In this document: piece by piece, positions 1 through 64,000 of the stretch
Layout: the number at the start of each line of letters is the position of its first letter
Position numbering within the stretch: position 1 is the stretch's first letter
Assembly (NCBI GenBank): GCA_020137815.1
Contig: CM035360.1
Location: 4,774,001-4,838,000 of the forward strand
Direction: 5' to 3'
Length of the DNA: 64,000 bases
Source of the DNA: Hormiphora californensis
Lineage: Eukaryota; Animalia; Ctenophora
Program-made: the position numbers and the translations under genes
The notes under the pieces: model-generated
Told to the model about the DNA's origin: nothing
The model's input: the letters and a program-made list of their open reading frames with translations, nothing else
The model's database searches: none

Positions 1-2039
1 ATCGACCATAACAACAGTAACCAGGATGGCCGCAACCAAGGTGGCAATAGCACACAACATGACAGAACAGTAACTGGTGCACATCATGAGGGTTCCACAT
101 GTACCACTCTTTCGCTCATTGGGAGGGAGGTCGTCATTCACCTAGGAATGAGGGTGTTACAGATCTAGGAGATAACATCAGTAACAAGAATGGGTTTTAT
201 ATATATACTCAGATCTATCTCAGTTGAGATTCAATGGGGGGGGTGTTAGACCATGCCAGCCTATTGATAACACACTCACCCTACAACATCCCAGAATAGT
301 GGTGACAAGTCCAATAAGAATGGTAAGAAGAAGGAGAATAGCGAGAAGGAGCACAAACAGGAAGACTCCAAACAGGACGTATTTATAGGGCTCTGTTCCA
401 TACACCTCAATGCCATCAGGAACATCATCTAGTGTCTCTTGAGATGATGTCTTGAACATCATTACATCCCTGGAAAGGAGAAGTTAGAATGGGTGGCGTG
501 GTATCGGGTTGCCTGACACTTTGTCTGCCCTCTAAGTAAGTAATAATTCAACAAGGGATCGGGTTTACAAAGGTGATATATTTTTGGTGATATATGCTAC
601 TCCACTCTTTGAATTGTTCATACAAGGAAACAGTGTCAGATAGACTCAATCCACTCTTTGACAAGACACTACCAGTAACTAACATGACATGTTTAAACTT
701 ACTTGAAATACTGCATGACAGCATTAATGGTGGTGGAGGTATCACTTGTATATGTCTGAACATCAGATGAAGCGTTCCTTAGAGTCATCTGTACATCTTC
801 AGATATAATCTTCTCGAACTCTTCTTGTGCCAGATTTAGAGTTTTTTGGTAATCTGCGATGGGGAATATTATATATTGGTATCCTACGTTGGTATTTGAG
901 AGTGCTATTATTTGTTCATTTTACTGGTATTCCATACTCCTAGCACAGATATACCAAAATGTTAAAGATGAGCCAACATTTATATCTTGTAAATGTTCTA
1001 ACCCTCTAAACAGAGTCTAGCTAGGCAACATATATCTTACCAACGTCAGCAGTGGCGGCCTGCTCTTTGGTGGTAGAATCTAGGTTGTTCCACTGATCAT
1101 TCACAAATGTTGCCCATTCCCCAATTGTTTTACCATCAAACGTGGATATCTCACCAAGCTTCGTCTTGACATCGTCTATCTCATCTTGTTGTAACTGTGA
1201 GAGATAGTATGATGAAAATTTTAATTTTTCTTGAGCTTGGTAACTACCCCTCCCTTTTTCACGTGTAGCAGGAGATGGGCGGGAAATCTTTTCCGACAAA
1301 TCTTATGTCCATTTTATACTTCCTAAACCACCCGTTACCCTATGATTATTAATGTTCACTTACGTTATCGACAACGAATGTGACCTCAAACTGACTAGTA
1401 GGAATCACGTCACTACATGTCGTACTCGATTCACCAGCGTCACAAGCCTCAATGGCAGCCTTGCAGACAGCCAGGTATGTGTTGATGGTGTTTATATTGT
1501 CTGCTATGCTGTCTATACTGGTATCAAGGGCGTTAACCGTCGTGTTCACATCCGTCACCGCTGAGGAGGAGGAGGGAGTAGGGGTGTTAACATGGAATAA
1601 TGGGGGAGGGAGAGTAGGGGTGTATAATGGGGGGTGTTAACATTGAATAGTGTGAATGTTAACATTCATAGCAGGTACGTATTGAATTGAGTTTATAGTG
1701 GTACCCAAACAGTCTACTTACATCCATCAAGGGCGTTCAGCCCAGTCACTATCGTGTCTTTAGCGGTGGAGAGATTTGTGTTCCCCGTGATATTTGCAAC
1801 ACAGTTATCTACTGAATCTAAAGAGGGGAGTTTCATAGTAACCATGGTAACCATCACGATTCATGGTAACAAATGTTTAGATTTATCGAAACAGCAGTGA
1901 TCAAGTCTAGCCGTGCGTGTAGCGACTTACTGTTAACGAGTGGTGACAATTCTTGAACGAACCGGGGAAACTCGTCTGATTTCAGTGTTTCAAATTGCTA
2001 TTAGAGAAAGAGAGAGGAGTGTTATTAGTTGGTGAGAAG

Positions 2040-2123
<84 letters not shown>

Positions 2124-5100
2124 TGTTATTAGTTGGTGAGAGAGAGAGGAGTGTTATTTTCAGTTGACAGATGGAGATATCCCCCGGGATTTTGAATAAT
2201 TCCTTCTCTAACTATCTAGAATCATCTCCAGGAAATTCCCCTCTCACTATATCTTTCTCTCCTTTTCTCTCTCCCCTCTTACCGCATCGGTGTCATTCAA
2301 ATACTGGACCACATCATCACCAACACCATCAATTGTGTTCGTCGTAGCAGTCTGAAGAGTCATGAGTTCCTGCCCGGATACTATCAGTATGAGAACTCCC
2401 GCCCTGGCGAAATGGTCGGTTAGAAAGATCTCGAATATGTGGGGTGGTAGAGATGCTCCCTCCATCTCTATGATGACCCCTCAGAATTCAGATGAAAATA
2501 AACATGCATTAAATTTAACAATGTTAATAATCACTGATTATATTACCGGACCAGTAATTATGTTACCCACCATATGATTCGTAGACAAAAAAACGAAGAA
2601 AATCGTGTGAACCCCACAGATGTAGAGAGCTGGTGAGAGAGAGAGATATAAACCAGCTCGTTTTTTTGTCTACGAATCATATGGTGGGTAACATAATTAC
2701 TGGTCCAGTAATATAATCAGAGATTGTTAAATTTAATGCATGTTTATTTTCATTTGAGGGGTTTATCACTCATCGATCCTCCAGGTTCCTTCAAAATAGC
2801 GTGTGTGGGTGTGCGCGCATTTCGCGCGGAGAGTGGTGGGTTATTTTGTTGTCAATGCGCGTTACAACGCATCGGATTCAGTCAGTGTGTGTGTGGAAGG
2901 GGATCCGTTGTAAACGATCTGCGAACCATAACTGTCTCGTGACTCAGGAGCGCATGACGTAACAAGTCATTTCTCCCCCTCTCTCTCTCCCTCTCCTTAC
3001 ACGTTAGCAGCTAGCAAGATGAACATGATAGTCCCCCAGATCATTCTCCACATGGCCGCTGTATTGTGAATCTGCGGAACAAAAAGGAGGGGGTTAGGAG
3101 AAGAAAGGGGGATTATGAATCTGGGCGGGAGGCGGGGTGTACGAGGGGGGTATTAATTTACAGGATGGACCTCACGGTACTATTTAGACCATGCCTCATG
3201 GCATCCTAGATCCTACACCGACATAACAAGCTCATTACTCAATAGATCTCTCAATGTGTATTCAGTGTGAGTACGTCTCTCAGTACATCTCAATATAATG
3301 TCTAACAGGGTTGTTAACAACTTATAAAGTAAGTAACTCAGTAAGTAAGCTGTAAGTAACTTGTAGGCAAGTAAATAACTAACTAACTTAGTAAGTAAGT
3401 TGTCAACTAACGCCCTAACTTACGTACCCTCACAGACCGTCACAGAGCATGGAAAATAAAACACAGTGTGAGCTACACAACAGCAATGTATGCCCTGACT
3501 ACTTACAGCTTGAGACTTGTTTCCAAAGAGGCAACATGTCCAGGAACAGCAGAACCCAATGAAGAGAAAGATAAATAGGATAATACCTAATCCAACTGCT
3601 ATGACATGACCCGTATAATCCTCGGCGTATTTTTGACCCGCTTCTGAGGGGTCTAAGTCCTGAAACGAAAGGGATATTTCATATTATATACCTTATTACC
3701 GATATATAACGGAACCTCTAATTAACGAAATCGGTAAAAATTTCGTTAATTTTAGGTATCGTTAATTTAGGGTTCCGCTAAATTAATGTTCCTTTAATAA
3801 AAAATGCTGTTTTAGGGTTAAAAAACAAAAACAAGACATCGAATATAATGTTAACATTTCTACTTTTGGTTCTCTTAGTCTTCCTATTCAACATCATCAA
3901 TAGCTTCAACATTTTCAATTTGAGATATTAGTTCATTATCTGAATCAGAGCCATTCGTGGGCAAAAAATCTTGAATCATTCTAAGAAGAGATTTAAAATC
4001 GTCGACCATGTATACGGGTCTTAAAACAATACTTTTCAGTAATCATAGTTTGTAATGAGGCAAGCCCATGTTCTATCCATTTACAGTAAACAAGGACCTT
4101 AATTTCCAACCCTACCTGAACCAATGGTGACTGAAATGCGTGAGGGTCTTGAAAAACTGCCTCAAATTCACAACCGTGCTCAATTGCAAAGAAAATTATT
4201 CTTAATAATTCAATAGGAACATAATTACCATTTTAACCCAGTATTTGTGCTTTTTGTCAAAATTTGCTCATCCAAACCGATTTTCGTTAATTAAAGGTAC
4301 GTTAATTAAAGGTACGCTAATAGAAGGTTCCGTTATATATCGGTAATAAGGTAGTAGGATAACCAAAAACTCTTGCCTGGTATGGCCATTTTCCTGTTGG
4401 AGTCTGTATGTGATTCTGTATTAGATTCTGTATTTGATTCTGTATTTGATCCTAAATCTCCCCCCCCCCCCCCTATTGTGTGCCTCGTCCCTTATTTAGA
4501 TAATTTTATACAGTTTTTTTGTCGTTGAAGGCGCTGAGGTAGAGGGCGAACAAAAGAAGAGCGATTGAGAAAGAAACTACATGACTGGATCAATACGTAT
4601 TTAAATGTTATTTAAAGTACTTATAAGTAAATTATAGAAATATTATTTCTGATATTTGATCATAGTCTGAACAACTCAACTCTGTCTCATTCAAATTTAA
4701 ATCTTGACCTAATTGTCCTCTCCTCCTCTTCGCAAAGTGTGGCGTTGAACAATACAATTACACTACACCCCCCACACTCACATAGCACTTTGAAAGGCGA
4801 CCATTTAACATAACATCTACCACTCTGTCCATCACATCGGACACCATATGCAAGGCCCCATTCTTTTTTAATGTCAATATTTCCAAATCAATGTTTTAGC
4901 ACAATACAGGCTAGTAGACTTTACAAACATACAGTCTTTCCGTGTGTACTGTGTGTACACTGTACTGTGTGTATAACAACAGCAAGTCATGTTGTGATAT
5001 AGATCACATGTGTTGTGATTGTAAATAGTTTGTAATTTGATAATCATTAGAAAGAAGGAAATGACATGGAATGTTGGAAGTTGAGTAGACGTCGAGTAGA

Positions 5101-8100
5101 ACAACTGAATAGTGGATTAATTGTATCTGGCAAAACGGCCAATTATTGTACACATTCTATCTCATCATGATGAACTCTTTCCACTCGATCTATCTTCTCA
5201 GAGTGAGCTCTTATGAAACAAAATTATAAATGCGGTGTGAACCACACAACTCCATCTTTGACAAAAAGACAAAGAAGTCCTCCTTTTTCTCTCTGTCGAG
5301 GAGATAACCATGACTCAGCAACACATACTTGTTGGGTGGACCAAACTTGGTATAATTGAGAGAGAGAGGAGAGAGAGATGAGAGAGAGATAGAGAGAGAG
5401 AGAGAGAGCGATATAGAAGCGAGAACTAGGGGAACAATAAGAGAGGAGAGAGAAAGAGCGATAGAGATCATCGAGCGAGCTCAGAGATCCTAGCTCCTAT
5501 CTTTCTCGCGCATCTTCTCTACTTCTCTCTCTATCTCGTCTCATAGCTCGATCTCTCCTCTCTCCTCTCTCTTCGCTCTCTCTCTTCTCTCTCTCGCTTC
5601 TCCTCTCCTCTCTCTCCTTCTCGCTATCTCTCTCTCTCGCTCTCTCTTCTCTCTTCTCTTCGCTCTCTCTCTCTCTCTCGCTCTCTCTCTCTCGCTCTTC
5701 TCTCTCTCTCGCTCTCTCTCTCTCTCCTCCTCTCTCTCTCTTATCTCTTCTAACACCTGATTATGCTTTTCTGAACACCCCACATAACTAATGACCACCT
5801 CCCACTGACATTCTGCTGAAAAATAACATCGATTAGAAGCTTGGTACGACTGTCTGTATACCACTTCCATTATAATGGAACTATTATAGTTGTTGCTACA
5901 CTAGGTAACCATGGTAACTCATTACCTCACTTTCACTTACACATATTACACGCAAAATCTCTCTAGTTTTGTACATGGCGCCTTTAATATTCTCTCATAC
6001 TAATCTGTGCTTGTGAGTGACTCTGGAGAATGACGAAACTTTTAAACACGTTATGTTTGGGAAATACGTATTGCATTGATCGAAAGTGATTTCAGTTTTG
6101 GGAAGCCACGGATTAACACCACGGTCCAGTTGCTATACAAGGTGGCCCATAAATTATGAGGCCGGGGGACGAGCTGTACCTCCGAAACGGTGATAGTTGT
6201 GCAAAAACAAACTACGGGAACATGCTGGAACAATTCCTTGGTAACTTTTTGCAAATTTTGAGTTTTTTATTCAAAAGTTCATTTTTCATTCATGAACTAT
6301 TTACACGTTCATTAATGAATTAAGGACTCTAATTTACCGAGAGTGAGCCATTTTGTTTGGGTTGAATTTATCTTTCCAATGAGCACCATGAAAACCAAAC
6401 CAAACCAAACCAGGTCACATGGCAGTTGAGAAAATGCTCATGCATGATTTTGGCTCTTCCTGCGACTTTCAATCAGCTGTATCACGGCTACCTTTTGTTC
6501 AATCTTTTTAAAAATTTGGGTGAACATTGGATAAGCAAAGATCTTTGCTCACAAGAAAAATCAAGGTCAAAACTGAAAGTTCATTTTTGAGTTTTGGTAG
6601 TTCATTCCACTCATTCAGGAACCAACATCCCTAAAGTGATGAACAGTGATTGGTTTTGTTTGGCCCATACCCTGCGATGATAGAGATGTGTAAAAACACG
6701 TTTCCGGGCTAGTTAGTGGGTGTCCATGTGATCATGATGATATCTGACACCTCTTCTGAGCCATAATCAAGGGATTTTCTCAAATTCAAGCATGTGATTT
6801 GGGTTATCTGTGATTGGTATCGTGCAGCAATGTTGAGAGATCTCATAGCACCTCAAAAATTATGATTAGCTCAATGAAATGAGTTGATGTATGATAAAAG
6901 AGATTAAAACAGACGTCAAAATGAACTAAACTACCATTTTCGATCCAAAATCAACTCATTTCATTGAGCTAATCATAATTTTCGAGGTGCTATGAGATCT
7001 CTCAACATTGCTGCACGATACCAATCACAGATAACCCAAATCACATGCTTGAATTTGAGAAAATCCCTTGATTATGGCTCAGAAGAGGTGTCAGATATCA
7101 TCATGATCACATGGACACCCACTAACTAGCCCGGAAACGTGTTTTTACACCTCTCTATCATCGCAGGGTATGGGCCAGGCAAAACCAATCACTTTTCATC
7201 ACTTTAGGGATGTTGGTTCCTGAATGAGTGGAATGAACTACCAAAACTCAAAAATGAACTTTCGGTTTTGACCTTGATTTTTCTTGTGAGCAAAGATCTT
7301 TGCTTATCCAATGTTCACCCAAATTTTTAAAAAGATTGAACAAAAGGTAGCCGTGATACAGCTGATTGAAAGTCGCAGGAAGAGCCAAAATCATGCATGA
7401 GCATTTTCTCAACTGCCATGTGACCTGGTGCTTCAATTTGATTTTCATGGTGCTCATTGGAAAGATAAATTCAACCCAAACAAAATGGCTCACTCTCGGT
7501 AAATTAGAGTCCTTAATTCATTAATGAACGTGTAAATAGTTCATGAATGAAAAATGAACTTTTGAATAAAAAACTCAAAATTTGCAAAAAGTTACCAAGG
7601 AATTGTTCCAGCATGTTCCCGTAGTTTGTTTTTGCACAACTATCACCGTTTCGGAGGTACAGCTCGTCCCCCGGCCTCATAATTTATGGGCCACCTTGTA
7701 GTAACACAAATTACATGTCTGATATAAGACGTGTTAGGGATTCTAGAATGTGTATTGTGTAGGAGACTCGATTGGTTGCCATAGCAACTCCAAATTACTA
7801 ACGATAAGACGTTGGTAATATACCGCGAAGTCTGGGATAATAATGATATGACCTAGTTCTCTGGTTACCCTTCTAAACCCACCCCACCAGTCTCCCCCGA
7901 CTGGCAACGAACCTTCTAGAATAAACACGCTTTGTATTTTTGGACAAGTTACTGAACTTTAATTTACTGTAAACACTACAATCTACATGATGGCGTATAG
8001 ACCTATTGAACAAAAGGTAGCCGTGATACAGCTGATTGAAAGTCGCAGGAAGAGCCAAAATCATGCATGAGCATTTTCTCAACTGCCATGTGACCTGGTG

Positions 8101-11100
8101 CTTCAATTTGATTTTCATGGTGCTCATTGGAAAGATAAATTCAACCCAAACAAAATGGCTCACTCTCGGTAAATTAGAGTCCTTAATTCATTAATGAACG
8201 TGTAAATAGTTCATGAATGAAAAATGAACTTTTGAATAAAAAACTCAAAATTTGCAAAAAGTTACCAAGGAATTGTTCCAGCATGTTCCCGTAGTTTGTT
8301 TTTGCACAACTATCACCGTTTCGGAGGTACAGCTCGTCCCCCGGCCTCATAATTTATGGGCCACCTTGTAGTAACACAAATTACATGTCTGATATAAGAC
8401 GTGTTAGGGATTCTAGAATGTGTATTGTGTAGGAGACTCGATTGGTTGCCATAGCAACTCCAAATTACTAACGATAAGACGTTGGTAATATACCGCGAAG
8501 TCTGGGATAATAATGATATGACCTAGTTCTCTGGTTACCCTTCTAAACCCACCCCACCAGTCTCCCCCGACTGGCAACGAACCTTCTAGAATAAACACGC
8601 TTTGTATTTTTGGACAAGTTACTGAACTTTAATTTACTGTAAACACTACAATCTACATGATGGCGTATAGATATAGTTTAATGGTTTACACTCTAGACCC
8701 GGAAGTGTGTGTGTTTATAGTCTGTACCGTGTATTGTGCGTGTGAGATAGGACTATCTATAATACATGTACGTCGAATTATATACACAGTGGAGTGTGAG
8801 GGGATATATCATAATCATACTATTATTAAAGCAAATAGGGAAATGATGGGTGATGGTTTTTTTACCAAATATGGCACAAAATTCCTGGAAATGGCCTTTT
8901 GCACGTGTTGTCCCTAGAGGGACCCTGGCAACCTGCCAGCTTGAGCCTTAAACTGCACGTGCATCCTTGATTCATCTCTCTGCCGGTTGTGTGATTGATC
9001 GTTTGCTCGATTTGATCTGTTCACCCCCTGTTCACCACGTTTCGTGAACATGACTACTCAACTTCAACACAATCGCCAGCGAGTTTGGAGGAGCCATATG
9101 TCCCAAACTGGCGCTGACGCCTATAGACTACGTGATAGAATCCTACAAAAGAGGTGATTATTATTCAAAAAATGTTGTCAACACACGTAATAACAAAGTA
9201 TCAATGGCACTAATAAGAAATGGCAGTAATACGTGAAAGTATTTTGCAAATGTGCTCCTTCATAAAATACTTCAGGACCTGGCAAAAGAGGACCCGTGGT
9301 TTTTCTGTCGAAAGAATCGCTGTGGTTAATTTACCTGATAAATTTACTGATTTAAAAAATTTCAAATGATACTACACTATTTGCTTAGTTTACTGTATAG
9401 TGTATGACCATTGAACATCCCCGACATTCGCCCGTAGGGCGAGCGGGCTTACTAGTATAATCAAGATAGATAAACGATTCAATAGTTTGTTCCAAGAGGA
9501 GGTTACTCTTCTTCAATAGGGCGGAGGGCCAGCGGGTGATCTTCTTCTTCTTCTTCTCCTTCTAAAGAGTGCGCCTCATCAGGACTACTAACCCCCTAAT
9601 TTCGATTATTGGCTATTGCAGAAGTGGCGGGGTATCCAAAACTATTTTCCCCTATTTTCCTTGTTAACCCCCCCCCCCCATCACTTGTACATTATATACA
9701 TGCTCGGCTAGCATTTTCAACAAAGATAGAAACACTTCCAGGGTCTGCTAATATGTGGGGGGGGGGGGAGACCTTTGTTGTTTTTATGGCCAGTTACCAT
9801 GGCAACACCTGTATTTGTTACCATGGCAACTACTACATGCCGGTGTGAAACACACCTGTTATAACATACAGCTGCGACCTGTTAGGAATAAATTCACAAC
9901 TTGAGCTCCTTTTACCACTGTCTGTCTCATCTCTCATTTATTGCGTGAAACGAGCACGATCCGAATTATATTTGTGGACTGTCTAAACATCCAAAAGTGA
10001 GGTAGATACTTTTACTAGAGAGAGAGTAAGAAAGATATAACAAGAGTGAGTAAAATGGATCATGTCTTGATATATTTCTCAAGATTAAACCAGCTGGTAG
10101 TAGCTAGTTAAACTCTTCTCCTCTCAAGTTACAGGCGTTTTAGACAGGCATGTTTGCTGAATTAACATCTTAGAGCCACATTATATAACTTGCGGGAAAT
10201 ACCCTCATCTTCTCTCTCCTTCTCTCTTTTTTTCCTTCTCTCTTTCTCTCCCTCCCTTCTTTCGTCCAAGCTGTTTCTCAAGTGTGTAATGTTGCGGTAG
10301 TTGATACTTTGATACAATATCTACACAGAGTACACTCTCAAAACAAACAAGCCCTGTACACATTGCTAACCACATCCGACAGACAATGACAAATAGATGA
10401 TGTGTTTTGACAAACAAACATACAATATCAAGATTCAAGTTTCAAGTTTCAAAAATATGTAGACAAATACGGATAGACAAACAAACAGACAAACACAGTA
10501 CATGATTCGTTAAACACACAGTGAACTCTGGACTAGGTAAAACAAACACGAAATAGATCTACAGTCTCTCCAGTTCGTTAGATCAAATGGGGAGAATATT
10601 TAGGTGAGAGCCTGCTTGTGTAATGTTATTTAGGTAACCAAGGAAACCAAGGAATTTGACAAATTAGATGACAAGAGGGCTTTTGTATTCTCCGTTTGTT
10701 TGTTTGTTATAGACATCTTATATTAGGAACCTGGGATACTGAGTTCTCCCCCTCATCTTGGTCTACTCTGATAGTATGTTCATGCTAGCCTTGATGGAAA
10801 AATATAGGGGAGACCCCAGTAACTCAGTCTTACTCCAACCGACATACACGATACCCAGTGGTACCCTTGTATTCTCCGTAAATGATGGTTAATATTATTC
10901 TGAAATCGGATTGGGTTGAAAACACGATGACGACTATCCAAACTACAGTCGGACCCCGATTTACCGGGATGCTCGGGGGAAAGGGTTTTGCCCGGTAAAT
11001 CGGGGTTCCGGTAAATCGGGGCCCGGTAAATCGGGGTCCGACTGTAATACCCAATCTTGCCGTACCGTTTCTAGAAATTCTACTCAGAAGTACTGTATGA

Positions 11101-11741
11101 TAACAGCTTTGTCTGAAATTAGAGAATAGGGATTGTAGACGGAGAAAAAAGAGAAAGAAAAAGAGATATTATAAGTGAGATACACACACACAGTTAAAAT
11201 TGAGCCTCACTATTGAGTAGTGACATCACTGATATCATCGAATTATTTAGACTAGTGATCTCATGTACATTCTTACTACACTGTTATTACACGAGACGTG
11301 TGTTCGTCACGCATTGTGTACTGCCCATGAAATGTAATACAATTTAACTTTCCAAAATTTATAATGAATGCATTCATTTTAAATTCTAGAAAGAATTGTA
11401 CCATTCGAATGGGGTGTGTAGTACACACTGTGTACTGTGTTGGGTAGATGATTTGCGATTAGCAACACAATAAACATACAGCTTCTACCAGTTCTGTCGT
11501 GTGCTCTCCCTCCGTTTATAAAAAAAACAGGGATCTGGAAAATACTACGAGTGTTGCTCTCACTTGTATCAATGTCGAATCTCAAAACTCGAAACTTTAT
11601 AAAGATATTTGTCTCCAGATAAATATATTCTCACACGCGTCCTTGCCAATATAATATTCTCCTCCGCCCCGATCTTACTCGCTCTAAAAGCTTCTTTATA
11701 ACCGTCTCTTTCACACACAGAGAGAGAGTGAGAGAGAGAGG

Positions 11742-11773
<32 letters not shown>

Positions 11774-12879
11774 TTCTCTCTCCCCACTTCATTATGCATG
11801 TCATTTTACACCAGAGTCAGCCTCACTCTCCCTCATCCATCAGAAGAGAGCACTAGAACACAGAGTCTCAGAATAGTAAGCAAGACCTGGCTACCACATG
11901 TGTATTGTGACTTGTGTATCGGGGATTACACGTGTACAAATAATGGAGAGGAGGTATATTTCTCAATCCCAATTCTTGGGATGATAATAAGTGGGATGAT
12001 GAAAGGGAGGAGATGGAAGTGTGATATAAGGTGGCTGATAGTGCAGTGGAACATGTTACACTAATCAAGTGTTCGGGGATGCGATAAGAGAGAGAGGGAG
12101 GAGGAGATAGAGAGACAGAGTGATAGATAGAGATAGAATGAGAGAGGGAGAAGGAATAACATGTCTAGAAGCATCAGCTCTCTATCAATAGAATCGTGTA
12201 CTCAGTACTCATATATATCAGCTAATGGATTCACAAGCACATCTCATCACAAGACAGGAGAGGTATAGGGAGAGACAGGATGGAGGAGGACACACGTAAA
12301 TACTTCACACACCCGTGACCCAATATAACAATTATAGGCCGACCCCCACTACCATTGACCCCCTTTTTATAATAGTAAACAATGAATAATGATCCCAGTT
12401 ACATACCTGAAGTTCGTCAACAACTTTTGCATAATCTGAAAAAATAAACAAAGTTAGGTGGCCATATTGCTACTACATTTTGTTGAGTAAGGGTAAAGGG
12501 GTGAAAGAGACTCAACAAACTTGAAACTACACTTAGATTACCTGCAGTGCATAAAATATTAAGTACCTGTCAGTGTTTCCTTTTTAATGAGATTTGCTGC
12601 ATAGCTTCTTCCTATGTTTCGAATATCTTTGGATATCCGAGATCCATACTCGTGAACTTCGAAATCTGAGAAATAAATAAATTCATAAATAATATCATGA
12701 AATTTGGATTTGTACATCATTGTACATCATTGTACATCATTTGGATTTGTACATCATTATATATGGATCATTCAAATTAGGTATCTGATAAACTTACCAC
12801 CGGCTTTAGTTAAGTTAGTGTAAGAAACAGTGGTGGCTTGGGCCAAAAGGAATGCAAAACATGTCAAAAATAAATGCAT
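1..12879 (-). CDS. Prominin-like pentaspan membrane glycoprotein (3' part runs off the window start)
   Basis: Phase-consistent GT-AG exons: 12798-12879 (MHLFLTCFAFLLAQA signal peptide), 12567-12665, 12407-12435, 3507-3659 (TM1 + Cys cluster: HVIAVGLGIILFIFLFIGFCCSWTCC), 3001-3071 and 2283-2403 (TM2), 1931-1997, 1722-1817, 1364-1560, 1041-1194, 703-853 (large helical loop with Cys), 280-469 (TM3, LGCCR), 1-141 (TM4 after DDLPPNERKSGTCG). This topology and Cys pattern match the prominin/CD133 family. Confidence 0.8.
2471..2768. mobile_element. Hairpin MITE with ~110-bp inverted arms in a prominin intron
   Basis: ATGAAAATAAACATGCATTAAATTTAAC...CATATGATTCGTAGACAAAAAAACGA is mirrored at 2658-2762. 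Exact termini and TSD are unclear. Confidence 0.7.
3691..4351. mobile_element. Non-autonomous TIR element with TA TSD (Tc1/mariner/pogo-type)
   Basis: 27-bp TIR CCTTATTACCGATATATAACGGAACCT and its reverse complement at 4325-4351, TA on both sides, and subterminal CGTTAATT repeats at both ends. Confidence 0.85.
6138..7698. mobile_element. 1.56-kb foldback element, copy 1 (~750-bp inverted arms, ~60-bp spacer, TA TSD)
   Basis: TA|CAAGGTGGCCCATAAATTATG...CATAATTTATGGGCCACCTTG|TA. The arms are near-perfect reverse complements and no transposase ORF is present. Confidence 0.92.
7335..8671. repeat. 670-bp direct tandem duplication (7335-8001 / 8005-8671) of the foldback right end plus flank
   Basis: Identical ORFs 7743..7928 and 8413..8598 at offset 670. 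The two sequences look identical by eye. Confidence 0.9.
9428..9456 (+). mobile_element. Helitron-like 3' terminus
   Basis: GC-rich hairpin TCGCCC-GTA-GGGCGA followed 9 nt later by CTAG|T. The 5' end was not identified. Confidence 0.55.
10946..11044. mobile_element. 99-bp CAGTCGG MITE (TA TSD, pogo/Tc1-type)
   Basis: TA|CAGTCGGACCCCGATTTACCGG...CCGGTAAATCGGGGTCCGACTG|TA with internal ~15-bp CCCCGATTTACCGG repeats. Confidence 0.9.
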
Positions 12880-14378
12880 TTGATGATGATAATATATCTG
12901 TTGTTCTTGTTCTCTGTCCTCCTTACATAATCTGGAGATAAAAAGTTCAGGAAAATAAAGTCACATGAAAATGAAGGTTACTTGGAAAACACAGTGGTGC
13001 CACGTAACAGTCCGTCACCTATGTAATTATATTGGCCGCCTGTATAGCGCTGTCTACCATGAGGGCTACTACGTCTAAAGCGCACGACAAAAGCAATCAA
13101 AGTTAACGGACTGTGGAAGTCGTAGATCGCGTCTTACGCAATGCTTTATGCGGGGCAACCCTGAGCTGTGAGTAGAGGCCGGAATGATGTCTGATAGCGG
13201 CGCAGACCCAACGTCCAAATGATGTCTAAAACACATATCAATAATAATAATAATATCTAGACTTGTATCCTGCCCAGATCCCCCAGGGACAGCATAGCAT
13301 AGCTAATACTGCCACTGAGGGATAATCAGAGCAGTTTACTAACACACTCAACCAAAATTAGATCAAGAACATTTATTATCTAAAATCCTGTATTTTTCTT
13401 CAGACACTGGCCACTGCTACATTACCAATGGCTAATTAAGTTTTAGGGCTTAGGCACGAAGAAAAAAATAATTTTATCGAACGACCGTGAGGACTGAGGC
13501 GTGATTTGAAAAAAATCCCGATTTGTGAATTTGAGCTCCAATTTTTTGAGCTCCAAATCCCAAAATTTGTACGCGCGCGGCGACAAGTTTAATTTGCGCG
13601 CCACATATCGCATCGTAAAATATAAAAACTTGCGTGCGCTGAAATTTGGGCAGAATGACATACACGGAACATCTGAGGACATATTTAGGACACAATACAC
13701 ATTGGGGAGATGTTAGTCATCACTGGGAACATTGTTACGTCTTTTAGAAATAGGACCAAGAGTCAAACGGCATCATTTCGAATTTGAACTGGGTAGAAAC
13801 AACAATTTTGTAGAAATAACTTAACATTCTCGTCCAATTCTTTTTCAATCACTCTACAGTAACAAGGAACATCAACAAGAAACAATTGGCGACCGCGAAG
13901 GCCAAAGACCTAAAATCGGAAAATTAAGAGGCCAAAACTAACAGTAACACATGGAGAAATTTATACAAATTTACCCTGGGAAACGGTCATGTACACTGTA
14001 CAATGATGGTACAGCACATGAAAAGTACTTGGAATGTGACCGGTCACTCTGTGTGAGTACTGACACGTACCTCTCTCTCATATTTATCAATTAATTGAAA
14101 TTACACCTATATATGTATATGCTAAACACAAAAGAAAAACTTCCCACTTTCAACAATATTAATATTATTCACTCACTTTCTGCCACTCGTGTACAAATTT
14201 TGAGCGGTTGAGAAAAATAGGTGTAAACCTTTATATTCAATACTAAAAACTTGTTAAAAAGGGGCAGAATTATCAACACTGAAGAGAACTAATCACGGGG
14301 AGGGGACATATCAGTCTGTACACAGTTTCTAGAATCTGGGGGATATATATCTGGAAGTAATGTCGTGCAGTTTCACTG

Positions 14379-16326
14379 CTACGTTTTACCAAACCCAAAA
14401 TAGTGATACATCCCCACGATTACAGCAAACAGACCCAAGGATAAACTCGTTGCAACGGCATTGTTCTCAGAAATCATCCTGATGGCGTCTACTATTGCAG
14501 TGAACACGAAGAGAACGAAGGATATGAGGGACAGGCTGAACGTGATGACTGATGAGATGGCATCACGACCTCGGACAGCAAAATCGGGCGTTGCCATCCG
14601 CTCCCCTTCGTCTTGCTACAGGGAAGAGAGGTTTTGGGTTAGATAAAGTGACAAAAACCGTGGCAGCTGATACATGGTGTGTACAGGGAGTGACGGAGAA
14701 GACACATAAGATAACACGATGCCACCAGCGTGTAACTAACAAATCAAAAACAACAACAACAACCCCTGTGTAACTTACAAATCAACAACAACAACAACAA
14801 CCCCTGTGTAACTTACAAATCGTTTTTCGAAGGTAGTCATCTGGTTGTTGTACTGTTCCAGCCGTTCCTCACACTCACCCAGCCGCTCACTTAGCGTGAA
14901 ACTATAGGGGAGAAGATGATGTATGAAAATGGAAGAAGATTAAACAGTGCAGCACATGTAGTGGAGAAACTGTTTTCAAAAACGGTACGCTGACGTACAT
15001 GCAGGTACAGGTACTAAACTAATAAAGTTGTTTGTTGAACAACTACATATAACAAGCAGCCTTGATATTATCTAACTTACTGGAATTTATCAAGTTTTTC
15101 TGTGATAGCATCTTCCCGATCCATGGCCTGAGTCCCAGTTCGTTTTACTAGTTCAGTTATCATTCGGTTCTGTCTGTCTATCGATTCCAAACTATCCTTT
15201 AGTATCTTAATCTCTGCCCTAAATTCTTCCTGCGGGAGGTCATGTGATCAATTAGTTAAATACTAATTACTAATTAATAGTTCGATAGTTACGCCTTGTT
15301 AATTGGAAAATACAAAAAGATGCAAAAATTCTTACCCGTATCAATTCGACATCTCTGGCCAGGCCCCCGTAATCCTCCCTCAGTTTGTTGATATTCTCTT
15401 GCAGTGGTTCGCTCACATTTGAAACACTATCTCCCCTGAAATCAGGGGTTTGGTAAAAAAAGATGAAGAGAGAGAAAGATAGAGAGATGGTAGAAAACTC
15501 ATCAAACAGCAAAAACTCGGAGCTGTGCATTTGAAACCAGCCACACAAACAAACAAACACTGTAAACCCACTGTGTATTTTTTGAACACAAGCTAGAATG
15601 AAAACTAGATGATCTTGAGGAATCATTATCCAGCGATTCATCATCACTATAATCAGCTTTTGAAGAGGATAGATCTATATCTCTAGCCTCCTGGCGTGGT
15701 ATAAACCATTCTTCTGACATGTCTCAAGAAACAAAATACAACTTCACATTCAAAACATATCCTAGAGGCCGATATGAGCTTTTTGCTGCTCCTTCATAAA
15801 CCCAACCTCAATATTTGAGTGTCGCTTAGGCACGATAGAATTTAATCGATCCAATTATGAACCGAGAGCAACAACAAATTGAGACAACACATTTCCATAA
15901 CAAGTGGAAATAAGTTGTTTTAATTTGTAAAGCCAGCCTCACCTTTCTGACCCTAGATCGTCCTCCCCGTTCCAGGAGCCATGATCAGCCTGGGTCTCAG
16001 AATGAAGGAATGGTGCAGTTTGGTGTACTACCACAGCGGGAGGTTCAGGTGTCCAATCAGGTCGTGGGGAGAATGAACGACCAACAACAAGTAGCTTACT
16101 TGATGAGCTTGACTGCTCCAGAGTTCTCTCTCCCTTTTCCCTTTCAAACCCCTTCTCATAGGATGTATTAGCACTTTTACTGGATTTCTCTAGGTTACCA
16201 TGGGTACCACCACCGGATGAAACCCGGAATATCTTATCGATGGCATTGCCAAAGGAGGCTGACCGGCGATGACCCAGCTTCAACTTTCTTTTGGACGAAT
16301 GGTCGGACATGTGGTTGAGCTGTAGC
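14379..16326 (-). CDS. TMCC/TEX28-like protein, core exons (Ser-rich region, coiled coil, two C-terminal TM helices)
   Basis: Phase-consistent exons 15943-16326, 15572-15682, 15336-15435, 15081-15229, 14817-14901, 14379-14615 give LQENINKLREDY...EEFRAEIKILKDSLE...LGECEERLEQY...AISSVITFSLSLISFVLFVFTAIV...LSLGLFAVIVGMYHYF. The architecture resembles the Tmemb_cc2 family; the family call rests on architecture only. Confidence 0.6.
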
Positions 16327-16586
16327 CTTATAATACACAAAGAGTAATGTTAGTATAAGAGGTATACAAAAACAAGTACAACAGAGCAGTGAAAGGTGAA
16401 ACTCGGTAGGAATGTACCCAGATAAGAAGTACAAGTGTATAATCCACAACTCACAAGCGGAGGGACGGAGAAAACACGAAAAAAAGCGGAGGGATAAGAA
16501 ACCATTTCTTGGAAATGGCAGTGAAATCAAAATGGGGAACGGAGACAGAAAGCAGTACCAACTTTTGATATGATATAAAAAAGGAA

Positions 16587-16653
<67 letters not shown>

Positions 16654-17693
16654 AGAGAGAGAGAGAGAGAGAACGACTCCCCGGAAACACTGCCATATAA
16701 CCCCAGCTCTAAGTGAACTAAAGCAGTGTATGTGGGCTAATACACGTGTGTTCTGGGAAAGCGAGGGGAAGTGGCACATACCTATAACATGACACATGTG
16801 CATTACATAATAATGTACGGCTTGACAGATTTGTGACATTCTTCCCTATATGACACAAATTGATACATACGAAGAGAGATTTGAGTTTTGAGAAGCTGTG
16901 GATAGAAGACATTACAAGAGTGCCTGAAACTGAAACTATAGTTTCTGTTTCAGGTTGATCTATAAATCATCTCTAAATTGCAATCATGGGACTGGTAGCT
17001 CTGTAACGTTCGAATACGATGGAATGATGTATGCAAAAGATACGTGACTCACATGACCACTGCATCAAGTCATTATATGCAGTTTTAATAACGGTTCAGA
17101 CTCCCGCGGCAAGTAGATTCATGAAATTTTACCAAGGCTGCTGCAGAGATACTTCATCAAGAACCAAGGTGGCAAGGTTGCTACTAAGACTATATAAGGT
17201 CCATATATATTGTTCTTTCTCTGCAGACTATACTTCTGCTGCAGTGGGAGCTCTAAAGAGACAATACCGTCCAGCGTCCAAATGCAAATTAGCTCCTACC
17301 CATATACTTTACAAGCTAATGGTATGGCTCTCTAACAAGCTGCTGAGCGTAATGTCGTAATGGTACTCTCTTAGTACTCAAAAATGGGATTCTAAAAATG
17401 AACATGAATTGCAAAGATGGATCTGCTGTTGTAAGATGAGAACTTCGCTATAAGACAGAGACGTAAGACCTAGCTCAATGCTAGAAGAATAGACATAGCA
17501 AACACTCGGTTTGTTTGAGTTGTTTCCCCAAATAACTTAATTATAATTGATTAAAATTTTGAATAGTCAAACTGTGTAGAAAAGTATGATGACAGTAGAC
17601 TAGATCTACAGACTGTGTAGAAAAGTAGACGTATCCCCCCAGTAGACTAGATCTACAGACTGTGTAGAAAAGTATTATGACAGTTATATGAGG

Positions 17694-17881
17694 CATAAAC
17701 TCTGGCCACTGGCACGTTATTTCAGATACCTTTCTCCCAGCGCGCCGCTGGGAGAAGGTAGCTGTAGTTTATCCGCCAGTGGCGGATAAACTGGTTTAAA
17801 TCACGACGACGATCCCGAGGCGGAGCCGAGGGAGAGGCGGAGGGGTTTAAACCAATAACGTGCCATTGGTCAGAGTTTATG
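17694..17881. mobile_element. Small palindrome-rich MITE-like element
   Basis: Imperfect TIR CATAAACTCTGGCCACTGGCACGTTATT / AATAACGTGCCATTGGTCAGAGTTTATG enclosing internal hairpins (TCTCCCAGCG..CGCTGGGAGA; GTTTATCCGCCA.TGGCGGATAAAC). Confidence 0.6.
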
Positions 17882-18611
17882 GGTTATATACCCTGCTTTA
17901 GTTGTTTGTTTCAAGTATTACACACTAACAAGAGAGAGAACACTAATCAAAACACACAAAGAGAACTGAGAAACAGTTAAAAACATCTCTCAATTGAGTG
18001 TATATTGTTTGGTAACAGTTACTAAGGAGAGAGAGAGAAAGAAATAACAAGATATGGGGCATGCCAGACATAACACAGAGGAATTGAGATAGTGAAACAA
18101 AAGGGGAGATAAAGAGAGAGAAATTGACGGAATGTGTTGTTTCTTTCTCTCCAGTGCAGTGTGTAACTCTTGCAAACAGTGTTCCCTCTGTATTTCAGTA
18201 AGAACTGATCATTTACACACACTTTGAATGTAACATAGGAGTAATAATAAACAGCCAGCCAGTGGGAAATAATCTGCCGCTGGACTGGCTGTATATTGAG
18301 AGCGCGCCAGTGGGACTTCTCGCCACTGGCGGGTTATTTAAGTTAGCAGGGTATATAGTCGTATCCCCCAGTAGACAAGATCTACAGACTGTGTTGACGA
18401 ATGCACACGTTGACATTTTCAGAGAACGCTGTAATGTAAAGACAAAAGAAAGAAAGAGAGAATGAGGGAGAGAACGAGGGAGATACACTATATACATTCT
18501 CTGTGCAGTAGTGTGTTTAATTAGCTAAATTATATACGTAGCTTGGAGAGATATGGCTAGCCAAGGTGCAGTGTAGTACTGCACTAGTTGTACTGTTCAT
18601 GAAAGTATTTT

Positions 18612-18711
18612 TGATGGTCCTTGTCCCGGAGAGTGCTCTACTCACGGTTGCGAGGAGCTATTTACAAGTAAAACAAGGAAGTTTTAGTTCAACAGTTTAC
18701 ACATGTTTCAA
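18612..18711. repeat. 100-bp dispersed repeat (second copy 61598-61697), flanked here by a ~108-bp direct duplication (18499-18607 / 18713-18819)
   Basis: The two copies differ at one position by eye. The flanking direct repeats are visible in the sequence. Confidence 0.85.
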
Positions 18712-19425
18712 GCTCTGTGCAGTAGTGTGTTTAATTAGCTAAATTATGTAGCTTGAAGAGATATGGCTAGCCAAGGTGCAGTGCACTACACTATACTAGT
18801 TGTACTGTTCATGAAAGTAACATTACGGGGGCGAAGCAATAGAACAAGACAAAAGTACACGGGTCTCCCAGCACTTTTGTCTTCTTAAGACTGTATCCTG
18901 GTAGCAAACCAGATTAATTGGAACCTGAGATGATGATGAACCAGTTAAATCCCTAAATAATGCCATTTGATCACGGCTCTATGATTAGATCGGGACGGCC
19001 CTAGTATAGGAGAAGGTAATAATAAGATAAGTTCTCAAAATGAAAAGTTCTAAAATGAGATTTTTGAACGGAGCTCGAGAAACAATTTGAAATTAAAACA
19101 ATAAGATATAGTGCTGAAAGATAGATAGATGGCACACACGCTGCACACGTGGAAAGGGAATTACATCTGGTGACCAGCTAGATCTGAACCGGGAGAAAGG
19201 TAGAAAATAATGAAGTATTTGCACTGTACTAGAATGGAATTAGCCAGTGTGAAAAGGTACAGACTAAATAAAAAGACATGTGCAGTATGTAGTAGGGCAC
19301 GCGATGTACTATTACAGTAGGGCACGCGATGGTATTATACTTAGTTGGGCCACATAGAAAACGGTCCGGCAGTACAACACACTTGAACACACAAGAACCG
19401 ACCTCAACCATGGACATGCAAATGA

Positions 19426-19567
<142 letters not shown>

Positions 19568-20035
19568 TAAGCACAGCATAAACGCTGTTGTTGAAAGCCG
19601 CTACAGAGTGTAGATATCCAGCGACAGGATATTACACATAATATATGTCTCGAGGTCGAGTTTACAAAAACGGAATGCTGACATATGAGGGGAGACATCT
19701 GTCAAAAGCTTTCAACATGCAACGACAAAACAAACAGACAAACCTAGGGAGAGAGGTAGAAAAAAGGAAAATTTAAACGAACTAGGTGTGTAATTGGCAC
19801 TGTAAATGTACTTGATTAATTGACAGTAGTTCCTGTTCAGACCGGGAAAAACGAGAGAATACACATACAAGAAGACACACACAGTCATACAAGAAAGAGG
19901 ATACAAACACAAAAGAGAGAGCGACAGAAAGATAGAAAGATAGAAAGATAGACACTGTCAGTAACAGAGGGAAACAGAGAGGGAGGAGGTTTTACATCAC
20001 CTATCAACACATATCAACATATCACCCAGACACAT

Positions 20036-20856
20036 TAGTCAGGACCACTATTGGTGCGCGGTCGTGCCCACGGAAGGAGTGCTTGGATCATCTTGAAACC
20101 GGTTTTAAGTTCACTAATGCATACCCAAAAGTGTCTGTAGCCATTTGGGTGATGTTCTGACAATCCAATCACGAGTTATGACCGAAAAACAGTCAAAAAA
20201 GACGTTTTAAAGTGACAAAAAGGAGGATCTGAACACAGCCCTTATATGAAGGGCTGGGGCTTTGAAACTTCTTGTGTGGACAGAGAATCGTCCAAATTTG
20301 CAGTGTCAACTTTCAGATAGTTTCTATCTTTTGTAGTTATCTAATTAGAGTCGTTTAAACATGTGAGAAGTTGCTAAAGGGGCCTATAATACTGCTTGTG
20401 AAGTGATCACTTGACGAGATTTGCCCAATTAGAGAGCGGATTAAAGCATACAAGCGGTGAGAGCAAGCAATATGAGATGGAAGTAGTACCTAATCACCCT
20501 GTTTTGCAGGGTCATAAAGATCGTCTCACATGTTTGAATGGCTCTAATTAGATAACTACAAAAGATAGCAACTATCTGAAAGTTGACACTGCAAATTTGG
20601 ACGATTCTCTGTCCACACAAGAAGTTTCAAAGCCCCAGCCCTTCATATAAGGGCTGTGTTCAGATCCTCCTTTTTGTCACTTTAAAACGTCTTTTTTGAC
20701 TGTTTTTCGGTCATAACTCGTGATTGGATTGTCAGAACATCACCCAAATGGCTACAGACACTTTTGGGTATGCATTAGTGAACTTAAAACCGGTTTCAAG
20801 ATGATCCAAGCACTCCTTCCGTGGGCACGACCGCGCACCAATAGTGGTCCTGACTA
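20036..20856. mobile_element. Long-TIR non-autonomous element with TAG..CTA termini and 3-bp TSD CAT (Academ-like)
   Basis: CAT|TAGTCAGGACCACTATTGG...CCAATAGTGGTCCTGACTA|CAT, ~330-bp near-perfect arms, ~155-bp spacer. The superfamily is inferred from termini and TSD only. Confidence 0.8.
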
Positions 20857-21284
20857 CATGTATGTATACACCAATTAACACATGAACATGTTATATGAAC
20901 ACATGATGAACGCGGAAATGCCATGGAGCCTAATAATATAAGGGAATCACGACAGACGGAAGTGATATTAATTATATCTGCAAAGGTCATTGATTGTGTA
21001 ACATCGCATGTTATGATTCATAACATGTAATGATTCATAACATTACATGAATGTTATTAAAAAAGTGCGGAAGCGATATGTTTTTCTAGACCTAATATTA
21101 ACCTAGTTTAGAATCTTGGTTACGAATTTACCCCTCAAGAGAGTTTTTTCGATATCTTCTTACTCTTAGTGTGCGCTTCGCGCTAGCAAGGGAGGCTAGG
21201 ATCGGGGTAACTTCGTTCCCAATTTAGAATCAGCATCATGATACATGTATGAATTTTAGGACAATCATGTATGTTTGTTTTAAC

Positions 21285-22089
21285 CTGGTAAGGGCAGTAT
21301 CGGTGACAGAGAACAAGAGATAGGACCATGCGAGGAGGATCACCAGTAGAACTCCACTCACTACCGCCCTTAGGAATACAGCCTTCGATACTGAGGATGC
21401 CGTATCAAACTGGCCCAGGTGCTCCCCTATTATCAGCTGCATTATTGTACTAACACAATGTATACTATATCAGGAGGGGCCGAGGGTAGATAGACTCTAG
21501 GTGTAGATCTATAGTCTGCTAGAGTGTTGAGGGCCAAATGAGAGAGATCTCTATAGGATAGAGATAAAGGAATGACGACTATTGCGGGTTGTAACCCTTT
21601 GGGGAGGACAATGAATCAACAGACAGATCACAGCAATTTGTTACCCAGATCTAAGGGATAAAAACTACATGGTTCCTAATATTATCCAAACAGTGCCCAT
21701 ATATGGTGATCTAAACACATGCCCAAATATGGTAATAGATATTGGTACCTAACTAATTACTCACACAATCCGTACTAATGGATCCACTGCATCGTGTGGT
21801 TCTGTTCTGGCAGTTAGCATTGTATCACTACAAGCTGATAAATCCACGGAGCCCCGTCCCTTGTTGTCCCCATTTGCTGTGAGATAGTTAGGGGACAACC
21901 TTCCCGATCCATGCTGTTGCTGCATTCTGTCTGGGTTACCCTGGTTACCCACTGAAATGCCATGATTCTGGCTCCTCTCTGAGACACTTTTCTCTGAGGC
22001 GAATCTGGATCTGTTTAGACTCTCATTACTAGACCCACCTCCCTCAGCAGCAGCTGCTGCCCCATTCTTGCTGCCCCTCTTTTTCCGAC
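21285..22089 (-). CDS. Two candidate coding exons (21765-22089, 21285-21449), probably an alternative N-terminus of the TMCC-like gene with an extra hydrophobic segment
   Basis: GRKKRGSKNG...DPLVRIV|TIMQLIIGE...AVVSGVLLVILLAWSYLLFSV...LTR. The phase-2 junctions are compatible with each other and with exon 16326. The first exon was not found. Confidence 0.45.
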
Positions 22090-22431
22090 CTAGTAGCGCC
22101 ACTACCGGTGATGCAGAAACAACTCAATATACTAGAAGCTTTATATTTAGCTCCTAAACTTCCGAAGAACCCACAGGGATATAACCCAAAGAAGCTTGAG
22201 TTAGCCTATAAGTCCTGCTTCCGAAGAATCCTCTGACCCAACACAGGGATGCAACCCAAAGATTCAGAATTCGGAGTTGCCTCGGCACGAAAGTAAGAGG
22301 GTAATATATCGAAAAGAAATAAAACAATGATAGCTCAATATGTGTAAGCCTAGGGGACTGGTAAGACACTGTTAGGTATGTGCATCATGTAGAAAACAAT
22401 GGGGAATGTATAATGTGCGTCATGATCTATA

Positions 22432-23987
22432 CAAGGTGGCCCATAAATTATGATAGCGGGGGACGAGCCGTACCTCCGAAACGGTGATAGTTGTGTAAAA
22501 ACAAACTACGGGAACATGCTGGAACAATTCCTGGACGACTTTTTGCAAATTATGAAATTTTTATTCAAAAGTTCATTTTTCATTCATGAACTTTCTACAC
22601 GTTCATTAATGAATTAAGGACTCTAATTTACCGAGAGTTAGGCATTTTGTTTGGGTTGAATTTATCTTTCCAATGAGCACCATAAAAATCAAATTGAAGC
22701 ACCAGGTCACATGGCAGTTGAGAAAATGCACATTCATGATTTTGGCTCTTCCTGCGACTTTCAATCGGCTGTATCACGGCTACCTTTTGTTCAATCGTTT
22801 TAAAAATTTGGGAGAACATCGGATAAGCAAAGATCTTTACTCACAAGAAAAATCAGGGTCAAAACTCAAAGTTCATTTTCAAGTGTTGGTAGTTCATTCC
22901 ACTCATTCAGGAACCAACATCCCTAAAGTGATGAAAATTGATGGTTTTTGTTTGGCCCATACCCTGCAATGATAGAGAGGTGTAAAATTACGTTTCCGGG
23001 CTAGTTAGTGGGTGTCCATGTGATCATGATGATATCTGACACCTTTTCTGAGCCATAATTAAGGGATTTTCTCAAATTCAAGCATGTGATTTGAGTTTTT
23101 GCGATTAGTATCGTGCAGCAATGTTGAGAGATCTCATAGCACCTCAAAAATGATGATTAGTTCAATGAAATGAGTTGATTTATGATTTAAAATTATCGTT
23201 AAGTTCATTTTACGTCTGTTTTAATCTTTTCTATCATAAATCAACTCCTTTCATTGAACTAATCATCATTTTTGAGGTGCTATGAGATCTCTCAACATTG
23301 CTGCACGATACCAATCACAAAAACTCAAATCACATGCTTGAATTTGAGAAAATCCCATAATTATGGCTCAGAAAAGGTGTCAGATATCATCATGATCACA
23401 TGGACACCCACTAACTAGCCCGGAAACGTAATTTTACACCTCTCTATCATTGCAGGGTATGGGCCAAACAAAAACCATCACTTTTCATCACTTTAGGGAT
23501 GTTGGATCCTGAATGAGTGGAATGAACTACCAACACTTGAAAATGAACTTTGAGTTTTGACCCTGATTTTTCTTGTGAGTAAAGATCTTTGCTTATCCGA
23601 TGTTCTCCCAAATTTTTAAAACGATTGAACAAAAGGTAGCCGTGATACAGCCGATTGAAAGTTGCAGGAAGAGCCAAAATCATGAATGTGCATTTTCTCA
23701 ACTGCCATGTGACCTGGTGCTTCAATTTGATTTTTATGGTGCTCATTGAAAAGATAAATTCAACCCAAACAAAATGCCTAACTCTCGGTAAATTAGAGTC
23801 CTTAATTCATTAATGAACGTGTAGAAAGTTCATGAATGAAAAATGAACTTTTGAATAAAAATTTCATAATTTGCAAAAAGTCGTCCAGGAATTGTTCCAG
23901 CATGTTCCCGTAGTTTGTTTTTGCACAACTATCACCGTTTCGGAGGTACGGCTCGTCCCCCGCTATCATAATTTATGGGCCACCTTG
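22432..23987. mobile_element. 1.56-kb foldback element, copy 2 (spacer inverted relative to copy 1, TA TSD)
   Basis: Same termini TA|CAAGGTGGCCC...GGGCCACCTTG|TA. Mirror ORFs 22673..22972(+) and 23447..23746(-). Confidence 0.92.
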
Positions 23988-25223
23988 TATTATTGAACAT
24001 ATTGGGAAGGCTGTATTTAGACGGTCCCTGAGCTGATGCAAGACCTTTCAAGACAGTTTGATCTACCGAACCCTGGCAGAGCGGTATTATTATACACACA
24101 AGACATGGACACTGTCCATTGGACATTCTGGACAACTGCATGGGTGATATTATACGAGAGAGCACACGATTTATTTGAATAGCAAATAATAAAAAGTAAA
24201 ATCAATCTTTATTTATGAGCCTACACTTTCACAAATCTGCTGAGAGAGAGAGAAAGAGAGAGATCAGAGAGAGAGGGGTGTAAGACTATGAGATCAGGTA
24301 CAGCTTGATAAAGAACCGCAAGATTCAAGAGTTCATGCAATGTTATGTGTATACTGCAGCACACATAAAACGAGTCTCTCGTACTGGGTCCTATAATAAT
24401 GAGTCCTATAGAATAAAGACCTTTATGTGAGGTATTATAGGTCGTTAGTAATTCGACCTATAACACTAGGCAAATAATTCTAGGAGCTGTACATGCATAC
24501 AAGGTATACTGCAGAGAAAGTTCAAGCGAAGTCGTCCAGCGATACAGTATGTAGCCAGCAATTGAGAATTCATTCACACTCATAAGAAAGAGATCACTCA
24601 CACCTCACACCTCATCACACTCAAAAGAGCACCCACACCTCACACTATTAACACCCTACACTCACACTTCTGCCGTTATTGGGGAGAGATGACCACCACC
24701 ACGCCCGTAACAGGCTGCATCTGATTTACTCCTAACGAACCGACCACTCGGCCCGATCGCAGGGGAGTGAAGGGTCGGTAGGGATGTGCAACTGAGGGAT
24801 AACATATGGGAGATGTACGATGCTCTTTTTTCACACCCGACATTGGGAGCTGATGCACCCTTTCCAGTAAAGAGGTGAGAAAGGAGAAGGAAAGGGAACA
24901 GAAATATGCATATTCACAGCAAGATATTAGAGACAAAGTCTTACATTAATTGGAAAAAATTGGTAGGATTGAATAGATAACCAAAGATGTAGAGAAAGTT
25001 TCTAGGAACCGTTCAAAGGCTTCATGATACTTAAACTGCTCAACATGGTGACTTTTGTTGAATCAACTTACAGGGCCCTCGGTAATTTGGTGACCAAATA
25101 GACAAACAGTTCAAACGAACAAACACTAAACATTCTAACTAACAAACACACGAAAAATCAACAGACAAATAATCCAACGAATAAACAAACAAACGAACAA
25201 ACAACTAACAGTCCTGCACTCAC

Positions 25224-26982
25224 CTATCTGATATCGTCTCGAATTCATCCCCGGCTATCACATTGGGCTCCTCGTCGTCACTGTGAGGGAAGTCACGTGT
25301 TAAACCGGGCGGGGGAGGGGGAGACACATGTTGTCAAAATTGGGAACTGTTTCAAACAAACATTAAACAAAACACTGTCAGGCCAATGCTCAGACAGACA
25401 AAACACAAGTACAGTGAGTGATATTGATGTGTGTAATATATTTCTAAATTTTAATTTTCCGATCAATTTACGCACAATGACAAGTTTTAAGTTTTTAATT
25501 TGATAAGCCGCGGCACTCGCTCCAAATTTGTGACTCACCCCATAGGTGTTGCACCACCGTCTAGATAAAATGTTGACCTGCCGGTAGTAACCGGGACGGC
25601 GGTGGGGGACGAGGTTGACATATTGGTTCAGATATCAAGAGATCAGATATTGCGAGATCAGATGTCAAGGGATCGGATATATCAAGGTTGAAGGTCGAGT
25701 GGGCGTGTGGCCTCCACCAAGAGAGGGGTAGTACTTGACCTAGATATGAATTAACAATAGTCGTGCCCTCAGGAATAATGTATCATTGATACTATCAAAC
25801 AAGGTGTTAAATTAGCTGTTTTGGGCAGTAGGCGGGGTATCTGTATAGACTGAAACGAGAGCACACAAGGAACTGCAATCAAATTACTGGATCGATGTAA
25901 TGAATAATGGAGCTCAGAGTATTATGATTCAGATGATACAACACACAATACACACACGTGGCATCGAATATAGGCTCACAGAATAGTGGATGGGAGGTGC
26001 TAACTACATGTATATACATTGACTGTACATTTGTATACATTGAGTGATGATATGTGTCTCTCTTTTTCGTGCAAAATCGGCAATCCCTCATATACAGTAT
26101 CGTATGAGAGCATCATATGATCATTAGGAATAGGCACACATTACCAACTACTGCATAGAGAGTATTTCAAGGAAGCTGAAGAGAGATATTATAGTGTGGA
26201 ATATTCAACAGCAGCTACTACTCATCACTAAAGATTCACCAAATATTCTGGACGACCGCGACGTCAGACACACAAACACGCACAAATTCAAAAGGAGTAA
26301 CGAATATACTGTGTGGCAAGTATAGGAAGTGAATGTGGTAAGGACAAATTTGATTTTATGAAGGAGCAGTAGAGTTTGTGAAGGAGCAAGAGAGGGGATG
26401 GGAGCACAAAATGCGGGAACAAAATGAAATCATGTAGGATTTTAGAACTCAATAATGAAATCATGGGTAATGAAGGGAACCACATAAAGAAGAAGATAAG
26501 AGCTCAGAGTCTGAGGAGAAAAAGTATGACATTATGGGGGTATTATGTAATTGAAAGGTCATTACTTTTGAACCAAGTATCAGTACACAATGTCATTACT
26601 TTTGACTCAAAGTCATTACTTTTGAATCAAGAGTCAATACGATGTCTCGATTGAACAGCTCTACACTCAAGAACTCGTCCGGGGGATACTGCAGCTCACA
26701 GCGACTCAAGCTCACAGCGCACATAATATCACCTTGCGTTGTGGGTTCGAACCTCGACAGAAAAAGAACAGTAGGATCACTCATTATACAATCCCCTCAC
26801 ACTCAGTTCAGACAACTAACTTGCACCTCGACTCTTTTAACTTCTTTCAAGTTGCATATCACAAAAATTATGCTAATTCTAAATTTTAAATGTCCGGTCA
26901 CCATACTATTCACAAGGACGAATCTTCGAAACTCTTTGAGAGAGTGACAATCATACAATGAGCGTATATCTTTCTTTTATTC

Positions 26983-27059
<77 letters not shown>

Positions 27060-27617
27060 CAATGTGCAATAAAGACAGCCCGAGAGAAGGCAATTAATGA
27101 ACCGTCATCACGCTAAATGGACGGAGAGATCTTAGCTCCCAGACTTCCCTTTTTTCTCTCTCTCTCTCTCTCTCTCCATCTCTCATCAGCACATGTACCA
27201 TTCATTTATGACTGTGTAAAAGAAGAGGGGTTCTGTTCTTGGGCGTGTATCAGCATGAAATGTGATTGGACCACCGACAGCATGGTAGGTGTTATATCAA
27301 TACCTCTCGGTACCTCTATCTTCTCATTGTCCTCGACAAATGTAAACACTTCTATCAGATTCTGCAGTAGGTATAGCACATGATTGAGCATATAATGAAT
27401 GAGCTATATTTCGCTCCCTCAAAAGTATGCAAAATGTAGAACTAGCAACACAAGCGCTAAGTATCATGTATAAGTAGCATGGAATAATACGAGTAGTGGA
27501 TGGATGCACGGAAACAAGGCGGGTAACGTGTGTGTGGTGTACATTCTAGAAGACAAACATATATGGGAGAGATGAAGAGAGATGTGAGAGGAAGAGAGAG
27601 AGAGAGGGAGAGAGAGA

Positions 27618-27705
<88 letters not shown>

Positions 27706-27711
27706 TGAGAG

Positions 27712-27794
<83 letters not shown>

Positions 27795-30700
27795 ATATTT
27801 TATGTAAGAGAGAAAGCTTTATAAACAGTGATTTAATGACTGTAGAAGGTGAATAATTAATAAATATAGCCATGGACATAATCATGTTGAACAAAATGGA
27901 GGGAAATGAAGAATGAGATTTAAAATAAGTAAAATTCCAAAGAGATAGAATAAGAGATAGAAGCCAGAGAGAGAGAGGAAGAGGAAGAGAAAAATAAAGA
28001 GTGAGAGGCAGTGTCATGGTAGAGAAAGGATAAGCTATAGCGGTTGCTGCCACACGTCTGCAGTGAACAATAGAGCTCTTAGACAGTTATATACAGAGTT
28101 CACATAGCACACTCTCACATTAGCTACAATGTAGACTACACTTAGTAGTTAAAATGAGGTTCCGTGTGTGAGCGTGAGATGAGTATTTGTGCGGCTATTA
28201 TATCCACAAAGTTACAATTCAATAATCACTCAAAACCACACTGGCACATAACAGCTTATCTTCAGAAAATAAGTAAAAGTAAAGTGATATAATGGTTATT
28301 CGGGGCCTGGCAAGGCCCCCCGACCCGAATATAACCCAAACTCAACACATCCCCTCTAAAACATCCCCCCTAAAACTAAAACAACGGGGCCGAGCCGACA
28401 GGCCCTTAATACCAGATGAAAAAAAACCATAACCATAACCATAACCATAACCATAACCATAACCATAGATATTTTTAGAGTGAAAGTTTTGAAGCCCCCT
28501 GAAGTAGTAGAGAGGTGTTCTATGGCTCGTTGGAAAGGTCTCGAGGTCCCGCGACGTATAGGGGGTGTGGCGATGGGTGTGCCCAAACCGATAAGGGGTA
28601 GGACGCGAAAAACAGTCAAAATAAGGGGTATACAGAACTCGGCAATTCGAAGGAGTAGAAAGGTGTTCTAGGGTGCGTTCGAAAGCTCTCGAGGTACTGA
28701 AGTAATTGGAATGTAATTGGAAGTAATTACATGTAATTAAAGGGTAATTACATGTAATTAAAGGGTAATTACATGTAATTAAAAGGTCTAAATGACCCCA
28801 AATGACAATTTAGACATATTTTGACATATTTGGAGGCCCTGAGACCAGCGGGTGGCCAAATTTAATCCGGTTTCGGGTCGGCTGACGTATAACCATAAAC
28901 CATAACCATAGATATTTTTAGAGTGAAAGTTTTGAAGCCCGCTGAAGTAGTAGAGAGGTGTTCTATGGCTCGTTGGAAAGGTCTCGAGGTCCCGCGACGT
29001 ATAGGGGGTGTGGCGATGGCCATACCCAAACCTATAAGGGGTAGGACGCGAAAAACAGTCAAAATAAGGGGTATACAGAACTCGGCAATTAGAAGGAGTA
29101 GAAAGGTGTTCTAGGGTGCGTTCGAAAGCTCTCGAGGTGCTGAAGTAATTGGAATGTAATTGGAAGTAATTACATGTAATTAAAATGTAATTACTGTAAT
29201 TAAGGGGCAATTAAAGTGTCTAAATGACCCCAAATGATAATTTAAGCATATTTTGACATATTTGGAGGCCCTGAGACTTGTGGGTGGCCAAATTTAATCC
29301 GGTTTCGGGTCGGCTGACGTAAAAACTCCGCGTTTTGGTCGAGATAAACTATAATAGTCTTACAAAACGTCAAGAGTGGTCAAGAGTGTAGTGCAGTGGC
29401 ATTGATCTTTAAAGGCCTAATCATACTTTCCAACTTAAACTAGCGGAGACATAGCAAAGAGAAATAGTGAGAGATATGGAGACCAGAGAAAGAGAGACCA
29501 CCCAGGCTGAGGAACTTAGCGTACATCCCTAATCCTTTACGGGGCTGGGCTCGATGAAGAAGAGAAAGAAAGACAAGGAGAAAGAAACACGTAGAAAGAG
29601 GAGAACTGAAAGGTGTACGTACATGCATGATTGTGTCACGCAGCCGGAATAAATTATTCATTCGTGAATATATAAACTGGTGTATCATTATTAAAACACA
29701 CACAGTCACACACATGTGTGTGTGTGTGTGTGTGTGTGGAAAACCGGCCAGTCCATGGGGACAACAAAGATAGAGTTTGAGACAAGAGAGATATAGATGT
29801 AGCTGTAACAGGACGTTGTGTATTATTGAACACTGAAATAGAGGATATAACTCTACACTCTACAGATATACATGCTGACAAATTAAAGATAGAGAAATAG
29901 AGAGACGTATCTAGAGAGACGTATCTAGAGAGATGTGGGCTCGATAGAAGTGGACTGTTGTTTTTATACATGAGAGCTACACAAGAAAAAGAGTGTTATA
30001 GAGAGAGAGAGAGCAATGTAGAAAGTACAAACTATGGAAACTAGAAAGAGCAATGTAGAAAGTACAAACTATCGAAACTAGAAAGTAGGAAAAGCAGAAC
30101 TACACACGATTCAGTGAACTGAAACGCCCACACACAAACAAACTGACAGACAGACAATGGCACATTTGTAGCTTGAAAAGTGAGGTCAACTGAATTTCCA
30201 AGGTAAAACGATGACTTGCTCACACACCCGGGCCTGAAAGAGGCTGTTAGGTGTGCCATGTGCAGTTGTTGGGTGGTCCACGTAGCTCCATCAATGTAAC
30301 CCTTTTGTGTCATATTATGTGAAAAAGGTAAAGAGATAGATAAAGGAGAAAGATAGAGAGAAAGAAGGATACCTAGAGAGATAAATGGATATAGATAGAG
30401 GGAGAGAGAAACAGTCCGCTTCTGGCTCTCAAAATTGCGTATACAAGACATGTTTCGAAAGCACACAAATCGAATTATAATGTTTACCGCAACAGGCATA
30501 TTGGTGGAACTATGCCAGTATAAATCCGAGTTGCTTATAATTACTGAACTTAATTAACGAAATTTGCGTTTAATTTTGGGTCCTGCTATAAAAAATAATT
30601 TCCCCAGAATTGTAAATTTTCAAAAAGTCGAACAAAAGTGTTCCGGCGCCGGGAATCGAACCCGGGTCTTGTGGGTGAGAGCCACAGATGCTAACCCCTA

Positions 30701-32200
30701 CACCACGTCGGAGATGTACGACATACATTTGGAAAGAAAGGCAAAAATACGATTTGTACATTTTCAAAAAATTCGAGTAAAAGTGTTCCGGCGCCGGGAA
30801 TCGAACCCGGGTCTTGTGGGTGAGAGCCACAGATGCTAACCCCTACACCACGTCGGAGATGTACGAATTAAGTTTGGAATGAAACTAAAAAAAGCGATTT
30901 GTACATTTTCAAAAAGTCGAGCAAAAGTGTTCCGGCGCCGGGAATCGAACCCGGGTCTTGTGGGTGAGAGCCACAGATGCTAACCCCTACACCACGTCGG
31001 AGATGTGCAAATTACATTTCAAGCTACTTTATACCTGAACAAACTATCAACAACATCACTTTCTCCACTGCTCCCATGAAACTGCTCGATGGTGATCTCA
31101 GTTACAGAGGATGTATGATATAAAACCCGGTCGAGGGCCACATGAGCTGATCTTCTCAGGGAGTTGTCGACATCTCCCAGGGACCGGCGCAGTGAGGTGC
31201 GGATACGACCCGCAAGGTGCGGGATCTTGTCCTGTTGTACCACTATAACTGGATTTGGTTATCATAATGGGGTAATTTACAAGGACAATTATTGTACCAC
31301 TATAACTGGATTTGGTGAGTTATCATTACGATAATTAACAAGGACATTTATTGTAATTAACAGGAATAATTATGTAATTAGCAAGTAAACAATGGACAAT
31401 CTAGGCAATTTGGTATTTGGTACACTGTACAGGTGGTAGATGTGTAAAAAGGCAAAAATAAGTAACGCAACACTGTACTTTATCCAAGCTGAAATAAAAG
31501 CCGCCCAAATGAGAAAAGGGGATGCAATATTGAAAAGAAAGCAATCTAATAGATTGAATCAATGTGTTACAAAATATCGTGTTGCAATATGTTGGGCATT
31601 TCTTGTCTCCCCCTTTTCTAATATCTTTCTCTCAGTAATGCCTTTACGTGTTGAGTAACAAGTACTATTTTTTTAATTTATCTACCTCAAAACCATATAT
31701 CCCAAAAGAGTCACTATCTCCATTGCATTTCGTAACGGACCAACGGTTAAGACTTAAGATATATTCTAAATGTTTGTAAATATTCCACATTGTATGTAAA
31801 TATTCACACATTTATTTACCGAACCCTCACAGAATAAAATAAAGATATCAGATGTGAATTATACAATAGACCCAAGATCATATCAACCCATGTAGACACG
31901 TTCAATACACACTATACCCCTCTGCTCCAACGCTAATTTCCAGCAGCTCGAGTGGGATGGCAATCACGAAATAACCTTTTCACTCACCCAGAAAGACAAT
32001 CGACAAAAGGAAGCTATAGGTCTGATTTCTGAACAAAGCGAGAGAAATATTAATTTGGAGTGGTGAGCAGAGGGACTACAGGTGTGTCTAACTCATATAT
32101 AAAATGAGAGAATGGTGCAAATAGAATGAAAGGGGGAGTGTGCGTGGAGTGTGTTGCCAGATGGAGCGCCATACGCATGAAAGAGATAGAGATAAAAATT

Positions 32201-32232
<32 letters not shown>

Positions 32233-32236
32233 TAGT

Positions 32237-32267
<31 letters not shown>

Positions 32268-32441
32268 TGAGAGAAAGAGAGAGAGAGAGAGAGAGATAGT
32301 GAGATAGAGAGATAGAGAGAAGGACATGTGACGTACCCGCACTGCACAGTCGTGTGGTAATAGAGACTGATACAAAGAGTTAAGGGAGAGAGAAAGTTAG
32401 AAATAGAGTGGGAGAGAGAGAGAGTGACAGAGAGAGTGAGA

Positions 32442-32487
<46 letters not shown>

Positions 32488-34179
32488 GTGAGAGAGAAAG
32501 ACGAAAAAGGCCACCTGGATCGTGCATAAAAAAAATTGAAGTAAAAAGCTGAAAAGAGAGAACAGCAAATTCGTATTGTCAGATTATCGTTTTACTGCAT
32601 GCAGTGGGGGCCAAGAGAGAAATAGAATTGGCAAATTAAACATCCACCAGCTGGACAGCAGCCGCAGTGGTTTCAGCAATAAAGGGGTGATAACCAAGGT
32701 GATAATTTAAATTATATATAGACTTCCGAGTGATATCTTTATATCGACCAATAAAATTCCTTCAAAATCTTAATGAAAAGTCTTTGTCGAGCAGCTAAAA
32801 TCATCTAAAAGCTATTATGATAGTCAGCTAAAAGCTATTATAATAGTCAGAGCAGTAAATCTAGCGATAAGGTCCTGTCAGGGGATGGCGCCGAGAAGGA
32901 ACGCGAGACGGCGGAGAGAGAGGGTGAGAGAGAGAGAGAGAGAGAAAAACAAAGAGATAGATAGATAGTCATAGAGGGAGAGAGAGATAGAGAGAGATGT
33001 ATTTAAGAGATAGAAAAGCATCAGGGCCAGCTGAAAAAGATCGTTTATCCTGACAGGTGCGTTACTCCTCTCCAGTTATATGAACGGTAGCAGGTGCTCA
33101 GTCGTGTTTATAACCAATATTACACATATAAACTATTAACACATTAAACAGTTAACCCTTTACCCAGTGGGGGGAGATCGATTTGTCTCAGTAGATTATT
33201 TCTAATAATGTGGCTTCACAAAGTGAATACCTCCAGGAGATAGTTTTACGCGATTTAAAATTCCGCATATATGACATGTGTAAGAAAGTTGCGGTTCTAC
33301 GATGGCTGGTAATTTTCACGTAACGTCTATGGTATAATTATTGCAAGTTTCACCGTGACGTATTTGTACTGAGTTTCAGATTTATAATGTTTGCATAATT
33401 TATGAGAAAGTATTTTCGCGCTGCTGCGTGATGCATGATAATTGGTAGACATATGATAATGATACAAGGAAATTGGTAGACAATGATGTTCGATGTCTAC
33501 TAGACATGGAACGTGTCACATTATTGGTGGCTTTATATGTGTCATATTATTGGTTGCTTGGAACGTGTCACATTATTGGTGGCTTTATATGTGTCATATT
33601 ATTGGTTGCTTGGAACGTGTCATATTATTGGTGGCTTGATATGTGTCAAATCTCTTACCTGTGAAGGCTACTAGGTGCTGAGAGGTTAGTAAGGGCAGGA
33701 TACCGTATCAAATACCCATCCGTCTCGACACTACTCCTCCTAGACTTCACCCTTGTCACAGGAGGGCTGCTCCTAGGTGAGGGAGTGGCCCGGGGTGTCC
33801 CAGAGGGACTCACCCGGGGTGATGATCGGGTCACGTAGGGTATGGGGCTGGACCCACTTCGAGCAGGCCTCACAGCTGGAGCTGGCCGTATGATAATGGT
33901 AGTTGGAGTAGGTTTCAAGGTTGGAGATGAAGAGGATTTAGCAAATGTGCCAGGAGGAGTACCTCTCGGAGGTCCTGCACCAGTAGTTTTGCTGTTGGCT
34001 CCACTGGGTGCAGTACTACTACTGGAGGTCTTGTTGCTAGCTCCACTAGGTGTACTACTGGAGGTCTTGTTGCTAGCTCCACTAGGCAGCAAGGGCGCTG
34101 GAGGTGGGTTGAGCGCCTGGATATTAACGTAATACCCCGACTTGATGCCAGATATGGCCATGTTTTGTACAGACTTCAT
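25224..34179 (-). CDS. Pro/Ser/Thr-rich upstream exons (33659-34179, 31988-32028, 31035-31248, 25224-25280), possibly the long N-terminus of the TMCC-like gene
   Basis: MKSVQNMAISG...SPRVSPSGTPRATPSPRSSP...LHR|NQTYSFLLSIVFL|VIVVQQDKIP...DSLF|SDDEEPNVIAGDEFETISD. All phases chain into exon 16326, giving a 632-aa model. It could instead be a separate gene. Confidence 0.5.
28295..29321. repeat. Composite repeat: GC hairpins, (ACCATA)n, two ~440-bp tandem units with internal 20-bp repeats (Helentron/DINE-like organisation)
   Basis: ORFs 28480 and 28923 are near-identical at offset 443. Hairpin GGGGCC-TGGCAA-GGCCCC at ~28302, (ACCATA)n at 28426-28467, TAATTACATGTAATTAAAGGG repeats. Confidence 0.6.
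30641..30712 (-). tRNA. tRNA-Glu(CTC) copy 3
   Basis: TCCGACG TG GTGTAGGGGTTAGCAT C TGTGG-CT-CTC-AC-CCACA AGAC CCGGG-TTCGATT-CCCGG CGCCGGA A cloverleaf with A/B boxes and a downstream T4/T5 terminator. Confidence 0.93.
30786..30857 (-). tRNA. tRNA-Glu(CTC) copy 2
   Basis: Identical 72-nt sequence, 145-bp spacing, T-run terminator. Confidence 0.93.
30930..31001 (-). tRNA. tRNA-Glu(CTC) copy 1
   Basis: Identical 72-nt sequence, 144-bp spacing, T-run terminator. Confidence 0.93.
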
Positions 34180-34840
34180 GATCTGTGTTTGGGATAAGGT
34201 GGGTCGAGCAAGGAGATGGGTGTACGAATGTACAACGCGATGACAAGGTATTTTCAACAACAAGGAGGTTGTGTCACAAGGAAAAGAGACTGACACACCT
34301 CAAGAGAGAGAGGGCTGTGTTATCTCACTTGAAATACGAGAATCACATACCCCAACTTATATTTCAACACTAGCTTCAATTCACCAAATATATAAGGCCT
34401 GCTATATATCTCTCTCTCTCTCTCTCCATCTCTCTCTCCATCTCTCTCTCTACGCATCTCCTTAACTCCTCATCAGTCGTCTCCCTGTGTGCGTGACACA
34501 TGTGTACATGCTCTCATGGTACACACATGCTCTCTCCTAGTCTCCCAGACTCTCTCTCACGCCTCCTCATATATAGTTATTATAGCAGTCTCTCTCCAGG
34601 CAATTACCTGTCTGACAACTACTACTATAGGATCACACTTCACTTTAATGAGATTCAATTCATTTAATATAGCTCCATTTACACCTCCAAATTTTCAAAT
34701 TCATTATCACTTTTGAATTATGCAACAAAAACTAGGGTATAATGATAAACCAGCTGAACTCCATTACATATTGGCTGAATATATCGTGTGATTGAGACAG
34801 GGTAAAAGTATGGTAACCATGGCAACTCATTTGCATCATG

Positions 34841-37800
34841 CTAGAGAGATGCAGTGTCCATGGAGCCCAACATTTGACGAAGACCTTGGTTATTGCAGGT
34901 CAACAGGTACCCAATCATGGCACTATCTCCTTTCTTTATTGCGTCATCGAGGGGCGTCGTGCCCCATCTGTCCTCTGTTGCCACGTCAACCTAGGAGGAA
35001 ATGGAGCTGTTGCTATGGTAACAGAGGAAACGGAGCTGTTGCTATGGTAATTATATAGAGAGAATTGAGATGTTGCTATGGTAACCTAGAATGGTTGCTA
35101 TGGCATCTTCATAGTCATACCTTGCATTTCTCCACAAGAAACTTCACTACATTGAGATGACCTCCCACAATGGCAAAGTGAAGGGCCGTCCTACCATCAT
35201 AGTCTTTCCAGTTAAAGTTGATCTTCAACTCGTAATATCTGAACATGATAATGATAATGATACCATGTTATAGCTATAAGAAAGGAACACGACTGTGCGG
35301 GTGTACCATTATAGTGTTGTGTTGGCACACGGAGAATGTTATAGTTCATACCAAAACATGAAAGATCAGATTCAGTGTCTTATTCAATAGTTGCCATGTT
35401 CTAAACATACAACCGTGATGGAACTGGAAGTAATAAGTTGAGAACGAATTCCATTAATTAACTCAGTCACATATACAGTCCTACAGTCCTAAATAAACAC
35501 TATTTCATTGTATCAGAACTATGCGACTCAAAAACAGCCGATTGGTCAACTTATTGATTCAGTCACATATAATTAACCTGATTAGTAGAGGAAGATCTCC
35601 CTTCTTAGCTGCGATTAGTAAATTCACCACTTGCACCTATAGATATGATACAAATAAGTGGATACGTTAATAACAGGAGGTTGATTACTGCGGGTTAATT
35701 AAAACTTAACAGGAACTAATCGACTGACATTTTGAAAGTATAACAACAACAATTCAACTAATATTTATCCTGACACTGTTTATCTTGACTCACCTCTTTA
35801 GTCTCATGTGTCGAGTTCCTGATAGTAGGATCCTGCTTTGTATGGGGCATGTGAACTAGATTATCAAAGTTGTGGAATGCAAACTGCTCCACCAGTTTCC
35901 TGCTGAATGCCACACCCCGGACACTGTTCCCTGCCCTGTCCAGGAGGGGCGACCACACCACCACCCCCATCACATCCGGTATTACTATCATGATGCTGCC
36001 GGAGATGGAGGATCGAGCGGGGAGACCTACCTCAAAGGACCACTGACCTAGTGGGTGGGTATAACTATTAGGGAGATAATATGCTACCATGAAAGTGGAG
36101 AGCTGCCATGCCTTCCCTGTAATCATCGAGCATGTAAAATGACTGATGAATAAAGGGACAATCTGGGTAATATTAGTTATGAAAGCAGTTATAGGCGTTG
36201 GTCTGGCTACACTTAATGAATGATACGGGGTGTGCCGGAGATAAGGCTGGTAAGGGGTATCCTTTCCTTATAAAGGTGGACCCTGATTTATCGGGATGCT
36301 CGGGGAAAGGGATTTGGTAAATCGGAGCCCGACTGTATCATTACTAATGACTCTTACCGGAGCTACTGGCAACTCCACAAGAGTGGAGGAGAGATAGCGT
36401 ATTCCTCACTGCATCTGGTGTAAATATGGCCTCTGCCGTGAAGGGGCAGATTCCTCCATTAGCTAGTGTGGCGGCCATGGTAGCAGCAGAGTCAGTAGTA
36501 CACTGGATAGCGCAGAGCTGCAGGGGAAGAGGTAAGCGTGGTGACCGCTTAGCGGTTAATACTAGCAATAATGGAGGATTTATGGCCAAAATAATATCCA
36601 AATAATGTGAATAAGTGTCTGAATATCAATAAGTGTGTGAATAAGCGTGCTCTAGTATTTACCTGGAGGAAGAGGTCAATACCTCTCCTACCAGGGGCGG
36701 CCGTCGGCCGATCACTGGACCAATAGACCATCAGTACACTGACCAAAATAATGTGAATAAGTGTGCTATTATTTACCTGTAGAAAGAGGTCAATAGTTTG
36801 TTTCACGTTGGTGTTTGGCGGGAATACATCATGTTCCATCAGGTAGTAAGCTATGGCATGAATCTCATCCGCTGCCATCTTCTCGGAGAGGTAATTAGCA
36901 TTGGAGAAATCCACCCCCTCGAAAGCAGCTAGCCGCTGGATATTCTCCAGGAGGTAATCGAACCGGTCAGGGAGGGAGTACTTGGGTTTCAGGAGGGATA
37001 ACACAGTCAACCCCCCTGGTTCTATCATAGCATTGTGAGGTTTATCATCTCGATCCAGAACCAGCGTATTATCATCACCTCCCAGGGGTTCCTTCCCCAC
37101 ATACCCATGAACAGTCTCCTCTCCACACTCACTGATCGCCAGGGCATACACCAGGACATCACGGAGCGATTGGAGGGAGAAAATGTGGGTATGGTGTCCG
37201 AAACTGACCCGCTGCCCGTCCACCGTGCAGATGCTCACTGCCCACTTGTCACCGGGTACCCGGGCTAGCTGGTGAATGTGGTCAGATACAGCCCCGGTTG
37301 TGATTGATTTACACTCCTGGTACAGCTCTCTGATTGTGGTGGAGAAGGAGCCGAAATCAGGGATTATAAGCTGATCTGAGAGGGCTTGGTTGATCAAACT
37401 CGCACTGGGCCGGCATATCTGCTCAAACTCCTCTATCGGGAGAGATTTGAGAATGGGGATCTTATCCGTATCTGTGACGGACCTCTCCGCGGTCAGGGCA
37501 TCAAGGAGGACAGAGAATCTGGGGTCTTTAAACACATTGATGCCCGTCTTGTCCAGACTGGAGATGAACTTCCTAACATTCACCTTGTTACCGTCAACAA
37601 AACTGTCCAGGTGGGCTTTATCAATACCAGCGTGAGGGTAATCAATAGTCTTCTGGTCAAGCTGTTCTTGGTACCTCTTTAGGGGGCTTGTGTAGGAGTC
37701 CTTCCTCACATGGGGTGATCCCCCCTGGTCACTAGGCGGCACCTCTAGACAGTGGAACTCTACTGGTAGTGAGTGAACACTTCGCTCGTCGTCTGCGTCA

Positions 37801-38078
37801 GTATATTGATGATCCAGTAATCTGCCACTCCTGCTGGGAGAGTTGTCTTGAAGGAGCTGGCCAGCGCTGAAAACGGAGAAGTCGCTCCTGGACTCTGTAT
37901 CGTAGCCCTGGTCGGAATGGTGATCTAATAACATATCTGGAACATGAGGGTGGCTGTTGTTGTTGCTTCTACGTTCCAGTACATGAGTCACGAGGTTATT
38001 GTTGTTGCTTTCCAGTACCGGGTTGTTGTTCTGGTGGTCGCTTCCTAGTTTGTACTCCCATGAAGATGAGTTGATCAT
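34841..38078 (-). CDS. Glutaminase-like protein C with C-terminal ankyrin repeats, 6 exons, 680 aa; predicted catalytically impaired
   Basis: Exons 36777-38078, 36358-36517, 35794-36047, 35578-35636, 35121-35238, 34841-34990 join in phase with no stops. Motifs [28 protein letters not shown] and [20 protein letters not shown] are present, but the active-site motifs are altered ([20 protein letters not shown]). Confidence 0.88.
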
Positions 38079-38836
38079 TATTTGATCTGTTATCAAAATA
38101 TTAACTCCTAAAACTGCTGCAGGGACTGTGCTGCTCAGAGCAGAACGGAGGAGGGTGGTGGCTGGAACAAGAGCTGATCAATATATGAATTGGAAATGAA
38201 CTGGATATAAATCTCCCACCAGATAGGGGGATCTGACAACTATATTGAGATCAGATATACTGGAGCAGATGAGAAATTGGTTGGAGAGATTAGGGCGTTG
38301 ACTATGGTGAAGCGATAAGTTCTGGGTGATGAGAGAGAGCAGTTTTCTGTCTCAATATTCTCCTCGTATGCATGAGTGGCAAATTGATGCCCGGGTTTCC
38401 CATGGTATTCTATCACTACAGGTCGAGTTGGGAGAAAACAATTCAATCTATACTAGTAATCTGTCAAAAAGTGACGACATTGGGAGAATAAGAGCGAGAT
38501 TCATGGAAAGAGTGGTAAGTGACATATTGTTATCGATGTTATTCAAATATATTCAAAACAATTGATTAGTGGTATACTTGAAAAAGTTGACGGTTAGTAA
38601 TTTCAATATTACAACTGCAGACATTTAAAATCTACAGAATTATATCGGCTAATAATAATCGTTTGATTTGTTTACTATTACCTAGTTGACACCCTAGACT
38701 GTGTGCGAGTGTTCAAGATATATAGTCCAAGGGCCCCACAAACATTTAGTGTTCAATTTATGGTACACGACACCCGTCTCTTGATACTCCAATCATCTCC
38801 TTGTACTGACTACTGAAAGGTGCCTCACTTGGTCTC

Positions 38837-40573
38837 CTAGAACTGCATGGTGGCTTGTTCAATAAGGGTACACCCCCTCAACCCTCCCCTCTTCTCCAGA
38901 TACTCTCTCACATCAGCGAAATCATACCGAACAGCCTCGTCCAGGGGTGTGCTGTTCCACCTATCGAGAGGGTTAACATTTACCCTTCCCTTGGTCAACA
39001 GGAACTTCACCACATTTAAATGTCCGTTACACACGGCGAGATGTAGCGCAGTTCTGTTGTCATAGTCCGCCATATTGAAGTCCACCCCTATCTCAATATA
39101 CCGAGTTAGCAGCACCATATCGTTGTTACTGGCAGCACTCAGCATGTTGTTAATCTGCATCTCCCTCGTCTCCTGCCTGATCTGTAACCTGGGATCTATC
39201 TTCTTCACGGACCCTTGGACAGTATCGAACTGGTGGAATGAGAACTTCTCGATCAACTTCTTGGCGAACAAGATTCCTTTGTAGCTGTTCCCCAACTCAT
39301 CAAGGGGTGGTGACCAGGCACAGATGCCCATTACACCCGGAATGACAATGAAGATGGAGCCTGCTACCCCGGATTTCGCAGGGAGACCGACCTCGAAGGA
39401 CCATTCTCCGGAGTAGTCATACATTCCACAACTGTACATGAGGGAGAGGGTGTTCCTGACGGCATCAGCCGTTACGCAGACTTCCTTGGTCGTTGGGCAG
39501 ACGCCACCGTTTGCTAGTGTGGCACTAATCACTGCAGCGGAGTCTGCAGTGGCCTCAACAGAACACAGCTGGAAGTAGAGGTCCAGAGTTTCATGGAGGT
39601 TTGTGTTTTCTGGGAAGACGCCATGCTCTTTGAGGTAGTAACCGATGGCAAAGTTACGGTCTGCCTCTGACTTCTCAGACAGGAATGTTGCATTGCTAAA
39701 TCCAATGAACTCTCCTCCTGCCATCTTTTTGTATTCTTCTGTTGTGTAGTCAAACCTGTCTGCCAGACTCCACTCCTTCTTGATGACGCTACAACAGCTG
39801 ATCGCTCCAGGATTGATCATTGGATTGTGAGGGAGACCGTTCTTGTCCAGGCCAATCTGGTTGAAGCCAACTCCACTTGGCTCCTTTCCAAGGTGCCTAT
39901 GGACCAAGTCAGGTCCGTGCTCAGCAACATTGATGGCATAGTTTAGCGCCTTGCTGCAAGACTGGATGCAGAATGGTACATCCGTATCACCTATTGAGAA
40001 CTTTTGTCCATCAATCGTGCAAATAGAGATGCCCCAGTAATTTGGGTTCACTCTCGAGAGTTGGGGGATATAATCTGCGTTTTTGCCACCCTTCACCTCC
40101 TTCAGATCATCATATATCTGCTTGATTTCTTTGGCAAAGGCAGGGAAGTCTGGTATGACAAGGTTAGAACTCAGAGCCTGGTTGAGAATGAAAACACAAT
40201 CCTTTGCCGCAGATTTAAACTCCTCCTTGGTGACGTATTTCTTTACGCCAATCTCACTCTGAATGAAAAGTCCGTTCGGGTCAACTGAGAGTTTCAGCAT
40301 CATGCTCTCCAGTCTAATATCACTGAAAGGTTTGATCCCATTCCGTTTTAGTTGAGCCAGGACCTTGTGAACCATTATCTTTCCATCCTCATCCTGGAAC
40401 AGGCCCAGCAGGGACTCACTAATATCAGTAGTGTCATCCCCTGCATCTGAGTGCATGGAGAGTCCAGCGAGCCCATCTATAACCTGGGTCTCCAGAGATG
40501 GGCTTACTTTAAAATCTGGTGTGGATGTCTTTATATCACCATTTTGGACAGACGGACGGGTCTCTGTTTGCAT
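38837..40573 (-). CDS. GLS: Glutaminase A (KGA-type: EF-hand-like N-domain, catalytic domain, ankyrin repeats), intronless CDS, 578 aa
   Basis: ADYIPQL, FCIQSCSK (SxxK), HNPMIN, SE..ADRN, LYFQLCS, SCGMYDYSG, PAKSGVAG, DYDNRTALH, DRWNSTPLD are all present. Confidence 0.96.
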   Translation of the reverse strand: MQTETRPSVQNGDIKTSTPDFKVSPSLETQVIDGLAGLSMHSDAGDDTTDISESLLGLFQDEDGKIMVHKVLAQLKRNGIKPFSDIRLESMMLKLSVDPNGLFIQSEIGVKKYVTKEEFKSAAKDCVFILNQALSSNLVIPDFPAFAKEIKQIYDDLKEVKGGKNADYIPQLSRVNPNYWGISICTIDGQKFSIGDTDVPFCIQSCSKALNYAINVAEHGPDLVHRHLGKEPSGVGFNQIGLDKNGLPHNPMINPGAISCCSVIKKEWSLADRFDYTTEEYKKMAGGEFIGFSNATFLSEKSEADRNFAIGYYLKEHGVFPENTNLHETLDLYFQLCSVEATADSAAVISATLANGGVCPTTKEVCVTADAVRNTLSLMYSCGMYDYSGEWSFEVGLPAKSGVAGSIFIVIPGVMGICAWSPPLDELGNSYKGILFAKKLIEKFSFHQFDTVQGSVKKIDPRLQIRQETREMQINNMLSAASNNDMVLLTRYIEIGVDFNMADYDNRTALHLAVCNGHLNVVKFLLTKGRVNVNPLDRWNSTPLDEAVRYDFADVREYLEKRGGLRGCTLIEQATMQF

Positions 40574-41181
40574 TGGAACTATAATGGGGGTAGGGAAGGG
40601 GGTTAGTTATAAGGCACAGGTCTCTTTTTGGATTTTAACTAAGGGGTAGGGGATGGGGTTTAGTCATTACGGACGAGTCTGGGTTTAAGTTTGAACTAAA
40701 CGGCTTCTGAGGTCTAAATATTTCAAGAAATAAGAAACTAAACAAGTCACTAGTGGAAGGAACGAGAAATGTTAAGGTAGAGCTAAAATATTTTAGAACA
40801 AGGAGTTGAGAAATTCAGCTAAAAAGTAAGAAAAAGAAGAGAGATGTATAATGAGAAAGTTGGGTTGTCGATGAGTGATTTCAATATGGTTTGAGAAATG
40901 TTTATGAATGAATTCCCATTTTCGCACTACCATCTAGCCATAGAATTCAACTAAACGTAGCTTAAGAAGAATGTTGTCAGCTTAACCACGATTATACATA
41001 CTATCCCGCATGCACGACACAGGTCCAGATTCAAGCACAGATCTTTCCATGCACTTTCCATGCTACTGCAGATGATTTAAAAACTAAAAAAGTTTGTCAG
41101 AATTTATCACATCAAGTTTCTAAATTTGTAGTGTTCTAATCAAGTTTGAATTCATTATATTGCAAGAGTTGTTGTCTTCTC

Positions 41182-42939
41182 TCAATATTGGACGGCTGCT
41201 TCAATGACCAGCTCAGATCCACACTTCCCACCCCTCTTCTTCAGGTAACTAATCACCTCATTCTCCTGAGACTCCTTAGCATCATCCATGGGTGTAGCGT
41301 TCATCCTATCAATTGGGTTCACCTTCACCTTAGCCTTATCGATCAGGAACTTAACAACCTGTAAGTTACCAGCGGCCGAGGCGAGGTGGAGTGGGGTTCT
41401 CTGATCGTAGTCCGACATGTTGAAATCAATTCCTATCTCAAAGTACTTGGTGAGGAGAACCATATCGTTGTTGTTTGCGGCGGAAATGAGGTTCAGAATC
41501 TGGATCTCTTTACTCTCGAATCTCTGGTTTCGGCGGGGGTCTATCTTCTCGCTCTCTGACATGAAGATGTCAAAGGGGTGGAAAGAAAACTTATCGACCA
41601 GTTTCTTGGCAAACTCGATACCCTTGAAGCTGTTTCCTAGCACGTCCAGGGGCGGTGACCACACACAGATACCCATCACATCAGGGATGACCATGAAGAT
41701 GGATCCCGCCACCCCGGATTTCGCTGGGACACCCACCTCGAAGGACCATTCCCCGGAATAATCGTACATTCCGCAGGAAAACATGAGGGAGAGGGTGTTC
41801 CTGACTGCGTCTGGAGTGATACAGACTTCTTTGGTGGTTGGGCAGACGCCACCGTTTGCTAGTGTGGCACTGATCACTGCAGCGGAGTCTGCAGTGGCCT
41901 CAACAGAACACAGCTGGAAGTAGAGGTCCAGGGTTTCATGGAGGTTTGTGTTTTCTGGGAAGACGCCATGCTCTTTGAGGTAGTAACCGATGGCAAAGTT
42001 ACGGTCTGCCTCCGACTTCTCAGACAGGAAAGTGGCATTGCTAAATCCAATGAATTCTCCTCCTGCCATTTGTTTGTATTTCTCAATCGTGTGATCAAAC
42101 CTGTCCGCCAGACTCCAATCCTTCTTGATAACGCTGCAACAACTGATCGCTCCAGGATTGATCATGGGATTGTGAGGGAGACCGTTCTTGTCCAGGCCGA
42201 TCTGGTTGAAGCCAACTCCACTTGGCTCCTTTCCAAGGTGCCTATGGACCAAGTCCGGTCCGTGCTCAGCTACATTCATGGCGTAGTTGAGTGCTTTACT
42301 GCAAGACTGGATACAGAATGGGATCTTTGTATCACCAATAGAGAACCTCTGCCCATCCACCGTACACACAGAGATTCCCCAAAAATCTGGGTTAATCCTC
42401 GCTAACTGGGGTATGTAGTCAGCATTCTTTCCACCCTTCACATCTTTTAGATCTTCGTAAATTTGCTTGATCTCCTGGCAGAAACTGGTAAAGTCTGGAA
42501 TTACCATGTTGGCGGAGAGAGCAGAGTTGAGCACATCCGCACAGCAGGCTGAGGCCCTGATGAAATCACTCCTACTCATCTGCTTCTTCACCCCTATCTC
42601 GCTGGGGATGGTCAGTCCAGCTGGGTCAATGGACAAGTTATCCATCATCTCGATGAGTCGTGGGTCTTGGAAGGGCCGGATTCCATTCTTCTTCAACTGA
42701 GCTAGGATCTTGTGAACCAGGACCATATCATCATCTGTTGTATAAAGTGAGAGCAGGTTCTCATTGAAAGTACTGGTGGTCTTGGTGCTCTTTGTGGAGA
42801 AGTGATCTGGGGTGCTCGACCCGTTGAAGCTCCCATCTGTAATGGTCAGATCATCTCTCAGGGTAGTCTTCAGACTCTCAACCCCGCTATCGTCAGGATC
42901 GTTGATCTGGATCTTTGGGGTGGACGTTATCATGGCCAT
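41182..42939 (-). CDS. GLS: Glutaminase B (KGA-type with ankyrin repeats), intronless CDS, 585 aa from the first ATG
   Basis: Same complete motif set as copy A. The first ATG is at 42939, just downstream of a pyrimidine tract + CAG; the ORF-track start at 42996 is a TTG. Confidence 0.96.
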   Translation of the reverse strand: MAMITSTPKIQINDPDDSGVESLKTTLRDDLTITDGSFNGSSTPDHFSTKSTKTTSTFNENLLSLYTTDDDMVLVHKILAQLKKNGIRPFQDPRLIEMMDNLSIDPAGLTIPSEIGVKKQMSRSDFIRASACCADVLNSALSANMVIPDFTSFCQEIKQIYEDLKDVKGGKNADYIPQLARINPDFWGISVCTVDGQRFSIGDTKIPFCIQSCSKALNYAMNVAEHGPDLVHRHLGKEPSGVGFNQIGLDKNGLPHNPMINPGAISCCSVIKKDWSLADRFDHTIEKYKQMAGGEFIGFSNATFLSEKSEADRNFAIGYYLKEHGVFPENTNLHETLDLYFQLCSVEATADSAAVISATLANGGVCPTTKEVCITPDAVRNTLSLMFSCGMYDYSGEWSFEVGVPAKSGVAGSIFMVIPDVMGICVWSPPLDVLGNSFKGIEFAKKLVDKFSFHPFDIFMSESEKIDPRRNQRFESKEIQILNLISAANNNDMVLLTKYFEIGIDFNMSDYDQRTPLHLASAAGNLQVVKFLIDKAKVKVNPIDRMNATPMDDAKESQENEVISYLKKRGGKCGSELVIEAAVQY

Positions 42940-44286
42940 CAGCAGCTGGGAGAGGGTATTTATTGGTAATATATAGCCAGAAGCTCTTGGCAACAAGATC
43001 GGGTAATAACAAGCTGCTATATACTAGCGGAGACAGAAGCTTTGTGGAATGAGGCAAGGTAAGAAGAGGTATAGTACGCGGTTACTGGTGGCAGTTATGT
43101 AAATATTAGGCTACACACCATGGGGAGGGGTAAGAGAGACCAGGGAACATATTGTACAACTAGGATGTAGGTTAGGGAGCATGTTATAGACATTATGTAG
43201 GGAGCATGTTATAGACATTATGTATTGCATGGTATAGTAAGCAATTTAGAGGCCCACATTGTGACAGCTTGGTCTTCGGAATAATCTAATTCACCCTCGT
43301 GGGGTTATATAGAAAGGAGCAAAGTTGTGCAATCACCTCAGGATGAATAATCTATTCTTCCGAGGGGGAGAGAGAGCCAGGAAAGAGGTCCTTAATGATC
43401 GCCCTCAAAGGCCAAGCCGCTTTTCATTTTGACAAATAGATCAAGCTATATTTGACCGGTTAAGTTCACGGTATAATAATAACGGCGCGTGCTGCGGGTC
43501 AATTGACTCGTGCGTGTGTGGTAGTAGCAGCAGCAAAAACAAACTAAGAGATCACTAGATGGCGGCTGCAGGAAGGAGAAATAGCCGCATATTGTGCTGC
43601 GGAGAACAGGTCGGGTGGGGGTGTCGCGTGATGAAACAGTGTGACACGTCCTGCAAGGAGAGATGATACAGCTGATCCCACTCTCTCTCTCTCTATGTGG
43701 ACATGGTAGTTGAAGTGAGAAGGGGTAGCGGTAGTTGGAGGGTAATTCATCTCTCTCTCTCTCTGGATCAAAAGATAGGAAGGTGAAGCTCTTCATACCT
43801 CTCAAGAATAACTCCGTCTCCTTCACAACAAGAACTGGAACCAGTCTGCTGGATATGAAGTAGAGAGAGTAGAAGTAACATGCAGCGAGTTGATTCTGGA
43901 AATTCTCCGGAACTGAAACGTGTGTGTATGCACACCAAATTTAAGATGAAAGAAACCAAGGAATGCATGGAGATGATCCGGATATCACAGGTTACAACAA
44001 ATCTGTCAAACCACCGTCAATGCATCTGGTTACTCCTCCTCAACATCCGTTTCTTGTCTTGGTCTCAGGAGCAATTATAATGTGATCAAAATAGAAACAT
44101 CATGACATTGTGTAAAATGAAGATGATGGTAAATCAGGACTAAATTGAGCAAATCAGATGTAAACAGCTGAATAAATGTGTAGTGATGTGCACTGTGCAG
44201 GAGTGATGGTCTTGCGTGTGGTGGGTCTAAATCGGTCGACGGTCATGGTGGTAAGTCTTGTGTAAAGAGAGAAGGATAGGGAGAGA

Positions 44287-44337
<51 letters not shown>

Positions 44338-44398
44338 TGTGTGTGTGTGAGTGAGAGAGAGAGTGTGTGTGTGAGTGAGAGAGAGAGAGAGAGAGAAA

Positions 44399-44476
<78 letters not shown>

Positions 44477-45221
44477 ATACAAACAGAGATTGTGCATGCA
44501 GATGTGGTCAAGAGAAACACATGCCTACAAATCTCATCGTGAAAAATTATTAGGATTTACACATAAACTATTGCTAAAACAAGCAGTAAACAAAATGAAA
44601 AATGACAAAATAAACAATGCATTATATGGAACGAAAGATGTGCCTTGCTATTAATTGCCCATGGCTTAGTTGGCTTATTCTTCTTCTTCAGTGTTCTAAT
44701 ATTGTCCTAATATCAGACCATATATATGAGAGGAGGTAAGATGCACATTGTACATGCGTATACTGAACGAGAGAGTAAACAAGCAAACGAAATGGCCTGC
44801 TATATAAGTTGCATGAGTTTTCACATATAACGCGATCTATGATAAGAGAAGAGCTCATATTATTATTAGGTACAACATATAAGTACACTGTAATAGTACT
44901 ACAGACATTGCCATACATCTATTGGACTGTCTACGTAATTTATGTACAGGAGAGCACACACGTGCCCTTTATATCATAAGAGAAGGATGGATGTAGGTTA
45001 ATGACAGAAGGAAATGACAGAAGGAAACAAGAAGAGAGATTTAGATCATGGCTTGTAACGTACATAGGCACGTGCAGCCGGGAGGTGATATATAGAACAA
45101 CTGTGCAAGGTGCTACCCTTCTTGTACCAGTACAGTTCAAGCAGCTGTAGTAGATCCTCACAAAATAACAATAACAAACAAACTCCACGCCCCACTAGAT
45201 AGTGATCGCCCCACTTATATA

Positions 45222-45320
45222 CAGTTGGACCCCGATTTACCGGGCCCCGATTTACCGGAACCCCGATTTACCGGGCAAAACCCTTTCCCCCGAGCATCCC
45301 GGTAAATCGGGGTCTGACTG
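45222..45320. mobile_element. 99-bp CAGTCGG-family MITE (inverted relative to 10946)
   Basis: TA TSD, TIRs and the same internal repeats. Confidence 0.9.
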
Positions 45321-46390
45321 TATATGGTGATCGCCACCACACTATAGATGGTGATCAATAGATCTGCTGTGTGGAATTCGAGAGAGAGGAGAGAGACAGA
45401 TTGCTTGTCATACGTGGTGGAGAGATGAGATGAGGTCATATGGAAAGATTCAGAGATATATATTGGAGTTTTGCCAATTATACTATTGAACAATTACAAA
45501 CTCAATGCCATAGATTCTAGAACAATGTAAACACTGTGCCGGCAAGAACAATGTGCAGCACTCAGCAGCGACAGTGGATTAATTGAAGGTGGTTTGTGAG
45601 ATTAGTTAGAGTTAATGTACACGTGGTGTTGCTATTTTAGGCAGGGAAAGAGCGAGTTGTGTTTAGAGCGACATGTTTCGCATAATCCAGCCGGATAATC
45701 TTGCCTTGTTCGACCCTGTCTCAGATCACAAGGATAATCACATGAATTATTTTCAACCAATCATAGGATAGAAACTCCTTCATTTTCACTCAGATTCACA
45801 GAACAGTACCGTAGAATTAGGAGGTGGCAATGGACAGGTAAAATGGGGTACAAGAATAATAACTCGCACATACAACAGCTATAATACAAGCACTGATACC
45901 TTCAAACAGAGCGAGATAGAATTGACAAGCATGGTCGCTCTCTGATTACTCTCTCTTCAATTCTTTAAAAACATTCTTTCAACTTCTGTATCTCTTCATC
46001 TGGAACTCTCTTTCACAAAACCGGTTTTTATACATGTTGTTTTAGCGAAAACGTTCTCGAATTATAGACGCGGTCGAGTCCGGTGATCAATGCTATCTTT
46101 TTTGAAATTTGGGCTACGAGTATAATTGTACTTTTTTCATTTTGCAGACAAAAACTTCCGAAGAAATATTGGAGAAAGAAATTTTTAAATTTTTTCCAAA
46201 ATGTAGTATTTCTTACCATACTTTTTTGTTTATGAGATACATATTGTGTAAAATATCATTTCTTCGATAACATAATATGTGGCCACTATCATATTCTTGA
46301 GGCACATGGCCTAGTGAGGTGTACAGTGTACACATGTGCATATTCACAAACAAACAAACGAACAAACCGACATGCTATAAAGCCACGTAC

Positions 46391-49300
46391 CTTATAATTG
46401 TCGGGACAGACTGAAGCTCGATAACTTGGTCTGGCGTTGAGACTCCATTAGTTTTCAGAGTTGTGGGGGGTATGGGAAGGGGACCTGTTGTTGTCTCAGA
46501 TGACACAACTTCAGATATCGTTTCCGCCAGCTCAATAACTCCCGAACCTGGGGAGAGGGGGTTGATTAATTGATTAACTGTCAATTAACTGTCAATTAAT
46601 TGGATGGGATGAATGGTTTAGTGCTATGATTCATTGGAATGCAATATACCCCCGGACCCCCTCCCCCGTAATTTGTACTGCCATCCATTCAGGAAGACGT
46701 ATATTGAATGCTGCGTCGTATATTCCAGTGTTTATACAAGTGATCCTCGAGAATTGCAAAAAGTGGTAAAACCGGTTCCACGGGATTCTCCAGGGGGAGA
46801 TAGTTTCCCAAAGTTAGAAAGAGGAATGGAAGAGGTGAAGAGAGACAGAAGTAGAGAGAACGAGACGGTTTCAAAATGGGTGACAGATGGCAAGGAGTAG
46901 ACCGCGAACAACTAGCTAGCAAAATAAATACCTAAAGGAATTTGGATCAGTTCCAAAACTGAATTGTGTACCAGTTTGTTTTCCGAAGGAGCAATTATAT
47001 AATTGTTTATGAAGGAGCAATTATACTCACTTGCACGCCTAAAGAAGACCGAAGCTTGTGTTGAAACTGATGCTTCGTCAAAACCTATAAGACAAGAGGG
47101 CATGACTGAGCAAAGTACAATAAACGCATTGACTGGGTTATAAGGTGCAATAATATCTTCAAGAAGTCACATATTGCACATCATGCCCAACATTTATTGG
47201 ATTTGAAAAGGCACACACTACAACATGTACTGATCGGCAAGACAAGGGAGTTCTTGTCCGACAAATTTCAGTTTCAATTTCAGTACTTTTTCTGGAGGCT
47301 TGTCGAATGAGTGTCCGCATGCTATCATCCTCAGGAATCCTTCCAATTGATCCAGCGTGGAATGAAGCAGATCTCCGAGAGAGGGTCCTGCTATTGGTAT
47401 ACTGACCTGAGCTACCCGCGGACATGTTGTACCCTACAATTTAAATGAGGTCTAATTTAGGACGGGTCCACAGAATTGCACTAATCACACACGCAAGCAG
47501 GTAAACAAGGTACAAGTTGTGACAAAGTAGACTGAGTCTTTCAAGCTTAACAATAGCAGTTGTGTGTACTAGGAGAGTATTATAATAGCAGCAACTCGCG
47601 GAGATCGATTCGTAAACGATGGCGTAGCTTCGAGAGGGATATATTGATTGATCAACGAGATCGATAGAGATCGAGAGATGGAAAGTGAGTGTGAGAGAGA
47701 GAGAGAGAAAGTGAGCGGGAGAGAACTGCAAAGAAATGGCTCGAGTTAAATGACCACTGCATGTGCTGACTCGATGTTGAGTGTGGCCCACATCAGAAGT
47801 ATTATAGATCATGAGTGTGATAAAAATTACTCTGAGATTATCTCGCAGTAATGTTCATCTTAGGAAAGATCAGAGGAAATTAGAAATATTAGGTAGAGAG
47901 GTAGAAAGATTAAGACGGATAGATGGAGGGAGAGTGTTAGCGAGAGAGAAAGAGATAGAGAGAGATAGTCATAGTAGAGAAACCATGATAGAAAGGCCAA
48001 GGTAAGGACAGTGTAACAGAGAGAATAAGCCGCAATAAGTAAGGACACACTCGTGCGAGATGATGCAGCAGCACAAAGCAGTCTCAGTCAAATGTTTGAA
48101 TATTATAGTATTCAAACGTTTGACCGAGTCTAATATATTGGATACACAGATTAATCGGCCAATGTAAAGGATAAAGAGTAGACACTATTATAATAACCCT
48201 AGGCCTAGGATAAACGCATTCAGTATAACCTGAGGCCTCACTATTCACAAGCACATGAGAGTCGAGGGCGAGGAATTCAACATCGCCCATCAACAGTTGG
48301 CACATATATTTATATGTCTCGATTATTAGCTAGGAGTAATACTTATCTATACAGCTCAGTTCACTTATCCAATACATTCAAAGAGAAAGTCTTGGATAAT
48401 CTATGGCCTATGCATCATGGTATCTCTCTATGCTATTATTCCCCGAAACAGTATGCTTTTCTCGGAAGTCATGCAGTCATTTGGTTAGGAACACGTGGCT
48501 AAGATTCACATGAAGTAGTCTGGTGAGGTTAATACAACAGTTTATGTATACGAGATATAGAGAGAGGTCTAGGAGACTCTGGAGACTTGACGAGAAAACG
48601 AAGAAGGAGCCATGAGATTCGATGTACGCTCAAAACTTGAGGGGCCTTATATCAAGCCGTTCGTATACTTTTACATTTGCAACGGTTGTAAGAAAAGTTC
48701 AAGTGAGCCAATTAGCATACTTGCATGTCGTAGTAGGGTCTTTAGCTGTCTCTGGACTTCAAGTGTGGTTATATCCATGATGACATTACGTTCAAGAAGA
48801 AGAGCGATCCAATTGAAAGGAATTATAGAATGGCAAAATATAGTGAGTTGAATATAACATAGGGCATTTATTATTAGATCTCCCACTAGCCGGCAGATGT
48901 GGAGAGAGAGAGATTGTTACTTTAACTAGAGTGAGAGAAGGAGAAAGAGAGATCAGGGAGAGATAGTCTTGGCCGCGAGGGGTATAACAATAGAAGCACA
49001 TTAAACACCCACACTGCACAGTGTAGAACTTGTCCTTTGAATTGTTGTACACTACAGACACAAAACCACATCAGGATGAGTCAATGGAGCGGAGGGGTCC
49101 AATCTCAAAAGGGGGGATATAATATAACTAACATCAAGAGGCTGTGTAGTTAATAACAACTCGTTACTCTCAAAAAGTGGGACAACCCATAAGTACAGTT
49201 GAATTAAGTTTATGCAAGTACAAGTAAATCTAGAGACTGTGAGGCCACAAACAAACGTACCATGATCAGTATTGTCGCAGTAATAGTAGTAAAGCCAAGG

Positions 49301-49959
49301 CGGGGTACCGCAATACTCAATACATATGAACTGATATAGTCCACTATCATGTGTCTACTGTAGTGCAGCATTCCAATATAAAGTGTAATATAACTTTGCA
49401 GACAGTATTATACTTGCCAGTAGGTATAGGTGCTAAAAGAGTGAGAGGAATATCATCACATTTCATTGGTACAGTGGTCGTATGATGTCCATTTTTCTTC
49501 ATTTTTCCGGAGTTATAACAGAAAAAAAACTTTGCAAAAACCAGGGGGTGAGAACAGTTGAAAAAATATAGTCAAAACACGCATTACCGTTCCAATTGAA
49601 TCCAGGTAGAAGGAATGTAGTAATTGGGCTATTATCTCTGCTACTTCTCCTCACTTTACCCCGGATCTCAGTTAGAAGGAGCGGTGGTAACCTCCGTATC
49701 ATATCCACATTCATGGTGTGGATATCAGCTGGTGAAGTGCGCCTTCTGTTTGTTAGGGCGGCCCAAAACTTGATCGATCAGTCCCCTCAGGGGATATCCT
49801 TGTTTTGTTCAAACCCAGGGTCTAGCAAGGATGTCCTCGGTAGATCACGTGATGATGCGACTTGAACAATTCAACTCATTAGCAAAGGTAAAAACTAAAA
49901 AACAAATAACTGACTGCGTGGCGAGCAATATATAGCAATTAAAAATGTAAGTTAATCTT

Positions 49960-50009
<50 letters not shown>

Positions 50010-53000
50010 GCTCGATCTCTCCCTGTCTCTCTTTGATCCTAATTGGGTAAATTACTATGAAAATCCCAATCGGGATCAAGAGCAGCGTGAACAATGTCAC
50101 ATACACGTGTGAGCAGTTAATCGTTTCTGTCACGGTTGTGAGCAGTGTATTAATCGTTTCTCAGAATGAATATACACGTGTTCAATCGTGACAGAAACGG
50201 TTTCTGTCACGGTTGAACACGTGTATATTCAGGGTAACCATGACGACCATGAGTTCTATTTAGCGGTGTGCTACATGAATCATGATATGATCACAGCCCG
50301 ATTATCCATATTTCCGCCAAACCATCACCCAACCTTCTCCAAATTGTACGTGTAGAATGAGTAGATATATATCGAGTGAACAAAGAGTGAACAATGACAT
50401 GAATAAGTGAACAGTTCGAACTGTAACGAGCTTTGAATAATGCGTGAGTCTATACATACCGGATGTATCGATGGCTCCATCACTTCCCCAATTCTTCTCA
50501 TCCAATGGTCGCGCTTTCCGTCGCTTGGCAACCGCCCTGAAGAACAATTGGTTACCAAGGGGGTTCAGAAACAATTGGTTACCACGGTAACAGGGAACAT
50601 TTCAAGATCTACCTAAGGTTGGTCAAGGCTGACAGGGAGGAACGTCTGGTCATGCTAAATCCTCAGAGCACACATTACACACAGTACGTGGGGGTCATTA
50701 TAACTATATAGAACACGCACACGCATACATGCAGTCAAAGTAGAACAATTACCAATCAAAGCTAAAACCAGTGCATGGAACATGGCCAGAACTACTCTCG
50801 AGATGCCGAATTAATTTGGAAATTATAATATATCGGCACGGGCACTGAGAAGTGAGAAAAAAGAAATGTACATGCGAAAGAGTATAGGGAAATAAAATAC
50901 TCGAAGAAAAATAGTAAAACAGTTATAGTACATACCGTAATCTGGGGTAACTTTGTTTTGCAGGGTAACTTTGGACACTTTCAAAATTTGGCTTTAGCCC
51001 AAAATTACCAACAGATAACGACAGATTTGGCATAATTTTGGGGTGTACAAGTAATTGACCTACAAATGTCTAACTAACGGTACAATTATTTTTTTCAATT
51101 CTATGCTAATTAGCTCCTAATTAGGGGCAAACATAATTGATGTCAAAATCGCTTAAAATGTTCAAATCAAAATGGGTACCATAGATTTGACCGGGCTAAT
51201 GACCGAATCAAGTTTGCTCCATAGAGTGGAAGGGTTTCGATCAAATAATTCGGGGCACCATTTTTCAAACCCGATCAATTACTTTAATTGAGACTAATAG
51301 GGGTGGCAAATGTTACCCCACCATTTTTTGAATTTTGGGGTAACTTTGGACGGGGTGCCAAAGTTACCCCACACTACAGGTTTGGAATTTTTGATGTCTG
51401 TAGAGTTGCCTTAGACCCTCTCTGAATTGTTTAGGGCCATATAACCTAGATTCAGCCCACTCCACGCCCATTTCCATCCATCTATTCGATAGGTTAGTGA
51501 AAAAAAACTACGATTTGAACTATTTTATGGAGCTAAATCACAGAAATCCGGCCTGAAACCCATCAAACTTCAATAATTTGGGGTTCCTCATCCATCCTGT
51601 AGCTTGTTAGATGGTATTGGATCTCTAGGCGAGTGTTCTAGTTCTTGTAGACAATCTATGCAGGAGCACAGGTACCAAAACTCCTTTATTTAGCCAGTAC
51701 CCATTATAAGTAGACCACTTCCTGTCTATCCAATTCAGCAAAAAGAACTATAGGGCCAATACCATCTACCAAAGTACAGGATGGATGAGGGACCCCAAAT
51801 TACTGAAGTTTGATGGGTTTCAGGTCGGATGTGGCAACCTCTAAATCAAGTCCGATTGAGCTGAAATTTTATTTGGTGGCTAGTTTCATCATTCCTCACA
51901 CCCAAAAAAGTTGAGCCGACATCAACAAATTTTTTTTAAATCATGGGGCGTTTGGCTAACCCTATTGTTCTTTTTTAATTTATTGACCCATTTAAACCCC
52001 ATTTAAACATTTAAGGTTCATTTATTTATCATTGCAAAATGTTCGGATTTATGTTTGTTCCAATATTACTATCGTGGGGTAACTTTGGACGGGTGTCCAA
52101 AGTTACCCCACCCTCATTCCAAAGTTACCCCATGCCCTAAAACCCCACTTACACTAAAATACACGCTAATTAATGTAATTAAATGAGAGGGGACCAAAAA
52201 TTTCACTAGTTATATCTGGTGTACTAGGTCTGGAACGGGATTATTTGGTTCAAAAATTTTCGAGTGTGGTTCTGGCAAGGAGTTATTTTAGGAGAATGCT
52301 AAAAAGTGGTACAAAGTTACCCCAACTTACGGTAGTAATCATTAATATTGAGAGGGTAGGACAATAAGCTAATCTAAGAATAGTAGCAAAACAGAAGAGG
52401 AAGGAGATAGTGGATTGGGGCATATTGGATTGATTGGAGCTGCTGATCCATCCAATCTTCATATTACAATACAAAAACAAAATCTCCGGTACTGTTATAC
52501 ACTTCAAGTTATATATAGGTAATACGGGATATCGAGCTGCTACACAATCGTGTGAATTAGAAGCGTTGCAACACGCATCCTTCAACCGATACAATTTAGA
52601 ATGGTGCTTGTCGTCAGAGGGGAGTGACACGATCTGAATTTAGAAACACAAAACTAGTAGCTCCTTTCCCTCCCTTTTATTTTCTCTCTCTTTCTCTCTC
52701 TCTCTCTCCCTCTCTCTCTCTCTATCTCTCCCTCCCTCTCTCTCGGCCAATGACATATTCCTTCAATATTCATTCTGGAATTAATTATATATTATAGCAG
52801 CAAACTGTTAGGCAATAGTTTCAACTCAGCTAATACAGCTGTACTGCAAGTATATGCGTAGAAACCTATCAAACGAAGGATGTGTGTTTGTTGGTAAAGA
52901 CCTGATAATCAAATTGAATATTCCATGATACTATCGATAATATTAACAAGTCGTACTGACAGAAAGGGATACACTAGCTGTCTACTATTGAATACATAAC

Positions 53001-54883
53001 ATACAGAGACAAACTCATAGATGAGATAGAGATCTCTATCTCATCTATGAGTTTGTCTCTAGAGATAGGGAGACAGTTTCATAACAACTGTAGTATGTTA
53101 TGTAATAAGTCATAACATCATTTTAATTTAAACTATAATTAGACTATAATTAGACTTACAAACCTAAACAATTTCATAGTTTACTATAGCTAAGTGATTT
53201 TATAAGGAAGATATTGTCTAACTGCCGCTGAAAACAGTGGATATATAACCATCTCGAATAAGAATGGGATCAGAGATATCATAAGATCTACTTTTTATCG
53301 TACAGAACCCCAGAAATACTAGCTGACAGATAATACCCATGTGTTCACGTGGTAACTAATATATCAGGGGCCTAATAACTAATATATCAGGGGCCTATAT
53401 AGCAGCTTGGAATTGTTGCTTCACATGCACCGTCACAACTGACAACACCCCATACAATATCTTACTCAAGAAAGCTCTAATTTGACCTCTGATGTCGAAA
53501 GAAGCTCACCATTATCATTCATCAAGCTAAAAGACACCTTTTAAAATCAGTTCATTAAGGTGTGACAAGCAATTTAAAGCATTTCAAAATGGTTTCATTC
53601 TGTGATATTATATTCACCTGAAAAATAGGCTACTTCAATTCTTGTCAATGACAAGTTAAAGCAAATGGCAGAAAATTTCGAGGAAATATGTTTCACGTAA
53701 ACCGTATACGGTCAAACCTTGGTTTGTTCAAACCCGAGGAGAGAGCAGCAGGGCAAGTCAAATATCGATTTACTGGACTCTTTGGGGGAATGATTATATA
53801 TTTAAATTCTGGGGAAATATCCACCAGTAAACTGAAGTTCTGGTAAATTGACGTTCTGGTAAATCGAGGTTCTGGTAAATTGAAGTTTTGGTAAATCGAG
53901 GTTCCACTAAATCGAGGTTTGACTGTATACCACGTGACTAACAAAATAAAAAGCTAACAGAATATTAAACGAACAGTGTCTATCACGATGACAGCTATCC
54001 TCTCGTGTGATACTCATAGGACAGATTTGAAGATGATTGCACTCTCATATTACATGTGTCCTGATCGCGTATATTCATTCCTAGAAACCGTATATTATAT
54101 CTCTTATAGCTCGCACGTCATGATCTGTTTAAAAGACAGATCTGTCAAAGAAATTGGCGTGAACTGCAGGGAACTGCTACAATCAAATGGCATATGGTGA
54201 TCGTGATGACGCAGTATCCCCAGCTGGAAACTCTCCAGCTGGTCCCTGGTTTGTGACGGTAAATAATTCAACGCCTATAGTCGAAACAAAATAACGAATT
54301 GCTCCGGGCATGGAGCTGTTGAATCCGTACAAGATTCATCAATTGTGCTGACTAATAGATGTAACATCCTAGATAGAAGCCATGACAAGGAACGAGAGAG
54401 AGGAACATCGATCATTATTCATTAAAGGAACGACGCGGGTGCCGCACGCCACGTGGTACTAGAAAGATACAATGACAGGTACATGACAATAGAGCTAGTA
54501 GATCAGAGAGATCTCTCTATCACTTTTTATAGAGACCTGTGTACTGCAGCCATTATCAATCGTATCTCTTGTCTTCATCTCTCTCTCTCTCACTCTCTCT
54601 AAATCGGGGGTACGAAAAATCGAGACAGGTGAGAGCAGGGGGAGAAAAATTGTTATCTGTATCATCATGTGTATAACAGTGTTGACTGTTGAGTGTAGGC
54701 TGTAGCCATGTGGCATAAAGAGCTTGAAGATAGAGAGATGGAGATAGATAGAGAGAGAAAGAGTGAGAGAGGCAGAGAGAGAGATATAAAGATCAGATAG
54801 ATAAAAACGATAGGGTGGGAAAGAAGAGGGAGAGCTGTCATGAGACGGCATTCTGTTATAGAGATAGAGAGAGATGGAGGGAC

Positions 54884-54914
<31 letters not shown>

Positions 54915-54948
54915 TCAGAGAGAGAGAGAGAGAAGAGAAAGACAGTAA

Positions 54949-54983
<35 letters not shown>

Positions 54984-57900
54984 GAAGAGAGAAAGAGAGA
55001 AGATCTCTATATGAGAGAGATGAGAGCTCTCTCTCGCCTCCCTCTCTAATCTCCCCCCCCCTCCACCCTCTCTAAGATCTCCTAGAGAGAGAATAAGAGA
55101 TGTATAATTTGTTAACTGCTCTAAAATATGTCTCTCAACAGGCAACATTAACCACAAACTAACCAACATATATTGGTTACACACTGACTAGGAGACATTC
55201 GCATTATCCAAAATATCATAATCGATAATCGATAATTAACTATAATTAATTAAATAACCAGTCATGTATACATAGTGCATGATCATTAGGGTGTGCTAAG
55301 TGAAAATTTTGTCGACTTGGCCAATAGTTTAGGGGTAGATATGAAACTATGGACAATTGTCTACTAAATCCTGAAAACGGAATCGGGGTAGTGTATGTCA
55401 ATTACGTGGGCCAGGCGATTAAAAAAGTTTACTTTTTTACCGAAAAAAGGAAAATATGTGTGTTTTACACCAGTGTTTGGCATGTTCTTTATATCAACTT
55501 TTTATAGACAGGGTCGTGTTCAGCGGTTTGATACCGATCAGAATGGATGTGTATCATGAAAGTTAGCCAAAGTTCATTTTTGACCTGAAAATGTTCATTT
55601 TGGACCAAAAATGTTCATTTTTGACTAAAAATGTCCATTTTGGTCATTTTCTTCAATTTTGAGAGCTTTTTCATGAACAGGATCGTGTTTAGCAGGTCAA
55701 AATTAGTCGGTTACAGCCGGAATTTGCATTCCGACAAATAAAATCTCAAAAAGTTAAAATTCGTCTCCACTAATACAGTCGGACCCCGATTTAACGGCCC
55801 CCGATTTAGCGGCACCCCGATTTAACGGCAGCATAATCTTCCCCCGATATAGAAAATCAACAGTATTTGACCCCGATTTAGCGGACACCCCGATTTAACG
55901 GACAAAACCCTTTCCCCTGAGGGTGCCGTTAAATCGGGGTCCGACTGTACTGCAAAGTAGGAAAATGTGCAAGAAAAAAAGATGAAACAAAAAAATTTTT
56001 CATTGTAAAATGGAGTTCTGAAGGTGCAGACTGGAAATAATGGTTTTACTGAGTCTCATGAGGCGATTCATATGTGTGGTTTTTTCGAAATAACGCCCCA
56101 AAAAACATTTTTTGATATGAATATGCCCATATATAGGCATACATCGGCCCACGTAATTGGGCCAGGGTAGGACTAAAATTTTTTTACCAAATGTTTTAGA
56201 ATGATCGTAGGAACTCATTCTAGGGGTAAACTATGTGAAAATTGGATTTGATTTATGAGTTGGGAAAAATAGCACACCCTAATGATCATGCCTTGTGTAA
56301 GTGAATTTTCAGTGCCGGTGATATCTCAAGCGATGGAATTGGATGTGGAGCTCTCATGGGCACTCTCAGATGAAGCTTTCTACTGCTACTACATACTGCT
56401 GTTGGCATTATTCCCATGTGGCCGCTGGGAGAGCTCTCTGTTATTATTATCATGATTATGATATTATTATGATTATTATTACACAATGAATAATCGAGGT
56501 TATATTGGTTTTACCGGTTTACCCATTTCAAATTCAATCAATTCTTAGAGCTTTTCTAATTGGTCTAAAGTACAAATACCCAGTACATGTTCATACGTCA
56601 ACTACAAAATACACAGCATATAATGTTTCAAGATATAACTACTACATGGCCAGATGAACTCTGAGAGAATTTGGCCAATTAAACATGGCTGCTACTGTGA
56701 ATTACTTGACTAGCGCAGCATGATGTAGCAACTTATGGAAGAATAGAGAGGGGTATGTTCCCGTTGTTATGAATGCAAGACATAATGGTGTCACTGCAGA
56801 TCATTATACACAAAGGAAGTAAGCAACACAGGAACTAAGGGATCTATACTAATTTAAGTAAGGGATCTATAATACTAAGCTAAACGGTAAACGATCTAAT
56901 ATTATACTGAATTATCTATCTGGATATGGTATATGCGATCAGGAAAATGAGAGGTTTCAGAGAGAGCAATATTCCAGCTGCCATACAGTCATGGTCGGCA
57001 CTATGGCGACTCAAGTACTGTAGTATTTAGTATTTAGTCATAGCGGATATATGTAATGAGAGGAAGGGAAGAGAGCTTCAAATTTCCTCTCAAGAATAAA
57101 TAAGATCAGGGGGAATGGTGAAGTAAATTGGAATATTGAGAATTTCTTCGGCAGGTTGTACGAGGAAAATATAAGTACAGTCGGACCCCGATTTACCGGG
57201 CCCCGATTTACCGGAACCCCGATTTACCGGGAGGATAAACTTCCCCCAATATAGAAAATTGACATTATTTGACCCCGATATACCGGGCACCCCGATTTAC
57301 CAGGCAAAACTCTTTCCCCCGACCATCCCGGTAAATCGGGGTCCGACTGTAGCTGTAAATGTAAAGATAGTTTATACGCAGGTAGATCTACAGAATTGAA
57401 ACTTATGGAAAACATATCTGATCTCTCGACAAACCACTACCGCAGCTTCAGACAACTCATTATAAAGCACATGTTACTGGATTTAGCCTTGTTACTGCGG
57501 TGGTTAGTCATATAATGAACAAATGCTGAGAACAGAGAGACGGACCGGGATGCGGACGGGGAGGGGGGGGGGGGGGCTGGCAACTCGAGAAATAAGAACT
57601 GTTGCCAGAGTAACGAAGAAGTGATAACCAGGTGGTATAGGTGTTATAACAGAGTTCCAATAATACAACATCGATATTAGGACAGACAACTAAACTTTAG
57701 CCAGGGGAATACAAAAGTACGTGACATTGCTATCTAAGCTGCAACATGTAATACACACTTCTGGGTTATAATAGGTGTGAGATACTTTAGGGAAGCCACT
57801 GCACGTGTTTGTAAATTGTACACGTGTTACTTTGTATTACTGCAGTTGTGGTGGCTCAGTTTGAGAGCTGCCATTATAACAAGCTCCATATACCACAGTA

Positions 57901-58859
57901 ATGATTGGAGCGAAACTTGTGGCTGGAGGAAGGAATCAAATAGAAACCAGATGTACACACGGACCTCGCTCCTACAGACAAGGTCATTCGATCACAGGAA
58001 CTCCAATCGTCACGCTCCTCTCTTTCTATCTTTCTCTCCCTCTCTCTCTTTCTATCTTTCTCTCCCTCTCTCTCTCTCTCCCTCTCTCTCTTTCTCTCCC
58101 TCTCTCTACCTCATATAATATTCGGAACCATATATATATCGAGTTTCCTCGGTAGATATTATGCAACAAATCTAGCGAGAAATTGACTCGTGTCTTAATG
58201 CAATGTGTCCAGGTCGATTTAAAACTGTTCACGTCGAGAAGCATTCAGCGTTTCAAGGTGAGAACAATTAACCACTTAAATATGAAATCAAATAGTTTTA
58301 ACCAAGTATGGAAATGAGTTAAGTACTTTTTCTAAAATAGCAAATTTAACAAACTAAATAGTATAATATGTTTAAAACAAGAAGACAACTAACATTTCAC
58401 CATGACAACTAACATTTCACCATGACAACTAACAAATCACCGTGACAACTAACAAATCACCATGACAACTAACAAATCACCATGACAACTAACAAATCAC
58501 CATGACAACTAACATTTCACCATGACAACTAACAAATCATCATGACAACTAACAATTCACCATGACAACTGACAATTCACCATGACAACTTACTCCTGCA
58601 ACATCCCCTGAACCTTCTCCAAAGCTTGATGTCCAACCCTCCGGGCTGTTGGTGGAATGTCCATGTGCATCATATCTTGCAGAACAAAAATGAACAAATA
58701 TGAACAAATATGAACAAATATGAACAAATATGAACAATTATAATGAACAATTATAAACAACAAAAACAGGATGATATATTCAGATCGTGCTTGTGACAGA
58801 TCGCAGCAGACGTCAATATGTTATACCAGGAAATAAAAAGTGAGGGGCACGCACACACA

Positions 58860-58941
<82 letters not shown>

Positions 58942-59217
58942 GAGAGTGAGAGAGATAAAGGTGGATAAATGGAGAGAGAAATAGAGGGATAATGTATGTG
59001 AAGAAGTTAGAGCTGTCATGGTACATGCACTCTGTGATGGTTGTGTTTATAAAGGAGCAAGAGGGTTGGAGGAAATGCAAGCACTTCCCGGCTCTTGTGT
59101 TGAAGTTGTTTTACGAAACGTCGCGTGGTGGGTTACTATGGTTACTGGGTTACTAGGTTACTAGGTTAGCATCAGTTCAACATCAAAATTAAAACAAGCG
59201 TTCACTTTACCTTCCAT
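46391..59217 (-). CDS. Orphan spliced gene (Ser/Thr-rich, probably disordered); 3' end unresolved
   Basis: Phase-consistent exons 59211-59217, 58594-58675, 50460-50536, 47407-47433, 47031-47084, 46391-46547 give MEDMMHMDIPPTARRVGHQALEKVQGMLQEAVAKRRKARPLDEKNWGSDGAIDTSGYNMSAGSSGFDEASVSTQASVFFRRASSGVIELAETISEVV...VPTIIR. Confidence 0.5.
50935..52332. mobile_element. 1.4-kb non-autonomous pogo/Tc1-type element, TA TSD
   Basis: TA|CCGTAATCTGGGGTAACTTTG...CAAAGTTACCCCAACTTACGG|TA, many internal GGGGTAACTTTG motifs in both orientations, and an internal inverted repeat at ~51550-51625 / 51755-51830. Confidence 0.85.
55287..56281. mobile_element. hAT-like non-autonomous element with 8-bp TSD ATGATCAT
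   Basis: ATGATCAT|TAGGGTGTGCTA...TAGCACACCCTA|ATGATCAT. Confidence 0.85.
55776..55947. mobile_element. 172-bp CAGTCGG MITE, variant subfamily, nested in the hAT-like element
   Basis: TA TSD. Subrepeats read GATTTA(A/G)CGG instead of GATTTACCGG. Confidence 0.9.
57178..57349. mobile_element. 172-bp CAGTCGG MITE
   Basis: TA TSD, TIRs and subrepeats. Confidence 0.9.
58383..58590. repeat. 20-bp minisatellite (CACCATGACAACTAACAAAT/TT) x ~10 abutting a splice donor
   Basis: Direct reading. A 10-bp (ATGAACAAAT)n array flanks the other side of the same exon at 58681-58750. Confidence 0.92.
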
Positions 59218-59845
59218 GCAATATATCTCTCTTTAACAAAGATAAATTGAATATCTTTGATATGGAGAAAGGGTCGAACAAGGCAAGCAATATTATATAT
59301 GTAACCAGTATAACCACATCACATATTTCAAGCCCACACACAAACTCGCACATTTTCAAACCCGTGAACATTGAACGTACCATCACCATATGCACACACA
59401 TATCTAACTACACGCACACTCACAGATGAGCCAGAGAGTGAGGGCCGGGGGATGAGGAACGCTTAAACCGGGGACTGTTCGGGGCACTCAGCATTACCCT
59501 AGTGATCAAAAATAATAGGGGAGGGGTAGTATGTATAGGGGGGCACTAAACATTACCCTAGTGATCAATAATAGGGGAGGGGTATAGGCGGGGGTTGGTT
59601 ACGAAGTCACCCCTTTTATTGCATACATGAGCCTCCATATGAGCTATTATAACGGAGGAGTAATTTCATTACCAAAGGCGGCGGGGGGGGGGGGGGGCAC
59701 TAAACATTAGTACCAGTTACATTTGTTGTCGGGCCGGTATAAATAGGGATTTGTAACATACATGTCAAGCTAAATTTATCAATAAAACAACAATTGCATC
59801 ACCTACTTTTTATAAACTCCAGAGATAAGATTCCCAGTTTTCTTT

Positions 59846-60970
59846 TCAGGTGTTGTTCTGTGTTCCTCTGTACTTTCTCCTGTACTTGATTTGGGGAGGA
59901 GGTACACTTCCCTTTAATACATCTTGCTCCTGGATGTGAATATGTGTTAGAAATGTGTTAGAAATCTAAGTGTGTGTTAGAATAGTGAAAATCTTGGACC
60001 GAATCTTTTCTTTTTTTCTTGGGCCATGTTGAAAATATTAAAGTATATTATGTATACTGGGAAATAGTGGGTAGAATGGTACCTAGTTGAATTATTTATG
60101 AGTGCAAGTGTGCCTGTGTACCCGAATTCGACGTTTCTTTTCCTCAAGTTGGCGCAGCTTTTTCTGCAAGTTTCTGATTATCTTTTGTGTCTTGATATTA
60201 CTGAAATAGTAAGGGATTATGTAACACATATCAGAAACATACCTTTAAAAAGTATAACACACAGACTTAAAAAAGTAATAAAACACAGACAGAGAACCAA
60301 ATTAATTAACTAATTAAATCAACAAACTAATTAAATGAACAAATCCTGTACCTATCGTTGTATGACTGTACTGCGGTACTGGGGATGTTGGGGTCTGAGT
60401 TCGCATTGTTCAGCTCATTGAGAAACTGTTTTGTTAACTCTGAAAATAGGGAGTATGTGTCATGGATCAGGGATGATACGATAAACTAAGTTATACAATA
60501 TAGCTTGGCAACTTAAAGTCGGATTTTTTGAAGTTGTCACCCCCCTTTTCGTGCGCGGAATGTTTTTGCGCATCACATCACATGTTAACGTGTGGTGTGC
60601 GCGTCAAAATTGATAAATTTCACATGCGCGGTCATTTTAGGGTGACAACTTCAAAAAATCCGACTTTAATATTAGTCCATAACATTTCCTTTAGAATTGT
60701 ATCCAAACCTTCAAATTTATTTTTTGGACTTTGCTCAAATGCATTTTTTATCCCCTAGAGAATGAATTTTAGGTCACTTATTATAGGGCCCTTGCAGTCA
60801 GCGTGTAGGCCATTCAGTTTCTAAAATTTTTCTCCGCCATTGTGTATTTTTAATTTTTTTTCCCAAATTGTACCTCCGCCAGCGGGTGAAGATGGAGTAA
60901 TGGGAGAGATGTATCCTAGATAGGCGGGCAGGGATCGTTGCTTCAACAATGGTTTCATGTTATTTAGCAT
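59846..60970 (-). CDS. Small 4-exon orphan protein (115 aa if the ATG at 60970 is the start) with a basic coiled coil
   Basis: Exons 60874-60970, 60352-60439, 60122-60200, 59846-59929 in phase: MLNNMKPLLKQRSLPAYLG...ELTKQFLNELNN...QKIIRNLQKKLRQLEEKKRRIREQDVLKGSVPPPQIKYRRKYRGTQNNT*. Confidence 0.65.
60517..60665. mobile_element. 149-bp MITE with TTAA TSD and AG..CT termini (Kolobok-like)
   Basis: TTAA|AGTCGGATTTTTTGAAGTTGTCACCC...GGGTGACAACTTCAAAAAATCCGACT|TTAA. Confidence 0.8.
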
Positions 60971-61225
60971 CTAAAGAATAGCGTGACGTATAGATCTGGC
61001 GGGATAGAAGGCTGGGAAATACTGATTTAGGTACCGAAACTAACGATATACGATACCATGACAACAAACCAAACGGATCAAAGAAATTGGGTGTGGTGGA
61101 CTGTATTTTATATGCAGAGAGATTTACAATATATTATGTACATATACTACATATATTGATCGTAGGGAGGGATCTCAAGCTTGTGAGGGTCAACAGATAA
61201 AAGGGTTGTGGTTGAAATCTAACTA

Positions 61226-61397
61226 CAGTCGGACTCCGATTTACCGGGCCCCGATTTACCGGAACCCCGATTTACCGGGAGGATAAACTTCCCCCGATAT
61301 AGGAAATTAACGGTATTTGACCCCGATATACCGGGCACCCCGATTTACCGGGCAAAACCCTTTCCCCCGAGCATCCCGGTAAATCGGGGTCCGACTG
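61226..61397. mobile_element. 172-bp CAGTCGG MITE
   Basis: TA TSD, TIRs and subrepeats; close to the 57178 copy. Confidence 0.9.
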
Positions 61398-63078
61398 TAT
61401 ATAAAGCTTTGCAACTTTGTAACTAAATATAACGCTGTGCAGAGAATGAGATGCGTTACAAGTTTTTATCAAGATGATTGATGAGTTCCTTACCATTTGT
61501 AAACATACAAATATTAGTTATTCATCTAAGATTAAAGGCTTCATTATTTGATATAAGATATTTATCAAAACAATGTGATATTGCATGATTATATCGCTGA
61601 TGGTCCTTGTCCCGGAGAGTGCTCTACTCACGGTTGCGAGGAGCTATTAACAAGTAAAACAAGGAAGTTTTAGTTCAACAGTTTACACATGTTTCAATAC
61701 AAATTGTATTTCATCAGAAATAGGTTCTGATGAAATACAATTTGGAATTGGTGTGAATAAGGTGTAAAAACACTGAGGGGACACAGTTCTTACTTATATC
61801 CCGCTACCCCTATATCTGCACGCTCCCGCGGAAGCAGAGTGCATATTTCACCGTGCAAATCGTCGCGCGGAGCGGGAGTGATATGTGCACTCGCGGTATA
61901 TATATGTAGTTATACATAGCTATAATAAAGAAGCTTCTGGAATTAGTCTTATTTTTAAGAGTACCATATATCGCTGCCATTATTCAAGCAAGTATACACA
62001 TACATCAATATATGAGCAGAGAAATACCCACTATACAATGCAATCATGCTGCTGGAAATGCATTCTAAATTGCAGTGATTATATAAATTGCAGCGGTGCA
62101 ATCACGAGCAACTTCACTGCGATGCACCCCCTCATTTACACATGAAAGGATCAGTGCTAACTCGCATTAATTAGATGACGTTCAACTGAAACTATAAAAT
62201 AAACAGATGCTGGTCAAAGCATATTGTGCAGCTGTATTGTTTAGAGATGGTGCAATATATCCAAAATTTGATTGATTTTGGGTTTTGATTTTCGATATAT
62301 TATGTACACTATGGTAGGATGTAAACACGGCAATAATACAGATCTGGCAGCAGTACGGAAATTGTCTTAATTTACCAATTTCTTTACTAACCATACTAAT
62401 TAACGATCAAGATAGCGGTGTGATATTTCTATATACGTCAACAGTGCAGCTCTATGTTTGATATAGTCAACTGCTCAAATTATCAAAGCGATAAAAGCTT
62501 AGACAGGCAGCTAGCCGACTGTACGTGTGGAGAAGTTGCTGCAACGGAGGATGAATATTGAATGTCGAGATCGAGTGTATAATAGATGTCCTAATTGGGG
62601 GGGGGGGCTAATCTGCAGTACATAATATATGTAAAGGAAGCAATGATCATATCGTGTGTGTAGCAGCAGGTAACATGTGAAGGGTAAAGAAGGCGGGGAC
62701 AATGTTCATAACAAAGGGAGTTCATAAGGCAGGCCATCAAAAGAAAGAGGAGGAGGGAGCATTCCTAAGAACCAGCCCCCTGTCGATAGGGCATTTAAAA
62801 GTAGAACGGGAGTAGAACCCACTAAACATGTACACCATGACAATGTACTATAGCAGGTTACAAGCAGCACTTTTAGGCACAAGGAACATACTATAATGAG
62901 TGGAAACCTCAGACCACAAACACGTTCTTCGGAAAACCCAATTATGCATTCTGAATGAAGATAAACTAATGCTAGAGATCCCCGAAAGAACAGTATTCCT
63001 GAAAAATTCTGTTAAGGAGTGGTCGTATAATGATTGAGTGAGTAGAGAGAGAGAGAGAGAGAGAGAAAATAAAGCGAA

Positions 63079-63144
<66 letters not shown>

Positions 63145-64000
63145 TTATCTCCAGTACTGATACAACAGATGGCAAACTACTCAGTTCTCAATCTTGTCTC
63201 CCCCCATCAACTTTACGGACTACAGACTGCAGATTCTCTTTCCCTCACTATCCCTCCATATCCCTATCTTTCCCTCTCTTTCCCTCCCTTTATCTCTCTT
63301 TCCCTCTTTGGACTTGGTTTGGTTTGGACATATTTTCTCTCCGATCTCATAAATATTAAATGGCCCCAATTCCCTCAAACACTTGTTGAGTGGAGACTCT
63401 CCACACACTCCATTAGCAGTCTTGTGTAGAGCTGTGAAATTCGCACTGAGCACTCAAAAAAAACAAGTACTGAGCAAGGAGAGATAGATGCTCAGAGAGA
63501 GATGAGACAAAGAGAGAAAGTGAGAGAGAGAGAGAGAGCGAGCGAGAAAGATGCCCAGAGAAGGAGAAAATGGGGGTTGAGGGGTGCTAATGCAGTACTC
63601 CAAACACACGATAGGTTTTCTTTATGCAGGAGATAAGATAATGGGCATTATCTGGCTATGATGCTCATGATGATGGACAGAGGGCTGTATTACAATAGAT
63701 GATCATCTATAATGTGAATTGTATATTGTACATGCCATTACAACAAAAAGTACAACTATCCCAGCGATTATGATCAGTAGGCATTTATTAAGAATGTGCT
63801 GTGTAATCACTTTGTAACAGCTGAACTGCAGTAGCTATGGATTTAATCCTGGGAAGCAGCATTATTAGCATTACTATTAGCACTACTATCACTGCGCTGG
63901 CAAGCGCAAAGGTGACCCCATCCATCCCCCGAAAAAAAATTCCCCCAAAAACGGCCCGCTTGCTCACAGCGTATATATAGTTATTTCATACTTTTAGCCC

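Follow-up and report, generated by a model that had tools for sequence, protein, structure and literature searches.

A conserved, probably inactive glutaminase paralog neighbors two canonical glutaminase genes in the ctenophore Hormiphora californensis

Gene C, on the reverse strand of Hormiphora californensis DNA at positions 34841-38078 of the window (the whole 64,000-nucleotide stretch that was analyzed), probably encodes a catalytically inactive glutaminase paralog (i.e., a pseudoenzyme) that arose within a ctenophore-specific radiation and is held under purifying selection. Judged by sequence comparison, its status as a conserved pseudoenzyme appears well supported: clear homology to the PF04960 family is combined with the loss of essential catalytic residues, and gene C has intact relatives and constrained sites. 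We favor a conserved pseudoenzyme over a dying gene because distant comb jellies keep the gene whole and, apparently, beside working copies.

The gene, at 4,808,841-4,812,078 of contig 11, comprises six exons (2043 nt, 680 aa) with five introns, all of them GT...AG, and ends in a TAG stop codon at 34843-34841; the intact frame and six exons described in an earlier note on this DNA were confirmed by the 680 codons and the GT-AG splice sites. Searches were run exon by exon, and the joined protein was used for local alignment, tree building, and simulation. Exon 1 (38078-36777; 1302 nt, aa 1-434) encodes a disordered N-terminal region, an EF-hand-like domain (Pfam EF-hand_14), and the first ∼170 positions of the glutaminase domain, and its product includes a segment of 28 residues and the sequence AADEIHA. 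Exon 2 (36517-36358; 160 nt) covers glutaminase profile positions 173-222, exon 3 (36047-35794; 254 nt) carries the end of that domain, exon 4 (35636-35578; 59 nt) starts the ankyrin region with a 19-residue peptide, exon 5 (35238-35121; 118 nt) encodes an ankyrin repeat, and exon 6 (34990-34841; 150 nt) encodes the final ankyrin repeat and the stop, all on the minus strand. The exon 4 peptide is almost identical in the Mnemiopsis protein P0007. PF04960 matched exons 1, 2, and 3 at profile positions 1-170, 173-222, and 227-286 with 121, 45, and 78 bits, respectively (cut-off 27), and ankyrin exons 4-6 align with neighbor A and P0007, in agreement with the prior claim that the fold motifs and ankyrin repeats are kept. 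The order of EF-hand-like, glutaminase, and ankyrin domains is the eukaryotic GLS architecture, shared with human GLS (KGA isoform) and GLS2, in which the glutaminase domain has a beta-lactamase fold; identity to these proteins is 39-41%.

Gene C differs from human GLS in its N-terminal region, which is long and disordered and carries conserved motifs of its own. The gene C start, MINSSSWE, resembles the MIKTSSWE start of a close relative, P0002, and an AG lying 8 nt upstream of the start codon is a candidate acceptor for a trans-spliced leader. About 160 aa lie ahead of the EF-hand-like domain, so the ∼150-aa extension reported earlier exists as a long N-terminal part, but the true excess over A is only ∼100 aa. 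Two motifs are conserved within this otherwise variable region, D-x-G-Y-D-[ST]-x-S (37890..37913, minus strand) and [RG]-S-V-[HQR]-S-L-P (RSVHSLP in gene C; 37764..37784, minus strand), the second of which looks like a candidate phospho-serine or 14-3-3-type site. No obvious mitochondrial presequence was seen when gene C was judged by eye. The exon-1 donor region is tandemly duplicated (36628..36795, minus strand): copy 1 spans 36747-36795, copy 2 spans 36628-36681. Splicing from a second GT donor, located at 36662, would lengthen the frame by 38 codons and introduce no stop.

Substitutions were called from a HMMER comparison with human GLS, in which the human number equals the chain index + 136, and again from a 36-sequence alignment numbered via frog KGA, whose anchor residues match the human numbers. 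Gene C carries Y249H, C287L, V288R, K289D, S314L, R317D, F318D, K320T, N335E, R387E, N388I, Y414F, Y466A, D467S, K481R, G483S, and V484I, and it shares Q285, S286, E381, D386, and Q416 with the human enzyme. Both calls bear out the substitutions listed in the earlier note (Y249H, K289D, N335E, R387E/N388I, Y414F, Y466A, and K481R/G483S) along with its statement that S286 and E381 remain, and the acidic activation loop that it described, PLGGDDNTL, is present at 37088-37062. The changes at 466 and 467 lie in SCGVASSSG at the end of exon 2, and those at 481, 483, and 484 lie in LPARSSISG of exon 3.

The catalytic QSxxK motif is replaced by QSLRD (37158..37172, minus strand), with S286 kept and D at position 289. 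Ser286, Lys289, and Tyr466 form the catalytic triad that glutaminases of this fold share in bacteria and mammals (PMC13218152); the triad is incomplete in gene C, where only S286 is left and position 466 is A. In human GLS, F318 positions Y466, and the activating anion is bound by K320, R387, Y394, and K398 (residue roles: PMC13218152, PMC10770349). The activation loop and anion site of gene C show F318D, K320T, R387E, and K398H, with Y394 kept; ctenophore A and B likewise have Q instead of K at position 320 and H at position 398. At Y249, N335, E381, N388, and Y414, which we take to be the glutamine-contacting residues, gene C has H, E, E, I, and F, so that E381 alone is kept. Mnemiopsis P0007 was folded with AF2 as a stand-in for the Hormiphora protein, and its model superposed on GAC/KGA structures with TM values of 0.91-0.95 and an rmsd of 1.7-3 Å (about 2 Å), with residues 1-128 disordered. 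As predicted from this Mnemiopsis relative, the glutaminase fold is retained.

Relatives of gene C with K289D were found in Pleurobrachia, Mnemiopsis, and ∼8 further assemblies, and the tree gave support of 99/99 for the C clade and 100/100 for the canonical ctenophore clade. P0007 is also 680 aa long, has EF-hand-like, glutaminase, and ankyrin domains, and matches gene C exons 1, 2, 3, 5, and 6 in order. At ten scored positions, canonical glutaminases from bacteria to vertebrates, together with ctenophore A, B, and L006, read YSKNENYYKV with rare exceptions. Among the C-clade members compared, D289 occurs in 11/11, R288 in 10/11, and I or V at position 388 in 11/11; Y466 is absent from every member that covers the site (R/K in the relatives), S286 and Q285 are invariant, and E381 is nearly so. 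Positions Y249, S314, F318, N335, R387, Y466, and D467 vary among the members, a pattern that fits relaxation of the former pocket. Y414F, K481R, and the acidic pocket are confined to the Hormiphora/Pleurobrachia branch rather than being clade-wide; Y414 is kept in most C relatives, and Y394, present in gene C, is H in most of them. Conservation of the substitutions is partial, in that K289D, N388I/V, and the loss of Y466 held across the relatives, but most other pocket positions did not. The tetramer helix of the C clade also differs from that of A/B (F389H/Y, G392A, Y394H in most relatives, and K396M). No second C-type locus was found in the Hormiphora genome, and metagenome contigs queried with P0007 and with an alignment contained no C-clade locus, only canonical glutaminases (≤40% identity for long matches).

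Gene C shares its cluster with two intronless canonical glutaminase genes on the minus strand, A (38837..40573; 578 aa) and B (41182..42996; a 604-aa ORF from TTG, with a probable ATG at 42939 or 42933), whereas gene C has five introns. Both neighbors have the canonical residue at 10/10 scored catalytic or substrate positions, which upholds the earlier assertion that they keep their active-site residues. A, B, and a further paralog, L006, belong to the same ctenophore-specific radiation as gene C (98/99 support) and share its architecture, with 46-47% sequence identity to C; unlike C, they retain all scored catalytic and substrate residues that are covered (in the rough L006 model, N335 lies in a gap). 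C-clade and A/B-type proteins were assigned to contigs of equal size (86987, 44625, 71261, 29721, and 935094), and these identical sizes suggest that C relatives adjoin A/B-type genes in five other assemblies. The linkage to active paralogs thus is apparently conserved. A comparable pairing is seen in protists. Among 47 two-unit glutaminases, most contain one canonical and one dead unit; the examples include a transcript of Rhodelphis marinus and ANDGO_01371 of Andalucia godoyi ('Putative glutaminase 3'), both of which pair a canonical with a substituted unit. The protist units are fused in a single chain, whereas the ctenophore dead and active units are separate neighboring genes; the protist dead units carry other substitutions, and the likeness does not imply kinship to the C clade.

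Domain identities were obtained between Hormiphora and three other assemblies, with copies paired via equal contig size. Across the three assemblies, identity between A-type genes was 57-70% for the EF-like domain and 85-88% for the catalytic domain. For gene C, the two closer assemblies gave 79% (EF-like) and 64-65% (catalytic), and the most distant assembly gave 54 and 57%, respectively. These sequences indicate that constraint in C is shifted from the catalytic to the EF-hand-like domain, the inverse of A, in which the catalytic domain is most conserved.

The loss of K289 and Y466 (two of the three triad residues), F318, two of the four anion residues (K320 and R387), and most glutamine contacts suggests that gene C most likely has a noncatalytic role that it exerts through protein contacts. 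Such contacts may be made by the EF-hand-like domain, the ankyrin repeats, and the disordered N-terminal region with its two conserved motifs. We tentatively propose, at well under even odds, that C enters mixed dimers or tetramers with A/B, in which it would be a silent subunit that alters the activity, assembly, or location of A/B. Indirect support for this comes only from the apparently conserved linkage and from the single-chain protist proteins that unite a canonical with a dead unit. Mixed oligomers of C with A/B are plausible, but not assured because the tetramer-helix residues differ from those of A/B. A silent-subunit role would parallel the trypanosomatid 'prozyme' subunits; the AdoMetDC and DHS prozymes are paralogous pseudoenzyme regulators. 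Plant PDX1.2 is another paralogous pseudoenzyme regulator (PMC6829848). What gene C appears to share with these proteins is being a dead paralog of an oligomeric metabolic enzyme that is selected alongside active copies; the analogy is functional only, since the folds and pathways are unrelated and gene C is known here from its sequence.

The same protein contacts could instead serve a free-standing scaffold or ligand binder that is independent of A/B, with the dead domain as a rigid core and the EF-hand-like domain, ankyrin repeats, and N-terminal motifs binding partners, or with the remodeled pocket sensing a small molecule. In keeping with a scaffold, conservation within C is highest in the EF-hand-like domain (79% versus 64-65% in the catalytic domain), the Hormiphora and Mnemiopsis ankyrin exons are very similar, two short motifs are kept in the disordered N-terminus, and C departs from A/B in its tetramer helix. 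We nevertheless consider it improbable: pocket residues vary within the C clade, making a shared ligand unlikely, and a joint function is suggested both by the apparently conserved A/B linkage and by the protist proteins in which an active and a dead unit are fused. Conservation of S286, Q285, and E381 together with D289 (fixed clade-wide) and R288 (nearly so) could mean residual or altered chemistry, and with the fold and pocket scaffold retained, a neofunctionalized hydrolase or transferase might employ S286 with D289/R288 and E381 on a non-glutamine substrate. A new enzymatic specificity is disfavored by the sequence comparisons, and we regard this role as highly unlikely, because two of the three residues of the Ser-Lys-Tyr triad (PMC13218152) are gone and positions 249, 318, 335, 387, 466, and 467 shift in charge and size between members, which argues against a single conserved substrate. 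The suggestion in the earlier note of a new substrate for an acidic pocket was rejected as a clade-wide property: only one branch carries the acidic residues, and lobate-type relatives have P335, H318, H/Q387, R/K466, and K467, so the pocket chemistry is not conserved.

Compared with a pseudoenzyme that acts through contacts, a silent or decaying copy with a fortuitously open frame has only a minimal probability. One RNA sequencing run with the same species label, covered as contigs only, gave two 55-61-nt pieces on A and none on C, a result that is neutral on expression. A silent copy would accommodate the odd duplicated splice donor in intron 1 and a C protein that evolved ∼2.3-fold faster than A (tree path of 0.74 versus 0.32). 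The rate of C is, however, near that of the canonical paralog B (0.59), all 680 codons and every splice site are intact, the Mnemiopsis relative is full length, and long invariant blocks run throughout the C-clade alignment. In a substitution-only neutral simulation, the 680-codon frame stayed open in 0.7-2.2% of runs at 81-87% identity (the Pleurobrachia distance) and in 0/300 runs at 52% identity (the Mnemiopsis distance). Decay was rejected on the intact splice sites and codons and on the improbability of an open frame under neutral drift; the same conclusion, anticipated in the earlier note, is reinforced by the K289D relatives across ctenophores and the support for their clade.

The catalytic dyad is missing at ∼7 of the ∼12 glutaminase loci in the Hormiphora genome, as judged in part from rough paralog models (L001-L009) that were stitched from tblastn segments and of which L004, L007, L008, and L009 are provisional. 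Several glutaminase paralogs in this genome, gene C among them, are catalytically substituted, a point that the earlier note had overlooked; the others lie on contig 1 (at 4.94 and 7.30 Mb) and contig 5 (at 4.38, 5.90, 5.95, and 5.96 Mb). Ctenophore genomes have been credited with eight or nine 'GLS enzymes', an expansion that has been used to argue that their glutamatergic system is unusually elaborate (Moroz & Kohn 2016, PMC4685580). The host is indeed a ctenophore, as relevance to glutamatergic signaling had been said to require. Because gene C and apparently ∼6 further paralogs lack the catalytic machinery, with gene C nonetheless conserved, the working glutamate-making enzymes may number about half of the quoted count, and the remaining paralogs would be an uncharacterized class of glutaminase-derived regulators or scaffolds. 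A broader proposal, which we consider rather doubtful, is that most of the ctenophore 'glutaminase expansion' consists of conserved pseudo-glutaminases of at least three dead lineages (C, L001, and L005 types), with C-type genes beside A/B since before the cydippid/lobate split, co-assembling with them and gating glutamate synthesis as a prozyme-like activator, brake, or filament capper, and that active and dead units came to be paired independently via gene fusion in protists. A full-text literature search found no description of a pseudoenzyme of the GLS (PF04960) family. Glutaminase works as tetramers and filaments, and a natural dead subunit would be a ready-made probe of assembly-dependent glutaminase regulation.

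Since the database relatives stop at intron 2, they resemble ORFs called on genomic contigs. An odd C-terminus in the Pleurobrachia protein P0001 was rejected as a biological feature and attributed to its gene model, which contains a frame error where exons 1 and 2 join.

On its minus strand, the window carries three glutaminase-family genes in head-to-tail order: B (42996-41182) and A (40573-38837), each a single open frame, and C (38078-34841), a glutaminase-like gene with six exons that was delineated by aligning A to the region and reading the DNA. The exons of C defined by alignment with A (38078-36777, 36517-36358, 36047-35794, 35636-35578, 35238-35121, and 34990-34841) are separated by introns with GT-AG boundaries at every one, and when joined they comprise 2043 nt specifying 680 amino acids, in agreement with the intact six-exon frame described in the earlier note. 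P0007, a relative of C from Mnemiopsis, is likewise 680 residues long and matches C exons 1, 2, 3, 5, and 6 in order. Database searches with C were done exon by exon, and Pfam identified an EF-hand_14 domain along with a complete Glutaminase profile spread across exons 1-3. No second C-type locus was found in the genome scanned (110.7 Mb, 45 contigs), in which the window occupies positions 4,774,001-4,838,000 of contig 11.

The active site of C differs extensively from that of human GLS, the numbering of which is used here. HMMER comparison with solved structures aligned C exon 1 to the human enzyme (E = 3e-55), with ADYIPQL, QSCVK, PMVNAGA, and ESGDRNFA of the latter replaced by SDHIHQL, QSLRD, AMIEPGG, and MAADEIHA. 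A 36-sequence alignment, numbered via frog KGA (a GLS isoform for which all anchors coincide with the human numbers), revealed the further changes Y414F, Y466A, D467S, K481R, G483S, V484I, S314L, R317D, F318D, and K320T, along with retention of S286, Q285, E381, D386, and Q416. These two comparisons confirm the previously claimed rewriting of the site with S286 and E381 kept, and the claim that A and B are canonical also holds (10 of 10 scored positions). S286, K289, and Y466 constitute the catalytic triad common to mammalian and bacterial glutaminases, and the enzyme is turned on when F318, in the activation loop, stacks on Y466, with the F318S variant being inactive (PMC13218152); of the triad C keeps only S286, and its F318 switch is gone. 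Proton transfer is carried out by K289, Y414, and Y466 (PMC10770349). Phosphate is bound via K320, R387, Y394', and K398' (PMC13218152); K320 and R387 of this anion site are lost in C, and residue 398 is His, but His is also found in ctenophore A and B. The canonical ctenophore activation loop, GVGFNQIGL, is itself devoid of K320.

Among protein matches of C, a gene model from Pleurobrachia bachei ranks first (81% identity) and a Mnemiopsis leidyi protein second, as fits a pleurobrachiid ctenophore host. The exon 1 search yielded twelve proteins of 44-81% identity, with canonical glutaminases at or below 42%; ten of the twelve were compared with C as an eleven-member clade. D289 and I/V388 are present in all eleven members and R288 in ten, and Y466 is absent from every member covering that site. 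The canonical pattern at the ten scored positions, YSKNENYYKV, extends from bacteria to vertebrates with rare exceptions (P0143 and P0144). In a maximum-likelihood tree, the C clade (support 99/99) and the canonical ctenophore clade (100/100) were recovered, and all ctenophore glutaminases split from bilaterian and bacterial sequences (98/99), which places the origin of C in a radiation specific to ctenophores. Separate orthologs exist for A, for B, and for the multi-exon locus L006. When neutral evolution of the C coding sequence was simulated, the frame was still open in 2.2% of runs at 87% protein identity, 0.7% at 81%, and 0 of 300 at 52%, values that are conservative because only substitutions were modeled and indels ignored. 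C has evolved about 2.3 times as fast as A (tree paths of 0.74 versus 0.32), which is not far above the rate of canonical B (0.59). The relatives with fixed D289, the tree, and the simulation bear out the earlier contention that C is not a decaying pseudogene; as judged from its sequence, C is conserved.

P0143 and P0144 are A-type orthologs, 70-75% identical to A and otherwise canonical, that carry K289M or the combination of K289N, Q285Y, and N388T; these changes could be further recent catalytic losses or sequence errors. The P. bachei model of the C ortholog (P0001, sb|3465933) omits part of the EF-hand-like domain, and its frame slips at the exon 1/2 junction so that it ends in unrelated residues; its odd C-terminus was thus rejected as biology and assigned to annotation error.

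The earlier note also entertained an enzyme with a new substrate, on the grounds that the pocket gains acidic residues. This suggestion was not borne out. The acidic pocket is confined to the Hormiphora/Pleurobrachia branch, since lobate-type relatives are basic at 466 and 467, and several positions of the former pocket vary within the clade (249, H/N/S/Q/Y; 314, L/A/I/K/T; 318, D/H/N/Y; 335, E/P/N; 387, E/H/Q/N/S/K; 466, A/R/K; 467, S/K/R), which argues against one conserved new substrate; the variable pocket instead looks like a disused site. We compared domain identities between Hormiphora and three other assemblies, using A-type/C-type pairs matched by equal contig size. For A, the EF-hand-like domain was 57-70% identical and the catalytic domain 85-88%, whereas for C the order was reversed in the two closer assemblies (79% and 64-65%, respectively) and both domains were at ∼55% in the most distant one. 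Also conserved are the ankyrin exons and, within an N-terminus that is variable elsewhere, two short motifs, D-x-G-Y-D-[ST]-x-S and [RG]-S-V-[HQR]-S-L-P. The confident core of the AlphaFold model, built for P0007 rather than for C itself, could be superposed on structures of the GLS isoform GAC (TM 0.91-0.95, rmsd ∼2 Å), with residues 1-128 disordered and lower confidence at the Y249, activation, and Y466 loops.

By these comparisons, C is an intact and conserved GLS-family member without catalytic machinery, apparently kept beside active paralogs, and we infer that it would act by binding rather than by catalysis. In ENA assemblies, the longest contig is of identical size for a C-clade protein and an A/B-type protein in five cases: P0003 and P0136 (86,987), P0123 and P0137 (44,625), P0128 and P0139 (71,261), P0011 and P0141 (29,721), and P0006 and P0145 (935,094). 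These exact coincidences suggest that the dead and active genes probably adjoin there too, so that linkage in five other assemblies, within 30-45 kb in two, is very likely on the basis of equal contig sizes. GLS functions in dimeric, tetrameric, and filamentous forms (PMC13218152, PMC10770349). When 1.84 billion representative proteins were searched with a profile, many two-unit glutaminases emerged; among all the proteins collected, 47 (drawn from P0244-P0309 and others) carry two complete units, most with one fully canonical unit and another with degenerate catalytic residues, and with ankyrin repeats on each unit. Andalucia godoyi and Rhodelphis marinus provide examples, some are Trinity transcripts, and our literature search found no paper on such proteins. 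On the indirect evidence of the oligomers, the apparent linkage, and the two-unit proteins, the mechanism that we prefer, though at less than even odds, is that C might join A and B in mixed oligomers as a silent subunit. Counting against this proposal, the tetramer helix of C is unlike that of A/B at F389, G392, and K396, as it is at Y394 in most relatives.

The genome contains about twelve glutaminase-family loci, of which L001-L009 were modeled by rough tblastn stitching, with L004, L007, L008, and L009 provisional. A, B, L006, and L002 are canonical. At least six further paralogs apparently lack the Ser-Lys dyad, which in these provisional models was not intact or not recovered: L001 (contig 1, 4.93 Mb; S286 with K289A, QSCMA), L005/L008/L009 (contig 5, 5.89-5.97 Mb; S286D and K289R type, QDLNR in L005), L007 (contig 1, 7.29 Mb; GSCVY), and L004 (contig 5, 4.38 Mb). 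Relatives with similar changes occur elsewhere for L001 (P0317, 62%) and L005/L009 (P0274, 68-70%). L003 (contig 3, 6.93 Mb) has the canonical QSCTK motif and about six stop codons; in contrast to C, its sequence marks it as a true decayed pseudogene.

The passages on GLS enzymes in Moroz and Kohn (2016) list eight in Pleurobrachia and nine in Mnemiopsis and make no mention of missing catalytic residues, and no paper on pseudoenzymes of the GLS (PF04960) family emerged from full-text literature searches. Databases already list C as a hypothetical or unnamed protein; the novelty lies in its reading as a conserved pseudoenzyme, not in the gene itself.

A second copy of the exon 1 donor of C and its flank (∼50 nt) lies 114 nt downstream, within intron 1 (36628-36795, minus strand), and use of the second GT would add 38 in-frame, stop-free codons directly after Q416. 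This intron seems to be missing in lobate-type relatives, the ORFs of which read through the junction. A and B have no introns, the closely related canonical L006 (contig 11, 5.99 Mb) has about ten exons, and the introns of C apparently fall at positions other than those of L006. Vertebrate GLS possesses a mitochondrial presequence; the N-termini of A and B (38840-40573 and 41185-42996) are acidic or polar and by eye do not resemble one, so these ctenophore glutaminases may be non-mitochondrial. Directly following C, and oriented like it, is a 213-residue ORF (33655-34296, minus strand) that is Ser/Pro/Thr-rich with repeated PSGASNKTSSS units. An AG precedes the ATG by 8 nt in C (38079-38090), 5 nt in A (40574-40585), 6 nt in B (42940-42950), and 3 nt in the next ORF downstream (34180-34185; all minus strand), with pyrimidine tracts ahead of it in A and B, an arrangement that would fit the spliced-leader trans-splicing reported to be common in H. 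californensis mRNAs (PMC8527503).
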